This document shows, in pieces, positions 1-64,000 of a stretch of DNA of 64,000 nt. Source of the stretch: Nitrosopumilus sp. (GTDB taxonomy: Archaea > Thermoproteota > Nitrososphaeria > Nitrososphaerales > Nitrosopumilaceae); assembly GCA_965205425.1 (NCBI GenBank), contig CBDBGZ010000005.1:128001-192000 (forward strand), written 5' to 3'. Within the stretch, counting starts at the first letter, position 1. Each line of letters opens with the position of its first letter. The notes under the pieces are model-generated. The model was not told where the DNA came from, made no database searches, and saw only the letters and a list, made by a program, of their open reading frames with translations. Position numbers and translations under genes: made by a program.

Positions 1-2
1 AA

Positions 3-260
3 ATGGAAGGATTGGATGTTGAAACAACTCCTCAAAAATCACTAATCACAGGATTTAATGGATTAATCTTAGGGTTCGCAAAAATGAATAACATTCAGGG
101 AATTGGGATGTATGGAGAATTAAACGAGCCTGAAATTCCACAATATAGATCAGCAATCAGCATAATCAAAACACTTGAAAAATTAACATATAGAAAATTA
201 GGAAATACAAGTCAATTGGAAATAATGGCCCAAGAAATTGAAAGAAAATTTAAGAATTAA
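3..260 (+). CDS. PAC2 (proteasome assembly chaperone) family protein, C-terminal part
   Basis: ITGFNGLILG...GIGMYGE...P resembles the PAC2 C-terminus; 5' end probably outside the window. Confidence 0.65.
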   Translation: MEGLDVETTPQKSLITGFNGLILGFAKMNNIQGIGMYGELNEPEIPQYRSAISIIKTLEKLTYRKLGNTSQLEIMAQEIERKFKN

Positions 261-397
261 TTTTTATGAGTTGTTCCAACTTCGTGGGGTTCAGTGTTCT
301 CATCATGACAATCACAACCACAAAGATGAGTCTTATGATTATTCATACAATCAATGCATTCAAAATGTTTTCTCGTCTCACAAGCTGCACAAATCAT
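257..397 (-). CDS. Cys/His-rich 46-aa microprotein (putative metal binding)
   Basis: Manual translation MICAACETRKHFECIDCMNNHKTHLCGCDCHDENTEPHEVGTTHKN; not in ORF track. Confidence 0.65.
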   Translation of the reverse strand: MICAACETRKHFECIDCMNNHKTHLCGCDCHDENTEPHEVGTTHKN

Positions 398-448
398 CTT
401 AAAAATACTAAACAGTAGAAGGATTTGAATTTTTTCTCCAAATTAGCC

Positions 449-1108
449 CTAATATTCCACTTCACTTCGTTCAAGTAGACTGTCAGTCAAATCCACATAT
501 CCTTGAGGATCAAGTTCTTTGGCAAATCCTTTGTCAATATTTATCAAATATATTGAATGAAGATGAGCATTAAGAATATCATCATATTTGATTGGAGGGT
601 TTTTGTAGTAACGATCACATAGATCTTTAATTTTTTGTACATCTTCTTTTTTACGTGCATTTGGAGGTAAGAGAAATATTTTAGAAATAGGTAAGATTCC
701 AACCACAGGAGTAGCCAAAGAAAATTTTGAACAATGCTTACTATATCGGGCAATCTTACTCATGATTCTTGCAGAGAAATAGTCAATCGTATCCATTGCA
801 TGTTCTGGAGGAGTAAAACCTGTTTCAATTTCAATAATTGTGTTACCGCCTCCTTTTTTTGCATAAAGATCACATGCTAGAATATCAGATACATCTTTTT
901 CAACTTCAACATAATATCCTCTTGAAATCAAACTGCTTGCACAGATTAATTCCAAAATAGAATGATTGATTTTAACTAAATTTTTTTTATACATTTCAAT
1001 TAAGTGATTTCTAACAGAGGTTAGTTTAGGCACATCATTTTCTTTAAGATTCTCAGAGAGTTTGTCAGTCATTTGATAAACATCATCTCGGAATTTTTCT
1101 ATATCCAT
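449..1108 (-). CDS. Hypothetical protein with PD-(D/E)XK-like motif
   Basis: 219-aa ORF; VEVE...CDLYA...IIEIETG resembles a restriction-endonuclease-like core. Confidence 0.6.
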   Translation of the reverse strand: MDIEKFRDDVYQMTDKLSENLKENDVPKLTSVRNHLIEMYKKNLVKINHSILELICASSLISRGYYVEVEKDVSDILACDLYAKKGGGNTIIEIETGFTPPEHAMDTIDYFSARIMSKIARYSKHCSKFSLATPVVGILPISKIFLLPPNARKKEDVQKIKDLCDRYYKNPPIKYDDILNAHLHSIYLINIDKGFAKELDPQGYVDLTDSLLERSEVEY

Positions 1109-1267
1109 GATTTAAGATAGGATGATTCTAGGGGTTTAAGAAGTAGTAGGGTGGGAAACAGGGCAATCTTGAGGCGATAACAAATCAAAATTGACTCAAT
1201 TAAAATTGAAAAATAGCGAATTTTTATTCATACTTTATCTTAACTGCAAAAATCAAAAGAATCACAC

Positions 1268-2173
1268 ATGTATAGAAACAAGGCTACAATTATAGGATTA
1301 TTTTCATTTTTGACGTTATTTTCATTCATTCCAACTGCTCAAGCAGAACTTTGGGAATTCATAGTCGAATTAAACATAGAGCAAGTAGTAATCCAATCAG
1401 GCGATACAGTGGTCATTACTGGCAAAGTAGTTGATCATGCTTACAAAGCAACCAGAGGGGTAGAAGTTTTAATCAGAACTGGTGCAGACACAACTAAAGC
1501 ATTCACAAATCCTGAAGGGACATTTAGAGCAGAATTCAAAGATTTCCAAAGAGTCCCAGGAACTTATACCGTTAATGCGGTGGCATCATGGTATGGGATG
1601 ACAGGTTTGACAAGTACTCAATTTCAAGTAGAAGGAGATAGTTCGCCAATTTCATTACTACAACAAAAATTATCCACAGATGAAGCAATAAAATATCTAA
1701 GTGCAGATGAAAGTGATTTTGAAAAAAATCCCATTGGTCAAACTTTATTCAAATATTACCATGGATTACATGATGAATTAATCATTGAAAAGAAAGAAGC
1801 ACAAGAACCTAATGAAGAGCAATTATTTGTTGAGCAGCAGAGGAAAATTGCAGAAGATATAAAAAAACAAACAATGGAGTTTTACAAGCCCAGTGCTGGA
1901 ATATATGATGGTTATCAATATGAGGATTATATCAGAAGTTTGAATCCAGAAATACAGGATATTGTAAAAGAACAATTAAACTTTACAAAGAATAGTTTCA
2001 TCAAGGCTCAAATTCTTAGAGATGAGATTATTGCAAATGGTGGAACATTTGAAGAAGCAAGACAAGCATATCTTGAATCGATATCAATGCCAAAAGAAAC
2101 AATTGAACAATTTAATGAAAAACACTTAGATGAAACCCCAGAAGTTTCAGAAGAAGAAGTTTCAGAAGAATGA
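1268..2173 (+). CDS. Secreted hypothetical protein (signal peptide, Ig-like beta-rich N-domain)
   Basis: Hydrophobic N-terminus ending AQA; beta-rich segment VITGKV...GTYTVNA. Confidence 0.7.
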   Translation: MYRNKATIIGLFSFLTLFSFIPTAQAELWEFIVELNIEQVVIQSGDTVVITGKVVDHAYKATRGVEVLIRTGADTTKAFTNPEGTFRAEFKDFQRVPGTYTVNAVASWYGMTGLTSTQFQVEGDSSPISLLQQKLSTDEAIKYLSADESDFEKNPIGQTLFKYYHGLHDELIIEKKEAQEPNEEQLFVEQQRKIAEDIKKQTMEFYKPSAGIYDGYQYEDYIRSLNPEIQDIVKEQLNFTKNSFIKAQILRDEIIANGGTFEEARQAYLESISMPKETIEQFNEKHLDETPEVSEEEVSEE

Positions 2174-2227
2174 ACGATTGATAAATTCTACGCGGACCTT
2201 ATATTCAAAATCACACATTAAGAATTA

Positions 2228-2395
2228 ATGCAAATAGACATCCCACTACCATGTCCTAAATGTGGCGGAAAAATGTATTCTGTCTCATATGAGTCATCAT
2301 TCTCAATCCTCAAAAAAAGAAGCTGGCAAGCATGTAAAGAATGCAGTTTTGAGAGGAATTCTGAAGAATTCAAAAAAACTATCTGCTGTGCATAA
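2228..2395 (+). CDS. Zinc-ribbon microprotein (55 aa)
   Basis: Manual translation MQIDIPLPCPKCGG...CKECSF...TICCA; TATA-like cttatatt ~30 nt upstream. Confidence 0.75.
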   Translation: MQIDIPLPCPKCGGKMYSVSYESSFSILKKRSWQACKECSFERNSEEFKKTICCA

Positions 2396-2449
2396 CAGGG
2401 TTTGTAATTGTTATAAACAATTTTTAATCTAAAAAATAGGTAAAATTAG

Positions 2450-2785
2450 ATGAAAATATTTCATAAACCCACATGTATTACGTGTAAAAAAACAATTTCA
2501 GAAATTGAACGAATTAGTGCAGATATTGAGAAAAGAGACTTTTTCAAAGAACCATTTTCAGAGGCAGAATTAAAGAAAATTGTGAAATTAACAGGAAAAA
2601 AACCATCTGAGCTTCTTAGAAAAAGAGACAAAATGTTCAAAGAATTAGATTTAGAAAATAAGAAAAAAACAGATACTCAGATTATCAAATTAATGGTAAA
2701 ATACCCAGGATTGATTTTACGTCCAATCATAATTATCAAAAATAAAGCATATGTAGGAAAAGTAGATGTAAAAAATCTAAAGTAA
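2450..2785 (+). CDS. ArsC/Spx family thioredoxin-fold protein
   Basis: N-terminal CITC, late LILRPII motif. Confidence 0.85.
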   Translation: MKIFHKPTCITCKKTISEIERISADIEKRDFFKEPFSEAELKKIVKLTGKKPSELLRKRDKMFKELDLENKKKTDTQIIKLMVKYPGLILRPIIIIKNKAYVGKVDVKNLK

Positions 2786-2786
2786 A

Positions 2787-3032
2787 TTAGTTAGAATTAT
2801 CTTCTTTGAATATCCTAATTGCTTCTAAATGGGAACAATTTGCCTTGAGACCTTTACCGTGATGGAATTTATAGAAATTTTTGAATCCAGGACATTCACA
2901 AGTATCAGATGTCACAAAATAAGATTTTTCAGGATCTGAAGATGATTTTATTTGAAATAAATCATCTTCAATTTTCACCACTCCTCCGCTTTCAACTAGT
3001 TTCTTTGCTTTTCTAATTGTATTAGCACTCAT
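2787..3032 (-). CDS. SWIM zinc-finger small protein
   Basis: CECPGF...CSH (CxCxnCxH). Confidence 0.8.
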   Translation of the reverse strand: MSANTIRKAKKLVESGGVVKIEDDLFQIKSSSDPEKSYFVTSDTCECPGFKNFYKFHHGKGLKANCSHLEAIRIFKEDNSN

Positions 3033-3183
3033 ACAAAATCAAGAATCATTCAAGTTTTATTTGTTATTTTTCACATATTCATAAAATGTTTAAATTATAT
3101 GATCGCGTATCAGATATTGACGAGAGACTTGTTTTTCTGCATTAGTAAAGCCTAGAATTCGTTTCACTCTCGTCTTTTAGAAA

Positions 3184-3381
3184 TTATATTATATTTTGAA
3201 CTCTTCCTATTTTTCCAGAATCCAATTCTACTTTGATGCCATGAGGATGTGAAGGGCTGGAAGTTAAAATTCGTTTTACCTTTCCAACCGTCAGATTACC
3301 TAAACGTTGATCTTGCTTTTGAATAACAGATACCATTATTCCAACAGTTATTTGATTTCTTAAAGGGATATTCAATAACAC
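3184..3381 (-). CDS. YwbE/DUF2196 family protein
   Basis: QKQDQR.G.LT.G.V..ILT.S..HPHGIKVEL..G.IGRVQ signature. Confidence 0.85.
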   Translation of the reverse strand: MLLNIPLRNQITVGIMVSVIQKQDQRLGNLTVGKVKRILTSSPSHPHGIKVELDSGKIGRVQNII

Positions 3382-3455
3382 ACAACAAAGACACGAGATT
3401 CTAAATCTTTAGATTATAAAATAAAGAAGTTTTGAAAATTACTCAAAACGGTTTT

Positions 3456-3800
3456 CTAATTTTGTTTGTGGTTTTGGAAGCATTCTCTGCAATAAACAGG
3501 TCTGTCTTCTTTTGGTTTGAATGGTACTTGGCAATCATTTCCACAGTCACCACATTTTGCGTCATGCATTTCACGTGGTCTGTCATCTCTTCTACCAAAT
3601 CTAGAGCCTCTGTCGCCACCAAATCCACCAGATCTTCCACCAAATCTACCGCCACCTTGTCTTGGTGCGGGTTTATGGTTTTGGAAGCATTCTCTGCAAT
3701 AAACAGGTCTGTCTTCTTTTGGTTTGAATGGTACTTGACATTCATTTCCACAGTCACCACATGTTGTGGTATGCATTTCTCTTTCTCTATCAAAGGACAT
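3456..3800 (-). CDS. Tandem CxxC-x17-CxxC domain protein with RGG-rich linker
   Basis: Two near-identical CGDCG..CQVPFKP.EDRPVYCRECF repeats. Confidence 0.9.
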   Translation of the reverse strand: MSFDREREMHTTTCGDCGNECQVPFKPKEDRPVYCRECFQNHKPAPRQGGGRFGGRSGGFGGDRGSRFGRRDDRPREMHDAKCGDCGNDCQVPFKPKEDRPVYCRECFQNHKQN

Positions 3801-3894
3801 GTCTTTCAAAATCTTGGTATTATACTGCAGTAATAAACTGTGGGAAAAAACATCTATTGTTATAAACTAATTCCATTCCTTGAGATTATTGAGC

Positions 3895-4944
3895 ATGAAA
3901 AAGTATGTTGCCACCAGAGCAGTGACAATGTTTGCAGTTTTGATGATTACTTTGTTGATTACAATTGCACTTGTAGGTTCCAATATGGATACTATTCTAA
4001 AGCAAGGAATAGTGTTTCAGGTAAGATCAGAAATTACAGAAAATCCTGCAATTGCTGAAAGTTTCTCATCAGTAGATGAATTTGAATCATTTATTCAAAC
4101 TCAGATTGACCAAAAAATTCAAATTTTAGGCTTAGATGAACCATGGTATTCGCCTCAAAGAATAGGGGTGACAATGTATAAGATAATGCTATTAGATTTT
4201 GGACATGCGACATTTCTTACAAGTGATGAAGGTTCATCAGATGTCAAAGACATCCTTTTTGAAAAACTTCCAAGAACGGTCTTACTATTCACAACTGCAA
4301 CTATAATCATATCCATTATGGGGATTTTTCTAGGAGCTTTGGCCAGTAGTAAGGTGGGATCAATAATGGACAGAATTACATCGAGTTTTGCCATAATTAG
4401 TTCTAGTTTTCCTGTTTGGTGGATAGGAATGTTAATGATATTTCTATTTGCATTTACGTGGCAAATTTTTCCTGCAAGAGCAACCCCAGATATCCCATCA
4501 TCAGACCCAGGATATATCGCGGCACTGCTATACCACATGGCGTTACCACTAATCACAATTGTAATGATTGGTTTTGGATCATGGGCATATTTAGTAAGAA
4601 ATTTCATGGTGGGAATCATGCAAGAAGATTTCATCATGGCAAAAAAAACAATTGGAATCAAACAAAATAAGATCATATACACTCATGCATTAAAAAATGC
4701 GGCACCACCCATTGTTACTATTTTGGCACTTAGTTTATCAGGGTCTCTAGGAGGAGCAATAATTACAGAAGCAGTTTTTGATTGGCCTGGAATGGGACGG
4801 TTATACTTTGAAGCAATTACAGTGATGGATCTCCCTGTAATTATCGGAGCAACGTATCTACTTACAGTATTTTTCCTAATCAGCATATTCATAGCAGATT
4901 TACTTTATGGTTATTTTGACCCCAGAGTGAGAACAGGTCAATGA
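3895..4944 (+). CDS. Peptide/nickel ABC transporter permease (DppB/OppB-like)
   Basis: TM helices; HALKNA, GAIITEAVFDWPGMG. Confidence 0.9.
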   Translation: MKKYVATRAVTMFAVLMITLLITIALVGSNMDTILKQGIVFQVRSEITENPAIAESFSSVDEFESFIQTQIDQKIQILGLDEPWYSPQRIGVTMYKIMLLDFGHATFLTSDEGSSDVKDILFEKLPRTVLLFTTATIIISIMGIFLGALASSKVGSIMDRITSSFAIISSSFPVWWIGMLMIFLFAFTWQIFPARATPDIPSSDPGYIAALLYHMALPLITIVMIGFGSWAYLVRNFMVGIMQEDFIMAKKTIGIKQNKIIYTHALKNAAPPIVTILALSLSGSLGGAIITEAVFDWPGMGRLYFEAITVMDLPVIIGATYLLTVFFLISIFIADLLYGYFDPRVRTGQ

Positions 4945-6308
4945 GCGGAATTACACCTCAAGAAATTAAACAAGAATTTCTTAGAAGTAAGATGGGAATT
5001 GCAGGAATTGCCATTCTAACAATTCTTGTCGTAACATCGATAATAGCAATTATCGCCATTCCAGTTGAAACATTTCAAGAATGGAATAACCCAGGGAATT
5101 GGATTTCAAACCCAAAACTAGCAATTCCAATTTGGGTGAACATATTCATGACAGATAAAATTCCCGAACATAAGATTCTGAAGAATCCCAACATAGAAAA
5201 GATTTCAGATGAAGAGGTGGAATTGATATCACATCAATTTGGTTTAAATTTTGATTACGATGATTTTCCAAATGATTTCATATACGAGTTTTCATCAGAA
5301 TATTCTGGCTCACCATTATTACAAATATCAGTAATTAGGCCAGATGGGATCAAACTAGAATTATTATCCTCATCACTTCCATATTCTAATGAAAAAACAA
5401 TTCATAGTGAAAGGATTTTTTCAACAGATGATGCAATTAAGAAAAATTTATCATTACAATCAGAAAAATTTGAATTTACATTTCAAAGATTATCTGCTGA
5501 AGATATTGTTTTTTCAAAAATTGAGTCTAATGAATCATTAAAAGGGAATTATATTTTTTCTATTGATTTGTATGGAGTAAACTCTGAAAATCAAATTCAG
5601 CAATCAGAACTAATCATCGGCGGCAAAGCATTTGGCATCATGGGTACTGACGAATTAAGACGGGATTTAGCCATAGGATTACTATGGGGAACACCTCTAG
5701 CATTATTCATTGGACTAACTGTGTCAATCGCATCAGTAATTGCAGGGTTGCTTTATGGAGTATATGCAGGATACAAAGGCAAAAAAACAGATGAAACAAT
5801 GATGCGATTCAACGATGTCATCTATGCCTTACCAGCATTGCCATTTCTCATAATTCTTTCAGTGACAATTAGTAATAGCATATTTTTGGTGGTAGGGTTT
5901 TTGATGATTTTTGGGTGGGTAGGCATAGCCAAAGTGGCAAGAAGCATGTCACTTCAAATCAAAACCCGAGGCTATGTGGATGCTGCAAACATGATGGGGC
6001 AAAAAGATTCAAAAATTATTCTAAAACACATTGTTCCACAATTATTACCATACGCTTTTGCCAGCATTGCAATTTCAGTTCCAGCAGCAATTACTACAGA
6101 AGCTGGTCTTAGCTTTTTAGGATTAGGAGATCCATCATTTCCAACATGGGGTCAAATTTTACATGATGCAAATACATTTGGAGCAGCAGCTAGAGGCATG
6201 TGGTGGTGGATTATGCCACCTGGGGTAATGATTGCAATTACAGGTTTAGCCTTTGTGTTTATTGGAAATGCATTAGATGCAATAGTCAATCCAAAATTGA
6301 AAAGATGA
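4941..6308 (+). CDS. Peptide/nickel ABC transporter permease (DppC/OppC-like)
   Basis: GTDELRRDL, EAGLSFLGLGDP, PTWG; ATGA overlap with upstream gene. Confidence 0.9.
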   Translation: MSGITPQEIKQEFLRSKMGIAGIAILTILVVTSIIAIIAIPVETFQEWNNPGNWISNPKLAIPIWVNIFMTDKIPEHKILKNPNIEKISDEEVELISHQFGLNFDYDDFPNDFIYEFSSEYSGSPLLQISVIRPDGIKLELLSSSLPYSNEKTIHSERIFSTDDAIKKNLSLQSEKFEFTFQRLSAEDIVFSKIESNESLKGNYIFSIDLYGVNSENQIQQSELIIGGKAFGIMGTDELRRDLAIGLLWGTPLALFIGLTVSIASVIAGLLYGVYAGYKGKKTDETMMRFNDVIYALPALPFLIILSVTISNSIFLVVGFLMIFGWVGIAKVARSMSLQIKTRGYVDAANMMGQKDSKIILKHIVPQLLPYAFASIAISVPAAITTEAGLSFLGLGDPSFPTWGQILHDANTFGAAARGMWWWIMPPGVMIAITGLAFVFIGNALDAIVNPKLKR

Positions 6309-6313
6309 TAAAA

Positions 6314-6631
6314 TCAGAGATCAAATTTTCGAATTAATTCAATAGCACCATCATTTAGTTTTATTGAATAACATGCAGAGTTTTCATTATTAATTGCTGC
6401 CAAGTTGTTAGCAAATACTTTTTTGCTATGACCACCTTCAGATGCCTTATCTGATTCATCAAAACAAATTGACATTTGTTTCATGTTTTGATTATTTTTT
6501 AAAAGAAATGCTATGAACTTTTGATAATTATCAGTGTTAACCCAGTCTATATTTTTCTCTTTACTTATTCCAATCCATATTTCAATAGAGTTTTGATATA
6601 GAACTTTTTTTCTTAATTCTTCTAATGTCAT
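6314..6631 (-). CDS. Hypothetical protein
   Basis: 105-aa ORF. Confidence 0.65.
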   Translation of the reverse strand: MTLEELRKKVLYQNSIEIWIGISKEKNIDWVNTDNYQKFIAFLLKNNQNMKQMSICFDESDKASEGGHSKKVFANNLAAINNENSACYSIKLNDGAIELIRKFDL

Positions 6632-6641
6632 TTTTTATCAG

Positions 6642-6974
6642 CTAAAAATCTGCTCTTTGCATTTTTGAACCACAGCGAGGACAAGTACCACCTTTGTGTT
6701 TGTTGTTACAAACAAGACACACATACTTTACTCCACTAGAATTACCTTGTGAACCCATTCCGAAGAATCCGCCTCCGCCACTACCGGATCCGGAATCCCC
6801 ACCGTATCCGCGCATTTTATTCATGTATCGTTTTCTCATTAACATAGGTAATGCGATAAAGATTGCAAGTGCGGCTCCCAACCCATATGGAAATGGCAAC
6901 ACCATTTGTAATCCAATACTAATAGCTAGAGATGCGCCTAGAAACAAATAATACATTTTAAGCTGAGGATTCAA
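6642..6974 (-). CDS. Membrane protein with Gly-rich linker and C-terminal zinc ribbon
   Basis: Two TM segments, CLVC...CPRCG. Confidence 0.75.
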   Translation of the reverse strand: MNPQLKMYYLFLGASLAISIGLQMVLPFPYGLGAALAIFIALPMLMRKRYMNKMRGYGGDSGSGSGGGGFFGMGSQGNSSGVKYVCLVCNNKHKGGTCPRCGSKMQRADF

Positions 6975-7050
6975 TTCAATGAAAGTATCCTTAAAACGGA
7001 TATAAAGTTTATTCAGTTTTAGTTGGTCTGGTCAGCAGATTATTGTAAAA

Positions 7051-7449
7051 TTACTCAATAGAAAGCGGAATAGAATTTCCATTACTATCCCATGCAAATA
7101 TGGAATCATCATCATATGGGGATTTTACTATCATGGAAACTAACCCAAAGAAATTATGTAAATCAGTTACAGAAGGTTCTGCAGAACCACTAGGATGTGA
7201 ATGTACAATTCCCACATAACTCATGTCAAAAGGTAGAAACGAATGTGGAAATCCAGCAAATGTAGGTCCAGTTTCACTAAAAGGAGGAATTACCAGGCCA
7301 TTGATTTTAATCTCACCATTTTTTGATTTTCCTTTTAAAATTAGAATTCCCTCGTTTGGATGTTTCATTTGGCAAAATGATAAAATGCTATCAAGAACCT
7401 CTTTTTGAAGCAAAACTTTACGGTCAAAATTTTTCTTTTTGAATAACAT
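7051..7449 (-). CDS. JAB/MPN (Mov34) metalloprotease
   Basis: PNE...HSHPSG...PS.TD JAMM motif. Confidence 0.9.
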   Translation of the reverse strand: MLFKKKNFDRKVLLQKEVLDSILSFCQMKHPNEGILILKGKSKNGEIKINGLVIPPFSETGPTFAGFPHSFLPFDMSYVGIVHSHPSGSAEPSVTDLHNFFGLVSMIVKSPYDDDSIFAWDSNGNSIPLSIE

Positions 7450-7480
7450 AGAAAGTGTCTAGTTTAGAACTAATTTAATT

Positions 7481-8761
7481 TTAAGATGCCAATATTGCAT
7501 ATCGAGTACTAGAAAATTGTCTCAAGCTCTGTTCTATTTCAGAGACTATTTCAGGTATTTTAGAATCAGCTTCGTCTATCTCACCTTGAAAAGTCTCAGA
7601 TTTTAGTTGAGATTCATCCAATAATGATGTATTTTTAATAAGATCGTTTTCCAATGAAAGCAATTCTTTGGGAATTATAGAATTAAGATCGTTTTTTATC
7701 TCTTCATATTTTTTATGATAATTTGAAATTTGGTGTACAAATCCATCAATAGACTCTTCTGTTTCAGTTATCTGAGAAGATGTTTTTTCAATATCCTTTA
7801 CAGAAATAGAACCAGATGAAATTCCTTTTCGTATATTTTCAAGTATAGTAATAACAGAATCTTTGTGCTCAGAAGTCAACACATCAAAGGGTTCAGAGAC
7901 TAAAATAGATAAGATATTTTTTTGGTCTTTATCCAACGAAGAAGCATATTCATATCTACTTAGAGGACGAGAAATTTTTGTAAATTGTGTATTTATTTGA
8001 TTTTTAATTTTTAATTTTTCTTTGCTAAATTCATCCAAAGTATTTTTTAAGGTTAAATATTTTTTATAATTATCAGCAGATTTAATCTCATCAATATTAT
8101 TTTTAATTAAAGATATTTTTTCATTTAAGGCAGACATATTTTTGGATATTTCTGTAATTTTTTGTGACTTTTCACTACGTAGTTCTTTTTGGTTTTCGAT
8201 TTGATTTATGGCATCAAGTATTTCTTTAGAAAGAGAAGTAGTGGAATTATAATTTTTTAATAATTTTTGGATTTCAGAATGATTAGCATTCATCACTTCC
8301 AAATTGTCTTTTAATTGTGCAGCATATTTTTTAGCAAAAATATGAATTACTCTAGTTTGACGTCCCAAAACATCACCAACTTTTTTAAGAATTAGATTTA
8401 ACACTGAATTAAGTTTTTCAGCATCATCAAAAGAAGATATTTTTGGTAATGAAACAACATCTTTTTTGATCATGTCAATAACTTGTTTTTTACCTCGAAC
8501 TACAATAATTGCAAGATGTTTATCAATATCATCGATTTTAAGATCATCTTTCTCCAACACGTTACCAATTTTAATCAAATCACCAATTAGAGGTTCGGTG
8601 TTATTTCTCAAATCATTAATTTCAGAGAGAGTTTGATTTTTTCTCAATGTGGAAAGATCAGACACAATTTTAGGAACATCCACAAGAGAAATTTCTTTAT
8701 TTTGAGGGATTTCCTCAACAGATTCTTTATCTTGTTTCTTTTTACCCCATCCAAAGACCAT
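7481..8761 (-). CDS. Coiled-coil hypothetical protein
   Basis: 426-aa helical, heptad-rich ORF. Confidence 0.7.
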   Translation of the reverse strand: MVFGWGKKKQDKESVEEIPQNKEISLVDVPKIVSDLSTLRKNQTLSEINDLRNNTEPLIGDLIKIGNVLEKDDLKIDDIDKHLAIIVVRGKKQVIDMIKKDVVSLPKISSFDDAEKLNSVLNLILKKVGDVLGRQTRVIHIFAKKYAAQLKDNLEVMNANHSEIQKLLKNYNSTTSLSKEILDAINQIENQKELRSEKSQKITEISKNMSALNEKISLIKNNIDEIKSADNYKKYLTLKNTLDEFSKEKLKIKNQINTQFTKISRPLSRYEYASSLDKDQKNILSILVSEPFDVLTSEHKDSVITILENIRKGISSGSISVKDIEKTSSQITETEESIDGFVHQISNYHKKYEEIKNDLNSIIPKELLSLENDLIKNTSLLDESQLKSETFQGEIDEADSKIPEIVSEIEQSLRQFSSTRYAILAS

Positions 8762-8837
8762 TTGATATCATTCTCATCAAGGGATTTAAAATGATTGTCA
8801 ACTAAAATTTAAAATTCATCAAAATTTAGATGAAGAT

Positions 8838-9290
8838 ATGGTAAAGAAATCCTTTCACACAGGAACAGTGAAAAAAACAATCAAAATTAAAGTATCTAAA
8901 GATAAAGTTTGGAGAAAAATCAGCAATATTGCAGGATTGCCTACATGGGTGGTGGATGTTAAAGAAACAATTTATCTTTCAAAAAGAAAAAAGGATGTAG
9001 GAGCAGTCAGATTAATTACATTTGAGGATGGAAATCAAATTGAAGAGCATGTGGTTGCATGGAAAACAGGAGAATATTTCACCTATATTGCAACTGAAGG
9101 ATTACCATTAAGAGCATATGTTGCAACAATATCAATTAGAGCAAAATCAAGAAATTTAGTAGAACTAACATGGCAATCATATCTCAATAGTCAAAAAATG
9201 TCTGAAAAAGAATTCCTAGAATTTATTGTATTCATGGGGGCATTTTATGAGGCATCCTTAGAGAATCTCAAAATATCTCTTGAAAAGTAA
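8838..9290 (+). CDS. SRPBCC (START-like) family protein
   Basis: KVW..I......W...GAVR...L..LK pattern. Confidence 0.8.
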   Translation: MVKKSFHTGTVKKTIKIKVSKDKVWRKISNIAGLPTWVVDVKETIYLSKRKKDVGAVRLITFEDGNQIEEHVVAWKTGEYFTYIATEGLPLRAYVATISIRAKSRNLVELTWQSYLNSQKMSEKEFLEFIVFMGAFYEASLENLKISLEK

Positions 9291-9343
9291 TACTAGAAAA
9301 TAGTCAAATCAAAATGTAAATACGGTAAATTGAGAAAAAAATC

Positions 9344-9688
9344 ATGAGTGATATGAGATTCATCATTATTGGTATTGTGTTAATTTTTGTAGGGTTTATC
9401 ATCCTAGGAGGATTTGGAGGAAACTATCAAGCTGCCACTCTAGAATCAAATGAGTTTGGAACATGTTACGAATATTCAGATGATGTACCACCTGTAGAAA
9501 TTAACTGTTCATACAAGATCCTTGATCAAACTGTATTCTTTGCATTGGTTATAGGATTTATCAGTGCAGGAGTTATTTCTCTGATTAAAGGAACCAGAGG
9601 AGATTGGGATAACAAGATCAAACCAGAAGATAAGGTAGGTCCAGGAAACAATCAAAATGAAAATTCTGATGATTCCAAAAAAGACTAG
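9344..9688 (+). CDS. Two-TM hypothetical membrane protein
   Basis: Two hydrophobic segments around a Cys pair. Confidence 0.7.
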   Translation: MSDMRFIIIGIVLIFVGFIILGGFGGNYQAATLESNEFGTCYEYSDDVPPVEINCSYKILDQTVFFALVIGFISAGVISLIKGTRGDWDNKIKPEDKVGPGNNQNENSDDSKKD

Positions 9689-9690
9689 AT

Positions 9691-9771
9691 TTATTTTTTA
9701 GATTTTAATTTCTTATAATCTTCAGGGCTTTCTTCTGCTAATCTCTGATAATATACTTCTTCATAGGGCAT
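9691..9771 (-). CDS. 26-aa microprotein
   Basis: Manual translation MPYEEVYYQRLAEESPEDYKKLKSKK; TATA-like element upstream. Confidence 0.4.
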   Translation of the reverse strand: MPYEEVYYQRLAEESPEDYKKLKSKK

Positions 9772-9844
9772 GTTTCTTCAGTATTGTATTACAAAATTTG
9801 CATTTAAGCTTGAAGAACGAATTGTACTAGTCTAGGCAGAATAA

Positions 9845-10225
9845 TCAAGATTCAGATTCAATGATATTTTTCATGGAATTAAACATCTCACCAATCTCAG
9901 TCATTCTTGTGTCAAACTGTTCATCAGATAATTCATCCGGTTTATTCAAAGTGATGACAACTTCAGAAACATCCCCATGGGATACAACCCTCATTGGGAC
10001 ATCCCAAGAAGATTCTTCATCCACATATTGATGGTCTAAAATTCCCAAAGACTTGTTTTCATTAAATTTCAACATTGATTTTCCATGAGGGCCAGTAAAT
10101 GACCACCATCCAGAATCATTGATTTTTGCATCAGGCATCATTTTTGGAGGTACATTCAAGATTGCATCAAATGCATCACCAGTCTTCTTTTCCACAATAA
10201 TGGAAATAGTCCTTGATCTGACCAT
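9845..10225 (-). CDS. SRPBCC-like hypothetical protein
   Basis: GILDH...VPMRVV..G...EV pattern. Confidence 0.65.
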   Translation of the reverse strand: MVRSRTISIIVEKKTGDAFDAILNVPPKMMPDAKINDSGWWSFTGPHGKSMLKFNENKSLGILDHQYVDEESSWDVPMRVVSHGDVSEVVITLNKPDELSDEQFDTRMTEIGEMFNSMKNIIESES

Positions 10226-10291
10226 AGTATAGAATTCAAATAATGATTAAAAAGGATATAGTAGTAATCATAGGAATCTGTGCTACGACAC

Positions 10292-10468
10292 CTATTTGTT
10301 TAGAAATTCTTTAATTTTCTTTAGATTTGCAACATTTGATTCATGAAACATTACCATTGATTCAGATAATGTATTTGGCAATACCGTTTTGAGATTATCA
10401 ACTAGTTCATCACCACTAGTAATCATATTATCAATCAGCTTGTCAATTTCATTTTTGTCATCAACCAT
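10292..10468 (-). CDS. 58-aa hypothetical helical protein
   Basis: Manual translation MVDDKNEIDKLIDNMITSGDELVDNLK...KIKEFLNK, downstream of the Lrp gene. Confidence 0.65.
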   Translation of the reverse strand: MVDDKNEIDKLIDNMITSGDELVDNLKTVLPNTLSESMVMFHESNVANLKKIKEFLNK

Positions 10469-10490
10469 TTGATTAGATTAGGGACTAGTC

Positions 10491-10724
10491 TTAGTTATCT
10501 TTTTTTATTAAAGTAGCAGTAGAACGTACTTTTTTTAATTTTTGAATATTCCAAGAAACAATCTCTCGAATCTTTTCAAAATTTTCTGCTTGTAATTTTA
10601 CCAACATGTCATGAGTTCCAATGGTTTCAAAAACATCTACAACTTGTTCAATCTCTTTTAATTGTTCTATAATCTCAGTTTCTGCACCTAACTCACAATT
10701 TAGCATCACATATGCATCAGTCAT
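10491..10724 (-). CDS. Lrp/AsnC ligand-binding-domain protein
   Basis: AYVMLNCE.G...G.HDMLVK...VRST.TL. Confidence 0.9.
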   Translation of the reverse strand: MTDAYVMLNCELGAETEIIEQLKEIEQVVDVFETIGTHDMLVKLQAENFEKIREIVSWNIQKLKKVRSTATLIKKDN

Positions 10725-10776
10725 AAAATAAGCAATAATTAATGATTATTTAAAGATGGAGAATTTTAGGTAGAGC

Positions 10777-11424
10777 TTACCACGTAACATGAACTAAATC
10801 TTTGAGATTTCGTCGAGGTTTAGGGAATTTTGTTTGTTTAGGATATCCAATACACAATACAGATGAAGGTACAAGTTCAGTTCCTATTACATCCATTACT
10901 TTTTGTTCATCAAACATTCCAATCCAGATAGAACTTAATCCCAAGGCTTGAGCTGCCAATTGAGAATAACCAGCTGCCAAAGTTGCATCCTGAATAGCAA
11001 ATTTTTTCAAAATATAATCTGGAAAATCGAATTTTACTCTAGAGGGGTTTTTACAAAAAACCAAAACTACAGGAGCATCAACATAAGGTTGTTTATTACA
11101 AGCATCAACTAGAAGCTTTTTCTTTTCAGGACTCTTAATGTAAAATATTTCAAATCCTTGAAAGTTACCTGCAGTAGGTGCAGTATCTGCAGCAGCAATA
11201 ATTTTATCAATTTTGGCAGTTTCAACAGGTTTATCTAAAAACTTCCGTGTAGAACGTCTCTTTGCCATTACTGCAAACAAATCAGTATCTACAACTTCAG
11301 ATGGACCAGATTTTAGAATGAAGTCAAGCAAATGATTTCGAATATCATGATCAGGGACATCAGGTTTTTCTTCAGGTTCATAGCCTAATGGATAGATTTT
11401 TTCTCCATCATTTTCTGAACTCAT
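10777..11424 (-). CDS. Nitroreductase family protein
   Basis: RRSTRKF, APTAGNFQ, GLSSIWIG, IGYP. Confidence 0.9.
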   Translation of the reverse strand: MSSENDGEKIYPLGYEPEEKPDVPDHDIRNHLLDFILKSGPSEVVDTDLFAVMAKRRSTRKFLDKPVETAKIDKIIAAADTAPTAGNFQGFEIFYIKSPEKKKLLVDACNKQPYVDAPVVLVFCKNPSRVKFDFPDYILKKFAIQDATLAAGYSQLAAQALGLSSIWIGMFDEQKVMDVIGTELVPSSVLCIGYPKQTKFPKPRRNLKDLVHVTW

Positions 11425-11486
11425 AAAGAAAGTACATGAAATATCCTATTAAAGAATTAGAAAAATATCAGAATTGAAAAGATCAC

Positions 11487-11672
11487 TTATTCTGCTTCAA
11501 ACTTGTCACAACCAGAAGTACAAGGTTTATTCATTACACCCTCACATACGTCTAATTCATTATGCATGATACGATGATGTCCACAAATTTTACATTTTTC
11601 TCTAAAATAGGAAATCAGCTCAGCAGTAGAAATGTTTGAATTTTGGATTTTGGATTCAGTTTCACTAGTCAT
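11487..11672 (-). CDS. Cys/His-rich small protein
   Basis: CKICGH...H...C......C..GC. Confidence 0.7.
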   Translation of the reverse strand: MTSETESKIQNSNISTAELISYFREKCKICGHHRIMHNELDVCEGVMNKPCTSGCDKFEAE

Positions 11673-11952
11673 GATGATTTTCAGTAATCAAGTTAGTTTA
11701 AACATTTTGAACAGGCAACATAATAAATCACCAGGGCAATATCCATCATGAGCATTGTAAAATTTATCAATAAAATGAGTCATAGACAATTTTATCTAAT
11801 TTTTGGAACAGGATGCATAGTTGCATTTTATTTTCTTTTTACAAATTGTTATCAGTTGTATGGAGACCATTGTTTCTACGTCCCATAATTGAATAAACCT
11901 CAATTTTTTTATTTTAATAATACTAATTTACCCAAAAAATCATCAAATAATA

Positions 11953-12138
11953 TTGGTTGAATCTAATCAAGAAAACGATAAATATGAAACAATAATGATT
12001 GAATCAAAAATCAGAGAAGGTGTTTTTCATAAAGTTGTTAAAGATAAAGAAAGTGGAAAAGCTGTTTCTTGTTCTTGCAAATGTTGGAGTAAAGGAAACA
12101 AGCCTTGTGTAGGCATGAGAACTATTGGTTTTGAATAA
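11953..12138 (+). CDS. SWIM-like Cys-rich small protein
   Basis: SCSCKCW...PC. Confidence 0.55.
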   Translation: MVESNQENDKYETIMIESKIREGVFHKVVKDKESGKAVSCSCKCWSKGNKPCVGMRTIGFE

Positions 12139-12160
12139 TAAGTGAAATTAGTATTAGAAG

Positions 12161-12242
12161 CGCCGAGAGAGGGATTCGAACCCCCGCACGCTTTCGCGTA
12201 GCCGTTTTCGAGACGGCCGCCGTACTACTTGGCTATCTCGGC
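12161..12242 (-). tRNA. tRNA-Ser(CGA), intronless, CCA not encoded
   Basis: Acceptor GCCGAGA/TCTCGGC, anticodon arm GCCGT-CT-CGA-AA-ACGGC, long variable arm, GGTTCGAATCC T-arm. Confidence 0.95.
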
Positions 12243-12285
12243 ATCTATTCTGAGAACACCTCCATAATAAAGCGAATTGATAAGA

Positions 12286-12552
12286 TCAAATTTTATCAAT
12301 ATCGAATAATTCATCTTTGAATTTCTTTTTGATTTGATCTTTTGTTCTATTCCATTCATCTTGAGTTACAGAATCTGTGAAAATAGAATAAAATCTATCA
12401 AAATACTCATCATTTAATGCTGAAGTGATTTCTTGTTTTTCAGATTCAGAAAAAGCAAAGTATGAAATAATTTTGGATATAGAATCATCAGATTCATAGC
12501 GTATTTCAAAAATTTTATCCTGTAAATGATCTGGAAATTTTTGTGGCACCAT
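12286..12552 (-). CDS. Hypothetical protein
   Basis: 88-aa ORF. Confidence 0.65.
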   Translation of the reverse strand: MVPQKFPDHLQDKIFEIRYESDDSISKIISYFAFSESEKQEITSALNDEYFDRFYSIFTDSVTQDEWNRTKDQIKKKFKDELFDIDKI

Positions 12553-12661
12553 TAAGTTTTGAATGGTTTGTACATTAAAATGGATTTTAAAATAGTATGA
12601 ACAAATTACCGATCAATTTGAAAGGATAAACACAAAATACCAGAAAACATCAAGGAATTTC

Positions 12662-13681
12662 ATGGGATTAAATCTAAAAGAATTGGTAGTTAGAGAGAAA
12701 ACAACTCTTGAAGCATTTTCAAATAAAGTAATAGCAATTGATGCGTATAATGCAATTTACCAATTTTTGGCAAGTATTAGGGGTCCTGATGGATTACAGC
12801 TAACGGATACAGAAGGAAGGATTACCAGCCATCTTAGTGGATTACTTTACAGAAATGTAAATTTTCTATCATTAGGAATTAAACCAGTTTATGTTTTTGA
12901 TGGAAAACCTCCATCACTAAAAACTGCTGAAATTGAGCGTAGAAAACAGATCAAAAAAGATGCCACTGTAAAATATGAAAAAGCAGTTGCAGAAGGGAAT
13001 ATGGAAGATGCAAGAAAATTTGCACAACAAACAACCAGCATGAGAGATGGAATGGTAAAAGAATCAAAAGAATTTCTTACATATTTTGGTATTCCATATA
13101 TCGAAGCCCCATCAGAGGGAGAAGCAACAGCAGCTCATCTAACAAACACAGGACAAGCATATGCATCTGCCAGTCAAGATTATGATTCTGTTTTATGTGG
13201 AGCAAAAAGATTGGTAAGGAATTTTACCAGTAGTGGAAGAAGAAAAATTCCTAATAGAAATACCTACATCGATGTGTTACCAGAAATTATTGAAACGCAA
13301 AAAACATTAGATTCAATCGAAATGACAAGAAAAGAATTAATTGATGTTGGGATTTTAATTGGTACAGATTTCAATCCAAACGGATTTGAAAGAATTGGTC
13401 CAAAAACAGCAATGAAATTAATCAGACAACATTCAAGGTTAGAAGACATTCCACAAATACGAGAACAGTTAGAAGAAATAGATTTTCAACAAATACGAGA
13501 AATATTTCTAAATCCAGAAGTTGCAGAAGTTGATGAAATTATATTCAATGAAGTAGATCATGAAGGAGTTATGAAATATCTTAAAGAGAGAAGTTTTTCA
13601 GAAGAGAGAATTCAATCAACATTAAACAGATTAAAAAAAGCCTTGGAGAAAAAGAGTCAAAATCTCGATCAATGGTTTTAG
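12662..13681 (+). CDS. fen: Flap endonuclease 1
   Basis: IDAYN, YVFDG, EGEA, SQDYD, GTDFN, C-terminal PIP box QNLDQWF. Confidence 0.97.
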
Positions 13682-13723
13682 CTAACAAATTCATCTTTTA
13701 TACTTCAGAGTTTGACTAATTTT

Positions 13724-13882
13724 GTGGTCAAACAGTATTACAAAGTTCTAAAAAAATTCAATTCCAAAAAAGACTATGGAATCAAAATCAGACCACAATA
13801 CGCAAGATGCCTATCTATGCTCAAAGTAGGTCAAAAAATCAATCAAAAGGACTTTGCAAGTGAATTTGGGCACTCATGTTAA
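13724..13882 (+). pseudogene. Probably truncated basic ORF (GTG start)
   Basis: VVKQYYKVLKKFNSKKDYGIKIRPQYARCLSMLKVGQKINQKDFASEFGHSC; TATA cttttata 29 nt upstream; runs out of frame into the sortase fragment. Confidence 0.45.
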
Positions 13883-14127
13883 AACTAAATATTCCACGAA
13901 ATAGGAAAGCTCTCTATTTTGTTTTGGGAATTATTGGAACAATTACTGTTAATTTAATTCGAATTTTCTCATTATCTTGGTATGCTCTAAAAGTAACTAC
14001 AGATCCTGTAGCATGGGAAGAATATCACAAAATTGCAGGTGAAATAATGTTTTTGCCTTGGCTATTTGCTTTCATTCTAGTTGTGATTATAATAGAATCA
14101 AGACGTCTAAAGAAACTTGAGCAATAG
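13876..14127 (+). pseudogene. 3' fragment of an exosortase/archaeosortase-family gene
   Basis: NLIRI (catalytic Arg) and EEYH (His) in TM helices; catalytic Cys region and N-terminus absent, in-frame stop at 13861. Confidence 0.7.
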
Positions 14128-14181
14128 TGTCTAGAGAGCTAAAAATCCACATACCTCTACTAATATTCCCATCAAAACGTT

Positions 14182-14208
14182 CTGAATAATGTATCTCAGA
14201 TTATTCAG
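14182..14208. terminator. Inverted repeat between convergent genes
   Basis: ctgaataat-N9-attattcag perfect 9-bp stem. Confidence 0.4.
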
Positions 14209-14223
14209 TATTTTGTCAATTTA

Positions 14224-15705
14224 TCACAAATCAACTGAATCGTGCTGTTTCACAGATAATACATTTCCATGCCATTTCTTGTGATATTCGTCATGTTGTG
14301 TATGAATCGGAATTAGTTTTTTAGCATTAGAGCCGTCAATGACTCGTTTTATCTGAGTACCATCTCCATGACCTGAAACATGGATTTGATGACAATCTTG
14401 GTCTTTTTTGATTACTCCAAAGTGAGTAAACCAATTTTTGATTTGTTCTTCTTTTAGTTCCATTTCTAAGTCAAAAGGTTCTGTTAATGAGCGAATGTAT
14501 GTAGCCCCTTCATCAGGCTTGATATCTATCAAATCTTGGAGTCTGAAATCACTGCAAAAGAATATGAAATTTTTCTGGTTTGCTTTGATATCTCTATAAT
14601 CCACGGCATTTGGATAATCCAAAAATTCTCTTTGCCATTCCGCATAATCCATGTAGAATTGCCTATCTGAGAACTTCTCCAAATCCTTATCTAATAATCC
14701 CCAAGTTCCTCTTTGAATGTAGATTTTGATATTACTATCAGTTGGTGAGGGATAGTGTCCTTTTAGGTTCTCTGATTGAGAAAATAGTTTTAACAAATAT
14801 GCTTGCTTCATGTCAATTACCAAATCACGATTAGTTTGTTTTGCGGATTCATAAAAAGATAACAATCTATCTAAATCTCTAATAGGATAACCACATATTG
14901 CCAAACCATTTGTTTTGTTTACAATATCTGTAACGGTAGATTCTACATCATATTCTGTTAATGATTGTGTTGAATTCACTCTAGTTCCTTCACATAGTAA
15001 CAAGTCTAGGGAAGAGTCCCCACATTTTTCTACAAACTTTTCGGTATCTTTACTTCGTCTACCATGGAATCGTAAATCGGCAGTGTTTCCAATTGTACCT
15101 TCAGAAGTATGTAAAATAAAAGCATGAACTCCTGCAATAGAGTGGTCTACGGGTAATGGATTAACATTGATTGAATCAATTGAAAACTCTTTTCCGGATT
15201 GAAATGTTTTGATAGTACGAGGAACCTTTACTTTATCTCCAATGGCACGACTAATTTCTCCTTTTTTATTTTCATAGATTTGAAATTTTTCTTTTAGTGT
15301 CAGATATTGATCAGTACCAGTCTCATCAAAGTTTTGCATTATCAATTTTGATTCTTCAGAGCAGTAAATTGGAATATCCGGTCTCAAGTATGGAATGTAT
15401 GCACAATGATCAACATGGGCATGAGTCAACAGTATGCCGTCAACGGATGTTTCTTCATCTCCGCCAAACCCTACATGTTTAGCATAGTCTCTACGATACA
15501 ATCCCTTGATTTTAGGTAAAATTCCAAGCTCAAACATGTCTGCTAGGGTGTTAGAGCCTCTAGCACTCATGAATTGAGAGAAAAACTGTCCTTCTTCTGA
15601 AAAAGACATACCAAAATCCATGAACAGAGATGTGCCTTTGTCTTTGACTAGGAACTTGTTTCCTCCAATGTCATTTACTCCTCCGTGAAATGTAACACTA
15701 GTCAT
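14224..15705 (-). CDS. MBL-fold beta-CASP hydrolase, RNase J-like
   Basis: IGGN, DFG, THAHVDH, VDHS, D.RFHG, EGT, HVSGH, PIH. Confidence 0.85.
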   Translation of the reverse strand: MTSVTFHGGVNDIGGNKFLVKDKGTSLFMDFGMSFSEEGQFFSQFMSARGSNTLADMFELGILPKIKGLYRRDYAKHVGFGGDEETSVDGILLTHAHVDHCAYIPYLRPDIPIYCSEESKLIMQNFDETGTDQYLTLKEKFQIYENKKGEISRAIGDKVKVPRTIKTFQSGKEFSIDSINVNPLPVDHSIAGVHAFILHTSEGTIGNTADLRFHGRRSKDTEKFVEKCGDSSLDLLLCEGTRVNSTQSLTEYDVESTVTDIVNKTNGLAICGYPIRDLDRLLSFYESAKQTNRDLVIDMKQAYLLKLFSQSENLKGHYPSPTDSNIKIYIQRGTWGLLDKDLEKFSDRQFYMDYAEWQREFLDYPNAVDYRDIKANQKNFIFFCSDFRLQDLIDIKPDEGATYIRSLTEPFDLEMELKEEQIKNWFTHFGVIKKDQDCHQIHVSGHGDGTQIKRVIDGSNAKKLIPIHTQHDEYHKKWHGNVLSVKQHDSVDL

Positions 15706-15799
15706 AAAATAATGAAGGTAAGAGAGTATTAAAGAACAACTCTAATTTTCAACCCTAAAGTTTTAGTGTAAATGATTTTCAGGTAACTTTTTGTAGTTA

Positions 15800-16736
15800 A
15801 TGTCAAAAGAAAATCTATTGGTTTTATTCAAACGAAATAAAGACAAACTTGAACCCATTAAAGAAACGTCATTTGACCTTGAAAAGAAAATTCAAGACAT
15901 CACTGAAAAAAATTTAAAACAAATATTCAATCTTGAATTTGTAAAAAGTGAATTTCAAGTTACAAATGATTTTAGAATAGATACCCTAGGCATTTGATAA
16001 AGAATCTTCTAGTTTTGTTATAATTGAATACAAAAATGGTAGAGACAAAGGATTGATGACACAAGGATTAGCATATTTATCAACTATGCTTGATAGATAT
16101 TCAGATTTTATCACAGAATATAATGAACAATTAAACAAAAGTCTAAAGAAAAATGATGTAGATAAATCACAGTCAAAAATTATTTTCATTGCACCATCAT
16201 ACGACAAAAATATTATTCAAGCCTCAAATCTAGATTTACCTATAGAATTATGGAAAGTCCATCTATACGAAAACAACATGATAGAATACTTACCAATTAA
16301 TTCAAACAAAAAAACATCTACAAAACTCCCCAAATTTTCAGGAGGTATTTTAGAAAAAATTACTCGTGAAATTAAAACATACACAGAAGAATATCATTAT
16401 GAAAAAAGAGCAAGTAAGAAAACACAAGAAATCTATGAAGAAATTAGAGATAAAATTATGAATATGGGAAATAATATTGACGTAATCATTAGACAGCGAT
16501 ATATCGCGTTTAAAACAAATTACAATTTTGTATACATCAATCTAAAACGTAGTATGATACATGTAGATTTATCCATGAAAGTAAAAGAGGTAGAAGACCC
16601 AAAACATGTGATCAGAAATATTGAAGATGTAGGTCATGCAAGTGCAGGTAAATCAAGAATGACAATCACAGAAAAATCACAAATCCCATATCTCATTGGA
16701 TTAATTGAGCAATCTTATTCTAAATCAATTAAATAA
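15800..16736 (+). pseudogene. PD-(D/E)XK nuclease + DUF5655-like C-domain, +1 frameshift at ~15989-15990
   Basis: Removing one G gives continuous RIDTLAFDKESSSFVIIEYK...QGLAY; C-terminal YIAFK...F...GH pattern. Confidence 0.75.
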
Positions 16737-16769
16737 TTATTTTTAAATCAAAAACTACTCGAATTAATT

Positions 16770-17201
16770 GTGTTATTTAAGAAAAAACCTCAGCCCACCA
16801 AAATCAGGTATTTTGAACCACTAACAGGATCAAGTGATGTAGTTAATAGAAAAATGTCACTAAAAGAAAGAATTGAAAAAGATACAAAGAATTTAGAAGA
16901 AATTAAAAAATTTTGCAAAGGAAAAAAATTGTCAATCACAGTACGATTTTTCCTATACGATGGTAAAGAAGATCAATCACCTCAACCAGAAGGGAGAATA
17001 AAGAAAGATCTCGATAATTTATTAAAAATTGTTCTTGATGTGCTTCCTGAAAAGATGGATTCTGAGGGCAAAAATGATGGTTTGGGATTAATTAAAAAAG
17101 ATTATGATCATCTAGTATATGAAATAAAAACCACTAAAGAAATAGTTTCAAAAAAAAGCGATGAAGGTATTGATATTGTAATTTCAGAGTGGAAAAATTA
17201 A
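16770..17201 (+). CDS. RusA-like Holliday junction resolvase/endonuclease
   Basis: KDLDNLLKIVLD...G...D motif. Confidence 0.7.
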   Translation: MLFKKKPQPTKIRYFEPLTGSSDVVNRKMSLKERIEKDTKNLEEIKKFCKGKKLSITVRFFLYDGKEDQSPQPEGRIKKDLDNLLKIVLDVLPEKMDSEGKNDGLGLIKKDYDHLVYEIKTTKEIVSKKSDEGIDIVISEWKN

Positions 17202-17212
17202 ATCTAAAATAA

Positions 17213-17950
17213 CTAAATTAAAAACTCAGAGGCATGTTTGCCTTCTTCAGTAATTTCTATCCATCTAGTTCTGCCAATTTTATTTACTTTAACAAATCCC
17301 CATCGATGTTCTAATGCAGAAATTATTCCCTTATCTAAACTTGCAAAAGTAGCTTGGCTTTGGTTCTCGGCATTTACAACAATCAATTTTTGCTCTAATG
17401 CTTGTTTTGCCATGTCTTTTTTTGATATTTTACCACCAGAGTCGACTACAATTTTTAATGCTTGAATGTGTCTTTCTTCAGGCTTTTGAATCTCATATGT
17501 CGGAATGTATTCTATATTTTTAATTCCTTTAGACATTGCTTTACCTGAAAATCCCAGATATTCTTTTGCCTCCACATAAAATGGATTTACGTTATCGTTG
17601 TCATTGAACATCATTGACGCCATCATGCAACCTATTGCTTGAACTTTGGATCCTGACGCTAAATTAACTGAAACGATATTTCCAGATTCTTTAATTATTA
17701 GATTTTTTACAGTCTTGATAATTTGAAATAGAGCAGTTCTGTTATGATATTCTATTACAACTTCAATGTTTAGTTTTTCTAGTTGTTCTGAAATCTTTTG
17801 ATAAAACTTAGTTGCCTTGTCTTCTGAGGGATTTTCATGAACTAGTAAAATTACTTTATCTGCTCGGAGGTTTTTTGCAGGAAGTACAATCCTATCTATT
17901 TCATAGCCTACAGGGGCAATATGAACACGTAAGTTAGGTATTTCAGGCAT
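17213..17950 (-). CDS. HFX_2341/DUF6293 family regulator (CARF-like + winged HTH)
   Basis: LRVHIAPVGYE.DRI, VNLASGSK, C-terminal wHTH GRTRWIEITEEG; start refined to MPEIPNL. Confidence 0.8.
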   Translation of the reverse strand: MPEIPNLRVHIAPVGYEIDRIVLPAKNLRADKVILLVHENPSEDKATKFYQKISEQLEKLNIEVVIEYHNRTALFQIIKTVKNLIIKESGNIVSVNLASGSKVQAIGCMMASMMFNDNDNVNPFYVEAKEYLGFSGKAMSKGIKNIEYIPTYEIQKPEERHIQALKIVVDSGGKISKKDMAKQALEQKLIVVNAENQSQATFASLDKGIISALEHRWGFVKVNKIGRTRWIEITEEGKHASEFLI

Positions 17951-17951
17951 A

Positions 17952-17976
17952 ATGGTATCTACAGTATGGATACTAT
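17952..17976. promoter_or_regulatory. Candidate operator palindrome in the divergent regulator/PIN gap
   Basis: atggtatc-N9-gatactat (7/8 inverted match). Confidence 0.4.
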
Positions 17977-18016
17977 GGTCATGTAATATAATAATTTTTT
18001 CAGCACTAGTTGATTC

Positions 18017-18442
18017 ATGAAACAAACACAAATCCAAAAAATCGCACTAGACTCATGCGTTGTAATAGATATCATTGAAAAACCACAAGTAGCCTTTGGA
18101 CTCAAAGCCAGACTAAAGGGAAAACAGATCAAACTAGTTCTATGTGATGTTGTACTACAAGAAGTAGGAAGAGTAAGAGGGCTATCTACTAAAACAATCA
18201 TTGAGAAAATCTCAAAAATTCTTGGACGGGAAATAGAATTATCTCAAATTGATGAACAAAACAAAGACACAGCAAAAGAAATTTCTAATCAATTTCAAAT
18301 TTGCCATAACGGAGATAATAAAATTCTAAGTTTATGTCAAGCAAAAGACTTTGTCTTGGTAACATTTGATAGAATGCTTCTAAAGGCTTGTGAGTTTGTT
18401 GGAATTACAGGATTTCATCCATCAATGGTGAGAGGAATTTAA
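18017..18442 (+). CDS. PIN domain ribonuclease
   Basis: ALDSCVVI...E...GD..IL...LVTFD. Confidence 0.85.
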   Translation: MKQTQIQKIALDSCVVIDIIEKPQVAFGLKARLKGKQIKLVLCDVVLQEVGRVRGLSTKTIIEKISKILGREIELSQIDEQNKDTAKEISNQFQICHNGDNKILSLCQAKDFVLVTFDRMLLKACEFVGITGFHPSMVRGI

Positions 18443-18524
18443 AATGAAACCTGTAATGTATCCTAGAATAATTCGAGAGTTTGAGGATGAAAGAGATGAA
18501 CCGATGGTTTATGGAGGAAATTAA

Positions 18525-18692
18525 ATGAAAATTACTAAATTTCTGCCAAAGCCAATTGCAATAACATTTCAAAAACATGACATTGAGAAAAAAGAAGTCG
18601 AATTGAAATATTATCGTGCACATGTATTTACTTTGGAGCAATTAATTCAAGAAAGATATCAAGAACTAAATAGATTGGAGGAAACAAAATGA
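18525..18692 (+). CDS. 55-aa coiled-coil microprotein
   Basis: Manual translation MKITKFLPKPIAITFQKH...ELNRLEETK; GGAGG SD upstream. Confidence 0.6.
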   Translation: MKITKFLPKPIAITFQKHDIEKKEVELKYYRAHVFTLEQLIQERYQELNRLEETK

Positions 18693-18838
18693 GATGTAAA
18701 ATTTGTCAAACTGCGCACAAGAATACAAGTAGATTTCAATCATGGGAAGAACAAGTATGTAGATTATGTAGTAATGTTTGCGACTATTTTTCATGGAATG
18801 GTAATTATCTACATGAATATTGGGAGATTAGAAATTGA
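18689..18838 (+). CDS. 49-aa zinc-finger microprotein
   Basis: MRCKICQ...CRLCSNVC...; ATGA overlap and GGAGG SD. Confidence 0.65.
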   Translation: MRCKICQTAHKNTSRFQSWEEQVCRLCSNVCDYFSWNGNYLHEYWEIRN

Positions 18839-19026
18839 AATGCCCTCAATGTGGCAAATCATGGATAGCGGAGATTCTTTGGGGATATCCTGCCGATATG
18901 CAAGCATTAGAAGACGAACTAGGAAGAAAAGAAATGGTTCTTGGGGGCTGTATAATTACAGACCATGATCCAAAATGGGAATGCAATGATTGTCATTACA
19001 AATGGGGAGAAAGAGATGACTGTTAA
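18835..19026 (+). CDS. Zinc-ribbon small protein
   Basis: CPQCG...ILWGYP...LGGC...WECNDC...W; TTGA overlap. Confidence 0.75.
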   Translation: MKCPQCGKSWIAEILWGYPADMQALEDELGRKEMVLGGCIITDHDPKWECNDCHYKWGERDDC

Positions 19027-19318
19027 TCCCCTTGTAGATTCAAAGAAAAAGAGTGCCTCAGAAGCATTTGTCAACTCATTTGGAGGATATCCAATAGGGT
19101 ATGGGTTGGGAATAGTAATTCTACCTCTATCTGTAGGTTGGGTACAAGAGGATCCATACATTGCAAATATTGTAATCACTGGAGTTTATGCCACGGTATC
19201 TTTTGTAAGATCATATTTTTTACGAAGGATTTTTGAGAAATATGGAATTGATGATAATTTCATTAGACTAGGTTCAAAATTAATTAAAAAAATAATCTGG
19301 AGAAATAAATTATCATGA
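19016..19318 (+). CDS. Small membrane protein, phage-type (DUF7220-like)
   Basis: SKK.S..EA..N...GY ... S..RSY.LRR.F; start refined to MTVNP after GGAGA. Confidence 0.6.
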   Translation: MTVNPLVDSKKKSASEAFVNSFGGYPIGYGLGIVILPLSVGWVQEDPYIANIVITGVYATVSFVRSYFLRRIFEKYGIDDNFIRLGSKLIKKIIWRNKLS

Positions 19319-19593
19319 ATGAAGAGAAAGTATGCTGTGTATGTCTTGAGCATAAGAGATTTCTTGGAAGAATTAATGGTGGAAGAAACTACTATTGTAC
19401 AAAATGTACTTCCAAAATTACCAAATCAGATATGAAATATTGGAAAGATTGTTCGTTTGTAGAGTTTCTGCAAAGCATGAATGATGAAAAACCAAAGAGA
19501 CCACATTCCCAAACTCCAATGGCTGATGGTCTAAGACGAGCATGGACTGAAATGGGTCTAGATACAAAAAAGAATTTTGAAAAAGAAGAATGA
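19315..19593 (+). CDS. Zinc-finger small protein
   Basis: CCVC...CTKC; ATGA overlap. Confidence 0.65.
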   Translation: MNEEKVCCVCLEHKRFLGRINGGRNYYCTKCTSKITKSDMKYWKDCSFVEFLQSMNDEKPKRPHSQTPMADGLRRAWTEMGLDTKKNFEKEE

Positions 19594-19642
19594 GATATTC
19601 CTCAATAGAATAATTAAAAATACTGATAGTAGAGAATAGATT

Positions 19643-20284
19643 GTGAAACTAGTAAAAATTGCCGAAGATTTTGCAAAAAAGAAACACAAAGAACAAGTTA
19701 GAAAAGACGGCATTACACCATATTCAAAACATTTGGAAAAGGTAGTAAATGAACTCAAAAGTATGGGCATAACTGATGACAATATTCTCTGTACAGGATG
19801 GCTTCACGATACAATAGAGGATACAGACACGGATTATGATGAAATTTATGAAAAATTTAACAAGAAAATTGCAGATTATGTGGCATTAGTTACAAAAGAT
19901 ACTAGATTGGTAAAGGCAAAACAAGAAAAAGAATACATTTCTCAACTGAAAAAAGCATCTTGGCAAGCCAAAGTTGTAAAACTAGGAGACATTATTGCAA
20001 ATTTCAAAGATCTTCCAAATGCAAAATATGATGCAAATGTAGAAAAAAATAAAGTAAAAAAGAAAATTCCATATATTTTGGCAATCAAATCTGGAATTAG
20101 TCATAACAAAAAGAAAATTCCACAGTTAGAAACAGCGCTATTCAAGCTTGAGCAATTCCCCCTATCACTCCCCATAGGTCATCATCTTTTGCCATACGTA
20201 AAGTATGAATCTATGAATAAAAGCCTTAGGGGGTTAATTATTGATAAATTTCAAAATATTCATAAGCATATCAGGCACAAATAA
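19643..20284 (+). CDS. HD-domain hydrolase, Mesh1/SpoT-like; C-terminal tail probably read-through
   Basis: H..Q.RK...PY..H, LHDTIEDT, VKL.D...N. Confidence 0.85.
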   Translation: MKLVKIAEDFAKKKHKEQVRKDGITPYSKHLEKVVNELKSMGITDDNILCTGWLHDTIEDTDTDYDEIYEKFNKKIADYVALVTKDTRLVKAKQEKEYISQLKKASWQAKVVKLGDIIANFKDLPNAKYDANVEKNKVKKKIPYILAIKSGISHNKKKIPQLETALFKLEQFPLSLPIGHHLLPYVKYESMNKSLRGLIIDKFQNIHKHIRHK

Positions 20285-20287
20285 GGC

Positions 20288-21091
20288 ATGTTGGAGAAAG
20301 TAAAAGAATCAAAATTTTGTTTTATTATTTCCCACATAGGAGATCGAGATAGTCCTGAACGATTAGATGCAGATAAAAAATTGAAACATATCTTTAATCC
20401 AATTTTTAGAGAATTAAATTATGAAACAAAAAGATCAGATGAAGAAGCCACAGCAGGATTTATTTCAACTCAAATTATTAAAAGATTAATCGAGTCAAAT
20501 TTGGTCATAGCAGATATTTCATTTGAAAATGCAAATGTGTTTTATGAACTAGCAGTTAGACATGCAGTAAAAAAACCAGTCATCATAATAAAAAAACCAA
20601 ATCAAAGACCACCTTTTGACATTACAGATTTACGCGCAATAGATGTGGATATGAAAGACCCAGATGTTTGGCAACCAGCAATGAAACAACTTAAAGAATA
20701 TATCATAGAATCAGAAAAAAATTCTGAAAAAGCTTCAGAGTCAATTTTAAGTAATTTTATGGCATCATTTAATCTACAAAGCCATCAAGATAAAGAAAGC
20801 GACACATTAAGAATAGTAAAAGATGTTCAATCTCAAATGAATAGATTGAGTCACGATATAGAGGATGTCAAACATAGTAATGTAGAACCTAACTGGTTAT
20901 CATCTTCGGATACCATTAGAGATAGAAGTAAAATTCGTGTTGGCAATTCATATTATATTGTGAAATGTAAAAGATGTAACCAATTTTTCCATCCAAAATA
21001 CAATTCACCTTGGAATGAAGAATATACTGAAAGATGCACACATTGTGGAAGTCAAGCGAAATATGGTAGAAACGCCTATTTTGAATCATGA
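20288..21091 (+). CDS. Nucleoside 2-deoxyribosyltransferase-like protein with C-terminal zinc ribbon
   Basis: CFII, RSDE, LVIADIS..NANVFYELAVRHA, PFDI; CKRC...CTHCG. Confidence 0.75.
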   Translation: MLEKVKESKFCFIISHIGDRDSPERLDADKKLKHIFNPIFRELNYETKRSDEEATAGFISTQIIKRLIESNLVIADISFENANVFYELAVRHAVKKPVIIIKKPNQRPPFDITDLRAIDVDMKDPDVWQPAMKQLKEYIIESEKNSEKASESILSNFMASFNLQSHQDKESDTLRIVKDVQSQMNRLSHDIEDVKHSNVEPNWLSSSDTIRDRSKIRVGNSYYIVKCKRCNQFFHPKYNSPWNEEYTERCTHCGSQAKYGRNAYFES

Positions 21092-21208
21092 TTTTTAGAA
21101 TTTACAATAGAAATAAAGTCAAATTATGAAGAAATTAGTGTATTTTTCCAACCCTAACCAATGGTTCTAAGATTTCAATTTAATAACTAGTCAATCTAAT
21201 TTTAAAAA

Positions 21209-21739
21209 ATGCCTCAAACTGAAGCAAGAAAGACACTCAAAGATGCCCCAATCATGTGGAGAAGAATTAACTCTATAGGCATGATTTTGGACTGTAATTC
21301 AACATATGCAGTAAATCTAGGATATGCCAAGTCAGAGATCCTAGGAAAACCAATCTTCGAACACGTTCCAAAAGAATCCTGGGAAGACATGAATAATTCT
21401 CTAAAAATCTGGTTTGAAACAGGCAAAGTTACAGATAGAAAAATTACATTCAAAAAACAAAACAACAGTACATTCTCAGTGTTATTACAAGCAACCAGCC
21501 TGTATGACGAAAACAAGAATTTACTTGGAAGTAATACCGTAATATTTGATTTAGACCAAATGACTGATGAAAAAATTAAAGAATACCAAGAATTTTTCAA
21601 AGAATCAAACAAAAGATTAGAAGAGATTAAAGAAAAAGAATATGATCAACTAGATGAAAATTCAAAATCAGAATATGACGGATTAAAAGAAATGTTTGAA
21701 ATGCTATCTAATATCAATTTAGATGAATTGAAAAAATAA
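21209..21739 (+). CDS. PAS-domain protein
   Basis: G.ILDCN......LGY...EILGK PAS signature. Confidence 0.85.
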   Translation: MPQTEARKTLKDAPIMWRRINSIGMILDCNSTYAVNLGYAKSEILGKPIFEHVPKESWEDMNNSLKIWFETGKVTDRKITFKKQNNSTFSVLLQATSLYDENKNLLGSNTVIFDLDQMTDEKIKEYQEFFKESNKRLEEIKEKEYDQLDENSKSEYDGLKEMFEMLSNINLDELKK

Positions 21740-21744
21740 TTATT

Positions 21745-23661
21745 TTAATTTTCTTTTATTGATTTTTGAAGTTCATCAAAAACTTGTTTAACTTCAGTAA
21801 CAGCAGTACCATCTTCTAATGTACTAACATCACCAATTTGTTCATTATTTCCAATTGATTTTAGCAATCTTCTCATAATTTTCCCACTTCGAGTTTTTGG
21901 CAATTTTGAAACAAAGTAGATTTGTTTAGGAGTAGCAATAGCGCCAATGTCTGCTCGAATTTTTTCAACTAGTTGATTTTCTAAATTATTTGAGTCATTC
22001 ACAATACCTTGTTTTAAAACTACAAATGCAATTATCACTTCACCTTTAATTTCATCAGGAATTCCACAAGCTGCAGATTCAGCAACATCAGGATGAGAGA
22101 CCATACAACTTTCAAGCTCTGCAGTTCCAATTCTATGACCTGCAATTTTTAGTACATCATCAGCACGACCCAATAACCAAAGATATCCATCAGTATCTTT
22201 TAGAGCATAATCTCCAGGATAGTAACAATTTTCATATTTTGACCAATAGACAGTCTTGTATTTTGAATCATCATTCCACAACGTCAAAAGCATTCCAGGC
22301 CAAGGGTTTTTGACTACCAAATATCCCTTAGTATTTGCAGCAACTTCATCACCATTTTCATCAACTACAGTGATATTTACGCCTGGGATTGGACGTGTTC
22401 CAGATCCAGGCTTTAGAGGAATGGTCTCAATTCCAGGAAGAGATGAAATCAACATACCACCAGTTTCAGTTTGCCACCAAGTGTCAATGATGGGGCATTT
22501 TTCTTTTCCAATAGTTTTGAAATACCATTTCCAAACTTCAGGATTAATTGGTTCTCCAACAGTTCCAAGTAATCGTAAACTTGAAAGATCAAAAGAGTTT
22601 GGAATATCATCTCCAAATTTCATAAACATTCTCAAAGCAGTAGGAGTAGTGTAAAAGATTGTAACTTTGTATTTTTGTAATATATCCCACATTCTGGATG
22701 CATCTGGAAAATCAGGTGCCCCCTCATACATTACTTGAGTTGCACCATGAAGAAATGGAGCATACACCACATAGCTATGTCCAGTAACCCAACCAATATC
22801 AGCTGTACAAAAAAAGATGTCTGAATCTTTAATGTCAAAAGCCCATTTGAATGTAGAATGTAAATGAGTAAGATATCCTCCAGTACCATGCAATACACCT
22901 TTTGGTTTTCCAGTTGTTCCAGAAGTATACAAAATGTAAAGAGGGTGATTACTGGGTAATTTTTCAGCAGGGCATGAATCAGAAACATCATTCATTAATT
23001 TAGACCAAAATTGATCTTTGGATGTCATTGAAATTTTATTTTTTGTTCGCTCAAGAACAACTACATGTTTTACAAAATCAAGTTCTTTAATTGCATCATC
23101 AACTACATCTTTGAGTGGAACAATTTTTCCTCTCCTATATCCACCATCAGCAGTAATGATGACTTGGGATTTTGAATCAGAAACTCTATCTTTAATTGAT
23201 GTTGCACTAAATCCAGAAAAAATCACAGTATGCGTAGCACCAATTCTAGCACATGCCAACATGGCAATTGGTAATTCTGGAACCATTGGCAGATAAATTG
23301 TTACTCTATTACCTTTTTGGACACCAAGAGATTTGAGGACATTTGCGAATTTTTGGACTTGAGTAAACATTTCGTCATATGAGATATTTCGAGAATCACC
23401 ATTTTCACCTTCCCATAAAATAGCAGATTTTGAAGATTTTGTCTTCTGATGAATATCCAGAGCATTATACGAGGCGTTAATCGTGCCTCCAACGAACCAT
23501 TTTGCAAATGGGGGATTCCAATCGAGGGTTTTGTCCCAGGTAGAAAACCACGACAAATTCTTTGCCTGCTCATCCCAAAAAGATTTAAAATCAGAATCGG
23601 CCTTTTTTCTTAAATTATTGTCATTATTTCCTAGTCCAATTTCAAATATCTCAGACATCAA
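21745..23661 (-). CDS. acs: Acetyl-CoA synthetase (AMP-forming)
   Basis: YTSGTTGKPKG, GEPIN, DTWWQTETG, PKTRSGKIMRR. Confidence 0.95.
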   Translation of the reverse strand: MMSEIFEIGLGNNDNNLRKKADSDFKSFWDEQAKNLSWFSTWDKTLDWNPPFAKWFVGGTINASYNALDIHQKTKSSKSAILWEGENGDSRNISYDEMFTQVQKFANVLKSLGVQKGNRVTIYLPMVPELPIAMLACARIGATHTVIFSGFSATSIKDRVSDSKSQVIITADGGYRRGKIVPLKDVVDDAIKELDFVKHVVVLERTKNKISMTSKDQFWSKLMNDVSDSCPAEKLPSNHPLYILYTSGTTGKPKGVLHGTGGYLTHLHSTFKWAFDIKDSDIFFCTADIGWVTGHSYVVYAPFLHGATQVMYEGAPDFPDASRMWDILQKYKVTIFYTTPTALRMFMKFGDDIPNSFDLSSLRLLGTVGEPINPEVWKWYFKTIGKEKCPIIDTWWQTETGGMLISSLPGIETIPLKPGSGTRPIPGVNITVVDENGDEVAANTKGYLVVKNPWPGMLLTLWNDDSKYKTVYWSKYENCYYPGDYALKDTDGYLWLLGRADDVLKIAGHRIGTAELESCMVSHPDVAESAACGIPDEIKGEVIIAFVVLKQGIVNDSNNLENQLVEKIRADIGAIATPKQIYFVSKLPKTRSGKIMRRLLKSIGNNEQIGDVSTLEDGTAVTEVKQVFDELQKSIKEN

Positions 23662-23713
23662 AAAGTGTATGAAGTTAGATCTTTCTAAGTGTTAAAAAAA
23701 TAATTTAAAAAAA

Positions 23714-24595
23714 TTATTGTGCTTCCATTCTAGCAAGCCAATCGTTATCATTGTCGTCTTTTGAAGTATCTGCGGTCACCTGTTGGGGTGGTTCTGGAAA
23801 TGCAAATGTTACCTCAGGTTCTGTTGGAGGCTCCGGTATATGGGTACTTGGTGCCTCAATTGGTTCTGAAGGTATTGGTGTTGATTCGACTGGTACTTCT
23901 GGAAGTATTGTCTGAACTACTTGTTGTTCGTGTTCAGAAGTCTCCAGATATGAACGGGCTGATTCTTGGATGTCTGGTGTTGGAGGGGCTGTTATCTCTT
24001 GCACTTCCAATTCAAGATCTGCAATTCTACTCTTTACATTTGCGATTTCTGCGGTTTCGTGAGTTACATGCTCAATTACCTCAGTTGTGCATGATTTCAC
24101 AGTTTCAAATGTTGCATCAGAGATTTCATTGCTCTTGTATTGTACTTTTGCATCAAACGATAACATTTTTGCAGACTTCATTTGATCATTTAGCTCAGTC
24201 AATCTTGCCTCAAGAATTGCTTTGATTTCATGTTCTGTTTCATCTAATGATACAAGTTTTGACTTGTATTTTTCATGAATGATTTCTGCATCTGCTTTCA
24301 TGTCATCATTTTCTGAAACTATGTCAATCAATGCTTTTAATCGACGTAGAGTTAATTGTTTTTCTCGAATGAGTCTTTGTGAGTCTAGTCTCCATTTTGG
24401 AATGAATATAACAACTTCGCCTTGAGCTACTAATTGTTCATATTGGATTTGCTGTAATCCTTGTGAACCGCAGTCAATGCCAACGGATTGTATACTTCCG
24501 TCGATATCAGTTATTGTTCCTACGACTTTACCCATGAATGTTCCGTACATGTCTTTGACATTTTTACCGATAATTTCGATATCGTCGTTTGTCAT
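23714..24595 (-). CDS. cdvA: Cell division protein CdvA
   Basis: IGK.VKD.YG...G PRC-barrel start, P.W, coiled coil, Pro/Glu-rich tail; start refined to MTNDD. Confidence 0.85.
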   Translation of the reverse strand: MTNDDIEIIGKNVKDMYGTFMGKVVGTITDIDGSIQSVGIDCGSQGLQQIQYEQLVAQGEVVIFIPKWRLDSQRLIREKQLTLRRLKALIDIVSENDDMKADAEIIHEKYKSKLVSLDETEHEIKAILEARLTELNDQMKSAKMLSFDAKVQYKSNEISDATFETVKSCTTEVIEHVTHETAEIANVKSRIADLELEVQEITAPPTPDIQESARSYLETSEHEQQVVQTILPEVPVESTPIPSEPIEAPSTHIPEPPTEPEVTFAFPEPPQQVTADTSKDDNDNDWLARMEAQ

Positions 24596-24728
24596 GTGTG
24601 ATAGTTTAGAGATTTGTATAACCGACAAAGTGTAAGAAATGTTTTTAGTTTTAGTAAGATTAAATTCACAAACTCAAAATCGGCTAATTTTTAGTAATTT
24701 TAAAATCTAGAGACAAAATAGTAGGCTC

Positions 24729-25022
24729 ATGATTCAAAAAGAAGAACTTGAACAAATTTTGAATTTTGTTGCAAGCAGATGGACTGAAGCTACCAAGGAC
24801 CCAAACAATAAAGCTATGGAGACATTACCAAATGATTTTTGGATGAATTCAATTGGCGGAAAAACTGCCAAAAAAGGCTATTGGGTTACAACATTGATGT
24901 ATACTGAAAAAGAGGAAGATGCTGAATCTTTCAAACAGGTATTACTTCGATGGCAAGCAAAAGGTCAAGACAAAGACAGAGACAAAGGCCCCGATCTAAT
25001 TCAAATTGGAAAGAAGAAATAG
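24729..25022 (+). CDS. Hypothetical protein
   Basis: 97-aa ORF. Confidence 0.7.
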   Translation: MIQKEELEQILNFVASRWTEATKDPNNKAMETLPNDFWMNSIGGKTAKKGYWVTTLMYTEKEEDAESFKQVLLRWQAKGQDKDRDKGPDLIQIGKKK

Positions 25023-25054
25023 ACTATTAATAATTGTGAATCAACAGAACGTTA

Positions 25055-26695
25055 TTGTCTGAATTCTCAATTAAAGAAAAAAAGATTCTATCAGATCACT
25101 TTTCAAATACTGAAGGTAATGTCTTTGCAATAATTACTCCACGACAAGTTGATCGTGGCGCATTGATGTCACGATATAGTCGAACAGACAAAAGTATGAG
25201 ACGAATATTTCTTGATGAATTTTTGCAAAACAAAAGTAGGGGCGAGGAATTTTACAACAGAGTGCTTTTAGAATATGGGGATGATTCTGTTGCAGAATTA
25301 GGTGAAGCACAAATTGCAATTGAAGGATTGTCAAACATTGCAGTAAAAAAAATTGAAGACAGAAGAATTGGATTATCCTATTTAGAAAAATCATCAAGAT
25401 ATGTTGCATGGAATAAAAAAGAAAATGGCAAATACAGATTTTATAGAGATCCTGAAATTATGAAATCAAAATATGCAGACATGTATGAAGATAGTTGTAA
25501 TTTTTCATTTGACATTTATTCAAAAAACATAGAACCAATGGTAACTTATGTTAGAGAAAAATATCCAATAGAAAAATATAGTTTTAAAGATTCCAAAGAT
25601 GGAAAAGAAAAATTATTTTCTAAATTGAAAAATGAACTAGACATTAAATCAGCAAACATGATTTATCGAGGTTCAACAAAAGCTAAAGCTCTAGATATCC
25701 TAAGAGGATTATTACCAGCATCAACATTAACAAATGTAGGAATTACTGGAAACGGACGGGCATTTGAATATCTTTTAACAGTTCTAGGCTCATCTGAGCT
25801 AAAAGAAGAGCAAGAATTAGCCTCAAAAATCAAAAAAGAACTTGACACCACAATCAAATCATTTGTTAGGAGAGCTGATGACAAGTATGGAAGAGCATTT
25901 CAAAAATATCTCAAAGACATTAAGAATAAATCAAAAGCAATTACTGCAAAAGAAATCAAATCGAATCCAAAAAAAGGAACAATTACAAAACTTGTAGATT
26001 ACGAATCAGAAAAAAATTCTATTGATAAAATTATTACAAGCATTATGTATGAGCAATCACCTAGCACATCTTATCAAAATATTTTCCAACAAGTGAAAAA
26101 AATCTCAAAAGAAAAGAAAATCAAAACAATCAATGAATTTACAAAAATTCGTACAAACAGACGTCATAGACCATCAAGAGCATTTGAAAATATCTACTAT
26201 ACCTTTGACTTGTGTAATAATTATGGAATGTTTAGAGACTTTCACAGACACAGGACATTAACTCTTGAAAGACAACTACTAACAACAGATCATGGTTACA
26301 ATATGCCAAATGAAATTAAGATTCTTGGGATTGAAAAAGATTTCAAAGACTGTATGAATAAAACTAAAGAAACATTTGATAAAATTAGAACAAAATATCC
26401 AGAACAAGGACAATATGTTGTAAACTTTGGATACAATTATCCATATTTTATGAAATTCAACTTAAGAGAAGCTTGTCATTTAATTGAATTGAGAACAGTT
26501 CCACAAGGACATGTGGATTACAGAAGAGTAGCACAACAAATGTTTAATCAAATTAACAAAGTTCATCCAAATCTAAGTAAAATTATGAAATATGTTGACA
26601 TGAAAGAATATGATTTAGAAAGGTTTGAATCAGAAAAAAGAACCGAAGAAAAAAGAAAAAAGCTAAAAAAAATAGAAAAATATTCTAATATTTGA
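25055..26695 (+). CDS. thyX: FAD-dependent thymidylate synthase, tandem-domain form
   Basis: [31 protein letters not shown]. Confidence 0.9.
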
Positions 26696-26711
26696 AAGAG
26701 TGAAAAGTAAC

Positions 26712-27113
26712 ATGACAGAAAAAATTGAAAAAAGTACTGAAGAATGGAAAGAACAGTTAACCCCAGATCAATATGAAATTTGTATCAATCATGGAACAGA
26801 GCCACCATTTTCTGGAAAATACAACGATACCAAACTTGAAGGAAATTTCAAATGCACATGTTGCGGAGAAGAACTTTTTTCATCAGATTCAAAGTTTGAT
26901 TCAGGTTCAGGTTGGCCAAGTTTTTGGAAACCGATATCTGAAGATAAAATCGAATACATTTCAGATACAACTTATGGCATGACTCGTACTGAAGTAAACT
27001 GTAACAAATGTGGAGCACATCTGGGTCATGTGTTTGATGATGGTCCAAAGCCTACAAATGAAAGATATTGTATCAATTCTATTTCATTGCAACATGAAAA
27101 AGATGAAAAATGA
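26712..27113 (+). CDS. msrB: Peptide methionine sulfoxide reductase B
   Basis: GTEPPF, GWPSF, HLGHVF.DGP, RYCINS. Confidence 0.97.
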   Translation: MTEKIEKSTEEWKEQLTPDQYEICINHGTEPPFSGKYNDTKLEGNFKCTCCGEELFSSDSKFDSGSGWPSFWKPISEDKIEYISDTTYGMTRTEVNCNKCGAHLGHVFDDGPKPTNERYCINSISLQHEKDEK

Positions 27114-27232
27114 TAGTCACAAAATAATTAAAGATATGAATTCAAAAATATTTAATAAAACGCAATTAATCATAAGAAAATCAAGAGAAATAAAATGAAC
27201 CACAAAAATACTTTGAAAAGGAAAGAACTGAT

Positions 27233-28243
27233 TTGAGAATAATATTGTGTGGATTTGGGGTAGTTGGTCAAAGCTTAATCAAATTATTTGATTCCAGATC
27301 AGAGGATCTTTATGCAAAATATGGATTAAAACCAAGAGTTGTGGGTGTATTTGATAGTAAAGGAAGTGCAGTCAACAAATCAGGATTGAATTTTAACAAA
27401 TTAATTGATGTGAAGAAAAAATTTGGGACGGTAAAAAATTATGCAGATACTCAAAATTCAATGTCAGGAGTAGAGATGTTGAAAAATGTAGAAGCTGATG
27501 TACTCATTGAGACTACTGCAAGCAATTACAAAGATGCAGAACCAGGAATGACTCACATCACCACGGCCATGAAACAAGGAATGCACGTGATTTCAGTAAA
27601 CAAAGGACCATTGGCTTTAGCATTTCCATCATTACTAGAACTAGCCACATACAATCAAGTTATGTTGAAATTTAGTGGAACAGTTGGGGGAGGAACACCA
27701 ATTCTAGATTATGCTAAAGATAGCCTAAGTGGTGAAAGAATTACATCATTTGCAGGAATTCTCAACGGCACTACAAATTACATTTTAACAAATATGGGAA
27801 CAGGTGTATCATATGAGGAAGCACTAAAAGATGCAAAAGACAAAGGATACGTAGAAGCTGATGAGGCTTTAGATTTAGATGGATTAGATGCAGCAGCAAA
27901 ACTAGTCATTTTAGCTAATTGGATTATGGGGATGAAAGTGACTTTGCCAGATATCAATTGTACAGGAATTCGTAAAGTTACATTAGAGGATATCAAAAAA
28001 GCTGCTAAAAATAATTGTGCAATAAAATTAATCGCATCTTGCAACAAAGAACTGGTTGTAGGTCCAAAAGAAGTATCAAATGATGATCCTCTATGCGTTA
28101 ATGGAACACTAAATGCAATTGCCTTTACTTCAGAGCATTCAGGCACTCAAACAATTATCGGTAAAGGTGCAGGAGGCATGGAAACAGCTAGTTCAATTCT
28201 AAGAGACTTGCTAGACATCAGACAAGAGATTGCAAGAGATTGA
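27233..28243 (+). CDS. hom: Homoserine dehydrogenase
   Basis: GFGVVG, NKGPLA, GILNGTTNYIL, GAGG.ETAS. Confidence 0.95.
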   Translation: MRIILCGFGVVGQSLIKLFDSRSEDLYAKYGLKPRVVGVFDSKGSAVNKSGLNFNKLIDVKKKFGTVKNYADTQNSMSGVEMLKNVEADVLIETTASNYKDAEPGMTHITTAMKQGMHVISVNKGPLALAFPSLLELATYNQVMLKFSGTVGGGTPILDYAKDSLSGERITSFAGILNGTTNYILTNMGTGVSYEEALKDAKDKGYVEADEALDLDGLDAAAKLVILANWIMGMKVTLPDINCTGIRKVTLEDIKKAAKNNCAIKLIASCNKELVVGPKEVSNDDPLCVNGTLNAIAFTSEHSGTQTIIGKGAGGMETASSILRDLLDIRQEIARD

Positions 28244-28716
28244 AATCTAATTTAATTTCAAAAAGTGAAACATCTGCACTTTTAAAAACAGTTTCAGAGA
28301 GATGGGGAATTGAATTTCCTAAAATGAAAAATGTTAAAGTTCATCAAATTTTAGATGATGCACAAATAATTACAGGTGATGGAATAAAAATACTAAAAGT
28401 AGAAGACGATTATCTGCCATTTTTATCAGAAACTGAAATGTTAGAAAAATTTCCTGCAGTTACAGTAGATATGGGTGCAATCAAATTCATGTGCAAAGGT
28501 GCAAATTTGATGAGACCGGGAATTAAAGAATTCTCAGAATTTGAAAAAGACAAACTAGTTTGTATTGTAGAAGAATCTCAACATAAATTCTTAGCAGTAG
28601 GTAAATCACTAGTAGCAAGTTCAGAACTAGAAAATATGGAGAAAGGGGAAGTGATTAAAAATATCCATTATATTTCAGACAGATTCTGGGAAACAGGTAA
28701 AACAATCTACGATTAA
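28240..28716 (+). CDS. PUA-domain RNA-binding protein
   Basis: VDMGAIKF..KGA.LMRPGI. Confidence 0.9.
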   Translation: MKSNLISKSETSALLKTVSERWGIEFPKMKNVKVHQILDDAQIITGDGIKILKVEDDYLPFLSETEMLEKFPAVTVDMGAIKFMCKGANLMRPGIKEFSEFEKDKLVCIVEESQHKFLAVGKSLVASSELENMEKGEVIKNIHYISDRFWETGKTIYD

Positions 28717-28744
28717 AATTAAATTTTTAAAATTAAGAATTTAG

Positions 28745-29341
28745 TTATTTGATTTCTTCAGTAAATTCTTCAGTACCATCTTTTGTAATAACTAGTACAT
28801 CCAAGCCATCACCACTTGCAGAATCTCTAAGTGCTGCTGAACGGACTGCACGTTTTGCCAAATCAATTGCTTCGTCTTTACTCATGTTTGGTTTGAATTG
28901 AGGGTCTAAGACACCTAATGCCATTTCAGCTCCAGTTCCTACTGCAGCATATTCATCAGGAAGTACTGAACCTAATGGGTCCAGAGTATACATGACTGGT
29001 TTGTCAACAACACCACCAACAATTACCTGAGTCAATAATGGGAAGTATCTTCGTTCATACATCATATTTGACATCATTTTAGCAACAGTGTTTGGAGGAA
29101 CATCTCTTTTGAGTTCCATTTTTCTAATTTTAGCTAAAGCAGAAATCTGTAAAGATAGAATTTGCATATCGGCTACAAGACCAGCGCAAGTTGCACCAAC
29201 TTTTTGTGTAATTGGAAATGTTTTCTTTGTGGATTTACTTACAAGAAAGTTTCCAAATGCGATCCTTTTTTCACTAGCAAAAACTACACCACCATCAAAA
29301 GTAATTCCAACAGCAGTTGCTCCTGGCATATACATTGACAT
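28745..29341 (-). CDS. psmB: Proteasome beta subunit (ATAVG type, likely non-catalytic)
   Basis: ATAVGI, AG.VAD.Q, RD.ASG. Confidence 0.93.
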   Translation of the reverse strand: MSMYMPGATAVGITFDGGVVFASEKRIAFGNFLVSKSTKKTFPITQKVGATCAGLVADMQILSLQISALAKIRKMELKRDVPPNTVAKMMSNMMYERRYFPLLTQVIVGGVVDKPVMYTLDPLGSVLPDEYAAVGTGAEMALGVLDPQFKPNMSKDEAIDLAKRAVRSAALRDSASGDGLDVLVITKDGTEEFTEEIK

Positions 29342-29424
29342 ATTTCAAATAATTTTACCGCATAATAAAGGGCTTTCTACATTTGACGAGTAATTTATGA
29401 GCAAAATAATTATACTGAAAATCA

Positions 29425-29853
29425 TTGAAAAACTCATTGACTTCTGCTGAAATTAGAGAAAAATTTCTAAATGATATTGTCTTCATGGGTTTAAGATCAG
29501 CCATAGGTGTGATCTTTATTCTTCACGGAATGTCAAAATTCAGTCAAGGATTTGCTGAAAACTTACCAAACATGGGATTACCTGCAGAAATGGCAATTCC
29601 CATTGCTTTAGCAGAATTAGTTCCAGGTATTTTGTTAATTATCGGAGTGTTGAGTAGATTGTCTGCATCATTAATTTCAATAATTATGTTAGGAGCAATC
29701 TTCATGGTAAAAGGAGCATCAAGCATTACAGGAAAAGGCGGAGTAGAATTAGATTTGATTTTACTTGCATCAGCACTAGTAATCATGATTGTGGGTCCTG
29801 GCAGAATATCACTTGCTCAAGCTATTAAAAAAATACCTAGATGTCTTCACTAG
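29425..29853 (+). CDS. DoxX family membrane protein
   Basis: R...G..F..HG..K, GPG..S. Confidence 0.9.
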   Translation: MKNSLTSAEIREKFLNDIVFMGLRSAIGVIFILHGMSKFSQGFAENLPNMGLPAEMAIPIALAELVPGILLIIGVLSRLSASLISIIMLGAIFMVKGASSITGKGGVELDLILLASALVIMIVGPGRISLAQAIKKIPRCLH

Positions 29854-31211
29854 GGCGTACCAAAATTATCCATAATCATACACATACACTTTGTTGTTTT
29901 CTTGAGTAAATCAACTCGTGCAAATTCATTAGGAGAATGAATCCTTGAAAACATGTATGTGCTACCCATAGAAATGCAAGGAGCTTTTAGAATTTCAACA
30001 AAAGGATACATCGGACCAGTTCCAGCATTTGAAACATTCAGAATAGAAGTACCAAAAGATTTGTCTGCTGCATCTTTTACTTGGGAAACAAATGGATGAG
30101 AAGAATTAGTCCTAGCAGCTGCTTCGCCATGAAATACTTTGATACCAATATCAGAAAATCCTTTTGATTTTAGATGTTTTTTTAATCGCAATACTTGTTT
30201 TTTAGGATCCATTTTAGGAATTAATCTAAAATCTATTTTCACTAAAGCACTACCAGGAAGAACAGTTTTTGCACCATCTCCAGTATATCCTGAAACAAAT
30301 CCTGCAATATTGCATGTAGCACCTCCAACCATCGCTTTTTTTGCCTCTAATCCTTGCAGATTCCCAACAAAAGATTTTATTCCAAATTCTTGTTTAAACG
30401 CATTTTCATCAAATGGTTCTTTTTGAATAATTTTTAAATCATTTTTTGATAACGATGAAACTTCTTTGTACCAATCTTTAATGAGGATTTTACCATCAGA
30501 ATTTCGAAGTGTGTTTACAGCCTCAATTAGTCGCCATGCAGGGTTTTTTATCAAAACAGCTAAACTAGAATGTGCATTTCTAACGGATTCTTTAACAGAT
30601 AATTCCACAAAGAGTAATCCTTTCATTCCAAGACCAATGATTGGTCTATTTTTTGCATCAACATATCCAAATTCCCAGATAACACCATCGCAGGAGAATT
30701 TCTTTTTATATTTTTTTAGATAGTCTTCAATGTGTGCACTGCCAGTTTCTTCTTCGCCTTCAATTACAAATTTTATGTTACATGGAACATCACCTGATGT
30801 TTTTAGACAAGCTTCAACTGCTTTGATTCTAGTAATGAGTTCACCTTTATCATCAGTTGCACCCCTTCCAAAAATTTTATTGCCTTTTCTAACACCACTA
30901 AACGGAGGATCATCCCACAAATCAAAAGGTTCAGCAGGTTGGACGTCGTAATGATTGTAAAACATTAGGGTTTTTGATGGATTTTGTTTTGATTTAATTT
31001 CACCATATACAATTGGTGCAACTCCTTTCTTTAATTGTAAAATTTCAGATTTGGCTCCAGATTTTTTTAATAATTTTTGAACAAGTTTTGCACATTCTTC
31101 AATACCTTCATTTTTTGCAGATACACTAGGTTGACGAATTAACGTCTGTAAATCAGAAATAAGATCATCCATGTGAGAATTGACATATTTTGTGGCAATC
31201 ATTTCAGTCAT
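29850..31211 (-). CDS. M20/M25/M40 family metallo-hydrolase
   Basis: HYDVQP, GRG..DDKG, EGEEE.GS, H.PNE. Confidence 0.92.
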   Translation of the reverse strand: MTEMIATKYVNSHMDDLISDLQTLIRQPSVSAKNEGIEECAKLVQKLLKKSGAKSEILQLKKGVAPIVYGEIKSKQNPSKTLMFYNHYDVQPAEPFDLWDDPPFSGVRKGNKIFGRGATDDKGELITRIKAVEACLKTSGDVPCNIKFVIEGEEETGSAHIEDYLKKYKKKFSCDGVIWEFGYVDAKNRPIIGLGMKGLLFVELSVKESVRNAHSSLAVLIKNPAWRLIEAVNTLRNSDGKILIKDWYKEVSSLSKNDLKIIQKEPFDENAFKQEFGIKSFVGNLQGLEAKKAMVGGATCNIAGFVSGYTGDGAKTVLPGSALVKIDFRLIPKMDPKKQVLRLKKHLKSKGFSDIGIKVFHGEAAARTNSSHPFVSQVKDAADKSFGTSILNVSNAGTGPMYPFVEILKAPCISMGSTYMFSRIHSPNEFARVDLLKKTTKCMCMIMDNFGTP

Positions 31212-32071
31212 ACTATTCTATCAAACGGCTTCATCACATAGAGGATTTCATTCAACAAATCCATAGAGGTCATATGCAAACCCAATTTCTTTTGAGCCGC
31301 TTTGCCTGCCAATCCATTGATAAATGTGGCAGCAGCAGCAGATTCTAAAGGATTTCTATTATTTGACAGCAATCCAGCAACTAATCCAGATAGTACATCT
31401 CCGGTTCCACCAACAGTCATTGCAGGTGTTTTTTTCTCATTTAGATAAGTAGTTGAACCATTTGAAATTACATCGGTTGCACCTTTAAGCAACACAGTAA
31501 TTCCAAATTCCTTTGCTTTATTTTCCACAAGTTTGATTCTTTCATTTTTAGAGTTGGATGGAGAGTCTCCAAACAATCTTTTGAATTCTCCGGCATGCGG
31601 AGTAACTACAACATTCTTGTTTGCCAATAAGGGTAACACTTCAGGAATCAGAGCACTTGCATCTAAAGATAAACGAACGTCTCTATCCAATAATGATTTT
31701 ACAAAATGTAACAAAGAATTTTTTTCTTGAATTGCAAGTCCCATTCCAATTGTAGCAGAATGTAGATTACGAGGTAATGCACCAATAAGCTTGTTTACTG
31801 CACCCAAAGTTAGTTTCTGATCAACTAGAGGGATTACAATCAAGTTTGGGGAAATAGCACGAGTTGGAGTGACGTTAATTTTTGGAACACACGTGTAAAC
31901 TAGATCTGTACCACATTTCAATGCAGCAAGAGATGATAAAATTGGAGCTCCATGGTAAATGTAACTTCCGCCAACAACCAGAGCGATTCCATTGTCACCT
32001 TTTCTAGATTTTGCTTTTCTAGCAGGAATGAATTTTTTTGCAATAGCTAAAGTTAAATTTTTTCTTACCAT
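31208..32071 (-). CDS. nnrD: ADP-dependent NAD(P)H-hydrate dehydratase (YjeF C-domain)
   Basis: KG..G...VVGGS..Y.GA, TPH.GEF, GG.GDVL.G. Confidence 0.92.
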   Translation of the reverse strand: MVRKNLTLAIAKKFIPARKAKSRKGDNGIALVVGGSYIYHGAPILSSLAALKCGTDLVYTCVPKINVTPTRAISPNLIVIPLVDQKLTLGAVNKLIGALPRNLHSATIGMGLAIQEKNSLLHFVKSLLDRDVRLSLDASALIPEVLPLLANKNVVVTPHAGEFKRLFGDSPSNSKNERIKLVENKAKEFGITVLLKGATDVISNGSTTYLNEKKTPAMTVGGTGDVLSGLVAGLLSNNRNPLESAAAATFINGLAGKAAQKKLGLHMTSMDLLNEILYVMKPFDRIV

Positions 32072-32121
32072 GTAGAATCTCCCAGTAAATAGCCGAATAA
32101 ATCTTGTTTTTTGTTAAATGC

Positions 32122-33078
32122 CTAAGAAGACTTTGTGGTTGTTTTTTTAACAGGTTTTTTGGTTGTTTTATTAGCAGATTTTTTTACTGTTTTTGAAGTT
32201 GATTTTTTGGTTGTTTTAGCAGATTTTTTTACTGTTTTTGTGGGCAATTTTTTCTTAGTTTCAACAGTTTTTGATTTTACAGTAGATTTCCGGATAGATC
32301 TACCAAAAAATGCTTTTCGTGCAAAACAAAGATAGGTCGTATGACCAATGCCTTGGAATGAATGTCTTGTTTTTCCCTCTCTGGCTTCAATATTTCGAAT
32401 GATGTGTTCAGTGGATTCTATGTCAGTAAATTCATTTTCAACCAAAGCCATGGTTAATTTTTCTAATTGATTCATAGTAGGACAAATTGCAAATATGCTG
32501 CCACTGCCTTTTAGCATTTTTCTAACTTGTGGGATTACAACCCAAGGATCGCCTAAATCAATCAATGCCATATCCATATCGTCCAATGGCATTTTTTTAG
32601 CAGTCTTCAAATCAAGATTATGTTGTGTTACATATTTTGAAACACCAGCTTTTTTGATATTTTTCTCAGCAATTTTCATAAATTTTTCATCCACATCAAA
32701 GGTGTATACATGCCCACGGGGTTTTACAACACTTGCAACAAAAGAAGTCAATGAACCACTACCAGTTCCAATTTCCAAGATTTTTTGACCATCGCCAATT
32801 CCGGCTCTTGCAATAATGTAGCCAATATCTTTTGGATAAACAATTTGAGTTCCATGTTGAATTCTCATCACATAATCATACATGGTAGGTTCAAGAAGAT
32901 AGACGTACTTGTCCTTGTTTGTAATTAATTTGGAACCGTACTCTTTGCCAATTGCATCAGAGTGTTTTAAGATTCCAATATGAGTATGAAATGACTCATT
33001 TTTAGAAATTTTTGCTAACCATTTTTTTGAATTATTATAAAAGAATAATACGGGTGAATTTTGCTTGATTTTAGCCAC
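32122..33078 (-). CDS. trmI: tRNA (adenine-N1)-methyltransferase with Lys/Thr-rich tail
   Basis: TQIVYPKD, E.GTGSG, D...PW, GHT.YL. Confidence 0.92.
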   Translation of the reverse strand: MAKIKQNSPVLFFYNNSKKWLAKISKNESFHTHIGILKHSDAIGKEYGSKLITNKDKYVYLLEPTMYDYVMRIQHGTQIVYPKDIGYIIARAGIGDGQKILEIGTGSGSLTSFVASVVKPRGHVYTFDVDEKFMKIAEKNIKKAGVSKYVTQHNLDLKTAKKMPLDDMDMALIDLGDPWVVIPQVRKMLKGSGSIFAICPTMNQLEKLTMALVENEFTDIESTEHIIRNIEAREGKTRHSFQGIGHTTYLCFARKAFFGRSIRKSTVKSKTVETKKKLPTKTVKKSAKTTKKSTSKTVKKSANKTTKKPVKKTTTKSS

Positions 33079-33122
33079 ATATTTTGCCTAGAAATTTTAG
33101 ATAAGAATCTACTGGTTATTTC

Positions 33123-33145
33123 AAACTCCAATAGGCTTAAGTTGA
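33123..33145 (+). promoter_or_regulatory. Shared promoter motif, copy 1
   Basis: aaactccaataggcttaagttga; CTTAAG starts 29 nt before ATG 33165. Confidence 0.65.
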
Positions 33146-33164
33146 TAATTATTGAGAAATATTC

Positions 33165-33272
33165 ATGAGTTTTAGAACAAGCGTATTTTCAAGAAAAGAA
33201 TTAGTGATAATTACCGGAATTTCAGTCATCGCTTCATCAATTTTGTATATTTATTATGTCACAGTCAGGTAA
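33165..33272 (+). CDS. 35-aa single-TM microprotein
   Basis: MSFRTSVFSRKELVIITGISVIASSILYIYYVTVR. Confidence 0.6.
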   Translation: MSFRTSVFSRKELVIITGISVIASSILYIYYVTVR

Positions 33273-33274
33273 TT

Positions 33275-34416
33275 GAGACATGGGCATAACTAATTCTAAT
33301 TTTTGAGTCAATTCTCAAATTATTCAAATAGAAAAAGCTAAGGATCTTATCATGTTTTGTTCATTGTAATGTCAAAACAAATGAAAATCCCTAACAAGAT
33401 TCTATCGGAATCATTTCTTATTGGTATTTTGTATTTGGTGGGAATGTTGTCTTTGTATGAAGAGATACTGAAACCTGGTAGACCGTACGTATACTCTACA
33501 ATTCTAATGGTACAGCTGTCCATCATAAAATCTTGGATGAGAATTCCTAGTAACAATACATTACATTATTTCCTTTCAATCAAACCTTCCAATGACAAAC
33601 TGCTCAAGGTTTGCAAATTAACTCAAATTCCAGACAGAAGAACTATTGACAGACGATTTCAATTTCTACCCATTAGTGACATGATTAGTACCATGGGCAA
33701 CAAATTCATCTCAGAGGGATTGGTGGAAAATGTTTCAGCATCAGGGGATAGTTCAATGCTAAAAGCAGATGGTCCAGTATGGCACAAATCAGACATAAAG
33801 AACAATCGTCTACCAATCCCAGGAATTGACACTGATTGTTCAATGGGGTTTTTCAAAATCAAAGGGTTGGATATTTGGATACAAACTGCACATGAGTTGC
33901 AGTACTGGAAAACTGATAGTTCCATTGTCTGCTGATGTCTCAACTGCAAATGTTTCTGATGGTAAAATGTATGAAACGTTAGTCAAACCACTTGCAGGAC
34001 TGGTTGAAAATATTTTATGTGATCCAGCATATGATGATAAATCATTATATCAGTTTAGTGATGAGAGACATTTGAGATTGATTTGTCCTATCAAAATATA
34101 TCCATCAACACCGCCAGAGCGAATCAAACTTGCAGATTTTTATAATTCTGTACAAGGTCAAGAGTTGTACTCACAAAGAAAAGTCTCAATTGAACCTTTA
34201 TTTGAAATATTCAAAGATACGTTCAACATTAGAACTGTACATGTGAAAGGATTTGACAACGTGAAATCATTTGTATTGGTTTGTGTGTTGGTGTATCAAC
34301 TTGTAGTATATTACAACTGTATAATTGGAGCAGAAAATCCAAGAACTGTAAAGAGAATGCTTTGCTGTTAGGAAATGACTGAGAGTTATTTTTGTAAATA
34401 ATTATGCCCAAGTCTC
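33275..34416 (+). mobile_element. IS element (DDE, IS4/IS5-like), 1142 bp
   Basis: TIRs gagacatgggcataa / ttatgcccaagtctc; flanking direct repeat aggtaatt (33267-33274, 34417-34424). Confidence 0.9.
33357..34371 (+). pseudogene. DDE transposase with +1 frameshift at ~33836-33837
   Basis: GDSS, DTD-/-QWG.SKSKGWIFGYKLH, DPAYD, R..IE..F; one extra T joins the two ORFs. Confidence 0.85.
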
Positions 34417-34461
34417 AGGTAATTGACAATTCTTAAAAATAAAAAGGAAGAAGGACAGTAA

Positions 34462-34650
34462 TTGAATTTCAATTGTATCTTTCCATCTTGTAATTATAAA
34501 CAAAAGGACATTGAAGAAGAAGAATTTCTGAAACATTTGAAAGAAGAACATCAAAAGGAAATACTAGACACTGCAACAAAAGAGAATATTCCAATTAAAA
34601 CTATGGAGATGATGGCAATATCAAATTCGAAAGTATTCATTAATTCCTAG
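34462..34650 (+). CDS. C2H2 zinc-finger small protein
   Basis: CIFPSC...F..H...EH. Confidence 0.75.
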   Translation: MNFNCIFPSCNYKQKDIEEEEFLKHLKEEHQKEILDTATKENIPIKTMEMMAISNSKVFINS

Positions 34651-34655
34651 ATTCC

Positions 34656-34678
34656 AAACCCCAATAAGCTTAAGTTCA
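34656..34678 (+). promoter_or_regulatory. Shared promoter motif, copy 2 (20/23)
   Basis: aaaccccaataagcttaagttca; CTTAAG starts 29 nt before ATG 34698. Confidence 0.6.
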
Positions 34679-34697
34679 TTATTTACCTAGTAGAATT

Positions 34698-34841
34698 ATG
34701 ACAAAGATTTGTAAAAAATGTGATGTCAATATGGAAATTAAAAATAAGAATGATAAAAGACGAGGAAATGATACAAAAAATCGATCAACAGAATACTATT
34801 GCCCTAAATGTAACCATTCAGAATATGAAGAAGAATTCTAA
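34698..34841 (+). CDS. 47-aa zinc-ribbon microprotein
   Basis: MTKICKKCDV...YYCPKCNHSEYEEEF. Confidence 0.75.
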   Translation: MTKICKKCDVNMEIKNKNDKRRGNDTKNRSTEYYCPKCNHSEYEEEF

Positions 34842-34843
34842 AA

Positions 34844-34936
34844 TTACTTTCTAAATAAAAAGTAAATTCTAGTACCAATAAAAATTCCAACAGCAAGAAC
34901 GATCAATATCAGAATAATAATTTCTCCCTCATCCAT
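34844..34936 (-). CDS. 30-aa single-TM microprotein
   Basis: MDEGEIIILILIVLAVGIFIGTRIYFLFRK (acidic N-terminus, basic C-terminus). Confidence 0.6.
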   Translation of the reverse strand: MDEGEIIILILIVLAVGIFIGTRIYFLFRK

Positions 34937-35004
34937 GTTTAAATTTAAAACTCTTATGAAATTAAACAATACTCTTAAGTTCAAACATGCCCAAAAATCA
35001 ACTA

Positions 35005-35136
35005 TTGGAAGAAGAATATCGTAAAAAAATGATCAAACAAAAAGAAGAGTATGAGAAATGGAAAGAGGCAGAAGGAGATTCAGACCTTGAATTTAATGAA
35101 AAAGACAACAAGAAAAAACCCAAAATTAAATTCTAA
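35005..35136 (+). CDS. Charged microprotein
   Basis: (M)EEEYRKKMIKQKEEYEKWKEAEG...KPKIKF; TTG 31 nt after a partial motif copy; alternative ATG at 34987. Confidence 0.55.
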   Translation: MEEEYRKKMIKQKEEYEKWKEAEGDSDLEFNEKDNKKKPKIKF

Positions 35137-35157
35137 ACTCCAATAGGCTTAAGTTGA
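35135..35157 (+). promoter_or_regulatory. Shared promoter motif, copy 3 (identical to copy 1)
   Basis: aaactccaataggcttaagttga; CTTAAG starts 29 nt before ATG 35177. Confidence 0.65.
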
Positions 35158-35176
35158 CAAATAATATACAAAATTT

Positions 35177-35404
35177 ATGAATGAGATTTTTGTGTATTGT
35201 AAAACATGTAAGAAAAAAGTTAAAGCCGTGATTTTAACAAAACATGAAAAAGAATATGATGAATCTACAAATAGTTACAAACGATATGGCATGGTCAGAA
35301 TTATGCAACACAACATAGGTTTTAGAAAAAACTGCGAGGACACATCTCAAATTAAAGCAATAGTTGAATCAGATTCCAAAGATAGTAACGGAGTAATGAA
35401 CTAA
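35177..35404 (+). CDS. Small Cys/His protein
   Basis: CKTC...H......C. Confidence 0.7.
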   Translation: MNEIFVYCKTCKKKVKAVILTKHEKEYDESTNSYKRYGMVRIMQHNIGFRKNCEDTSQIKAIVESDSKDSNGVMN

Positions 35405-35646
35405 ATAAAAAATACTATTTCATTGGTATTCAAAGTATTATTTACCTCAAAAATTGATGTCATATGCTGATGATTATTACAACGGGTTCTATCTGATTTC
35501 CTCAAATTTGATGAATATTGCCGAATTATGAAGCTGTTTCTCATTTAGGTGTGAACAAGATTGATCGGACGTTTAGAAATTTAACCTAAAAGTAATTATT
35601 TTTGATTCTGGTTTTTTAACAAAAACATCACCTTAAGAGATTCATT

Positions 35647-35747
35647 GAGTCAGAGACATCTCGCGGTGTTAGCTGGAAGAGCCCATTGCTCACATAAACT
35701 AGTTAATACATTTCAGAGTCTCCATAGTAAAGGAGACTGACTTTTTT
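35647..35747 (+). ncRNA. Candidate four-way-junction small RNA
   Basis: Four stems with G-U pairs valid on + strand, followed by a U-tract. Confidence 0.5.
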
Positions 35748-35798
35748 CCGTGATATGTGCAAACAGTATTTTAATACGAAATGTGAGAATTAATTAAA

Positions 35799-36122
35799 TT
35801 GACAGAAATTCAACTAGCAGGATCAGGCGGATGGATTAATGCAGATCTAACTGACGAACAAGTAACTAAATCAAAACTTGTTCCAAATATAGACAAGCAT
35901 TTTTTGGCATCACTTGAAAAATTAGATACAGCAAAAATGTCAAAGCATTTTTGTAAACAATGCAATTCTGAATTTGACGGTCCAACCCAAATACAAATTG
36001 AGGAAAAACCAAATGAGGCAGTTGCAGATGGATTAATCTTGATAGAAAGAGGGCAATATACTTGCCACAAATGTAATTCCATTATTGGAGAATACAGAGT
36101 TTTCCAGAAAAAAGAAGAATAG
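35799..36122 (+). CDS. Zinc-ribbon hypothetical protein
   Basis: FCKQC...YTCHKC. Confidence 0.75.
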   Translation: MTEIQLAGSGGWINADLTDEQVTKSKLVPNIDKHFLASLEKLDTAKMSKHFCKQCNSEFDGPTQIQIEEKPNEAVADGLILIERGQYTCHKCNSIIGEYRVFQKKEE

Positions 36123-36164
36123 GTTAAAATCTACAATTCGTTATTTTTATCAGCCTAAATAATG

Positions 36165-37206
36165 TGTTCTTTCCAGAAATTATTTCGTGTCACTTTCATG
36201 AGTAATTCCTCCATAGAATACTTGGGTCTATGAGTATTTCGTTTGTTATCATCTTGGAGTGATACGCATCAGATGGTGTCTCCATGTTATCCAAGTCTAG
36301 TGCGCCATGAACTCTAATGTGATTGTACCAATGCATAAACTGCTCCACTGACTCAAAGTATTCTATTTTACACTCAAAGATATCCCAGAACTTTTCTAGC
36401 TTACCATTTGTTTGTGGATGTCTCACTCTTGTACGAGAGTGCTTTACGTGATGTCTCATTAGTTGCTGCTCAAAGTCTACTGGCTTGTTATGATCAAGAG
36501 TATTGACATTTGATGTGAACTGTTTTCCATTATCAGATAGTACGGATGCTGGTCTACCGTGATTCTTTATTGCATCAGATAGTACTGCAGAAGAATTCAC
36601 AGATGTTGCCTCATCATACACTCCGAAACCCGTGATAAATCGTGAGGCATCATCTTCAAATGCAATTAGTTGTTTTCCTGCCCAGCGTGAATCATGTATT
36701 GTGTGCCAGTCAGTATGCCACAGTGAATTTGAATATTCACGTTCATACCTGATCCACTTTCTTCTCATCTTTTTCCGTGGTTGCTCAACTGATAATCCTT
36801 CATCTAGCATAATCTTGTGGATGCGATTGTGGTTTATCTTGGTATTGTACAATTTTGATATGATTTTCTCAAGGTATAGTGCGTTTGTATGAAATTTTTC
36901 TTGAACTTGTTTGACTAGCTCTATCTCGTGTACAGTGACTGGCTTTTTTGGACGCCCTGGTCTTTTGAGTGTGGGAATCTTTTTGGTTTTTTTGTACTGA
37001 GAGTAGACTTGTTGTACTCTTCTAGGCGTTATCTTGAGGATTACTGAAATATCTAAATTCTTGACTTTTTCATTTTTAGATTGTATAATCCACCTGATCT
37101 TATTCTCATCTAACTTTACCATAGGTATGCCACGATACCCACGCATACGATAGTATGGGAATGATGCTCTCCTAGTTAAGGGGTGAAATAATTTCCGGAA
37201 AAGATA
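36165..37206 (-). mobile_element. IS481-family element, copy A (1042 bp, no TSD)
   Basis: Imperfect TIRs tgttctttccagaaattatttc / gaaataatttccggaaaagata; near-identical to 46079-47120. Confidence 0.92.
36196..37146 (-). CDS. IS481-family transposase (HTH + rve core)
   Basis: GRP, WHTD, DDASR, SDNG.QF, PQTNGK.E. Confidence 0.92.
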   Translation of the reverse strand: MRGYRGIPMVKLDENKIRWIIQSKNEKVKNLDISVILKITPRRVQQVYSQYKKTKKIPTLKRPGRPKKPVTVHEIELVKQVQEKFHTNALYLEKIISKLYNTKINHNRIHKIMLDEGLSVEQPRKKMRRKWIRYEREYSNSLWHTDWHTIHDSRWAGKQLIAFEDDASRFITGFGVYDEATSVNSSAVLSDAIKNHGRPASVLSDNGKQFTSNVNTLDHNKPVDFEQQLMRHHVKHSRTRVRHPQTNGKLEKFWDIFECKIEYFESVEQFMHWYNHIRVHGALDLDNMETPSDAYHSKMITNEILIDPSILWRNYS

Positions 37207-37251
37207 CCTCTAAATTGATTTAATAGATAGAATTGCATACTTTGAACAGTT

Positions 37252-37959
37252 TTGGTAAAAACTTCCCATGATGTAAAGACTATAGTTTTGAGAAAAAATA
37301 TTGATGAAAATGAAGCAATGGACATCGTAAACCAAAAAAAGACAACTCCTTTCAAATCTCTACTTTCTCGTCCAAAAAAAGAAGACGTTCATGTTCATTC
37401 TCTAAAATTATACTATGAATGCATTCTCATGGTTTCGGGAAAATACGTTGCAGATTATTTTAGAAAGGCAACTCATTCCATTTCTGTTGATTCTAACGTA
37501 TCTGAGGTTTCTCTGGGTGATGGATTATTCCCTGTCCGCTCAAAGTCAAGTATTAAAAAGGCTTTTGTTGGAAAAAGGGGAAAAAATAAGATTGATTTCA
37601 AACTAGATGAGCATGTCTTTGTTGAAGAAGAAGACGAATTAACCTTTGATCATCATGGAAGAGAAATAAAATTCCCATTCAAAATCAATTCAAAAACTGT
37701 AGAGAACTATCCTAAACAATTGCTAGAAAAAAACGAATCAAATGTAAAAAAACCTGAAATGACTTATGATGCAGCAATTGATAAACTCAAAACTCTATTA
37801 AAAAAACCAATGGAAACTGATGTTAAAAATCTAAATGAAGAATTTGTTTTACGCGAAATTTCTGAAATCTATATACCTATTTTTGAAGCTCGACTAATTG
37901 GTCCAAAAAAGAAAGTTGGAATAATTCGAATTGATTCTGTAAGAAACAAAGTTCTCTAA
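37252..37959 (+). CDS. Hypothetical protein
   Basis: 235-aa ORF. Confidence 0.7.
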   Translation: MVKTSHDVKTIVLRKNIDENEAMDIVNQKKTTPFKSLLSRPKKEDVHVHSLKLYYECILMVSGKYVADYFRKATHSISVDSNVSEVSLGDGLFPVRSKSSIKKAFVGKRGKNKIDFKLDEHVFVEEEDELTFDHHGREIKFPFKINSKTVENYPKQLLEKNESNVKKPEMTYDAAIDKLKTLLKKPMETDVKNLNEEFVLREISEIYIPIFEARLIGPKKKVGIIRIDSVRNKVL

Positions 37960-38089
37960 TTTTCTTTGATGTTGTGGGGCGTAATATTGTGTCACCTCAC
38001 ATGAAACTTGAACAGTAACGACACACGTCAATTCTTTTCTTTGAGATGGAGTAGAATACTTTATGAATATCGTGCAAGCCAACTAACGT

Positions 38090-38965
38090 GTGAAGTATCA
38101 TAAAATTACTACTAGTCTTATTACAATAATCACAATATTTGGATTTGTAATACCTTTTGTTACTGTTGCACACTGTGATTCCATTCAAGTTTTTGATGAT
38201 AGTTGTTTTAGATTTGGTGGTTACTCAACAGATTTTGTCACGCTTGCAGGTGCTGGAATTTACTATGATTATCTCATTTATCATATGAATCCCCATCTAA
38301 TAGAAAACCCAAATATCGATGATGAAATTTTTAGCATATCTGGAGATTTTCCAAAAGAATTCCCCAACAGTATTACTCTAAAATACGATGATATGCTGAA
38401 TCGTTTTCAACCCGAACCAAGATCAGTACTGATCAATCTTGCACACAATTCAACTATATCTGTTTTCAATGAATCCAAATTGAGCTATAACATTATCTCA
38501 AAACATTTTGGTAATTCTCAGCTGTTTGGAACATTAGAATCCGATAATTTTTGGATTGGTAATTTCACAAATGTTGGATTGTACACCTACCAATTAGAGC
38601 CAACAAGCAAACATGATCATAGAGCAACATCATTTAGAATATTTGTAATTGATGAACCCATTGAAAATATCCCAAAATCAATTAGACATAATATTGCATG
38701 TCAGTTATTTGAAATTGACCATAAAGAATACCGATATTCTACTGGAAGAAGCTGTGGAGGATCTAACAGTGAACCAATATCCGTTGATTTTCACAAGTCT
38801 TTGAGGGGAGCCAGTCCTGAATTTAAACAAGAATTTCTTGATAAAATTTCGCAAAATGCAGGATTTTTGGAGCCTGAGATTACTTTTGACTATGATGATA
38901 ATAGGCATCATCATTGGAGCATTCCATTTCCACTATTGATGATGGAGGTTTATTTTGCAAAATGA
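38090..38965 (+). CDS. Secreted protein with degenerate cupredoxin-like segment
   Basis: Signal peptide; G.LE......F..VG.YTY pattern without canonical Cys/Met ligands. Confidence 0.55.
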   Translation: MKYHKITTSLITIITIFGFVIPFVTVAHCDSIQVFDDSCFRFGGYSTDFVTLAGAGIYYDYLIYHMNPHLIENPNIDDEIFSISGDFPKEFPNSITLKYDDMLNRFQPEPRSVLINLAHNSTISVFNESKLSYNIISKHFGNSQLFGTLESDNFWIGNFTNVGLYTYQLEPTSKHDHRATSFRIFVIDEPIENIPKSIRHNIACQLFEIDHKEYRYSTGRSCGGSNSEPISVDFHKSLRGASPEFKQEFLDKISQNAGFLEPEITFDYDDNRHHHWSIPFPLLMMEVYFAK

Positions 38966-39348
38966 TGGATGATTACTATGTCAATACCCAGATGTTTATT
39001 CTTGCAATTTACATGGTAATTTCCTCTGTTGTAATAGGAGTCATCATATCCAAATTCAAAAGAACCCAGACTGACAGGCGATTCATAATTGGAGGACTGT
39101 GTGGAATTGCAATATCTTCTTTGCTATTTTTTGTAACTGCATTTGTTTTGACATCCTTGGATGTTTGTTGTGAGATGGAAGATGTTGGCAAAACATTCTT
39201 TTCCTTATTGAGATTTTTATCTACTCCATTTGCACTTGTTTCAACATGTTTTTTCTACAGGGGTCTGTCTGAAAAATTTAATAAAAAATATATCATTGAG
39301 ACATCTGTTTTGTTGGTATTAGTATGGATGATGTTCATTTTTACGTAA
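38962..39348 (+). CDS. Multi-TM hypothetical membrane protein
   Basis: Four hydrophobic segments; ATGA overlap with upstream gene. Confidence 0.65.
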   Translation: MMDDYYVNTQMFILAIYMVISSVVIGVIISKFKRTQTDRRFIIGGLCGIAISSLLFFVTAFVLTSLDVCCEMEDVGKTFFSLLRFLSTPFALVSTCFFYRGLSEKFNKKYIIETSVLLVLVWMMFIFT

Positions 39349-39433
39349 ACATTGAGGTTTAATTAGAAAATAAAAACTAGATATTCACTAATAACAAAAA
39401 CCATTGCAATTTTACATTGGATTTACTGTGGTC

Positions 39434-40404
39434 GGCCTTGTAGAAACCATCTGATTTTAACCCAATTGTGATACATTTTAGCTAATTTAGATCCATTAGG
39501 ATTGTATTTGCAGATTACAGTATGGTCTCATCATACGTCAAAATGTGCAAAACACTACTCAATATAATCACCAGATGCAGAATTCCCAGGTTCTTACATC
39601 CAAAATCAAATCATATCTATTCTGTTTGGACACATCTCATACTCTTGGCAATACGACAGTACGAATCAAAGAGTTATAGAAGATTTACAGAATTTTTAGA
39701 AGAATGTGTAGGAATTCAGGAATATCTTGGTTTGTCTACCATTCCACATTACACCACACTACAAAAGGCAGCTGCAAGACTGGAAGGAAATCTGTTACAT
39801 AAAATGTTGCAGGAATTCATTTTGTACAAAAAAGTCAGACTGGTTCTAGCTGGAATTGATGGTAGCGGATTCAGTTACAGTACAGCATCATACTATTATA
39901 CAAAAAGAGTACAGTTACGCAGGAATTTCCTAAAAGTTGTTGTTTGTGCTGACATGAATACACAGCTTGTTTGCTGTGTCATGACACACCACAACATGCA
40001 ACATGATAATCCTGATTTTCTGCCATTGTTGTACAAAACCAACAATATTGTTCCAGTTGATATTGTGTTAGGTGACATGGGTTTTGATGATGAGAATAAC
40101 CATGTCGGTGCAGAACAGATCAACACAGCTGCAATAATTCCAACTCGATATGGAACAGTTCCAATTTACAGAACCAGCGGAATTCACAGAAAGGAGATGA
40201 AGAGGAACTTTCCTGTACAATTGTACCATCAGAGAAACAAATCTGAAACAATCTTTTTTGTGATCAAACAGATAATGTCAGGAGATGTCACATCAAGAAA
40301 TGCTACAACTCAGGACAATGGGATGTTGTACAGGTTAATTGCATACAATGCTTACAGGATTAGAAAATTAGATTTTGTTATTTTATCATGGTTTCTACAA
40401 GGCC
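39434..40404 (+). mobile_element. IS5-family element, copy A (971 bp)
   Basis: Perfect 17-bp TIRs ggccttgtagaaaccat; inverted twin at 44743-45713. Confidence 0.93.
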
Positions 40405-40421
40405 AATCAATAAACCTTTAA
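39522..40421 (+). CDS. IS5-family transposase (stop lies outside the TIR)
   Basis: PHYTTL.K, IDGSG, GD.GFD, Y.QR...E..F..IK. Confidence 0.92.
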   Translation: MVSSYVKMCKTLLNIITRCRIPRFLHPKSNHIYSVWTHLILLAIRQYESKSYRRFTEFLEECVGIQEYLGLSTIPHYTTLQKAAARLEGNLLHKMLQEFILYKKVRLVLAGIDGSGFSYSTASYYYTKRVQLRRNFLKVVVCADMNTQLVCCVMTHHNMQHDNPDFLPLLYKTNNIVPVDIVLGDMGFDDENNHVGAEQINTAAIIPTRYGTVPIYRTSGIHRKEMKRNFPVQLYHQRNKSETIFFVIKQIMSGDVTSRNATTQDNGMLYRLIAYNAYRIRKLDFVILSWFLQGQSINL

Positions 40422-40474
40422 TCGCTAGTTTCCATTAATTTCATTTAGTTAAATCTCATTTTTGTGCCTGTATT

Positions 40475-41281
40475 TTATCGTCTTTTCAGATAACTTGACA
40501 GTATTTCATCAGCCATTTCATCTACATCAATCTCTTTTTTACCAGCTAAACTGCGCAATTTCCTTGCATTTCCTTTATTCAACTGTATTGTAACTTTTTG
40601 TTGGAGTAATCCTGCCTTTGCCTTTTTTAGTAATTTTAGATGTGACGATTTTGGAGATCTACTTAAAGCCTTGAGGTATTTCTTTCGTAGTTTCTGATCT
40701 AGAGGAATAATTTTCTCTGCAATGGATACAGCCTTTGGTACATTTGATACAATTTGATATAATCTAGTACAATCATCTCTAGATAACTCCTTTGGAACAA
40801 ATTGTTTCAATTTCTCAGGAACTGCTGCAAATCCCAGATATTTTTTCAAGGTCTGAGATGAAATCCCTAATGACTTTGCAGATTTACTTTTGCCTATAGA
40901 TTCACTCAAGAACACACATGCTGCCGTCATATCTTTTGTGTTCATTTTATTTCTATGTAGATTCTCAACAACTGATGCTGCCTTTGCATCCTCTAAATCA
41001 TATTTGGTACTATTTGTTAACAGTAATACGGGTATCTTTTTTGCACCTAGTCTTTTCAAAGCTGCAAGCCTTCTCTGGCCTGACATTAACAGATAAGAGT
41101 TCTTTCCATCTTTTTGGACCATCGGAGGATTTTGTAATCCGTCATTTTTTATTGACTTTGCAAGTTCTACAATTCCATCTCTGTCTAGTTTTCGAGCCTG
41201 TGCATCACGCCAAACTTTGATGTATTTTACAGGGATTTCTCTTAATCTATATGTAATTGGTGAATTATATTTTTTAGCCAT
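40475..41281 (-). CDS. ParB/Srx-domain protein with HTH and possible C-terminal ribbon-helix-helix
   Basis: LAKSI...GLQNP, SGQRRL.A, ENL.R; tail VTIQL-helix-helix. Confidence 0.85.
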   Translation of the reverse strand: MAKKYNSPITYRLREIPVKYIKVWRDAQARKLDRDGIVELAKSIKNDGLQNPPMVQKDGKNSYLLMSGQRRLAALKRLGAKKIPVLLLTNSTKYDLEDAKAASVVENLHRNKMNTKDMTAACVFLSESIGKSKSAKSLGISSQTLKKYLGFAAVPEKLKQFVPKELSRDDCTRLYQIVSNVPKAVSIAEKIIPLDQKLRKKYLKALSRSPKSSHLKLLKKAKAGLLQQKVTIQLNKGNARKLRSLAGKKEIDVDEMADEILSSYLKRR

Positions 41282-41388
41282 AATGTATCATATTTTTTTA
41301 TTTTTGATAAAATGTAAAGTGATCAATAATTGACAAATGATCAAAAAATAACACATAATTTTCAAGTGTGTATACTGTGGATTGATAA

Positions 41389-41802
41389 TTAATTAGCAGG
41401 TATTTTGTTTTGTTGCTGTAGTTTTAATTTTTCAGATTCATGTTTCAAACATAATTCTGCAAATGCAACATTATCAAAATGAATGTCCTTTAATGAATTC
41501 TTTTTTGATATCTTTGGGTATTCACTATATTTTCTATGGTTGATTATTCTGCCTCCCGATTTTGGTCTAAATCCACCCCACTGTTTGAAAAATACGGCCA
41601 CCTTTTGCTTTTTACACTGTTCAATAATTTCTAGAATCCACTCTTTTTCTACTGATCGGTAATGATATCCACTCTCACCGCCAATTATTGCCCAATCAAT
41701 TCCTTTCAGATTTACTTTTCCTACATATCCAATTAATGGCTCAAAACTTATGAATCGTGTATGACATTTTACTTTGCGCAAATCATTAATTCTTGATCGC
41801 AA
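41389..41802 (-). pseudogene. C-terminal half of a DUF5131 (phage Gp37/Gp68-like) protein
   Basis: RFISFEPLIG, IDWAIIGGESG, FFKQWGG; N-terminal three-Cys half missing. Confidence 0.85.
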
Positions 41803-41911
41803 AATCCTGATCCGATTTATAACTCTGAAAATATGTAGGTGATTGGGTAAATCTTACCCTAGATTATTATGGAATATTTTATGACCAGTAGATGGGAAAG
41901 TAACTCAAGTT

Positions 41912-43231
41912 CAGTAGATGGGAAAGTACATCAAATTACACATTCTAGAAAATAATTATTTTTGTTATTTCTAAAGTAATGAATAATTATCTTTACAAAG
42001 AAATATTTGAGAATTTCAATTGATATTATTGGTTTGTAATTTTTTACATTGGTTTCTTCTGAGATAATCAAATTAGCAATTATCCATGCATTGTACAAAA
42101 TCAACGAATAGTAAAAATACAACAATCTTATGGATTGGTTTGAACTGGTGGTTTTTGGTCTGAACCTTCCCACACATGCATAGCCTGTTTCAATCCCCCA
42201 ACGTTTCTTGTAATCAGTTGGAATGTTTTGTATGTTATATGATATTTCTTTTGGTGAAACGTTTGTTGCAAACACAACATACTGATCAATAATATCTGAT
42301 TTTTTTCTTGCATTTTTGTTTGGCAGAATAACTAGATTAAATGATTCTACATGTCCTGATGATGATTTTATTGTGTATGGCGAGATTGACTTTCTATCTC
42401 CATTAACGTATTGTACAATTGCATCTTTGATTCGAGAATTCTTTTTTGCAGGCATTAGAAATTTTAAATTCTTTTGTTTTATTTCTGAAATTGTTCCAGC
42501 TGTGAAAAACTCCCTATCCACTAGCAATAGTTTAATCTTGATTCCATTATTGATGCCATCAGAGAGTAATTTACGCACAAAACCGGCATTTGATATGTTG
42601 TCATACAAAGGATAACAACCTAATTGAGCCCTGATTCTTTTTTCAACGCACTGCATGGTGCAGTAACTCTCAAAATGAGTAGTACTGTTTTTAGATTTTG
42701 ATTTTATTAAAGAATGATTTGGCAATTTGTCATATCTTGGGATTAGATGTTTGTCAATTGCCACAGTAACTGGTTGCTCCAATACTCCCAATTCTTGTAA
42801 TTTTGATATGGTACTATCCAGTGAACGATGTAATTGAATTTGCATTGTTTTTTGTGATATTTTTGATATGATTTTTCTCAACCATGAAACCAGTTGGAGA
42901 AGCATTATCTGATTCCATTGCCAGTCTCTTTAATCCAGATTCAGAATATGAATTTCCCAAACACAATGACATGACAGAATTGTGTGCATCAGCATTATGG
43001 AACCGTGAGTTATTTTTACTAGAGCATGGAAACAATAAGATATTGTACATTATTTTAGTGATAATCTCAAATGCTTTAGATAGTATCACGCCTTGGTGTG
43101 TCATGGTATCAAATGAAGTACAATGCATATTTGATGGAGTGACATACTTTCATCAAGCTTTTTCTATCTGAATAGATTGATTGAATAATTGATAGTTTTT
43201 GATCTAAATTGAGTTACTTTCCCATCTACTG
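41912..43231 (-). mobile_element. ISH3-like (IS4-related) element, 1320 bp, with an extra TIR at 41886-41908
   Basis: TIRs cagtagatgggaaagta at both ends; no TSD seen. Confidence 0.88.
41931..43128 (-). pseudogene. ISH3-like transposase with +1 frameshift at ~42887-42889
   Basis: VAID.H..P.Y, L.DREF, Y..RWGIETGY; one extra base joins ...SPTG to SWLRK... Confidence 0.85.
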
Positions 43232-43480
43232 AAAATGCGATTCTGGAAAGTATTATCTGATGAGCAGAGAAAATTTGAGAATATACTTTTTCATTATTGC
43301 TTGACTATATGTTGGGGATAAATAATTGATAAGCACCTAATTTATTTTTAGCCAGTATATGCCCAATGACTTTTAGAAATCTTGAAAAAACAAAAAATAA
43401 GGAACTCATTTCACATATTTGTATAAATTCCAAGATTAGGAAAATGACAGATTTTTATAAAATAATCATTTCTAAATTAT

Positions 43481-43600
43481 ATGGAAAAGAAAAAGGAAGA
43501 AAAAGAGGCATATGCCACAAATGACCCTACAGATACATCTGCAAAAGAGCAAGAGAATATGGCAAGAGAAGCAATTAAAAAATTCAAATCTTTAGGTTAA
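43481..43600 (+). CDS. 39-aa charged microprotein
   Basis: MEKKKEEKEAYATNDPTDTSAKEQENMAREAIKKFKSLG; tttttataa ~29 nt upstream. Confidence 0.55.
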   Translation: MEKKKEEKEAYATNDPTDTSAKEQENMAREAIKKFKSLG

Positions 43601-43637
43601 GCCAAACTTTCATTAGCAATATCATTGTTAAGAAATT

Positions 43638-44459
43638 ATGGGATTATTTGGTTCCAAAGAAAATGTGGAGGATTTACTATACAATGCAATGTCATTAATG
43701 GAAAAAAATCAGCCAAAAGGGGCCATATCACTATTTAACAAAGTTCTAAAACAAGAACCAAAAAATACATCTGCATTATACAATAAAGGCCTAGCACTAA
43801 ACCAGATAAAAAAATACAGTGATGCAATCACTTGTTTTGATATTTTATTGGAAATAAATCCAAAAGATTCCCAAGCTTGGAATAACAGTGGAATTGCAAT
43901 GGCAGAAAATGGAAACATTCAAGCTGCAGCAATAGGATATGACAAAGCAATTGAATCTGACCCAAAAAATGCTTCAGCACATTTCAACAAAGGAGTATTA
44001 CTAGACAAGTTACAAGAATATGAAGAGGCGTTAATTTCATTAGAAAAAGCAATATCCATTGATCATAGGAAACCAAATGCCATGATTTACAAAGGAATTG
44101 TTCTAGGCAAAATGAAAAAGCATGAAGAGGCGTTGAATTGTTTTCAAAATGTTTGTAAAAAATACCCAGATAATCAAGATGCATTTTTTCAAAAAGGGGT
44201 CCAGTTGGCAGAATTAGGGCAACACAAAAAAGCACTTGATGTATTTGATGAGATTCTCAGAAAATTCAAAGACAATGTAAATGTCATTTATGCTAAATCA
44301 CGAAGCAAGGCCGCATTAGAGATGTATCCAGAAGCATTGGAATTGTTAAAACAGGCAGTTGCCAAAAACCCCAAAGTAATTCAGTCATGGGCAAAAGAAG
44401 AGCCCATATTTACCAAATTACACTCCAATGATCAATTCAAAAAACTTGTGAAACTATAA
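43638..44459 (+). CDS. Tetratricopeptide repeat protein
   Basis: Repeated A.YNKG...A...FD......P units. Confidence 0.92.
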   Translation: MGLFGSKENVEDLLYNAMSLMEKNQPKGAISLFNKVLKQEPKNTSALYNKGLALNQIKKYSDAITCFDILLEINPKDSQAWNNSGIAMAENGNIQAAAIGYDKAIESDPKNASAHFNKGVLLDKLQEYEEALISLEKAISIDHRKPNAMIYKGIVLGKMKKHEEALNCFQNVCKKYPDNQDAFFQKGVQLAELGQHKKALDVFDEILRKFKDNVNVIYAKSRSKAALEMYPEALELLKQAVAKNPKVIQSWAKEEPIFTKLHSNDQFKKLVKL

Positions 44460-44626
44460 CATCCTAGTCAGAAAACATTGGGCAAATTTCATACGTTAAT
44501 GTTATCAAAAATCTAGTTTGCATCATTGCAATCTAAAAGAAATCGTCATGAATGTAAATAAGGCAATTGCTAAACCATATGCAATTCTCTTTTGTCGATA
44601 TATTAGATAACCAATAGCAAACCCAC

Positions 44627-45625
44627 TTACACCATTATTAGATAAAATGAAGAATTAATGCACACAGCCTCCCCATTAATTTTTGTACCAAAAAACCATG
44701 TTTCGGCATTTATCATTACTATTAAAATTGTTAGACCACAGTGGCCTTGTAGAAACCATGATAAAATAACAAAATCTAATTTTCTAATCCTGTAAGCATT
44801 GTATGCAATTAACCTGTACAACATCTCATTGTCCTGAGTTGTAACATTTCTTGATGTGACATCTCCTGACATTATCTGTTTGATCACAAAAAAGATTGTT
44901 TCAGATTTGTTTCTCTGATGGTACAATTGTACAGGAAAGTTCCTCTTCATCTCCTTTCTGTGAATTCCGCTGGTTCTGTAAATTGGAACTGTTCCATATC
45001 GAGTTGGAATTATTGCAGCTGTGTTGATCTGTTCTGCACCAACATGATTATTCTCATCATCAAAACCCATGTCACCTAACACAATATCAACTGGAACAAT
45101 ATTGTTGGTTTTGTACAACAATGGCAGAAAATCAGGATTATCATGTTGCATGTTGTGGTGTGTCATGACACAGCAAACAAGCTGTGTATTCATGTCAGCA
45201 CAAACAACAACTTTTAGGAAATTCCTGCGTAACTGTACTCTTTTTGTATAATAGTATGATGCTGTACTGTAACTGAATCCGCTACCATCAATTCCAGCTA
45301 GAACCAGTCTGACTTTTTTGTACAAAATGAATTCCTGCAACATTTTATGTAACAGATTTCCTTCCAGTCTTGCAGCTGCCTTTTGTAGTGTGGTGTAATG
45401 TGGAATGGTAGACAAACCAAGATATTCCTGAATTCCTACACATTCTTCTAAAAATTCTGTAAATCTTCTATAACTCTTTGATTCGTACTGTCGTATTGCC
45501 AAGAGTATGAGATGTGTCCAAACAGAATAGATATGATTTGATTTTGGATGTAAGAACCTGGGAATTCTGCATCTGGTGATTATATTGAGTAGTGTTTTGC
45601 ACATTTTGACGTATGATGAGACCAT
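44627..45625 (-). CDS. IS5-family transposase reading through into flank
   Basis: Matches copy A to ...WFLQG, then extends in target DNA. Confidence 0.9.
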   Translation of the reverse strand: MVSSYVKMCKTLLNIITRCRIPRFLHPKSNHIYSVWTHLILLAIRQYESKSYRRFTEFLEECVGIQEYLGLSTIPHYTTLQKAAARLEGNLLHKMLQEFILYKKVRLVLAGIDGSGFSYSTASYYYTKRVQLRRNFLKVVVCADMNTQLVCCVMTHHNMQHDNPDFLPLLYKTNNIVPVDIVLGDMGFDDENNHVGAEQINTAAIIPTRYGTVPIYRTSGIHRKEMKRNFPVQLYHQRNKSETIFFVIKQIMSGDVTSRNVTTQDNEMLYRLIAYNAYRIRKLDFVILSWFLQGHCGLTILIVMINAETWFFGTKINGEAVCINSSFYLIMV

Positions 45626-45713
45626 ACTGTAATCTGCAAATACAATCCTAATGGATCTAAATTAGCTAAAATGTATCACAATTGGGTTAAAATCAGATGG
45701 TTTCTACAAGGCC
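44743..45713 (-). mobile_element. IS5-family element, copy B (971 bp)
   Basis: Same 17-bp TIRs; transposase differs from copy A by two residues within the element. Confidence 0.93.
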
Positions 45714-45778
45714 ATTTGATTTACTCTCCTTGACCTCTCCAAATATATTGATTCACTCCTCAACATTGTCGATAAGAT

Positions 45779-46042
45779 ATGACTGATGATGTTTGTGATT
45801 TTTGTAAAGGTGTAGGCTCTTCATCCACAAATGTTTGTGTTTATTGTAATGGAACTGGTGAATGGAATCAAGCAGCACAAGCATATGTGAAAAACCATAT
45901 TTGTCAATGTATTGTGCTTGATAGAAAATTTTGTCCTGTATGTAACAAAGCATGCCATCATGATACCTCTCTGAATCCAAAACAAACCATTGATCCTGGA
46001 TATGGAGGCATGTCTTCTCCTGAAATTATAGTTGGCGCATAA
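45779..46042 (+). CDS. Cys-rich protein with DnaJ-type CxxCxGxG repeats
   Basis: CDFCKGVG, CVYCNGTG, plus CQC...CPVC...CHH. Confidence 0.8.
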   Translation: MTDDVCDFCKGVGSSSTNVCVYCNGTGEWNQAAQAYVKNHICQCIVLDRKFCPVCNKACHHDTSLNPKQTIDPGYGGMSSPEIIVGA

Positions 46043-46078
46043 AATCTAAAACTATCTTGTTATTATTCCAAGAAAATA

Positions 46079-47120
46079 TGTTCTTTCCAGAAATTATTTC
46101 GTGTCACTTTCATGAGTAATTCCTCCATAGAATGCTTGGGTCTATGAGTATTTCGTTTGTTATCATCTTGGAGTGATACGCATCAGATGGTGTCTCCATG
46201 TTATCCAAGTCTAGTGCGCCATGAACTCTAATGTGATTGTACCAATGCATAAACTGCTCCACTGACTCAAAGTATTCTATTTTACACTCAAAGATATCCC
46301 AGAACTTTTCTAGCTTACCATTTGTTTGTGGATGTCTCACTCTTGTACGAGAGTGCTTTACGTGATGTCTCATTAGTTGCTGCTCAAAGTCTACTGGCTT
46401 GTTATGATCAAGAGTATTGACATTTGATGTGAACTGTTTTCCATTATCAGATAGTACAGATGCTGGTCTACCGTGATTCTTTATTGCATCAGATAGTACT
46501 TCAGAAGAATTCACAGATGTTGCCTCATCATACACTCCGAAACCCGTGATAAATCGTGAGGCATCATCTTCAAATGCAATTAGTTGTTTTCCTGCCCAGC
46601 GTGAATCATGTATTGTGTGCCAGTCAGTATGCCACAGTGAATTTGAATATTCACGTTCATACCTGATCCACTTTCTTCTCATCTTTTTCCGTGGTTGCTC
46701 AACTGATAATCCTTCATCTAGCATAATCTTGTGGATGCGATTGTGGTTTATCTTGGTATTGTACAATTTTGATATGATTTTCTCAAGGTATAGTGCGTTT
46801 GTATGAAATTTTTCTTGAACTTGTTTGACTAGCTCTATCTCGTGTACAGTGACTGGCTTTTTTGGACGCCCTGGTCTTTTGAGTGTGGGAATCTTTTTGG
46901 TTTTTTTGTACTGAGAGTAGACTTGTTGTACTCTTCTAGGCGTTATCTTGAGGATTACTGAAATATCTAAATTCTTGACTTTTTCATTTTTAGATTGTAT
47001 AATCCACCTGATCTTATTCTCATCTAACTTTACCATAGGTATGCCACGATACCCACGCATACGATAGTATGGGAATGATGCTCTCCTAGTTAAGGGGTGA
47101 AATAATTTCCGGAAAAGATA
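46079..47120 (-). mobile_element. IS481-family element, copy B with 16-bp TSD
   Basis: ttattccaagaaaata at 46063-46078 and 47121-47136. Confidence 0.93.
46110..47060 (-). CDS. IS481-family transposase
   Basis: One residue different from copy A (SSAV vs SSEV). Confidence 0.92.
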   Translation of the reverse strand: MRGYRGIPMVKLDENKIRWIIQSKNEKVKNLDISVILKITPRRVQQVYSQYKKTKKIPTLKRPGRPKKPVTVHEIELVKQVQEKFHTNALYLEKIISKLYNTKINHNRIHKIMLDEGLSVEQPRKKMRRKWIRYEREYSNSLWHTDWHTIHDSRWAGKQLIAFEDDASRFITGFGVYDEATSVNSSEVLSDAIKNHGRPASVLSDNGKQFTSNVNTLDHNKPVDFEQQLMRHHVKHSRTRVRHPQTNGKLEKFWDIFECKIEYFESVEQFMHWYNHIRVHGALDLDNMETPSDAYHSKMITNEILIDPSILWRNYS

Positions 47121-47241
47121 TTATTCCAAGAAAATACTCACCCTTCTTATAGATGAGAATTGCTTCTAAATCATGTTTAATTATATTGCTATATCTATTG
47201 TTTCAATTATGAATTTCCAAAAAATTGAGGTAAGTTTCTAA

Positions 47242-48141
47242 ATGGACACTCCAGCTTGTGCACGTTGTGGGAAAAATTCTATTCTGTCTGACGAAGTTAC
47301 AGGTGAACAATTTTGTGGAAAATGTGGATATGTGATTGATGGTAAATCTCAAGAATCTGGCCCTGAATGGAGATCATTTCAAAAAGATGGTGGTGCAGAT
47401 CCTGCAAGAACTGGTGCTCCATCATCCTTGATGATACATGACATGGGATTATCCACTGTGATTAATCCTCTTAACAAAGATGCATCTGGAAAACCTCTAT
47501 CCACATCTATGAAAAGTACCATTGAGAGATTACGAACATGGGATAGTAGAAGTCAAGTTCATGCACCTGTTGATAGAAATCTGAGACAAGCACTTAGCGA
47601 TTTAAATAAATTAAAAGATAAAGTTGCAATTCCAGCTAACGTTTTGGAGAAAGCAGCTTACATTTACAGAAAAGCATTGGAGAAAAAATTGGTTCGTGGA
47701 AGATCTATCTCTGCAATGATAGCTGCATCGTTATACGCTGCATGTAGAGATACTGAAACTCCGAGAACTCTAAAAGATGTTGCAGATGCTGCTAATGTTA
47801 AACGAAAAGATATTGCAAGATGTTATAGATTGCTACATCACGAATTGGAATTAAAAATGCCTGTGGTAGATTCAATTCAATGTATTGCAAGAATATCTAG
47901 TAAGCTTGAGATATCTGAAAAGACTAAACGGTATGCAGTTAAAGTTCTAAAAGAGGCACAAGACCGCAAAGAATCTGCTGGAAAAGATCCTATGGGACTT
48001 GCAGCAACTGCACTTTACTTATCATGTGTTAAGAATGGTGTTTCTATTACTCAAAGAGATCTTGCAGAGGCTGCAGGTGTTACAGAAGTAACCATAAGAA
48101 ATCGCTACAAGGGATTGAAAGTAGAACAATCAATAAAATAA
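47242..48141 (+). CDS. tfb: Transcription initiation factor IIB (paralog)
   Basis: CxxC...CxxCG ribbon, GPEWR.F, two cyclin repeats, VTEVTIRNRY. Confidence 0.97.
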   Translation: MDTPACARCGKNSILSDEVTGEQFCGKCGYVIDGKSQESGPEWRSFQKDGGADPARTGAPSSLMIHDMGLSTVINPLNKDASGKPLSTSMKSTIERLRTWDSRSQVHAPVDRNLRQALSDLNKLKDKVAIPANVLEKAAYIYRKALEKKLVRGRSISAMIAASLYAACRDTETPRTLKDVADAANVKRKDIARCYRLLHHELELKMPVVDSIQCIARISSKLEISEKTKRYAVKVLKEAQDRKESAGKDPMGLAATALYLSCVKNGVSITQRDLAEAAGVTEVTIRNRYKGLKVEQSIK

Positions 48142-48259
48142 TTATTTATTCTGTCTTGCAATGTACACATGTGTCTACTGCGTGATTATGTCTTAAAATC
48201 ATCTATTAATTATTGTGCAATAGAAAATCTACTTAAAGTGTAACCAAAGTATCTCAAAT

Positions 48260-50761
48260 GTGGATGTAACTCCTAAAAATTACCAATTAACTTTTGAACC
48301 TAATTTGACAAAATTTACTTTTGCAGGTACTGAAATCATTACTGTTGATTGTAAAAAATCTACTAATCTTATCACTATGGATTGTGCAGAACTAAAAATC
48401 ATATCATGTACTGTAAAATATAAAGGAAAAACTATTCAATCTTCTACAAAAACTAATGAGAAAAAAGAAGAATTACAAATTAAACTATCTGAAAAAATTA
48501 AAGGGACAATTTCGATTGATCTAGAATTTCAAGGTATCTTAAATGATAGATTACTTGGATTCTATCGGAGTCAATATGTTCAGAATGGAAAGACCAAATA
48601 TCTTGCAACTACTCAATTTGAAGCAGCTGACGCTAGACGTGCTTTTCCTTGTTGGGATGAGCCTGCGGCTAAAGCCACATTTGAAATTTCTATAATTGCT
48701 GACAATAAATTTACTGCTGTTTCAAACATGCCAGTTAAATCAAAGAAAAAAATTGGTACCAAGACTCTTTACAATTTTTCCAAAACTCCTGTTGTTTCAA
48801 CATATTTGATTTATCTTGGTGTTGGAGAATTTGAATATCTTACAGGAAAGGTAGGAAAAATACAGATTAGAGTAATAACCACAAAGGGAAACAAATCCAA
48901 AGGAAAGTTCTCTTTAGAATTGGGAAAGAAATTACTCACTTCTTATGAAAAATATTTTGGAATAAAGTATCCATTACCTAAATTAGATTTGATTGCAGTT
49001 CCTGATTTTGCTGCAGGGGCAATGGAGAATTGGGGTGCAATTACGTTTAGAGAAACTATTTTACTATATGATCCTAAAACATCTTCTACTAGAACTAAAC
49101 AATTTATTGCAGAAGTAATTTCACATGAAATTGCACATCAATGGTTTGGAAATCTTGTAACCATGAAATGGTGGAATGATTTGTGGTTAAATGAAAGCTT
49201 TGCAACTTTCATGGCCACAAAATTTGTTGATAAATTTTACCCTGAATGGGATTTGTGGAATCAGTTCGTTGAAGATGCAATGAATGTTGCGATGGGACTT
49301 GATTCACTAAAAACAACTCACCCGATAGATGTTACAGTTAATTCCCCTGCTGAAATTAGAGAAATTTTTGATGCTATTTCTTATGATAAAGGTGGATGTG
49401 TATTGAGAATGCTAGAACATTATGTTGGAGAACCAAATTTCCAAAAAGGTTTGAAAAAATATCTTTCTGACTTCAAATATCAAAACGCTAAAGGACAAGA
49501 TTTGTGGAATGCGATTGGAAGAGCATCAAAAATGCCTGTCTCTTCCATGGTTAATACTTGGTTAAAACAGCCTGGATTTCCACTAGTTGAAATCACTCAA
49601 GATGGAAGTTCATTGAAACTAAAACAAAAAAGGTATTTGCTTGAATCCGATAAAAAATTCAGTAAGGGATTGTGGTCAATTCCACTATCTTTGGGTTTGG
49701 ACTCTGAAATATCCAAAAAATTGTTTACCAAGAAATCTATGAATGTGAAATTGCCAAAAAATACTATAGGTTTTGTTGCTAATTATGGGCGCAAAGGATT
49801 CTACCGTGTAAAATATGATGAAGGAATTTTACTTGATTTGAAAATGTTGGTGGATGAAAAACGTATTCCTGCAATAGATAGGTGGGCTATACAAAATGAT
49901 TTGTTTTCACTATGTGTTTCTGGGGATGAACAAGTAAGAAATTATCTTGATTTCTCTGATGCATATTTTGAAGAAGATAGTTACCTTGCATCTGTAAATG
50001 TTGCACATAATTTGGCATCATTATATTTCCGTTCATTTGACGAACCCTTTGCAGAAGAAATTCGTGGATATGCTGTGAATTACTTTAAAAAAATTTTATT
50101 TAATTTGGGATGGGATCCACAAAAATCTGATAAACATACTGATGCATTACTGCGTGGATTTGCAATTTCTGTATTAGGTAAAATGAGTGATGAAGACGTA
50201 ACTGAAGAAGCCCTTAGAAGATATAAAAAATTCTTAAAATCTCCTAGTTCAATTTCTCCTGACTTGGTAGAGCCAATTTGTTCTATTGCTGCATGGAATG
50301 GAAATTCTAAAACACACTCTGAACTAACTAAACTATACAAAACTGCAAAAACAATGGAAGAAAAACTTCGATTTTTAGGTGCACTGTGTGGTTTCAAAGA
50401 TAAAAAATTACTTTTAAAATCACTCGATTTTTCCCAAACCTCTCAAGTTCGCTCTCAAAATATGCAATTACCGATAATGAAAGTTGCAGCAAATCCATAC
50501 GGTGAAAAAGTTTTGTGGCCTTGGCTAAAGAAAAATTGGAAAAATATCAATAAAAAAGTTGGACATGGAAATCCTCTTTTTAACAGAATTGTTGCAAGTA
50601 TTACATCTGTAGCTGACGATTCTATGGAAAAAGAAATTAAAACATTTTTCAAAAAGAATCCTACTCCTGGTACGGAGCGAACTCAATCTCAAACTTTGGA
50701 GAGAATTAGAATAAATTCAAAATTTCTTAGACGTATGAGAAAAGAATTCAAAGATGGCTAA
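48260..50761 (+). CDS. pepN: M1 family aminopeptidase
   Basis: TQFE...AR.AFPCWDEP, GAMENWG, HEIAHQW...NE. Confidence 0.95.
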   Translation: MDVTPKNYQLTFEPNLTKFTFAGTEIITVDCKKSTNLITMDCAELKIISCTVKYKGKTIQSSTKTNEKKEELQIKLSEKIKGTISIDLEFQGILNDRLLGFYRSQYVQNGKTKYLATTQFEAADARRAFPCWDEPAAKATFEISIIADNKFTAVSNMPVKSKKKIGTKTLYNFSKTPVVSTYLIYLGVGEFEYLTGKVGKIQIRVITTKGNKSKGKFSLELGKKLLTSYEKYFGIKYPLPKLDLIAVPDFAAGAMENWGAITFRETILLYDPKTSSTRTKQFIAEVISHEIAHQWFGNLVTMKWWNDLWLNESFATFMATKFVDKFYPEWDLWNQFVEDAMNVAMGLDSLKTTHPIDVTVNSPAEIREIFDAISYDKGGCVLRMLEHYVGEPNFQKGLKKYLSDFKYQNAKGQDLWNAIGRASKMPVSSMVNTWLKQPGFPLVEITQDGSSLKLKQKRYLLESDKKFSKGLWSIPLSLGLDSEISKKLFTKKSMNVKLPKNTIGFVANYGRKGFYRVKYDEGILLDLKMLVDEKRIPAIDRWAIQNDLFSLCVSGDEQVRNYLDFSDAYFEEDSYLASVNVAHNLASLYFRSFDEPFAEEIRGYAVNYFKKILFNLGWDPQKSDKHTDALLRGFAISVLGKMSDEDVTEEALRRYKKFLKSPSSISPDLVEPICSIAAWNGNSKTHSELTKLYKTAKTMEEKLRFLGALCGFKDKKLLLKSLDFSQTSQVRSQNMQLPIMKVAANPYGEKVLWPWLKKNWKNINKKVGHGNPLFNRIVASITSVADDSMEKEIKTFFKKNPTPGTERTQSQTLERIRINSKFLRRMRKEFKDG

Positions 50762-51161
50762 AAAATTAGGCCCTCCAATATTCCTTGGAGTTTTTACTGT
50801 TATTGCACTTGTATTTTTAACCGGAGGTGCATCTGATGATAAGGATGTGTATAGAGAAACATTTCAAGTAGAAGCAATTTACTATGATACTGGACATGTT
50901 GAAGTTTCATATTTTGATAAATCCGAAAAAACAACAAACGTTGTTTTAGAAATTTTAGGAATGAATGAATCTTTCCAAAAATCATTTTCAAATTCCGAAT
51001 TTATAGAAATAGTTCCATTCCCTAATGTGCCAAAATATGGGTGGGAAGTTCATCCAATAGTTTTAGAAATTGATCATAAAGATTTTGGCCATATTCAATT
51101 AAAAACTGAAATCCATTCTATCGGAGATTCCCTCCCTCCTGTAATCTATTCAATACCTTAG
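50754..51161 (+). CDS. Membrane-anchored hypothetical protein
   Basis: N-terminal TM; overlaps pepN stop. Confidence 0.7.
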   Translation: MAKKLGPPIFLGVFTVIALVFLTGGASDDKDVYRETFQVEAIYYDTGHVEVSYFDKSEKTTNVVLEILGMNESFQKSFSNSEFIEIVPFPNVPKYGWEVHPIVLEIDHKDFGHIQLKTEIHSIGDSLPPVIYSIP

Positions 51162-51206
51162 ATCGAACACAAGATTTTATTGCACCTCTAATTCATTTAC
51201 ATTATC

Positions 51207-52124
51207 TTGGATTTGCTTGTAGATCTAAAAAAAGGAAAACGAGGAGCAATTGCAAAAGCAATAACTATTGTTGAAAATGATCAAAAAGAATCAAAGAAAT
51301 TATTGAAAAAAATTTTCAAAGATAGTGGTAATTCTATGATTATTGGAATTACTGGTCCAGCTGGTGCAGGAAAAAGTTCTTTGATTAACAAAACCGCAAT
51401 TGCTATGAAAAAATTAGGCTCAAAACCTGCTGTCTTGGCAGTTGATCCTACTAGTCATGTAACTGGAGGTGCCATTTTAGGTGATAGAGTTAGAATGAGT
51501 GAATCTACTGATTCAGGAACATACATTCGAAGTATTGCATCTAGAGGTGCAACTGGGGCTGTATCTCGTTCATTACGAAATAGTATTCGTGTTTTAGAGT
51601 ATGCTGGATTTAATCCAATCATAATTGAAAGTGTTGGAGCTGGACAAACAGAAGTTGAAATTTCAAATATTGCAGACATTACAGTTGTTGTTTTTAATCC
51701 AAACACTGGAGATAGTATTCAAACTATCAAGGCTGGTTTAACTGAAATCGGTGATATCTACTTGGTTAACAAAAGTGACCTTAGTGGAACTAATCAATTG
51801 TTTGATGCTGTCCGTGATTTTATTGGAGATTCTGAGAGGAACCCTGTCATTCTTAAAACATCTGTGAAAAAAAATTCTGGAATTACTGTATTTGCCAAGA
51901 CTCTAAAAGATATGATGAAATCTAAAAAGAAACTAAAGGATGAAAAAGACCATGAACGACTTGAGACTGAACTAAAAGATATTGTTTTAAATAACATTAA
52001 AGAAAAAATTGATGACATGCTGATTTATGATAAATCATTTTCAAAATATCTTAAAAAATTACAATCCAAAAGTATTGATCCATATGACGCAGGAGACAAA
52101 ATCACAAAATCTTTGTTAAAGTGA
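51207..52124 (+). CDS. meaB: Methylmalonyl-CoA mutase-associated GTPase
   Basis: GPAGAGKS, AVDP.S...GGAILGDR.RM, E.VG.GQ.E, NKSD. Confidence 0.95.
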   Translation: MDLLVDLKKGKRGAIAKAITIVENDQKESKKLLKKIFKDSGNSMIIGITGPAGAGKSSLINKTAIAMKKLGSKPAVLAVDPTSHVTGGAILGDRVRMSESTDSGTYIRSIASRGATGAVSRSLRNSIRVLEYAGFNPIIIESVGAGQTEVEISNIADITVVVFNPNTGDSIQTIKAGLTEIGDIYLVNKSDLSGTNQLFDAVRDFIGDSERNPVILKTSVKKNSGITVFAKTLKDMMKSKKKLKDEKDHERLETELKDIVLNNIKEKIDDMLIYDKSFSKYLKKLQSKSIDPYDAGDKITKSLLK

Positions 52125-52130
52125 GATATT

Positions 52131-53732
52131 ATGGCCGCAAAAAAATCTACTAAATCTAAAACACCTGAGAAGAAAATTTTCACAGATTCTACATACCCTG
52201 TAAAACGCGTCTATCAAAAATCCAACAAAAAACGACCCGTTGAGGATGCTGGAAAATATCCTTTCACTAGAGGAATTCATCCAGGAATGTTCCGAGAAAG
52301 ATTTTGGACTATGCGGCAGTATTCTGGATTTGGAGATGCCAAACTTACCAATGAACGATTCAAATTCATGCTTGAAAAAGGTCAAACTGGTCTTAGTATG
52401 GCATTTGACTTGCCAACTCAAATTGGTTATGATTCAGATTCTCCTCAAGCTGAAGGTGAAGTAGGAAAAGTTGGAGTATCCATTACATCAATCAAAGATA
52501 TGCAGATTGCCTTTGATGGCATTCCATTAGGAAAAGTTAGTTCATCAATGACCATTAACTCTACAGCATCTACATTACTTGCATATTATATTGCAGTTGG
52601 AGAATCGCAAGGGTTCAAAAGTCATGAACTTCGTGGAACTACTCAAAATGATATTCTCAAAGAATACATTGCAAGAAATACCTACATCTATCCTCCGCAA
52701 CCATCAATGCGATTAATTGGTGATATGATAGAATATTGTGCAGAAAAAGTTCCTTCATGGTATCCTGTATCTATATCTGGGTACCATATGAGAGAAGCTG
52801 GTTGTACTGCAACACAAGAAGTTGCATTTACATTGGCTAATGCAATTGCATATATTCAAACTTGTATTGATAAAGGATTAAAAATTGATGACTTTGCACC
52901 TCGTTTGTCATTTTTCTTTTGTTGTACAATTGAGTTCTTTGAAGAGGTTGCAAAGTTTAGAGTTGCAAGAAAAGTTTATGCAAAAATATTAAAGGAAAAA
53001 TTCCATGCAAAGAATCCCCGTTCATTACAATTAAAATTCCATACTCAAACTAGTGGAGAATCATTAACTGCACAACAACCAAACAACAATATCGTTCGTG
53101 TTGCCATTCAGACAATGGCTGCAGTGGCCGGCGGCACTCAATCATTACATACTAACTCTCGTGATGAAGCACTTGCACTTCCTACTCAAGAGTCTGCCAA
53201 AATTGCACTTAGAACCCAGCAAATTGTAGCCCATGAAAGTGGTATTACAAAGACTGCAGATCCACTTGCTGGTTCATATTATTTGGAAGAATTATGTGAT
53301 CAAATTGAGGCTGATGTTTGGAAATATCTTAAAAAAATAGAAAAAATGGGTGGCTCTGTAAAGGCAATTGAGAAAGGATTCTTCCAATCTGAAATCCGTG
53401 CAAATGCATACAGATTGAAGAAAGAAACTGATGATGCTGAAAGAGTAATTGTTGGTGTAAACAAGTATGCCGAAGAAGAAGAACAACCTGAATTATTGAG
53501 AATTGATGGTAGAATTGAGATTCAACAAAAGAAAGCACTTAAAAAATTACGTTCTGATAGAGATTCTAAAAAATTAGAAAAGGCATTATCTGCAATGCAA
53601 AGTGCAGCTGACACTGAAGAAAACTTGATGCCCTACATCGTAACTGCTGCTAAAGCATTTGCTACAACTGGGGAAATTAGTAACACATTCAGAGAAGTCT
53701 TTGGTGAATATCGTCCAAAAGAGGTCTTTTAA
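52131..53732 (+). CDS. mcmA: Methylmalonyl-CoA mutase, large (substrate-binding) subunit
   Basis: YPFTRG, WTMRQY.GF, QNDILKE, SGYH.REAG, QSLHTN. Confidence 0.95.
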   Translation: MAAKKSTKSKTPEKKIFTDSTYPVKRVYQKSNKKRPVEDAGKYPFTRGIHPGMFRERFWTMRQYSGFGDAKLTNERFKFMLEKGQTGLSMAFDLPTQIGYDSDSPQAEGEVGKVGVSITSIKDMQIAFDGIPLGKVSSSMTINSTASTLLAYYIAVGESQGFKSHELRGTTQNDILKEYIARNTYIYPPQPSMRLIGDMIEYCAEKVPSWYPVSISGYHMREAGCTATQEVAFTLANAIAYIQTCIDKGLKIDDFAPRLSFFFCCTIEFFEEVAKFRVARKVYAKILKEKFHAKNPRSLQLKFHTQTSGESLTAQQPNNNIVRVAIQTMAAVAGGTQSLHTNSRDEALALPTQESAKIALRTQQIVAHESGITKTADPLAGSYYLEELCDQIEADVWKYLKKIEKMGGSVKAIEKGFFQSEIRANAYRLKKETDDAERVIVGVNKYAEEEEQPELLRIDGRIEIQQKKALKKLRSDRDSKKLEKALSAMQSAADTEENLMPYIVTAAKAFATTGEISNTFREVFGEYRPKEVF

Positions 53733-53739
53733 TTATATT

Positions 53740-54558
53740 CTATTTATTGGATCTTGCAATATAAAAATCGGCATAAAAATTACCATCATCTTCATATTTT
53801 TCAGTATTAATTCCCATGTCCTGTAATAAAGAAACAGTCTGTGCTTTTTCTTTAGAATCTGAAAAATTTCTTTGACGTATTGGTTTTATGTCGCTTTTTA
53901 CAATAGAGTAATCATACATCTCAAAAACTTCTTCAATGTCTTTCATACCAAACATTCTAAGAACAGAGAATGCAAAAATTGGAGCAGTATATTCTGTTTC
54001 AGATTCATTTGAATTAGATTGTCTATTTTTAATTACTTTTAGTAGATTCAAAAATGCCTTGTATCCGATATAACCTACACAACCAGTTGCAATTACTATG
54101 TCCATCTTCGGTAATGATTCTAATAAATTTAATTTTTCAGCTTCAAGATCAATATCTATACCTCTTTCACACAAATCCATTTCTTCAGAGAATTTTAGCG
54201 CCTCTTTTGAAATATCTATTTGATAAAAATTGATGTTATCGTTACTTGTGCATTTTTCAAAGAATTGTTTAGTTTCTTTCTTTGTAGGTTCAGATCCATT
54301 TAAGAAGAAATCACTTAATTCTAACATTGTTAAATTGTATTTCAACAGTGATGAGTTGATACCATACGAACTTCCTAAATCTAAAACATTAATGGGTCTA
54401 GATAATTTATTTTCAATTTGTTCTATGATGGATGTGTACAGCGGTTTTGTTGAATCTGATATAGAATATTTCAACCGCTTCATTTCTTTTAGATATTCAT
54501 ATGGAGAATCCTGTGTGTAGATATCTGTAAAATCTTTTTTCACTTTTAATTCATTCAT
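53740..54558 (-). CDS. Class I SAM-dependent methyltransferase-like protein
   Basis: VLDLGSSYG motif I, DIS..AL, TGCVGY. Confidence 0.75.
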   Translation of the reverse strand: MNELKVKKDFTDIYTQDSPYEYLKEMKRLKYSISDSTKPLYTSIIEQIENKLSRPINVLDLGSSYGINSSLLKYNLTMLELSDFFLNGSEPTKKETKQFFEKCTSNDNINFYQIDISKEALKFSEEMDLCERGIDIDLEAEKLNLLESLPKMDIVIATGCVGYIGYKAFLNLLKVIKNRQSNSNESETEYTAPIFAFSVLRMFGMKDIEEVFEMYDYSIVKSDIKPIRQRNFSDSKEKAQTVSLLQDMGINTEKYEDDGNFYADFYIARSNK

Positions 54559-54683
54559 GTTGGAGTTATAGTATTGTTTGACCCTTAATAAAACCCAATA
54601 CTGTTACTGGGCACAAAACAAAAATTTTGTAATTTTAAAATTAAATAAATCCATTAATACTGTAAGTTAAGAAAGTCTTTTAG

Positions 54684-55082
54684 ATGAAAATAGATCATGT
54701 TGCCATTGCAGTAAATGATGTTGAAGAATCAGCCAAAGTATACCAACAAGCATTAGGTGTTGATAGTGTAGAATTTGAAACCGTTGAATCTGAAGGTGTT
54801 AAAGTTGCAATTATTCATCTAGAAAATGGTCGAGTAGAGTTAATGCAGCCAACAAATGATGAAAGTCCAATTAAGAAATTCTTAGATAAAAAAGGACAAG
54901 GACTACATCACATGGCATTGGATACTGATAACATTGAAGGTGAAGTCGAACGTATGGAAGGTTGTGGAATCCAGTTTCTAGGTAAGATACGACCTGGTTC
55001 AGCTGGCACTAAAGTTACTTTCATTCATCCAAAATCACTTCATGGTGTTTTAGCAGAATTATGTTCCCATCCTAAAGAGTGA
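54684..55082 (+). CDS. mce: Methylmalonyl-CoA epimerase
   Basis: DHVAIAV, EL..P, GLHH.A, F.HPK...GVL.EL. Confidence 0.95.
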   Translation: MKIDHVAIAVNDVEESAKVYQQALGVDSVEFETVESEGVKVAIIHLENGRVELMQPTNDESPIKKFLDKKGQGLHHMALDTDNIEGEVERMEGCGIQFLGKIRPGSAGTKVTFIHPKSLHGVLAELCSHPKE

Positions 55083-55273
55083 ATTCATTTTTGAGTGACA
55101 CTGATACTATATCTAAAATTAAATCTCATTTAGAAAAAACAAATGAAATCATTGAAGCTTCAATTGAACAAGATTCTTTATTTCACGATTCTTCTAAAAA
55201 TAAAATTTTCAAACTGTGGCTGGAATCTAATCATTTTGCATTAAATATTTTAAAACAAAATTCTAAAGAATAA
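55079..55273 (+). CDS. Hypothetical protein
   Basis: 64-aa ORF with GTGA overlap. Confidence 0.55.
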   Translation: MNSFLSDTDTISKIKSHLEKTNEIIEASIEQDSLFHDSSKNKIFKLWLESNHFALNILKQNSKE

Positions 55274-55831
55274 TTATTCCATCATTTTCAAAGTATCTGA
55301 AGCTGTAATTATGCCTATGATTTTAGACTTTTTTGAAACTAGTATACATTTGGAATATCTTATCAATGGAACTAAAACGTTTGCCGGTGTATCAAAATCT
55401 ACAATTGGTGGAACTGATTCCATTGTATCTGCTAATTTTGCTTTTTTTAATTCTGCTTCACCTAAATCTGCCAAATGCTTTACAATTCCATCTTCTGATA
55501 CTACTCCTACTACGTCTGAATTATTGAAAATTGGAATTTGGCTAATTGATGATTGATGCATTTTTTTAATTGCATCGTGTAGTGTATTTGTTGGTTTTAA
55601 TTTCACAATATCCTTACTACAAAAATCTCCGGCTGTATGTGATGATGACTCTCCCTCTAGTTTTGCGAGACTCTCAAAAATCTTTTTAGCAGTATCATAA
55701 CTTGGTTGACTTCTGCCTGATTCAATTTGATTAATCATTGAAGTACTAACTCCTGTCATAGTTGCTAATTTTTTTTGAGTAATGCCAATTTTTTGCCTGA
55801 TTTGTTTAATGGACTCTATTCTTGGAAGCAA
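55274..55831 (-). CDS. XRE-HTH + CBS-pair transcriptional regulator
   Basis: ITQ..LA...GVS...I..IESG; ISQIP, GIIT..D. Confidence 0.92.
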   Translation of the reverse strand: MLPRIESIKQIRQKIGITQKKLATMTGVSTSMINQIESGRSQPSYDTAKKIFESLAKLEGESSSHTAGDFCSKDIVKLKPTNTLHDAIKKMHQSSISQIPIFNNSDVVGVVSEDGIVKHLADLGEAELKKAKLADTMESVPPIVDFDTPANVLVPLIRYSKCILVSKKSKIIGIITASDTLKMME

Positions 55832-55868
55832 TTAGATTTGAAATAGATGTGGTTGGTTTTAAAATGTA

Positions 55869-58541
55869 TTATTTTTTAGATTTCTTTTTTGGTTGCTCAA
55901 TTGCTGCCTGTGCTGCTGCTACTATGGCAATTGGAATTCTATGTGGGGATGCACTAACATAACTTAGACCTGCACCGTGGCAAAATTTGATAGAACTAGG
56001 ATCCCCTCCATGTTCTCCACAAATTCCAACTTCCATGTTTGGTCTGAGTGTTCTTCCTGCAGCAACTCCAATTTTGATTAAACTACCTACACCGTTGACA
56101 TCAATTGATTGGAATGGATTTCTTTCAAGTAACTCTTTTTCTATGTATTCTGGAAGGAATTTCCCTTCTACATCTTCTCTACTGAAACTAAATGTCCCTT
56201 GTGTAAGATCATTTGTACCAAAACTAAAGAATTCTGCTGTAGTTGCAAGTTCATTTGCAGTAAGTGCTGCCCTTACAACTTCAATCATGGTTCCAAAGTT
56301 AATCTTTAATTTCATTTTGTGCTTTGATTCTGTTTCTTTCTTGATAGCATCATAAATTTTCTTGATATGATTTAGTTCTGCAATACTACTAATTTGTGGA
56401 ATCATAATTTGAGGATGTGCTTTGACTTTCTTTTTTGTCAATTCCACTAATGCATCAAAGACTGCACGAATTTGCATTTCATAGATTTCGGGATATGTAA
56501 TTCCTACACGAACTCCTCTATGTCCCATCATTGGATTAATCTCTGCTAGTTCTCTTGCTCTTTTCAAAACAATTTTTGCTTGTTTAATTTCATTTGTTTT
56601 TCCACTTGATTCTAATTTCTGAATCTTTTCAACTAATTCTTCTGGATTAGGTAAGAATTCATGTAAAGGCGGATCTAATAATCTAATTGTCACTTCATAA
56701 CCTTCCATAGCTTTTAGAATTTCAATAAAGTCACTTTTTTGTAATTGACCTAATTTCTTTAATATTTTATTTCGTTCTTCAATGTTTTCAGCCATGATCA
56801 TTTCTACAAACAAGTTAATTCTATCGCTACCGTTGAACATTCTTTCTGTTCTACATAATCCAATTCCTTGACCTCCAAACTGTCTTGCAAGCTTTGCACC
56901 TTCTGGAGTATCTGCATTTGCTCTAATTCCTATCTTTTTTGCTTTTTGGGCCCAATCTAAAATCTGTTCAAAGTCTTTTGTTACTTTTGGTTCTACTGTT
57001 GGTACCCCTCCGATAAAGACAGTACCTGCACTTCCATCGATGGTAATTGTTTCACCACCATTGATTGTCACTCCATTTGCAGTACATGTGTTATTATCAT
57101 AATCAATTTTTAATTCCGGACATCCTACTATACACGGCTTTCCCATTCCTCTTGAAACAATTGCTGCATGGGATGATTTTCCTCCTAAACTAGTCAAAAT
57201 CCCTTCTGATGAAAAGAATGCAGGAACGTCCTCTGGTTTTGTTTCTTTTCTTACTAAGATGATTTTATTTCCAGCGTCTCCTAATTCTATTGCTTTTTTA
57301 ACATCAAATTCTACTATTCCACTTGCTGCTCCTGGAGAGGCTGCAATTCCTTTTGCTAATTGTTTATAATTTTCAATTTTAGACTCATCCATTGTTCTAT
57401 GTAGTAGTGCTTCTAATTGTTGTGCTGGAATTCTTGTAAGTGCTTTATCTTTACTGATTAATTTTTCTTTAACCATGTCAACTGATGTTTTTACTAATGC
57501 AGATGCACTCATCTTTGCAGTTCTTGTTTGTAATAGGTAAAATTTCCCTTGTTCAATAGTAAATTCAATATCTTGCGGTTCTCTGAAATGTTTTTCTAGT
57601 TTTGTGCATGCATTGCTTAATTCTTTATGTGATTTTGGCATGTCTTTCTTTAGTAATTCTATACTCTTTCCTGTCCTTACTCCTGCAACAACATCTTCTC
57701 CTTGGGCGTTGATTAGGTATTCTCCCTCGATCTCTTTTTTACCATTATGACCATTTCTTGTAAATACTACGCCTGTTGCACTATCATCTCCCATGTTTCC
57801 AAATACCATTGTAACTACGTTAACTGCAGTTCCATTTGCAATATCTTTAGTAATGTTATTTTTCTCTCGATAAACTATTGCTCTTTCTCCCATCCAACTT
57901 TTGAAAACAGCTTCTATCGATAATACTAATTGCTCATCAGGCGTATCTGGAAATTTTCTTTTGGTATGTTCCTCACAGATTTTTTTATATTCTGATACAA
58001 TTTTTTTTAATGATTCTACATTTAGTTTACTATCATCAGAAACTCCTTGTTTCGTTTTTGCTGAATCTAAGACATGATCAAATTTTTCATCATTTACTCC
58101 AAATACTACTTTTCCAAATAATTGAATAAATCTTCGATATGAATCCCATAAAAACCGTGGATTCTTTGTTTGTTCTGCAAATCCTTCTACTGTTTTTTCA
58201 TTTAATCCTAAATTCAAAATTGTATCCATCATTCCTGGCATTGAGATTGCTGCCCCTGAACGAACTGAAACTAATAATGGGTTCTTTGTTGAATTCCATT
58301 TTTTACCTGTCTTTTTTTCCATTTTTGCAATATTTTTCATTACTGCTGGCATGACATCTTTTGGAAGTTTTTTGTTGTTATCATAATACTTGTTACAAAC
58401 TTCAGTTGTGATCGTGAATCCTGGAGGTACTGGTAGTTTTAGTTGAGTCATCTCGCTTAATCCTGCCCCTTTTCCTCCTAGAAGCATTCTCTTTTTACTG
58501 TCTGCTTCTTCAAATGCATAAACTGGTTTGTTTTTTACCAT
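55869..58541 (-). CDS. ppdK: Pyruvate, phosphate dikinase
   Basis: LGGKGA.L, SMPGMMDT, SHAAIV, GLCRTE, SFGTNDL, CGEHGG. Confidence 0.97.
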   Translation of the reverse strand: MVKNKPVYAFEEADSKKRMLLGGKGAGLSEMTQLKLPVPPGFTITTEVCNKYYDNNKKLPKDVMPAVMKNIAKMEKKTGKKWNSTKNPLLVSVRSGAAISMPGMMDTILNLGLNEKTVEGFAEQTKNPRFLWDSYRRFIQLFGKVVFGVNDEKFDHVLDSAKTKQGVSDDSKLNVESLKKIVSEYKKICEEHTKRKFPDTPDEQLVLSIEAVFKSWMGERAIVYREKNNITKDIANGTAVNVVTMVFGNMGDDSATGVVFTRNGHNGKKEIEGEYLINAQGEDVVAGVRTGKSIELLKKDMPKSHKELSNACTKLEKHFREPQDIEFTIEQGKFYLLQTRTAKMSASALVKTSVDMVKEKLISKDKALTRIPAQQLEALLHRTMDESKIENYKQLAKGIAASPGAASGIVEFDVKKAIELGDAGNKIILVRKETKPEDVPAFFSSEGILTSLGGKSSHAAIVSRGMGKPCIVGCPELKIDYDNNTCTANGVTINGGETITIDGSAGTVFIGGVPTVEPKVTKDFEQILDWAQKAKKIGIRANADTPEGAKLARQFGGQGIGLCRTERMFNGSDRINLFVEMIMAENIEERNKILKKLGQLQKSDFIEILKAMEGYEVTIRLLDPPLHEFLPNPEELVEKIQKLESSGKTNEIKQAKIVLKRARELAEINPMMGHRGVRVGITYPEIYEMQIRAVFDALVELTKKKVKAHPQIMIPQISSIAELNHIKKIYDAIKKETESKHKMKLKINFGTMIEVVRAALTANELATTAEFFSFGTNDLTQGTFSFSREDVEGKFLPEYIEKELLERNPFQSIDVNGVGSLIKIGVAAGRTLRPNMEVGICGEHGGDPSSIKFCHGAGLSYVSASPHRIPIAIVAAAQAAIEQPKKKSKK

Positions 58542-58568
58542 GCAAAATTTTGTAAATTATTTGGCTTT

Positions 58569-59225
58569 TTAAACTAATGCCTTAGCAAATTCAGAAATTA
58601 CTTTATCCCAGTTTTTTGCTTTAATTATTCCGCTTGCTACTAGGATCCCCTCTGATCCTAACTCTGCTGCTTTTGATACATCTTCTCCTGATACAATACC
58701 TGCACCACAAAGTAATTTTGTTTTATTTTTTGAATTATTTACTATGCTTGCAGCTTTTGCAATTAATTCTGGTTTTTCTTTAGAAACTGCCTTACCTGAT
58801 CCAATTAATTCTGGTGGCTCTATTGCAATATAATCTGGATTTAATCTTACATATTTTTTGACTTCTGCAACATCTTTTACACATAGAATTGATATCATTT
58901 TTAGTTCTTTTAATTTCAAAATCAATTTTTCAATCTCTTTACTTGCAATTCTATGTTCGCTGTGGTTAATCAATGAACCTTTTACTTTGGATTTTTTTAA
59001 TAATTCTGGAATAACAAAACCTGTTGTACTTCCAACTTTTGAATCATCAACATGTTGAGCTAAAATTGGAATTGAACTATTTGATACTAGACCGATTAAA
59101 TGTTGTGGTGGAGAAATTGCTATTTTTACTTTGTATTTTTTAGAAATTTTTTCTGCTGTTTTTACAAATTTAATTATTTTATCTCCTGCAATTTCTTCAT
59201 AATTTTTACAATTAATTACAAACAT
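58569..59225 (-). CDS. tpiA: Triosephosphate isomerase (archaeal type)
   Basis: IN.K.Y, NHSE, IEPPELIG.G, LCGAG. Confidence 0.95.
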   Translation of the reverse strand: MFVINCKNYEEIAGDKIIKFVKTAEKISKKYKVKIAISPPQHLIGLVSNSSIPILAQHVDDSKVGSTTGFVIPELLKKSKVKGSLINHSEHRIASKEIEKLILKLKELKMISILCVKDVAEVKKYVRLNPDYIAIEPPELIGSGKAVSKEKPELIAKAASIVNNSKNKTKLLCGAGIVSGEDVSKAAELGSEGILVASGIIKAKNWDKVISEFAKALV

Positions 59226-59269
59226 CTTTCTTTGAAATTTTCTGCATTGTATTTATTCCTTGATTATAA

Positions 59270-59554
59270 TTATGGTGTTTTTGCTTGTCTGTCATATCTT
59301 TTTTTCATTCCTAATACGATTATCATTAAGATTAATCCTGACATGTTTGTACCTATGATAAATACATCTTCTACGATAATTCCATAAATCAGCCACAAAA
59401 TTGAACCTGCAGCAATGAAAATCATTAGGAATTTTGAAACATCTTTGAGTCTTTTTGTCTTGTACCCTTTGTAGATTTGTTCGACCCATCCCATCAAAAT
59501 CAAAATTCCTGCTGCTATTCCTAACATTGTTAGAAGTGTTCCATCAACTTCCAT
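59270..59554 (-). CDS. SemiSWEET/PQ-loop-like small transporter
   Basis: Three TMs; Q..K.YKTK...D.S, LW..YG, N. Confidence 0.8.
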   Translation of the reverse strand: MEVDGTLLTMLGIAAGILILMGWVEQIYKGYKTKRLKDVSKFLMIFIAAGSILWLIYGIIVEDVFIIGTNMSGLILMIIVLGMKKRYDRQAKTP

Positions 59555-59562
59555 TTTTTATT

Positions 59563-62121
59563 CTAACTCCAAAAGAATTCATCTAATCCAGTTTGTTTTG
59601 GTTTTCCTAACATTGTATCAAAATCCAAATCCATTGAAGCTGTAATTTGTTCTAGCGTTGATTCTAAAAATTCCATATATTTTTTGGAATCAATCTCTTC
59701 TTTTTTTGCCAGTTCTACTGGTTTTACGCCTGGTTTGTTTAGAATTTTGATAAACGATATTTTATCTCCTTTTTTTATTTCTCTAATTGATTCTAATTGT
59801 TTTGCAGCTCTGATGTGCTGAGGAATAGTTTTAATATATTCTGATGGTGCCTTGCTTAGCATCACATTGAATGTTAAATCCTCTAGTGGGATTTCTTTTG
59901 CTTCTACTTTTTTACCACATGTTGCAATTTTTTCTGAAATTTCTTGTTTTGCTTTTACAAAGTCTTCCATAGTTTGAACTTTGGATAGCACATCAATTAA
60001 TTCATAGAATAAATTTTTGATAAATGCTGGAGTGTGTGATTTTTTACCTGTTAATCCTTTGACATCTACTTTGCCTGATTTTGTAACCCCTAGATAGTTT
60101 TTCTTTCTATTACTTAATACACAATATCTGTATGTTTTATCAATCTCTAAATCTACTCCGTGGTCTTTCTTTGCTTGGTCTATTACAATCTGAATTTGTT
60201 CCTTTGTTGGATTTTTGATAAACAGTGAATCTGTATCTCCATAAAGAACTTCTATTCCAGCTTCTTCACATTTTTTAATTGTCTCTAAAATTGTATGTCT
60301 CCCAATAGCTGTAGTTGCCTCTGCTACTGGTAGGAAATACAATGGAAATATTTCAGCACCCATTACCCCATAGCTGGCATTTAGAATTACTTTGAGTGCT
60401 TGACTGACTACTGTATACTGCTGTCTTTGATCATCCGTAAGTGTCTCTTTTTTTGATAAACTCTTGTAATAATTTACTCTCAAATCCCTCAATGACCCAA
60501 TGATCATTGATGTTAGACCATTTTTCTTTGTACAAGCCCAATGATTCGTTCCTGGTATTGTATTTGTTTTACATTCTTCATGAGGGCATCTTACTGTTTC
60601 ATATGATAGATTTCGAACTTTGATAATACTTGGATATAGACTTGCAAAATCCATCACGACAACATCAAAATGAATTCCTTCTTTTGGCTCGACAACAAGA
60701 CCTCCTCGATATTTTTTATCTTTGATGACTGCATCTGACATAACTCCTTCTGATCTTCTTTGCAATTCTTCTCGTTTTGGAATTAAGCAGTTTCTTCGTC
60801 TATGTTCATAATACAATAAACTTCTAATCCATTGCGATACTCCCATCCTTGCAATATCATCAATTGGCATTCTGCCTATTCTTGCAATGATTACAAGCAA
60901 GTCCATCATCAAATCTTTGTTAAAACTGGTTAGTTCGTATGTTAGCAGGGCATCATTGTAACAATAATTTGCAGTTTGATACAATGATAATTCATCAAAC
61001 TCTAATCCATAGTCTATCTTTTCTTTTCCTAACAATGCCTTTGATACACTGTTTAGAGAAAAATCCGTATACTTTTGACTAAATGCATAGATTTGAAATG
61101 AACGATTTGAGAGAACTTTGTACAAATCAAGATGAACTCCTTCTTTGAGAGTGGCTGAATCTCTCATCATGTATAATGGATTTTCTATTTTTTTTATTCC
61201 TAATCTTTCTGCTCTGTTATACAGGTATGGTAAATCAAATTCATCTCCATTGTATGTGAGAACAAATGGAAATGATTTGATGATTTGAAATGCATCTTGT
61301 ATCATTTCTTTTTCTTTATCTAAATCATAAAATGTGACTTTGATGTTTTGCTCTAATTCATTTGTTCCTTGTTCAGTTCCTTCTGTTTTGAGCACAAAAA
61401 TCTGATCAAATCCATCAGAACCTTTCAATCCTATGGCTGTAACTTTCTTTTCTGCTAGTTTTGGGTCTGGAATCCTGCCAATTTCTGCCTCTACTTCTAT
61501 ATCTACACTTAATCGTTTTATTTTTGGAATTGGTTGGTTTAACAAATCTGCCCATTCAGAAATATATTTTTTAAACTCTTCTGCATCAACCATACTTTCA
61601 CTATCTACTTTATCCCAGAGTAAACTTTTCAGAGCTAGTTTGACTTCATCTGAGATTTCTAGATCATGTTGTTTTATTTTTCCATCTACAATTTCATAAT
61701 ATTTTCCAACGATTATTTTTCTATCATACAAATAATTTTCATAATATTTGATATCTGATTCCCATGTTTCTATCACATTTCTGATACTTTTATCTCCTGC
61801 AGTTCCTCCTATGGTGAGAGGATCTGCAACAGTAATCTTTGACATGTCTATTTCATTGTCTTTCATCAAATCATATCGTTGCACCGTTTTAATCTCTAAA
61901 ACATCTTCTCTCTCTTGAAGAAAATCTAACTCATCTGGTGCTAATCTTGAATAACAATATGGTTTATGACCAATTTCATCTTTCCATAAGAATAATTCTT
62001 TAGATTTAGGTTCATAGAATTTTAAAACTGCTGATCTTGAAATGTTGTCATATGTTGCAGATACTAACATTGATGCTGGCATTGAATCAATCTTTTTAGT
62101 TTCTGGCAAATTTACTTGCAT
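59563..62121 (-). CDS. polB: Family B DNA polymerase (PolB1)
   Basis: DIE, YNG..FD exonuclease; DFASLYPS, K...N..YG, YGDTDS; C-terminal PIP box. Confidence 0.97.
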   Translation of the reverse strand: MQVNLPETKKIDSMPASMLVSATYDNISRSAVLKFYEPKSKELFLWKDEIGHKPYCYSRLAPDELDFLQEREDVLEIKTVQRYDLMKDNEIDMSKITVADPLTIGGTAGDKSIRNVIETWESDIKYYENYLYDRKIIVGKYYEIVDGKIKQHDLEISDEVKLALKSLLWDKVDSESMVDAEEFKKYISEWADLLNQPIPKIKRLSVDIEVEAEIGRIPDPKLAEKKVTAIGLKGSDGFDQIFVLKTEGTEQGTNELEQNIKVTFYDLDKEKEMIQDAFQIIKSFPFVLTYNGDEFDLPYLYNRAERLGIKKIENPLYMMRDSATLKEGVHLDLYKVLSNRSFQIYAFSQKYTDFSLNSVSKALLGKEKIDYGLEFDELSLYQTANYCYNDALLTYELTSFNKDLMMDLLVIIARIGRMPIDDIARMGVSQWIRSLLYYEHRRRNCLIPKREELQRRSEGVMSDAVIKDKKYRGGLVVEPKEGIHFDVVVMDFASLYPSIIKVRNLSYETVRCPHEECKTNTIPGTNHWACTKKNGLTSMIIGSLRDLRVNYYKSLSKKETLTDDQRQQYTVVSQALKVILNASYGVMGAEIFPLYFLPVAEATTAIGRHTILETIKKCEEAGIEVLYGDTDSLFIKNPTKEQIQIVIDQAKKDHGVDLEIDKTYRYCVLSNRKKNYLGVTKSGKVDVKGLTGKKSHTPAFIKNLFYELIDVLSKVQTMEDFVKAKQEISEKIATCGKKVEAKEIPLEDLTFNVMLSKAPSEYIKTIPQHIRAAKQLESIREIKKGDKISFIKILNKPGVKPVELAKKEEIDSKKYMEFLESTLEQITASMDLDFDTMLGKPKQTGLDEFFWS

Positions 62122-62125
62122 TTTC

Positions 62126-62653
62126 TCACTCTAATTTCTCGTATTTACTTACTAGTTCTCTTGCCCATTTTGCAATTTTATTTTTATCTAAATGAATTAC
62201 TTCCACTCCTGCTTCGTTTAACAAGTCATAATCTGTTTCAGGATATGCATCAAGACAAACAAATTTTCTAATTCCTATGGTGATTGCCATTTTTGTACAT
62301 TCTAGGCATGGCACAAATGTAGTGTATAGAATTGCACCTTTTACTCCAGCTTCTATTCCTAAAATTGCACAATGCATTATTGCATTAGCTTCTGCATGAT
62401 TACATAAGCAGCGGTCTAATGATGCCCCTGATTCAATTTTCCCTTCCATTCTGAGTTGACACCTTTTACATCCCCCTTCAAAACAATTCTTGATGCTAGG
62501 TGGAGTTCCGTTGTATCCTGTTGCTAACTGTCTGTTGTTTCTAACAATTACTGCACCAACTTGTCTTGTTATGCAGTTTGAGCGAAGTTTGGCAAGTTCT
62601 GCTTGAAGCATGAAATATTCATCCCAACTTGGTCTATCAAAAGAACTACTCAC
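62126..62653 (-). CDS. dCMP deaminase
   Basis: RPSWDEYF, GYNG, HAE.NA, PC..C. Confidence 0.92.
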   Translation of the reverse strand: MSSSFDRPSWDEYFMLQAELAKLRSNCITRQVGAVIVRNNRQLATGYNGTPPSIKNCFEGGCKRCQLRMEGKIESGASLDRCLCNHAEANAIMHCAILGIEAGVKGAILYTTFVPCLECTKMAITIGIRKFVCLDAYPETDYDLLNEAGVEVIHLDKNKIAKWARELVSKYEKLE

Positions 62654-62751
62654 ACAAATTCTGTCTGTCTGTTCAATATATGGATCACGCTAATTCACAT
62701 TTGATGTGCGATCAAACATAGTTATTATCAAGATGAGATTAAAATTCTGAT

Positions 62752-62910
62752 ATGGGATTCAAAAAAGGCATTCACAAATGTGTCGAATGTGAGAAAAAAA
62801 TGAAAGAGAATCCTGATGAAGCAGGTATGTGCAGTAAATGTGGTGCAGCAGAAACCCGTATTGAAAAAACTGTATACAAAGAATTAATCGACGAAGGACG
62901 ATTCCCATAA
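62752..62910 (+). CDS. 52-aa zinc-finger microprotein
   Basis: MGFKKGIHKCVECEK...MCSKCG... Confidence 0.7.
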   Translation: MGFKKGIHKCVECEKKMKENPDEAGMCSKCGAAETRIEKTVYKELIDEGRFP

Positions 62911-62949
62911 CCTAATTTCTAACATATTATTTTCTAAAATTTATCAAAA

Positions 62950-63112
62950 GTGAGATTGAAAGAACTGAAGAGGCTCTTCCAATCCCATGAAGAATGGAGA
63001 GAATCCGTTCTTCATAATTGCGTTTCGATTACCCGATTTGGTAATCGCGATTTTTGGAATCACGCAACAGATTATCTGTATGGTGCTGTAAAAACTTAGA
63101 TGAATAGCACTC
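62950..63112 (+). ncRNA. Candidate multi-hairpin structured RNA upstream of hef
   Basis: Series of stems including a 12-bp hairpin and a three-way junction; G-U pairs favour + strand. Confidence 0.55.
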
Positions 63113-63174
63113 ATTAGCTAACATTAGACTATACGAAAGCATAAAATCAACAAATTACGATCTTTGTATATCTG

Positions 63175-64000
63175 ATGACTGAATTTGTTGAAAAAAAATA
63201 TGTGAAAAAAAATTCTATTGAAAAGCGAGATTATCAAATCAATCTTGCAAATCAGGCAATAAAGGAGAATTGTATTGTGGTTTTACCTACTGGCCTTGGA
63301 AAAACCGCTGTTGCTTTACATGCGATTTCTGAATTTCTGGCAAAAGGAACTGGCGGCATTTTATTTTTAGCACCTACACGAGTTTTAGTAAATCAACATT
63401 ATGAATTCTTGAAAAATAATTTGACATTAGATGACATATCGTTAATTACTGGGGAGGATACAATACCAAAAAGAACAAAACTTTGGAATAATAGTATTGT
63501 TTGTGCAACTCCGGAAATTGCTCGAAATGATTTGAATCGAAAAATAGTTTCTTCAGATCAATTCAATTTAGTTGTGTTTGATGAAGTTCATCGAACTGTA
63601 GGTGATTATGCATATTCTGGGATTGCTGAATGGTTTGCAGATTCTCCTGCTAGATTAATTGGAATGACTGCAACTTTACCTAGTGAGAAAGAAAAAGCAA
63701 CTGAGATTTTAACAAAATTGCGAATCTCCAGTGTTGCAGAACGTACAGAAGATAGTCCTGATGTAAAACCTTACACTCAAGAAACAAACACAGAATGGAT
63801 TAACGTAGAGCTTCCACCTGAATTAAAAGAAATACAAAAATTATTGAAATTAGCGTTAGATGAACGATATGATATTCTAAGAAAGAATGGAATTCGTTTG
63901 GCTGAACAACAATCACTTTCAGCATTACTTCGAATTAGACAATTTGTTCTTAATCAAAATAGGCGTTCTGCAAAACCTTTGTTCACTGCAATCCGAATAC
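63175..64000 (+). CDS. hef: Hef/FANCM-like SF2 helicase, 5' part (runs off window)
   Basis: RDYQ, LPTGLGKT, LAPT, ATPE, DEVH, GMTAT by manual translation. Confidence 0.9.
   Translation, partial: MTEFVEKKYVKKNSIEKRDYQINLANQAIKENCIVVLPTGLGKTAVALHAISEFLAKGTGGILFLAPTRVLVNQHYEFLKNNLTLDDISLITGEDTIPKRTKLWNNSIVCATPEIARNDLNRKIVSSDQFNLVVFDEVHRTVGDYAYSGIAEWFADSPARLIGMTATLPSEKEKATEILTKLRISSVAERTEDSPDVKPYTQETNTEWINVELPPELKEIQKLLKLALDERYDILRKNGIRLAEQQSLSALLRIRQFVLNQNRRSAKPLFTAIRI

Follow-up and report, generated by a model that had tools for sequence, protein, structure and literature searches.

Two intergenic, structured RNAs of marine microbes, the 229-nt Tan1 of marine group II Euryarchaeota and the ~300-nt Yfr103 of picocyanobacteria, are both transcribed, according to PMC5069720. 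The RNA analyzed here shares with Tan1 and Yfr103 the intergenic location, the structured nature and the restriction to one lineage of marine microbes, but it differs from both in being 120 nt long, single-copy, patchily distributed and present at many loci; no sequence link to either RNA was found. The integrated mobile elements of thaumarchaea (PMC6563490) occupy the same hosts, and a single integrase-bearing element next to a tRNA gene contains a distant match to our RNA. In contrast to those elements, however, the unit considered here is a 165-bp cassette with no integrase or att repeats, and no such RNA or miniature inverted-repeat element (MITE) is described in the passages of that paper examined.

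The RNA is also reminiscent of the omega/re RNAs of TnpB and IscB and of the bridge/seek RNAs of IS110 in that it is mobile, hairpin-rich and of similar size, but no nuclease or recombinase was seen beside the cassettes, and there is no variable guide. TnpB (PF07282) was not found in the source genome, with a positive control in 8 of 14; the search for IscB (PF14239) found nothing but was uninformative, its control being positive nowhere, and the TATA box is too close to the core to accommodate a 5' guide. As for the IS110 bridge and seek RNAs, the loops of our RNA are conserved over ~31 neighbourhoods, and the source genome contains no second match. Ro60 (TROVE, PF05731), the marker for Y RNAs, was not found in the source genome (control positive in 2 of 14), and alignments inspected by eye for box C/D and H/ACA motifs contain no conserved RUGAUGA/CUGA pair and have a U-rich tail. 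Protein-sequestering RNAs include 6S, CsrB/RsmZ and the type III antitoxins. The RNA is similar to these in its own predicted promoter, its fixed fold and sequence and the lack of a guide segment, and unlike them in having no Rfam match, no adjacent partner gene and no tandem repeats. Nitrosopumilus ranks with the most abundant archaea of the sea, and no regulatory RNA family is described for it in the literature searched at the level of titles and abstracts; at the same level, this RNA is not described, and supplements of motif surveys or Nitrosopumilus transcriptomes could list it.

The element lies in a 64,000-nt stretch of DNA (hereafter, the window) from a 2.2 Mb archaeal genome, denoted G000. 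We predict that it is very likely a real RNA gene: a structured, apparently undescribed RNA family encoded on the minus strand, stand-alone and mobile. The key features are as follows.

Beside the element, minus strand: family-B polymerase-like ORF and dCMP deaminase
62752..62910, plus strand: 52-codon Cys-rich (zinc-ribbon-like) accessory ORF, between the dCMP deaminase and the element, convergent with the RNA
62946..63065, minus strand: predicted ~120-nt non-coding RNA; fold of -44.2 kcal/mol, match to model R1 of 152.5 bits, covariation
62949-62946, minus strand: U-tail; together with P5 (62946..62986), a terminator-like match
62986-62973 with 62965-62952, minus strand: terminal hairpin P5; two-sided changes at 4 of 14 pairs, many G-U/A-U/G-C swaps
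62984..63000, minus strand: near-invariant 17-nt strand (RNA nt 66-82), complementary to nt 1844-1860 of the 23S rRNA of the same genome
62987..63015, minus strand: hairpin P4; internal mismatch conserved, loop C/U-rich; two-sided changes at 3 of 11 pairs, 7 of 11 invariant
63020..63065, minus strand: 5' three-way junction P1-P3 with an invariant CGCG linker
63065-63062 with 63023-63020, minus strand: P1; two-sided changes at 3 of 5 pairs, alignment register differing between groups
63061-63058 with 63052-63049, minus strand: P2; 4 of 4 pairs never vary, no covariation support
63047-63040 with 63033-63026, minus strand: P3; two-sided changes at 5 of 7 pairs
63087..63094, minus strand: TATA-like box of the RNA gene; TTTWTAS start at -29/-30
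63129..63148, plus strand: promoter-like motif conserved before hef and distinct from the RNA
63175..64000, plus strand: 5' part of a hef-like DEAD/ResIII helicase, divergent from the RNA; Pfam DEAD E 2e-23, ResIII E 9e-22

The helicase is presumably Hef. The 52-codon ORF is kept in relatives at other loci, and its matches to Pfam zinc ribbons are weak and below the cut-off. Being the nearest downstream ORF in only 3 of 103 cassettes, it is a neighbour of the RNA rather than a fixed partner. The titles of the records that contain homologous loci name Nitrosopumilus and related marine thaumarchaeotes.

The region is more stably folded than expected by chance on both strands (z of -4.0 on the plus strand and -6.4 on the minus strand, with 0 of 200 shuffles as stable on either). 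A sequence-only reading of the window had already pointed to a densely base-paired RNA candidate here, and the stems that it quoted are indeed present at 62987/63004, 63018/63062, 63026/63040, 63067/63075 and 63083/63104. That reading opted for the plus strand because two conserved positions, the C-A mismatch of P4 (outside the 36 pairs of P2-P5) and the closing position of a small junction hairpin, read as U-G only there. These positions are real, but the strand assignment is reversed by the homologues: on the minus strand, 136 cells, spread over 12 of the 36 P2-P5 pairs, are G-U and 0 are A-C, and the fold energy is lower on this strand in 88 of the 98 distinct cores (these cores, as well as the totals of 127 to 132 cassettes used below, are distinct strings over all loci, including unlisted ones, and do not represent independent genomes). 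Two of the earlier stems, acaga/tctgt and gtgctgt/atagcac, are found in exact form in 1 of 127 cassettes and belong to the promoter region, outside the RNA; the terminal hairpin at 62952-62986, the U-tail and the 52-codon ORF at 62752-62910 had been overlooked.

Covariation, which had been suggested as a check, is present: four of the five helices, P1, P3, P4 and P5, show compensatory changes, and P2 shows none. At least 5 different compensated versions of P3 exist, along with several each of P4 and P5. Two-sided changes affect 10 of 41 pairs in an unfitted MAFFT alignment, where shuffles average 2.6 and slid controls reach no more than 5, and 15 of 41 pairs (93 cells) in a model-fitted alignment of 61 distinct metagenome sequences. 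These counts overstate the number of independent events, given that the sequences are related; the tool itself warns that kin sequences can beat its shuffles. In agreement with the initial failure to recognise a tRNA, SRP, RNase P or riboswitch pattern, Rfam 15 yields no match at the gathering score, only chance matches with E of 3.7-8.9, and the SRP and RNase P RNAs of G000 lie elsewhere.

The copies share the same layout on the minus strand, namely, a TATA-like box, ~20 more variable bases, the conserved 120-nt core and a U-rich tail, and conservation across the homologues has sharp edges. Among the 128 distinct cassettes, the first base of the TTTWTAS motif is at -29 in 113 cases and at -30 in a further 11 (124 of 128 together), counted from a purine that is always preceded by T; positions -21 to -3 are more variable, and in the second sequence group, the TATA box has the canonical TTTTATAC form. 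At least 3 T within 8 nt follow P5 in 126 of 127 cassettes. The geometry of archaeal promoters is well established. From this geometry, the TATA spacing and the pyrimidine-purine start, we infer +1 at 63065 and an end near 62946, both of which are predicted ends; sequence signals of the gene's own promoter and terminator are present. A sigma-70 promoter scan was set aside because this model does not apply to archaea. Sequence runs matching the element number 11, of which 2 are recorded as RNA, each with a small share of matching words. The four runs that were examined consist of contigs that cover ~62930-63096 and extend past the predicted ends into unrelated flanks; they point to relatives being present rather than to expression.

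The element is single-copy in G000 and has no similarity to any other place in that genome. A DNA search of 401 family genomes produced matches in 39, of which 33 were kept: G000, 29 of 98 congeneric genomes and 3 genomes that belong to two other genera. The remaining six short matches (five in g11 and one in g24) were dropped as flank matches, and the three of these that were checked failed the model. The covariance model, built from 28 of the 33 DNA-search homologues, matched 48 of 151 genomes of the genus, 47 of them strongly (at least 88 bits) and one weakly. Only 2 of the 47 carriers have two copies, each pair in a like context. In a sample of the order (2 of 151 matched) and in a sample of the class (1 of 41 matched), no genome matched by the covariance model lies outside the genus, and a second model detected no remote homologue at E<=1 in 5 near-complete genomes of the same genus, a set that included no positive genome. 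A pattern scan of metagenomes returned at least 120 matches, and 77 of the 80 listed loci fit the model. The other 3 of these 80 failed it, as did 3 of 4 loci labelled as bacterial. The fourth, on a contig labelled Phycisphaerae (L130), carries the RNA next to Nitrosopumilus-like neighbours and is probably mis-binned.

The copies retain 80-95% sequence identity and occur in highly diverse surroundings. Among 113 distinct cassettes, the nearest neighbours belong to 44 families upstream and, among 103 cassettes, to 40 families downstream, in all four orientations, so that no single gene class is consistently downstream and co-oriented, as it would be for a cis-leader or a riboswitch; the 95 cassettes with a long gene nearby fall into 31 neighbourhood groups. 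In one genome (G162), a small-ORF remnant and hef occur together without the element, which sits elsewhere in the same genome; the element-free site contains ~50 other bases and is not a clean empty site. The remnant that precedes hef in G162 is that of the 52-codon ORF. On a FastTree phylogeny of 110 genomes (39 of the 47 carriers and 71 of the 104 non-carriers) made from one short marker region, presence and absence require 18 state changes against 32 in shuffles, that is, they are clustered: in one clade, 13 of 17 genomes have the RNA, the four that miss it being 53-73% complete, and elsewhere on the tree, the RNA is scattered. The distances between cassettes and between hosts correlate poorly (rho 0.135 across 38 genomes), and two genomes (G359 and G239) at a marker distance of 8.9% carry an identical cassette.

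The spread of the RNA is that of a gene that behaves as horizontally moving accessory cargo, without transposon hallmarks, while keeping the identity among its copies. Because the upstream promoter moves along with the RNA, transfer at the DNA level, rather than at the RNA level, fits the data. The RNA shares this mobility with a 79-aa accessory ORF, which likewise occurs at many loci. Viral contigs gave 0 matches to an exact 17-mer. Two matches to a gapped pattern in viral contigs do not fit the model, two phage blastn matches of 31 nt are due to chance, and scans of viral contigs for the HNH gene and for the 52-aa ORF gave 0 matches and 1 weak match, respectively. A 13-mer common to the RNA and to a 7-copy transposase gene is in the same sense in both and was judged to be a chance match.

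Our preferred, if still tentative, reading in full is a stand-alone, mobile, protein-binding small RNA gene of Nitrosopumilus with its own promoter. Under this scenario, transcription of the minus strand would start from the gene's own TATA box and end at the U-tail, and the transcript would fold into a three-way junction followed by two stacked hairpins. A ~165-bp DNA cassette consisting of the promoter and the RNA would move among variable intergenic sites and between species, travelling like the small accessory ORFs around it. That the RNA is stand-alone and acts in trans is likely; it would do so by presenting a fixed shape and sequence to a protein, following decoy, antitoxin-like or scaffold logic, and would neither guide nor control a neighbour gene. 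Recognition by a protein is itself a guess, a candidate mechanism that we consider plausible but short of even odds, and one that we favour because the helices and linkers are invariant (P2 in 4 of 4 pairs, P4 in 7 of 11), there is no variable guide segment and little of the RNA is single-stranded. Alternatively, the high invariance of the stems may be due to a recent spread or to base-pairing with a second RNA. No protein partner was found, and no partner gene lies beside the RNA. The family is well bounded and covarying, with a predicted promoter, start and end, and has close relatives that are without the RNA, which makes the proposal directly testable.

Several explanations compete with this one, and those that deny the RNA an independent role fare worst. 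A cis-regulatory leader of hef, as proposed in the sequence-only reading, or a short peptide gene would account for the hef start 105 nt away and for the open frames of 49 and 56 codons that overlap the element in G000. However, the RNA is on the opposite strand and points away from hef, 3 of 113 cassettes adjoin this gene, and hef has its own promoter-like motif, which all 20 hef loci examined contain, including 17 with no RNA; the anchor-to-anchor lengths of the 98 cores are spread over all three frames (52/23/23), an internal ATG is retained in 68 of 98, and the frame of the antisense 56-codon ORF, the conservation of which was to speak against an RNA, is not conserved. The leader and peptide readings are accordingly already largely refuted and exceedingly improbable. 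The other half of the original proposal, a novel small RNA, is borne out by the covariation, by the lack of a kept frame and by the absence from Rfam, so that very probably this is a previously undescribed small RNA and not a control leader of hef. A non-autonomous transposon (MITE or IS end), or a DNA hairpin or recombination site without any RNA function, would account for the sharp boundaries and the many insertion sites, and in G000, a 7-bp direct repeat flanks the element (at 62919 and 63118). Yet, flanking direct or inverted repeats show no excess over cross-pairings in 132 cassettes (the apparent inverted repeats are background), the G162 site is not cleanly empty, copy number is one in G000 and rarely two elsewhere, and the TATA spacing, the U-tail and the G-U bias suit an RNA, all of which makes this alternative very unlikely. 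Somewhat less remote, but still improbable, is descent of an orphan antisense or antitoxin RNA from integrative elements, kept as an exclusion function against an integrase-HNH family. Patchy single-copy spread is typical of defence cargo, and in G437, a tyrosine integrase and an HNH gene beside a tRNA enclose a distant match to the 3' half only (G437:C30:15588-15697, L111:3089-3198; 32.8-34.5 bits, E ~2e-5 per genome). This is, however, the only such case found: the best match at the 17 other HNH loci (3 of which come from G092 and G206, both flagged unpublished) is 15.1 bits, the region in G437 has no close relative in the 150 other genomes of the genus that were searched, viral contigs and phages have no match to the RNA, and of the 5 same-genus genomes with the HNH gene, 2 have the RNA.

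Two further alternatives keep a trans-acting RNA but replace the protein with a nucleic acid target. An antisense small RNA, in which the C/U-rich loops of P4 and P5 pair with the purine-rich ribosome-binding regions of mRNAs, is the next rival after protein recognition, although an unlikely one. These loops are conserved in their C/U-rich composition, and the gene's own promoter and U-tail resemble those of regulatory small RNAs, but the loops are only 4-8 nt long, the P5 loop exists in three variants, the genome contains no long antisense match (two exact 14-mers), and the top genome-wide duplexes vary between RNA variants, with the exception of the 23S site. The latter site underlies the other possibility, namely, that RNA nt 66-82 invade a 23S rRNA hairpin (nt 1844-1860; probably helix 63, judging by the flanking sequence) and modulate ribosome assembly, storage or activity. 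The match consists of 17 contiguous pairs, 4 of them G-U, and spans both hairpin arms and the loop; it ranks 3 of 1726 among genome-wide runs for the G000 RNA and, for two other variants that together represent both sequence groups, 1 of 1553 and 2 of 1231, it is equalled by 11 of 500 nulls by length and by 6 of 600 and 8 of 600 by energy (p ~0.01-0.02), and at least 17 pairs are retained in 82 of the 98 distinct cores. The target is unchanged in 42 of 42 same-genus genomes read by pattern and differs in several other genera. Nevertheless, the match was found post hoc among four targets (16S, SRP and RNase P RNA show no pairing above shuffles), and 16 of the 98 cores lose the 17-pair run. The 23S target never varies within the genus, and there is no covariation between it and the 17-nt strand: in G060, G229, G380, G351, G162, G375 and G311, the RNA strand is changed and the 23S site is not, most of the changes being matched inside P4, and for two such run-breaking variants, the 23S site is absent from the ranking. 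In co-folding, both hairpins stay closed and no duplex forms, the 17-nt strand being locked in its own helix, and in G309, a carrier of another genus, the 23S site differs. Pairing with the 23S hairpin is therefore improbable, and the same holds for a broader version, a mobile, RNA-only ribosome modulator that pairs through 17-18 nt with the 23S hairpin, has its host range set there and possibly descends from an integrative element. If real, this pairing would define a kind of ribosome-directed RNA of which we know no prokaryotic example. A eukaryotic tRNA-like small RNA, part of the SRP, has been mapped by cross-linking to a variable rRNA helix, according to PMC2800229, which offers a precedent for a small RNA touching the same variable helix; here, the correspondence is a computed complementarity.

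Several additional observations concern the genes that surround or accompany the cassettes. The most common co-travelling ORF encodes a 79-aa Cys/His protein (L011:1187-1426, L329-L358); its copies are 78-94% identical, sit at many different loci and occur in 47 of the genus's 151 genomes. This ORF is present in 35 of the 47 RNA-carrying genomes and was not found in G000, and when independent pairs are compared, its association with the RNA does not reach significance (median p 0.375); it is the first ORF downstream in 16 of 103 cassettes. The protein has a weak Pfam match only and falls into unnamed archaeal clusters, and its structural model is uninformative (pLDDT 59; best fold match Z 4.2, none at 5 or above). 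In 16 of 97 cassettes (L102, L104, L107-L110), the RNA is preceded at ~50 nt by a divergent 111-aa hydrophobic ORF, at two different chromosomal sites, one of which is between two cobalamin-synthesis-like genes.

Genes for the ~190-aa HNH proteins (L165-L181) occur in 15 of 301 family genomes, for the most part close to tyrosine-integrase-like genes; in G000, the HNH gene (G000:C8:40308-40853, L169) is next to a transposase-like ORF. A TCTCTCTC-like motif was seen by eye 15-45 nt before the HNH start codon in 11 of 17 upstream regions, two of the 11 coming from genomes flagged unpublished; it may be a site at which small integrated elements are replicated or regulated. Secondary matches to the G437 region turned out to be ordinary coding or promoter sequence.

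Elsewhere in the window, a 272-aa ORF (53740-54558, minus strand) is flanked by a methylmalonyl-CoA mutase-like gene and an epimerase-like gene and, with relatives at other loci (L340, L355), looks like a mobile accessory gene. G000 also contains at least 7 near-identical copies of a ~426-aa transposase-like gene, presumably IS66-like, six of them on C4 (208510, 225837, 258323, 291711, 298513 and 304736) and one at C5:93, some nested with IS-like ORFs. Several AT-rich ARAGORN tRNA calls in this genome appear to be spurious or repeated, for example, five Phe and three Leu calls with near-identical upstream text.
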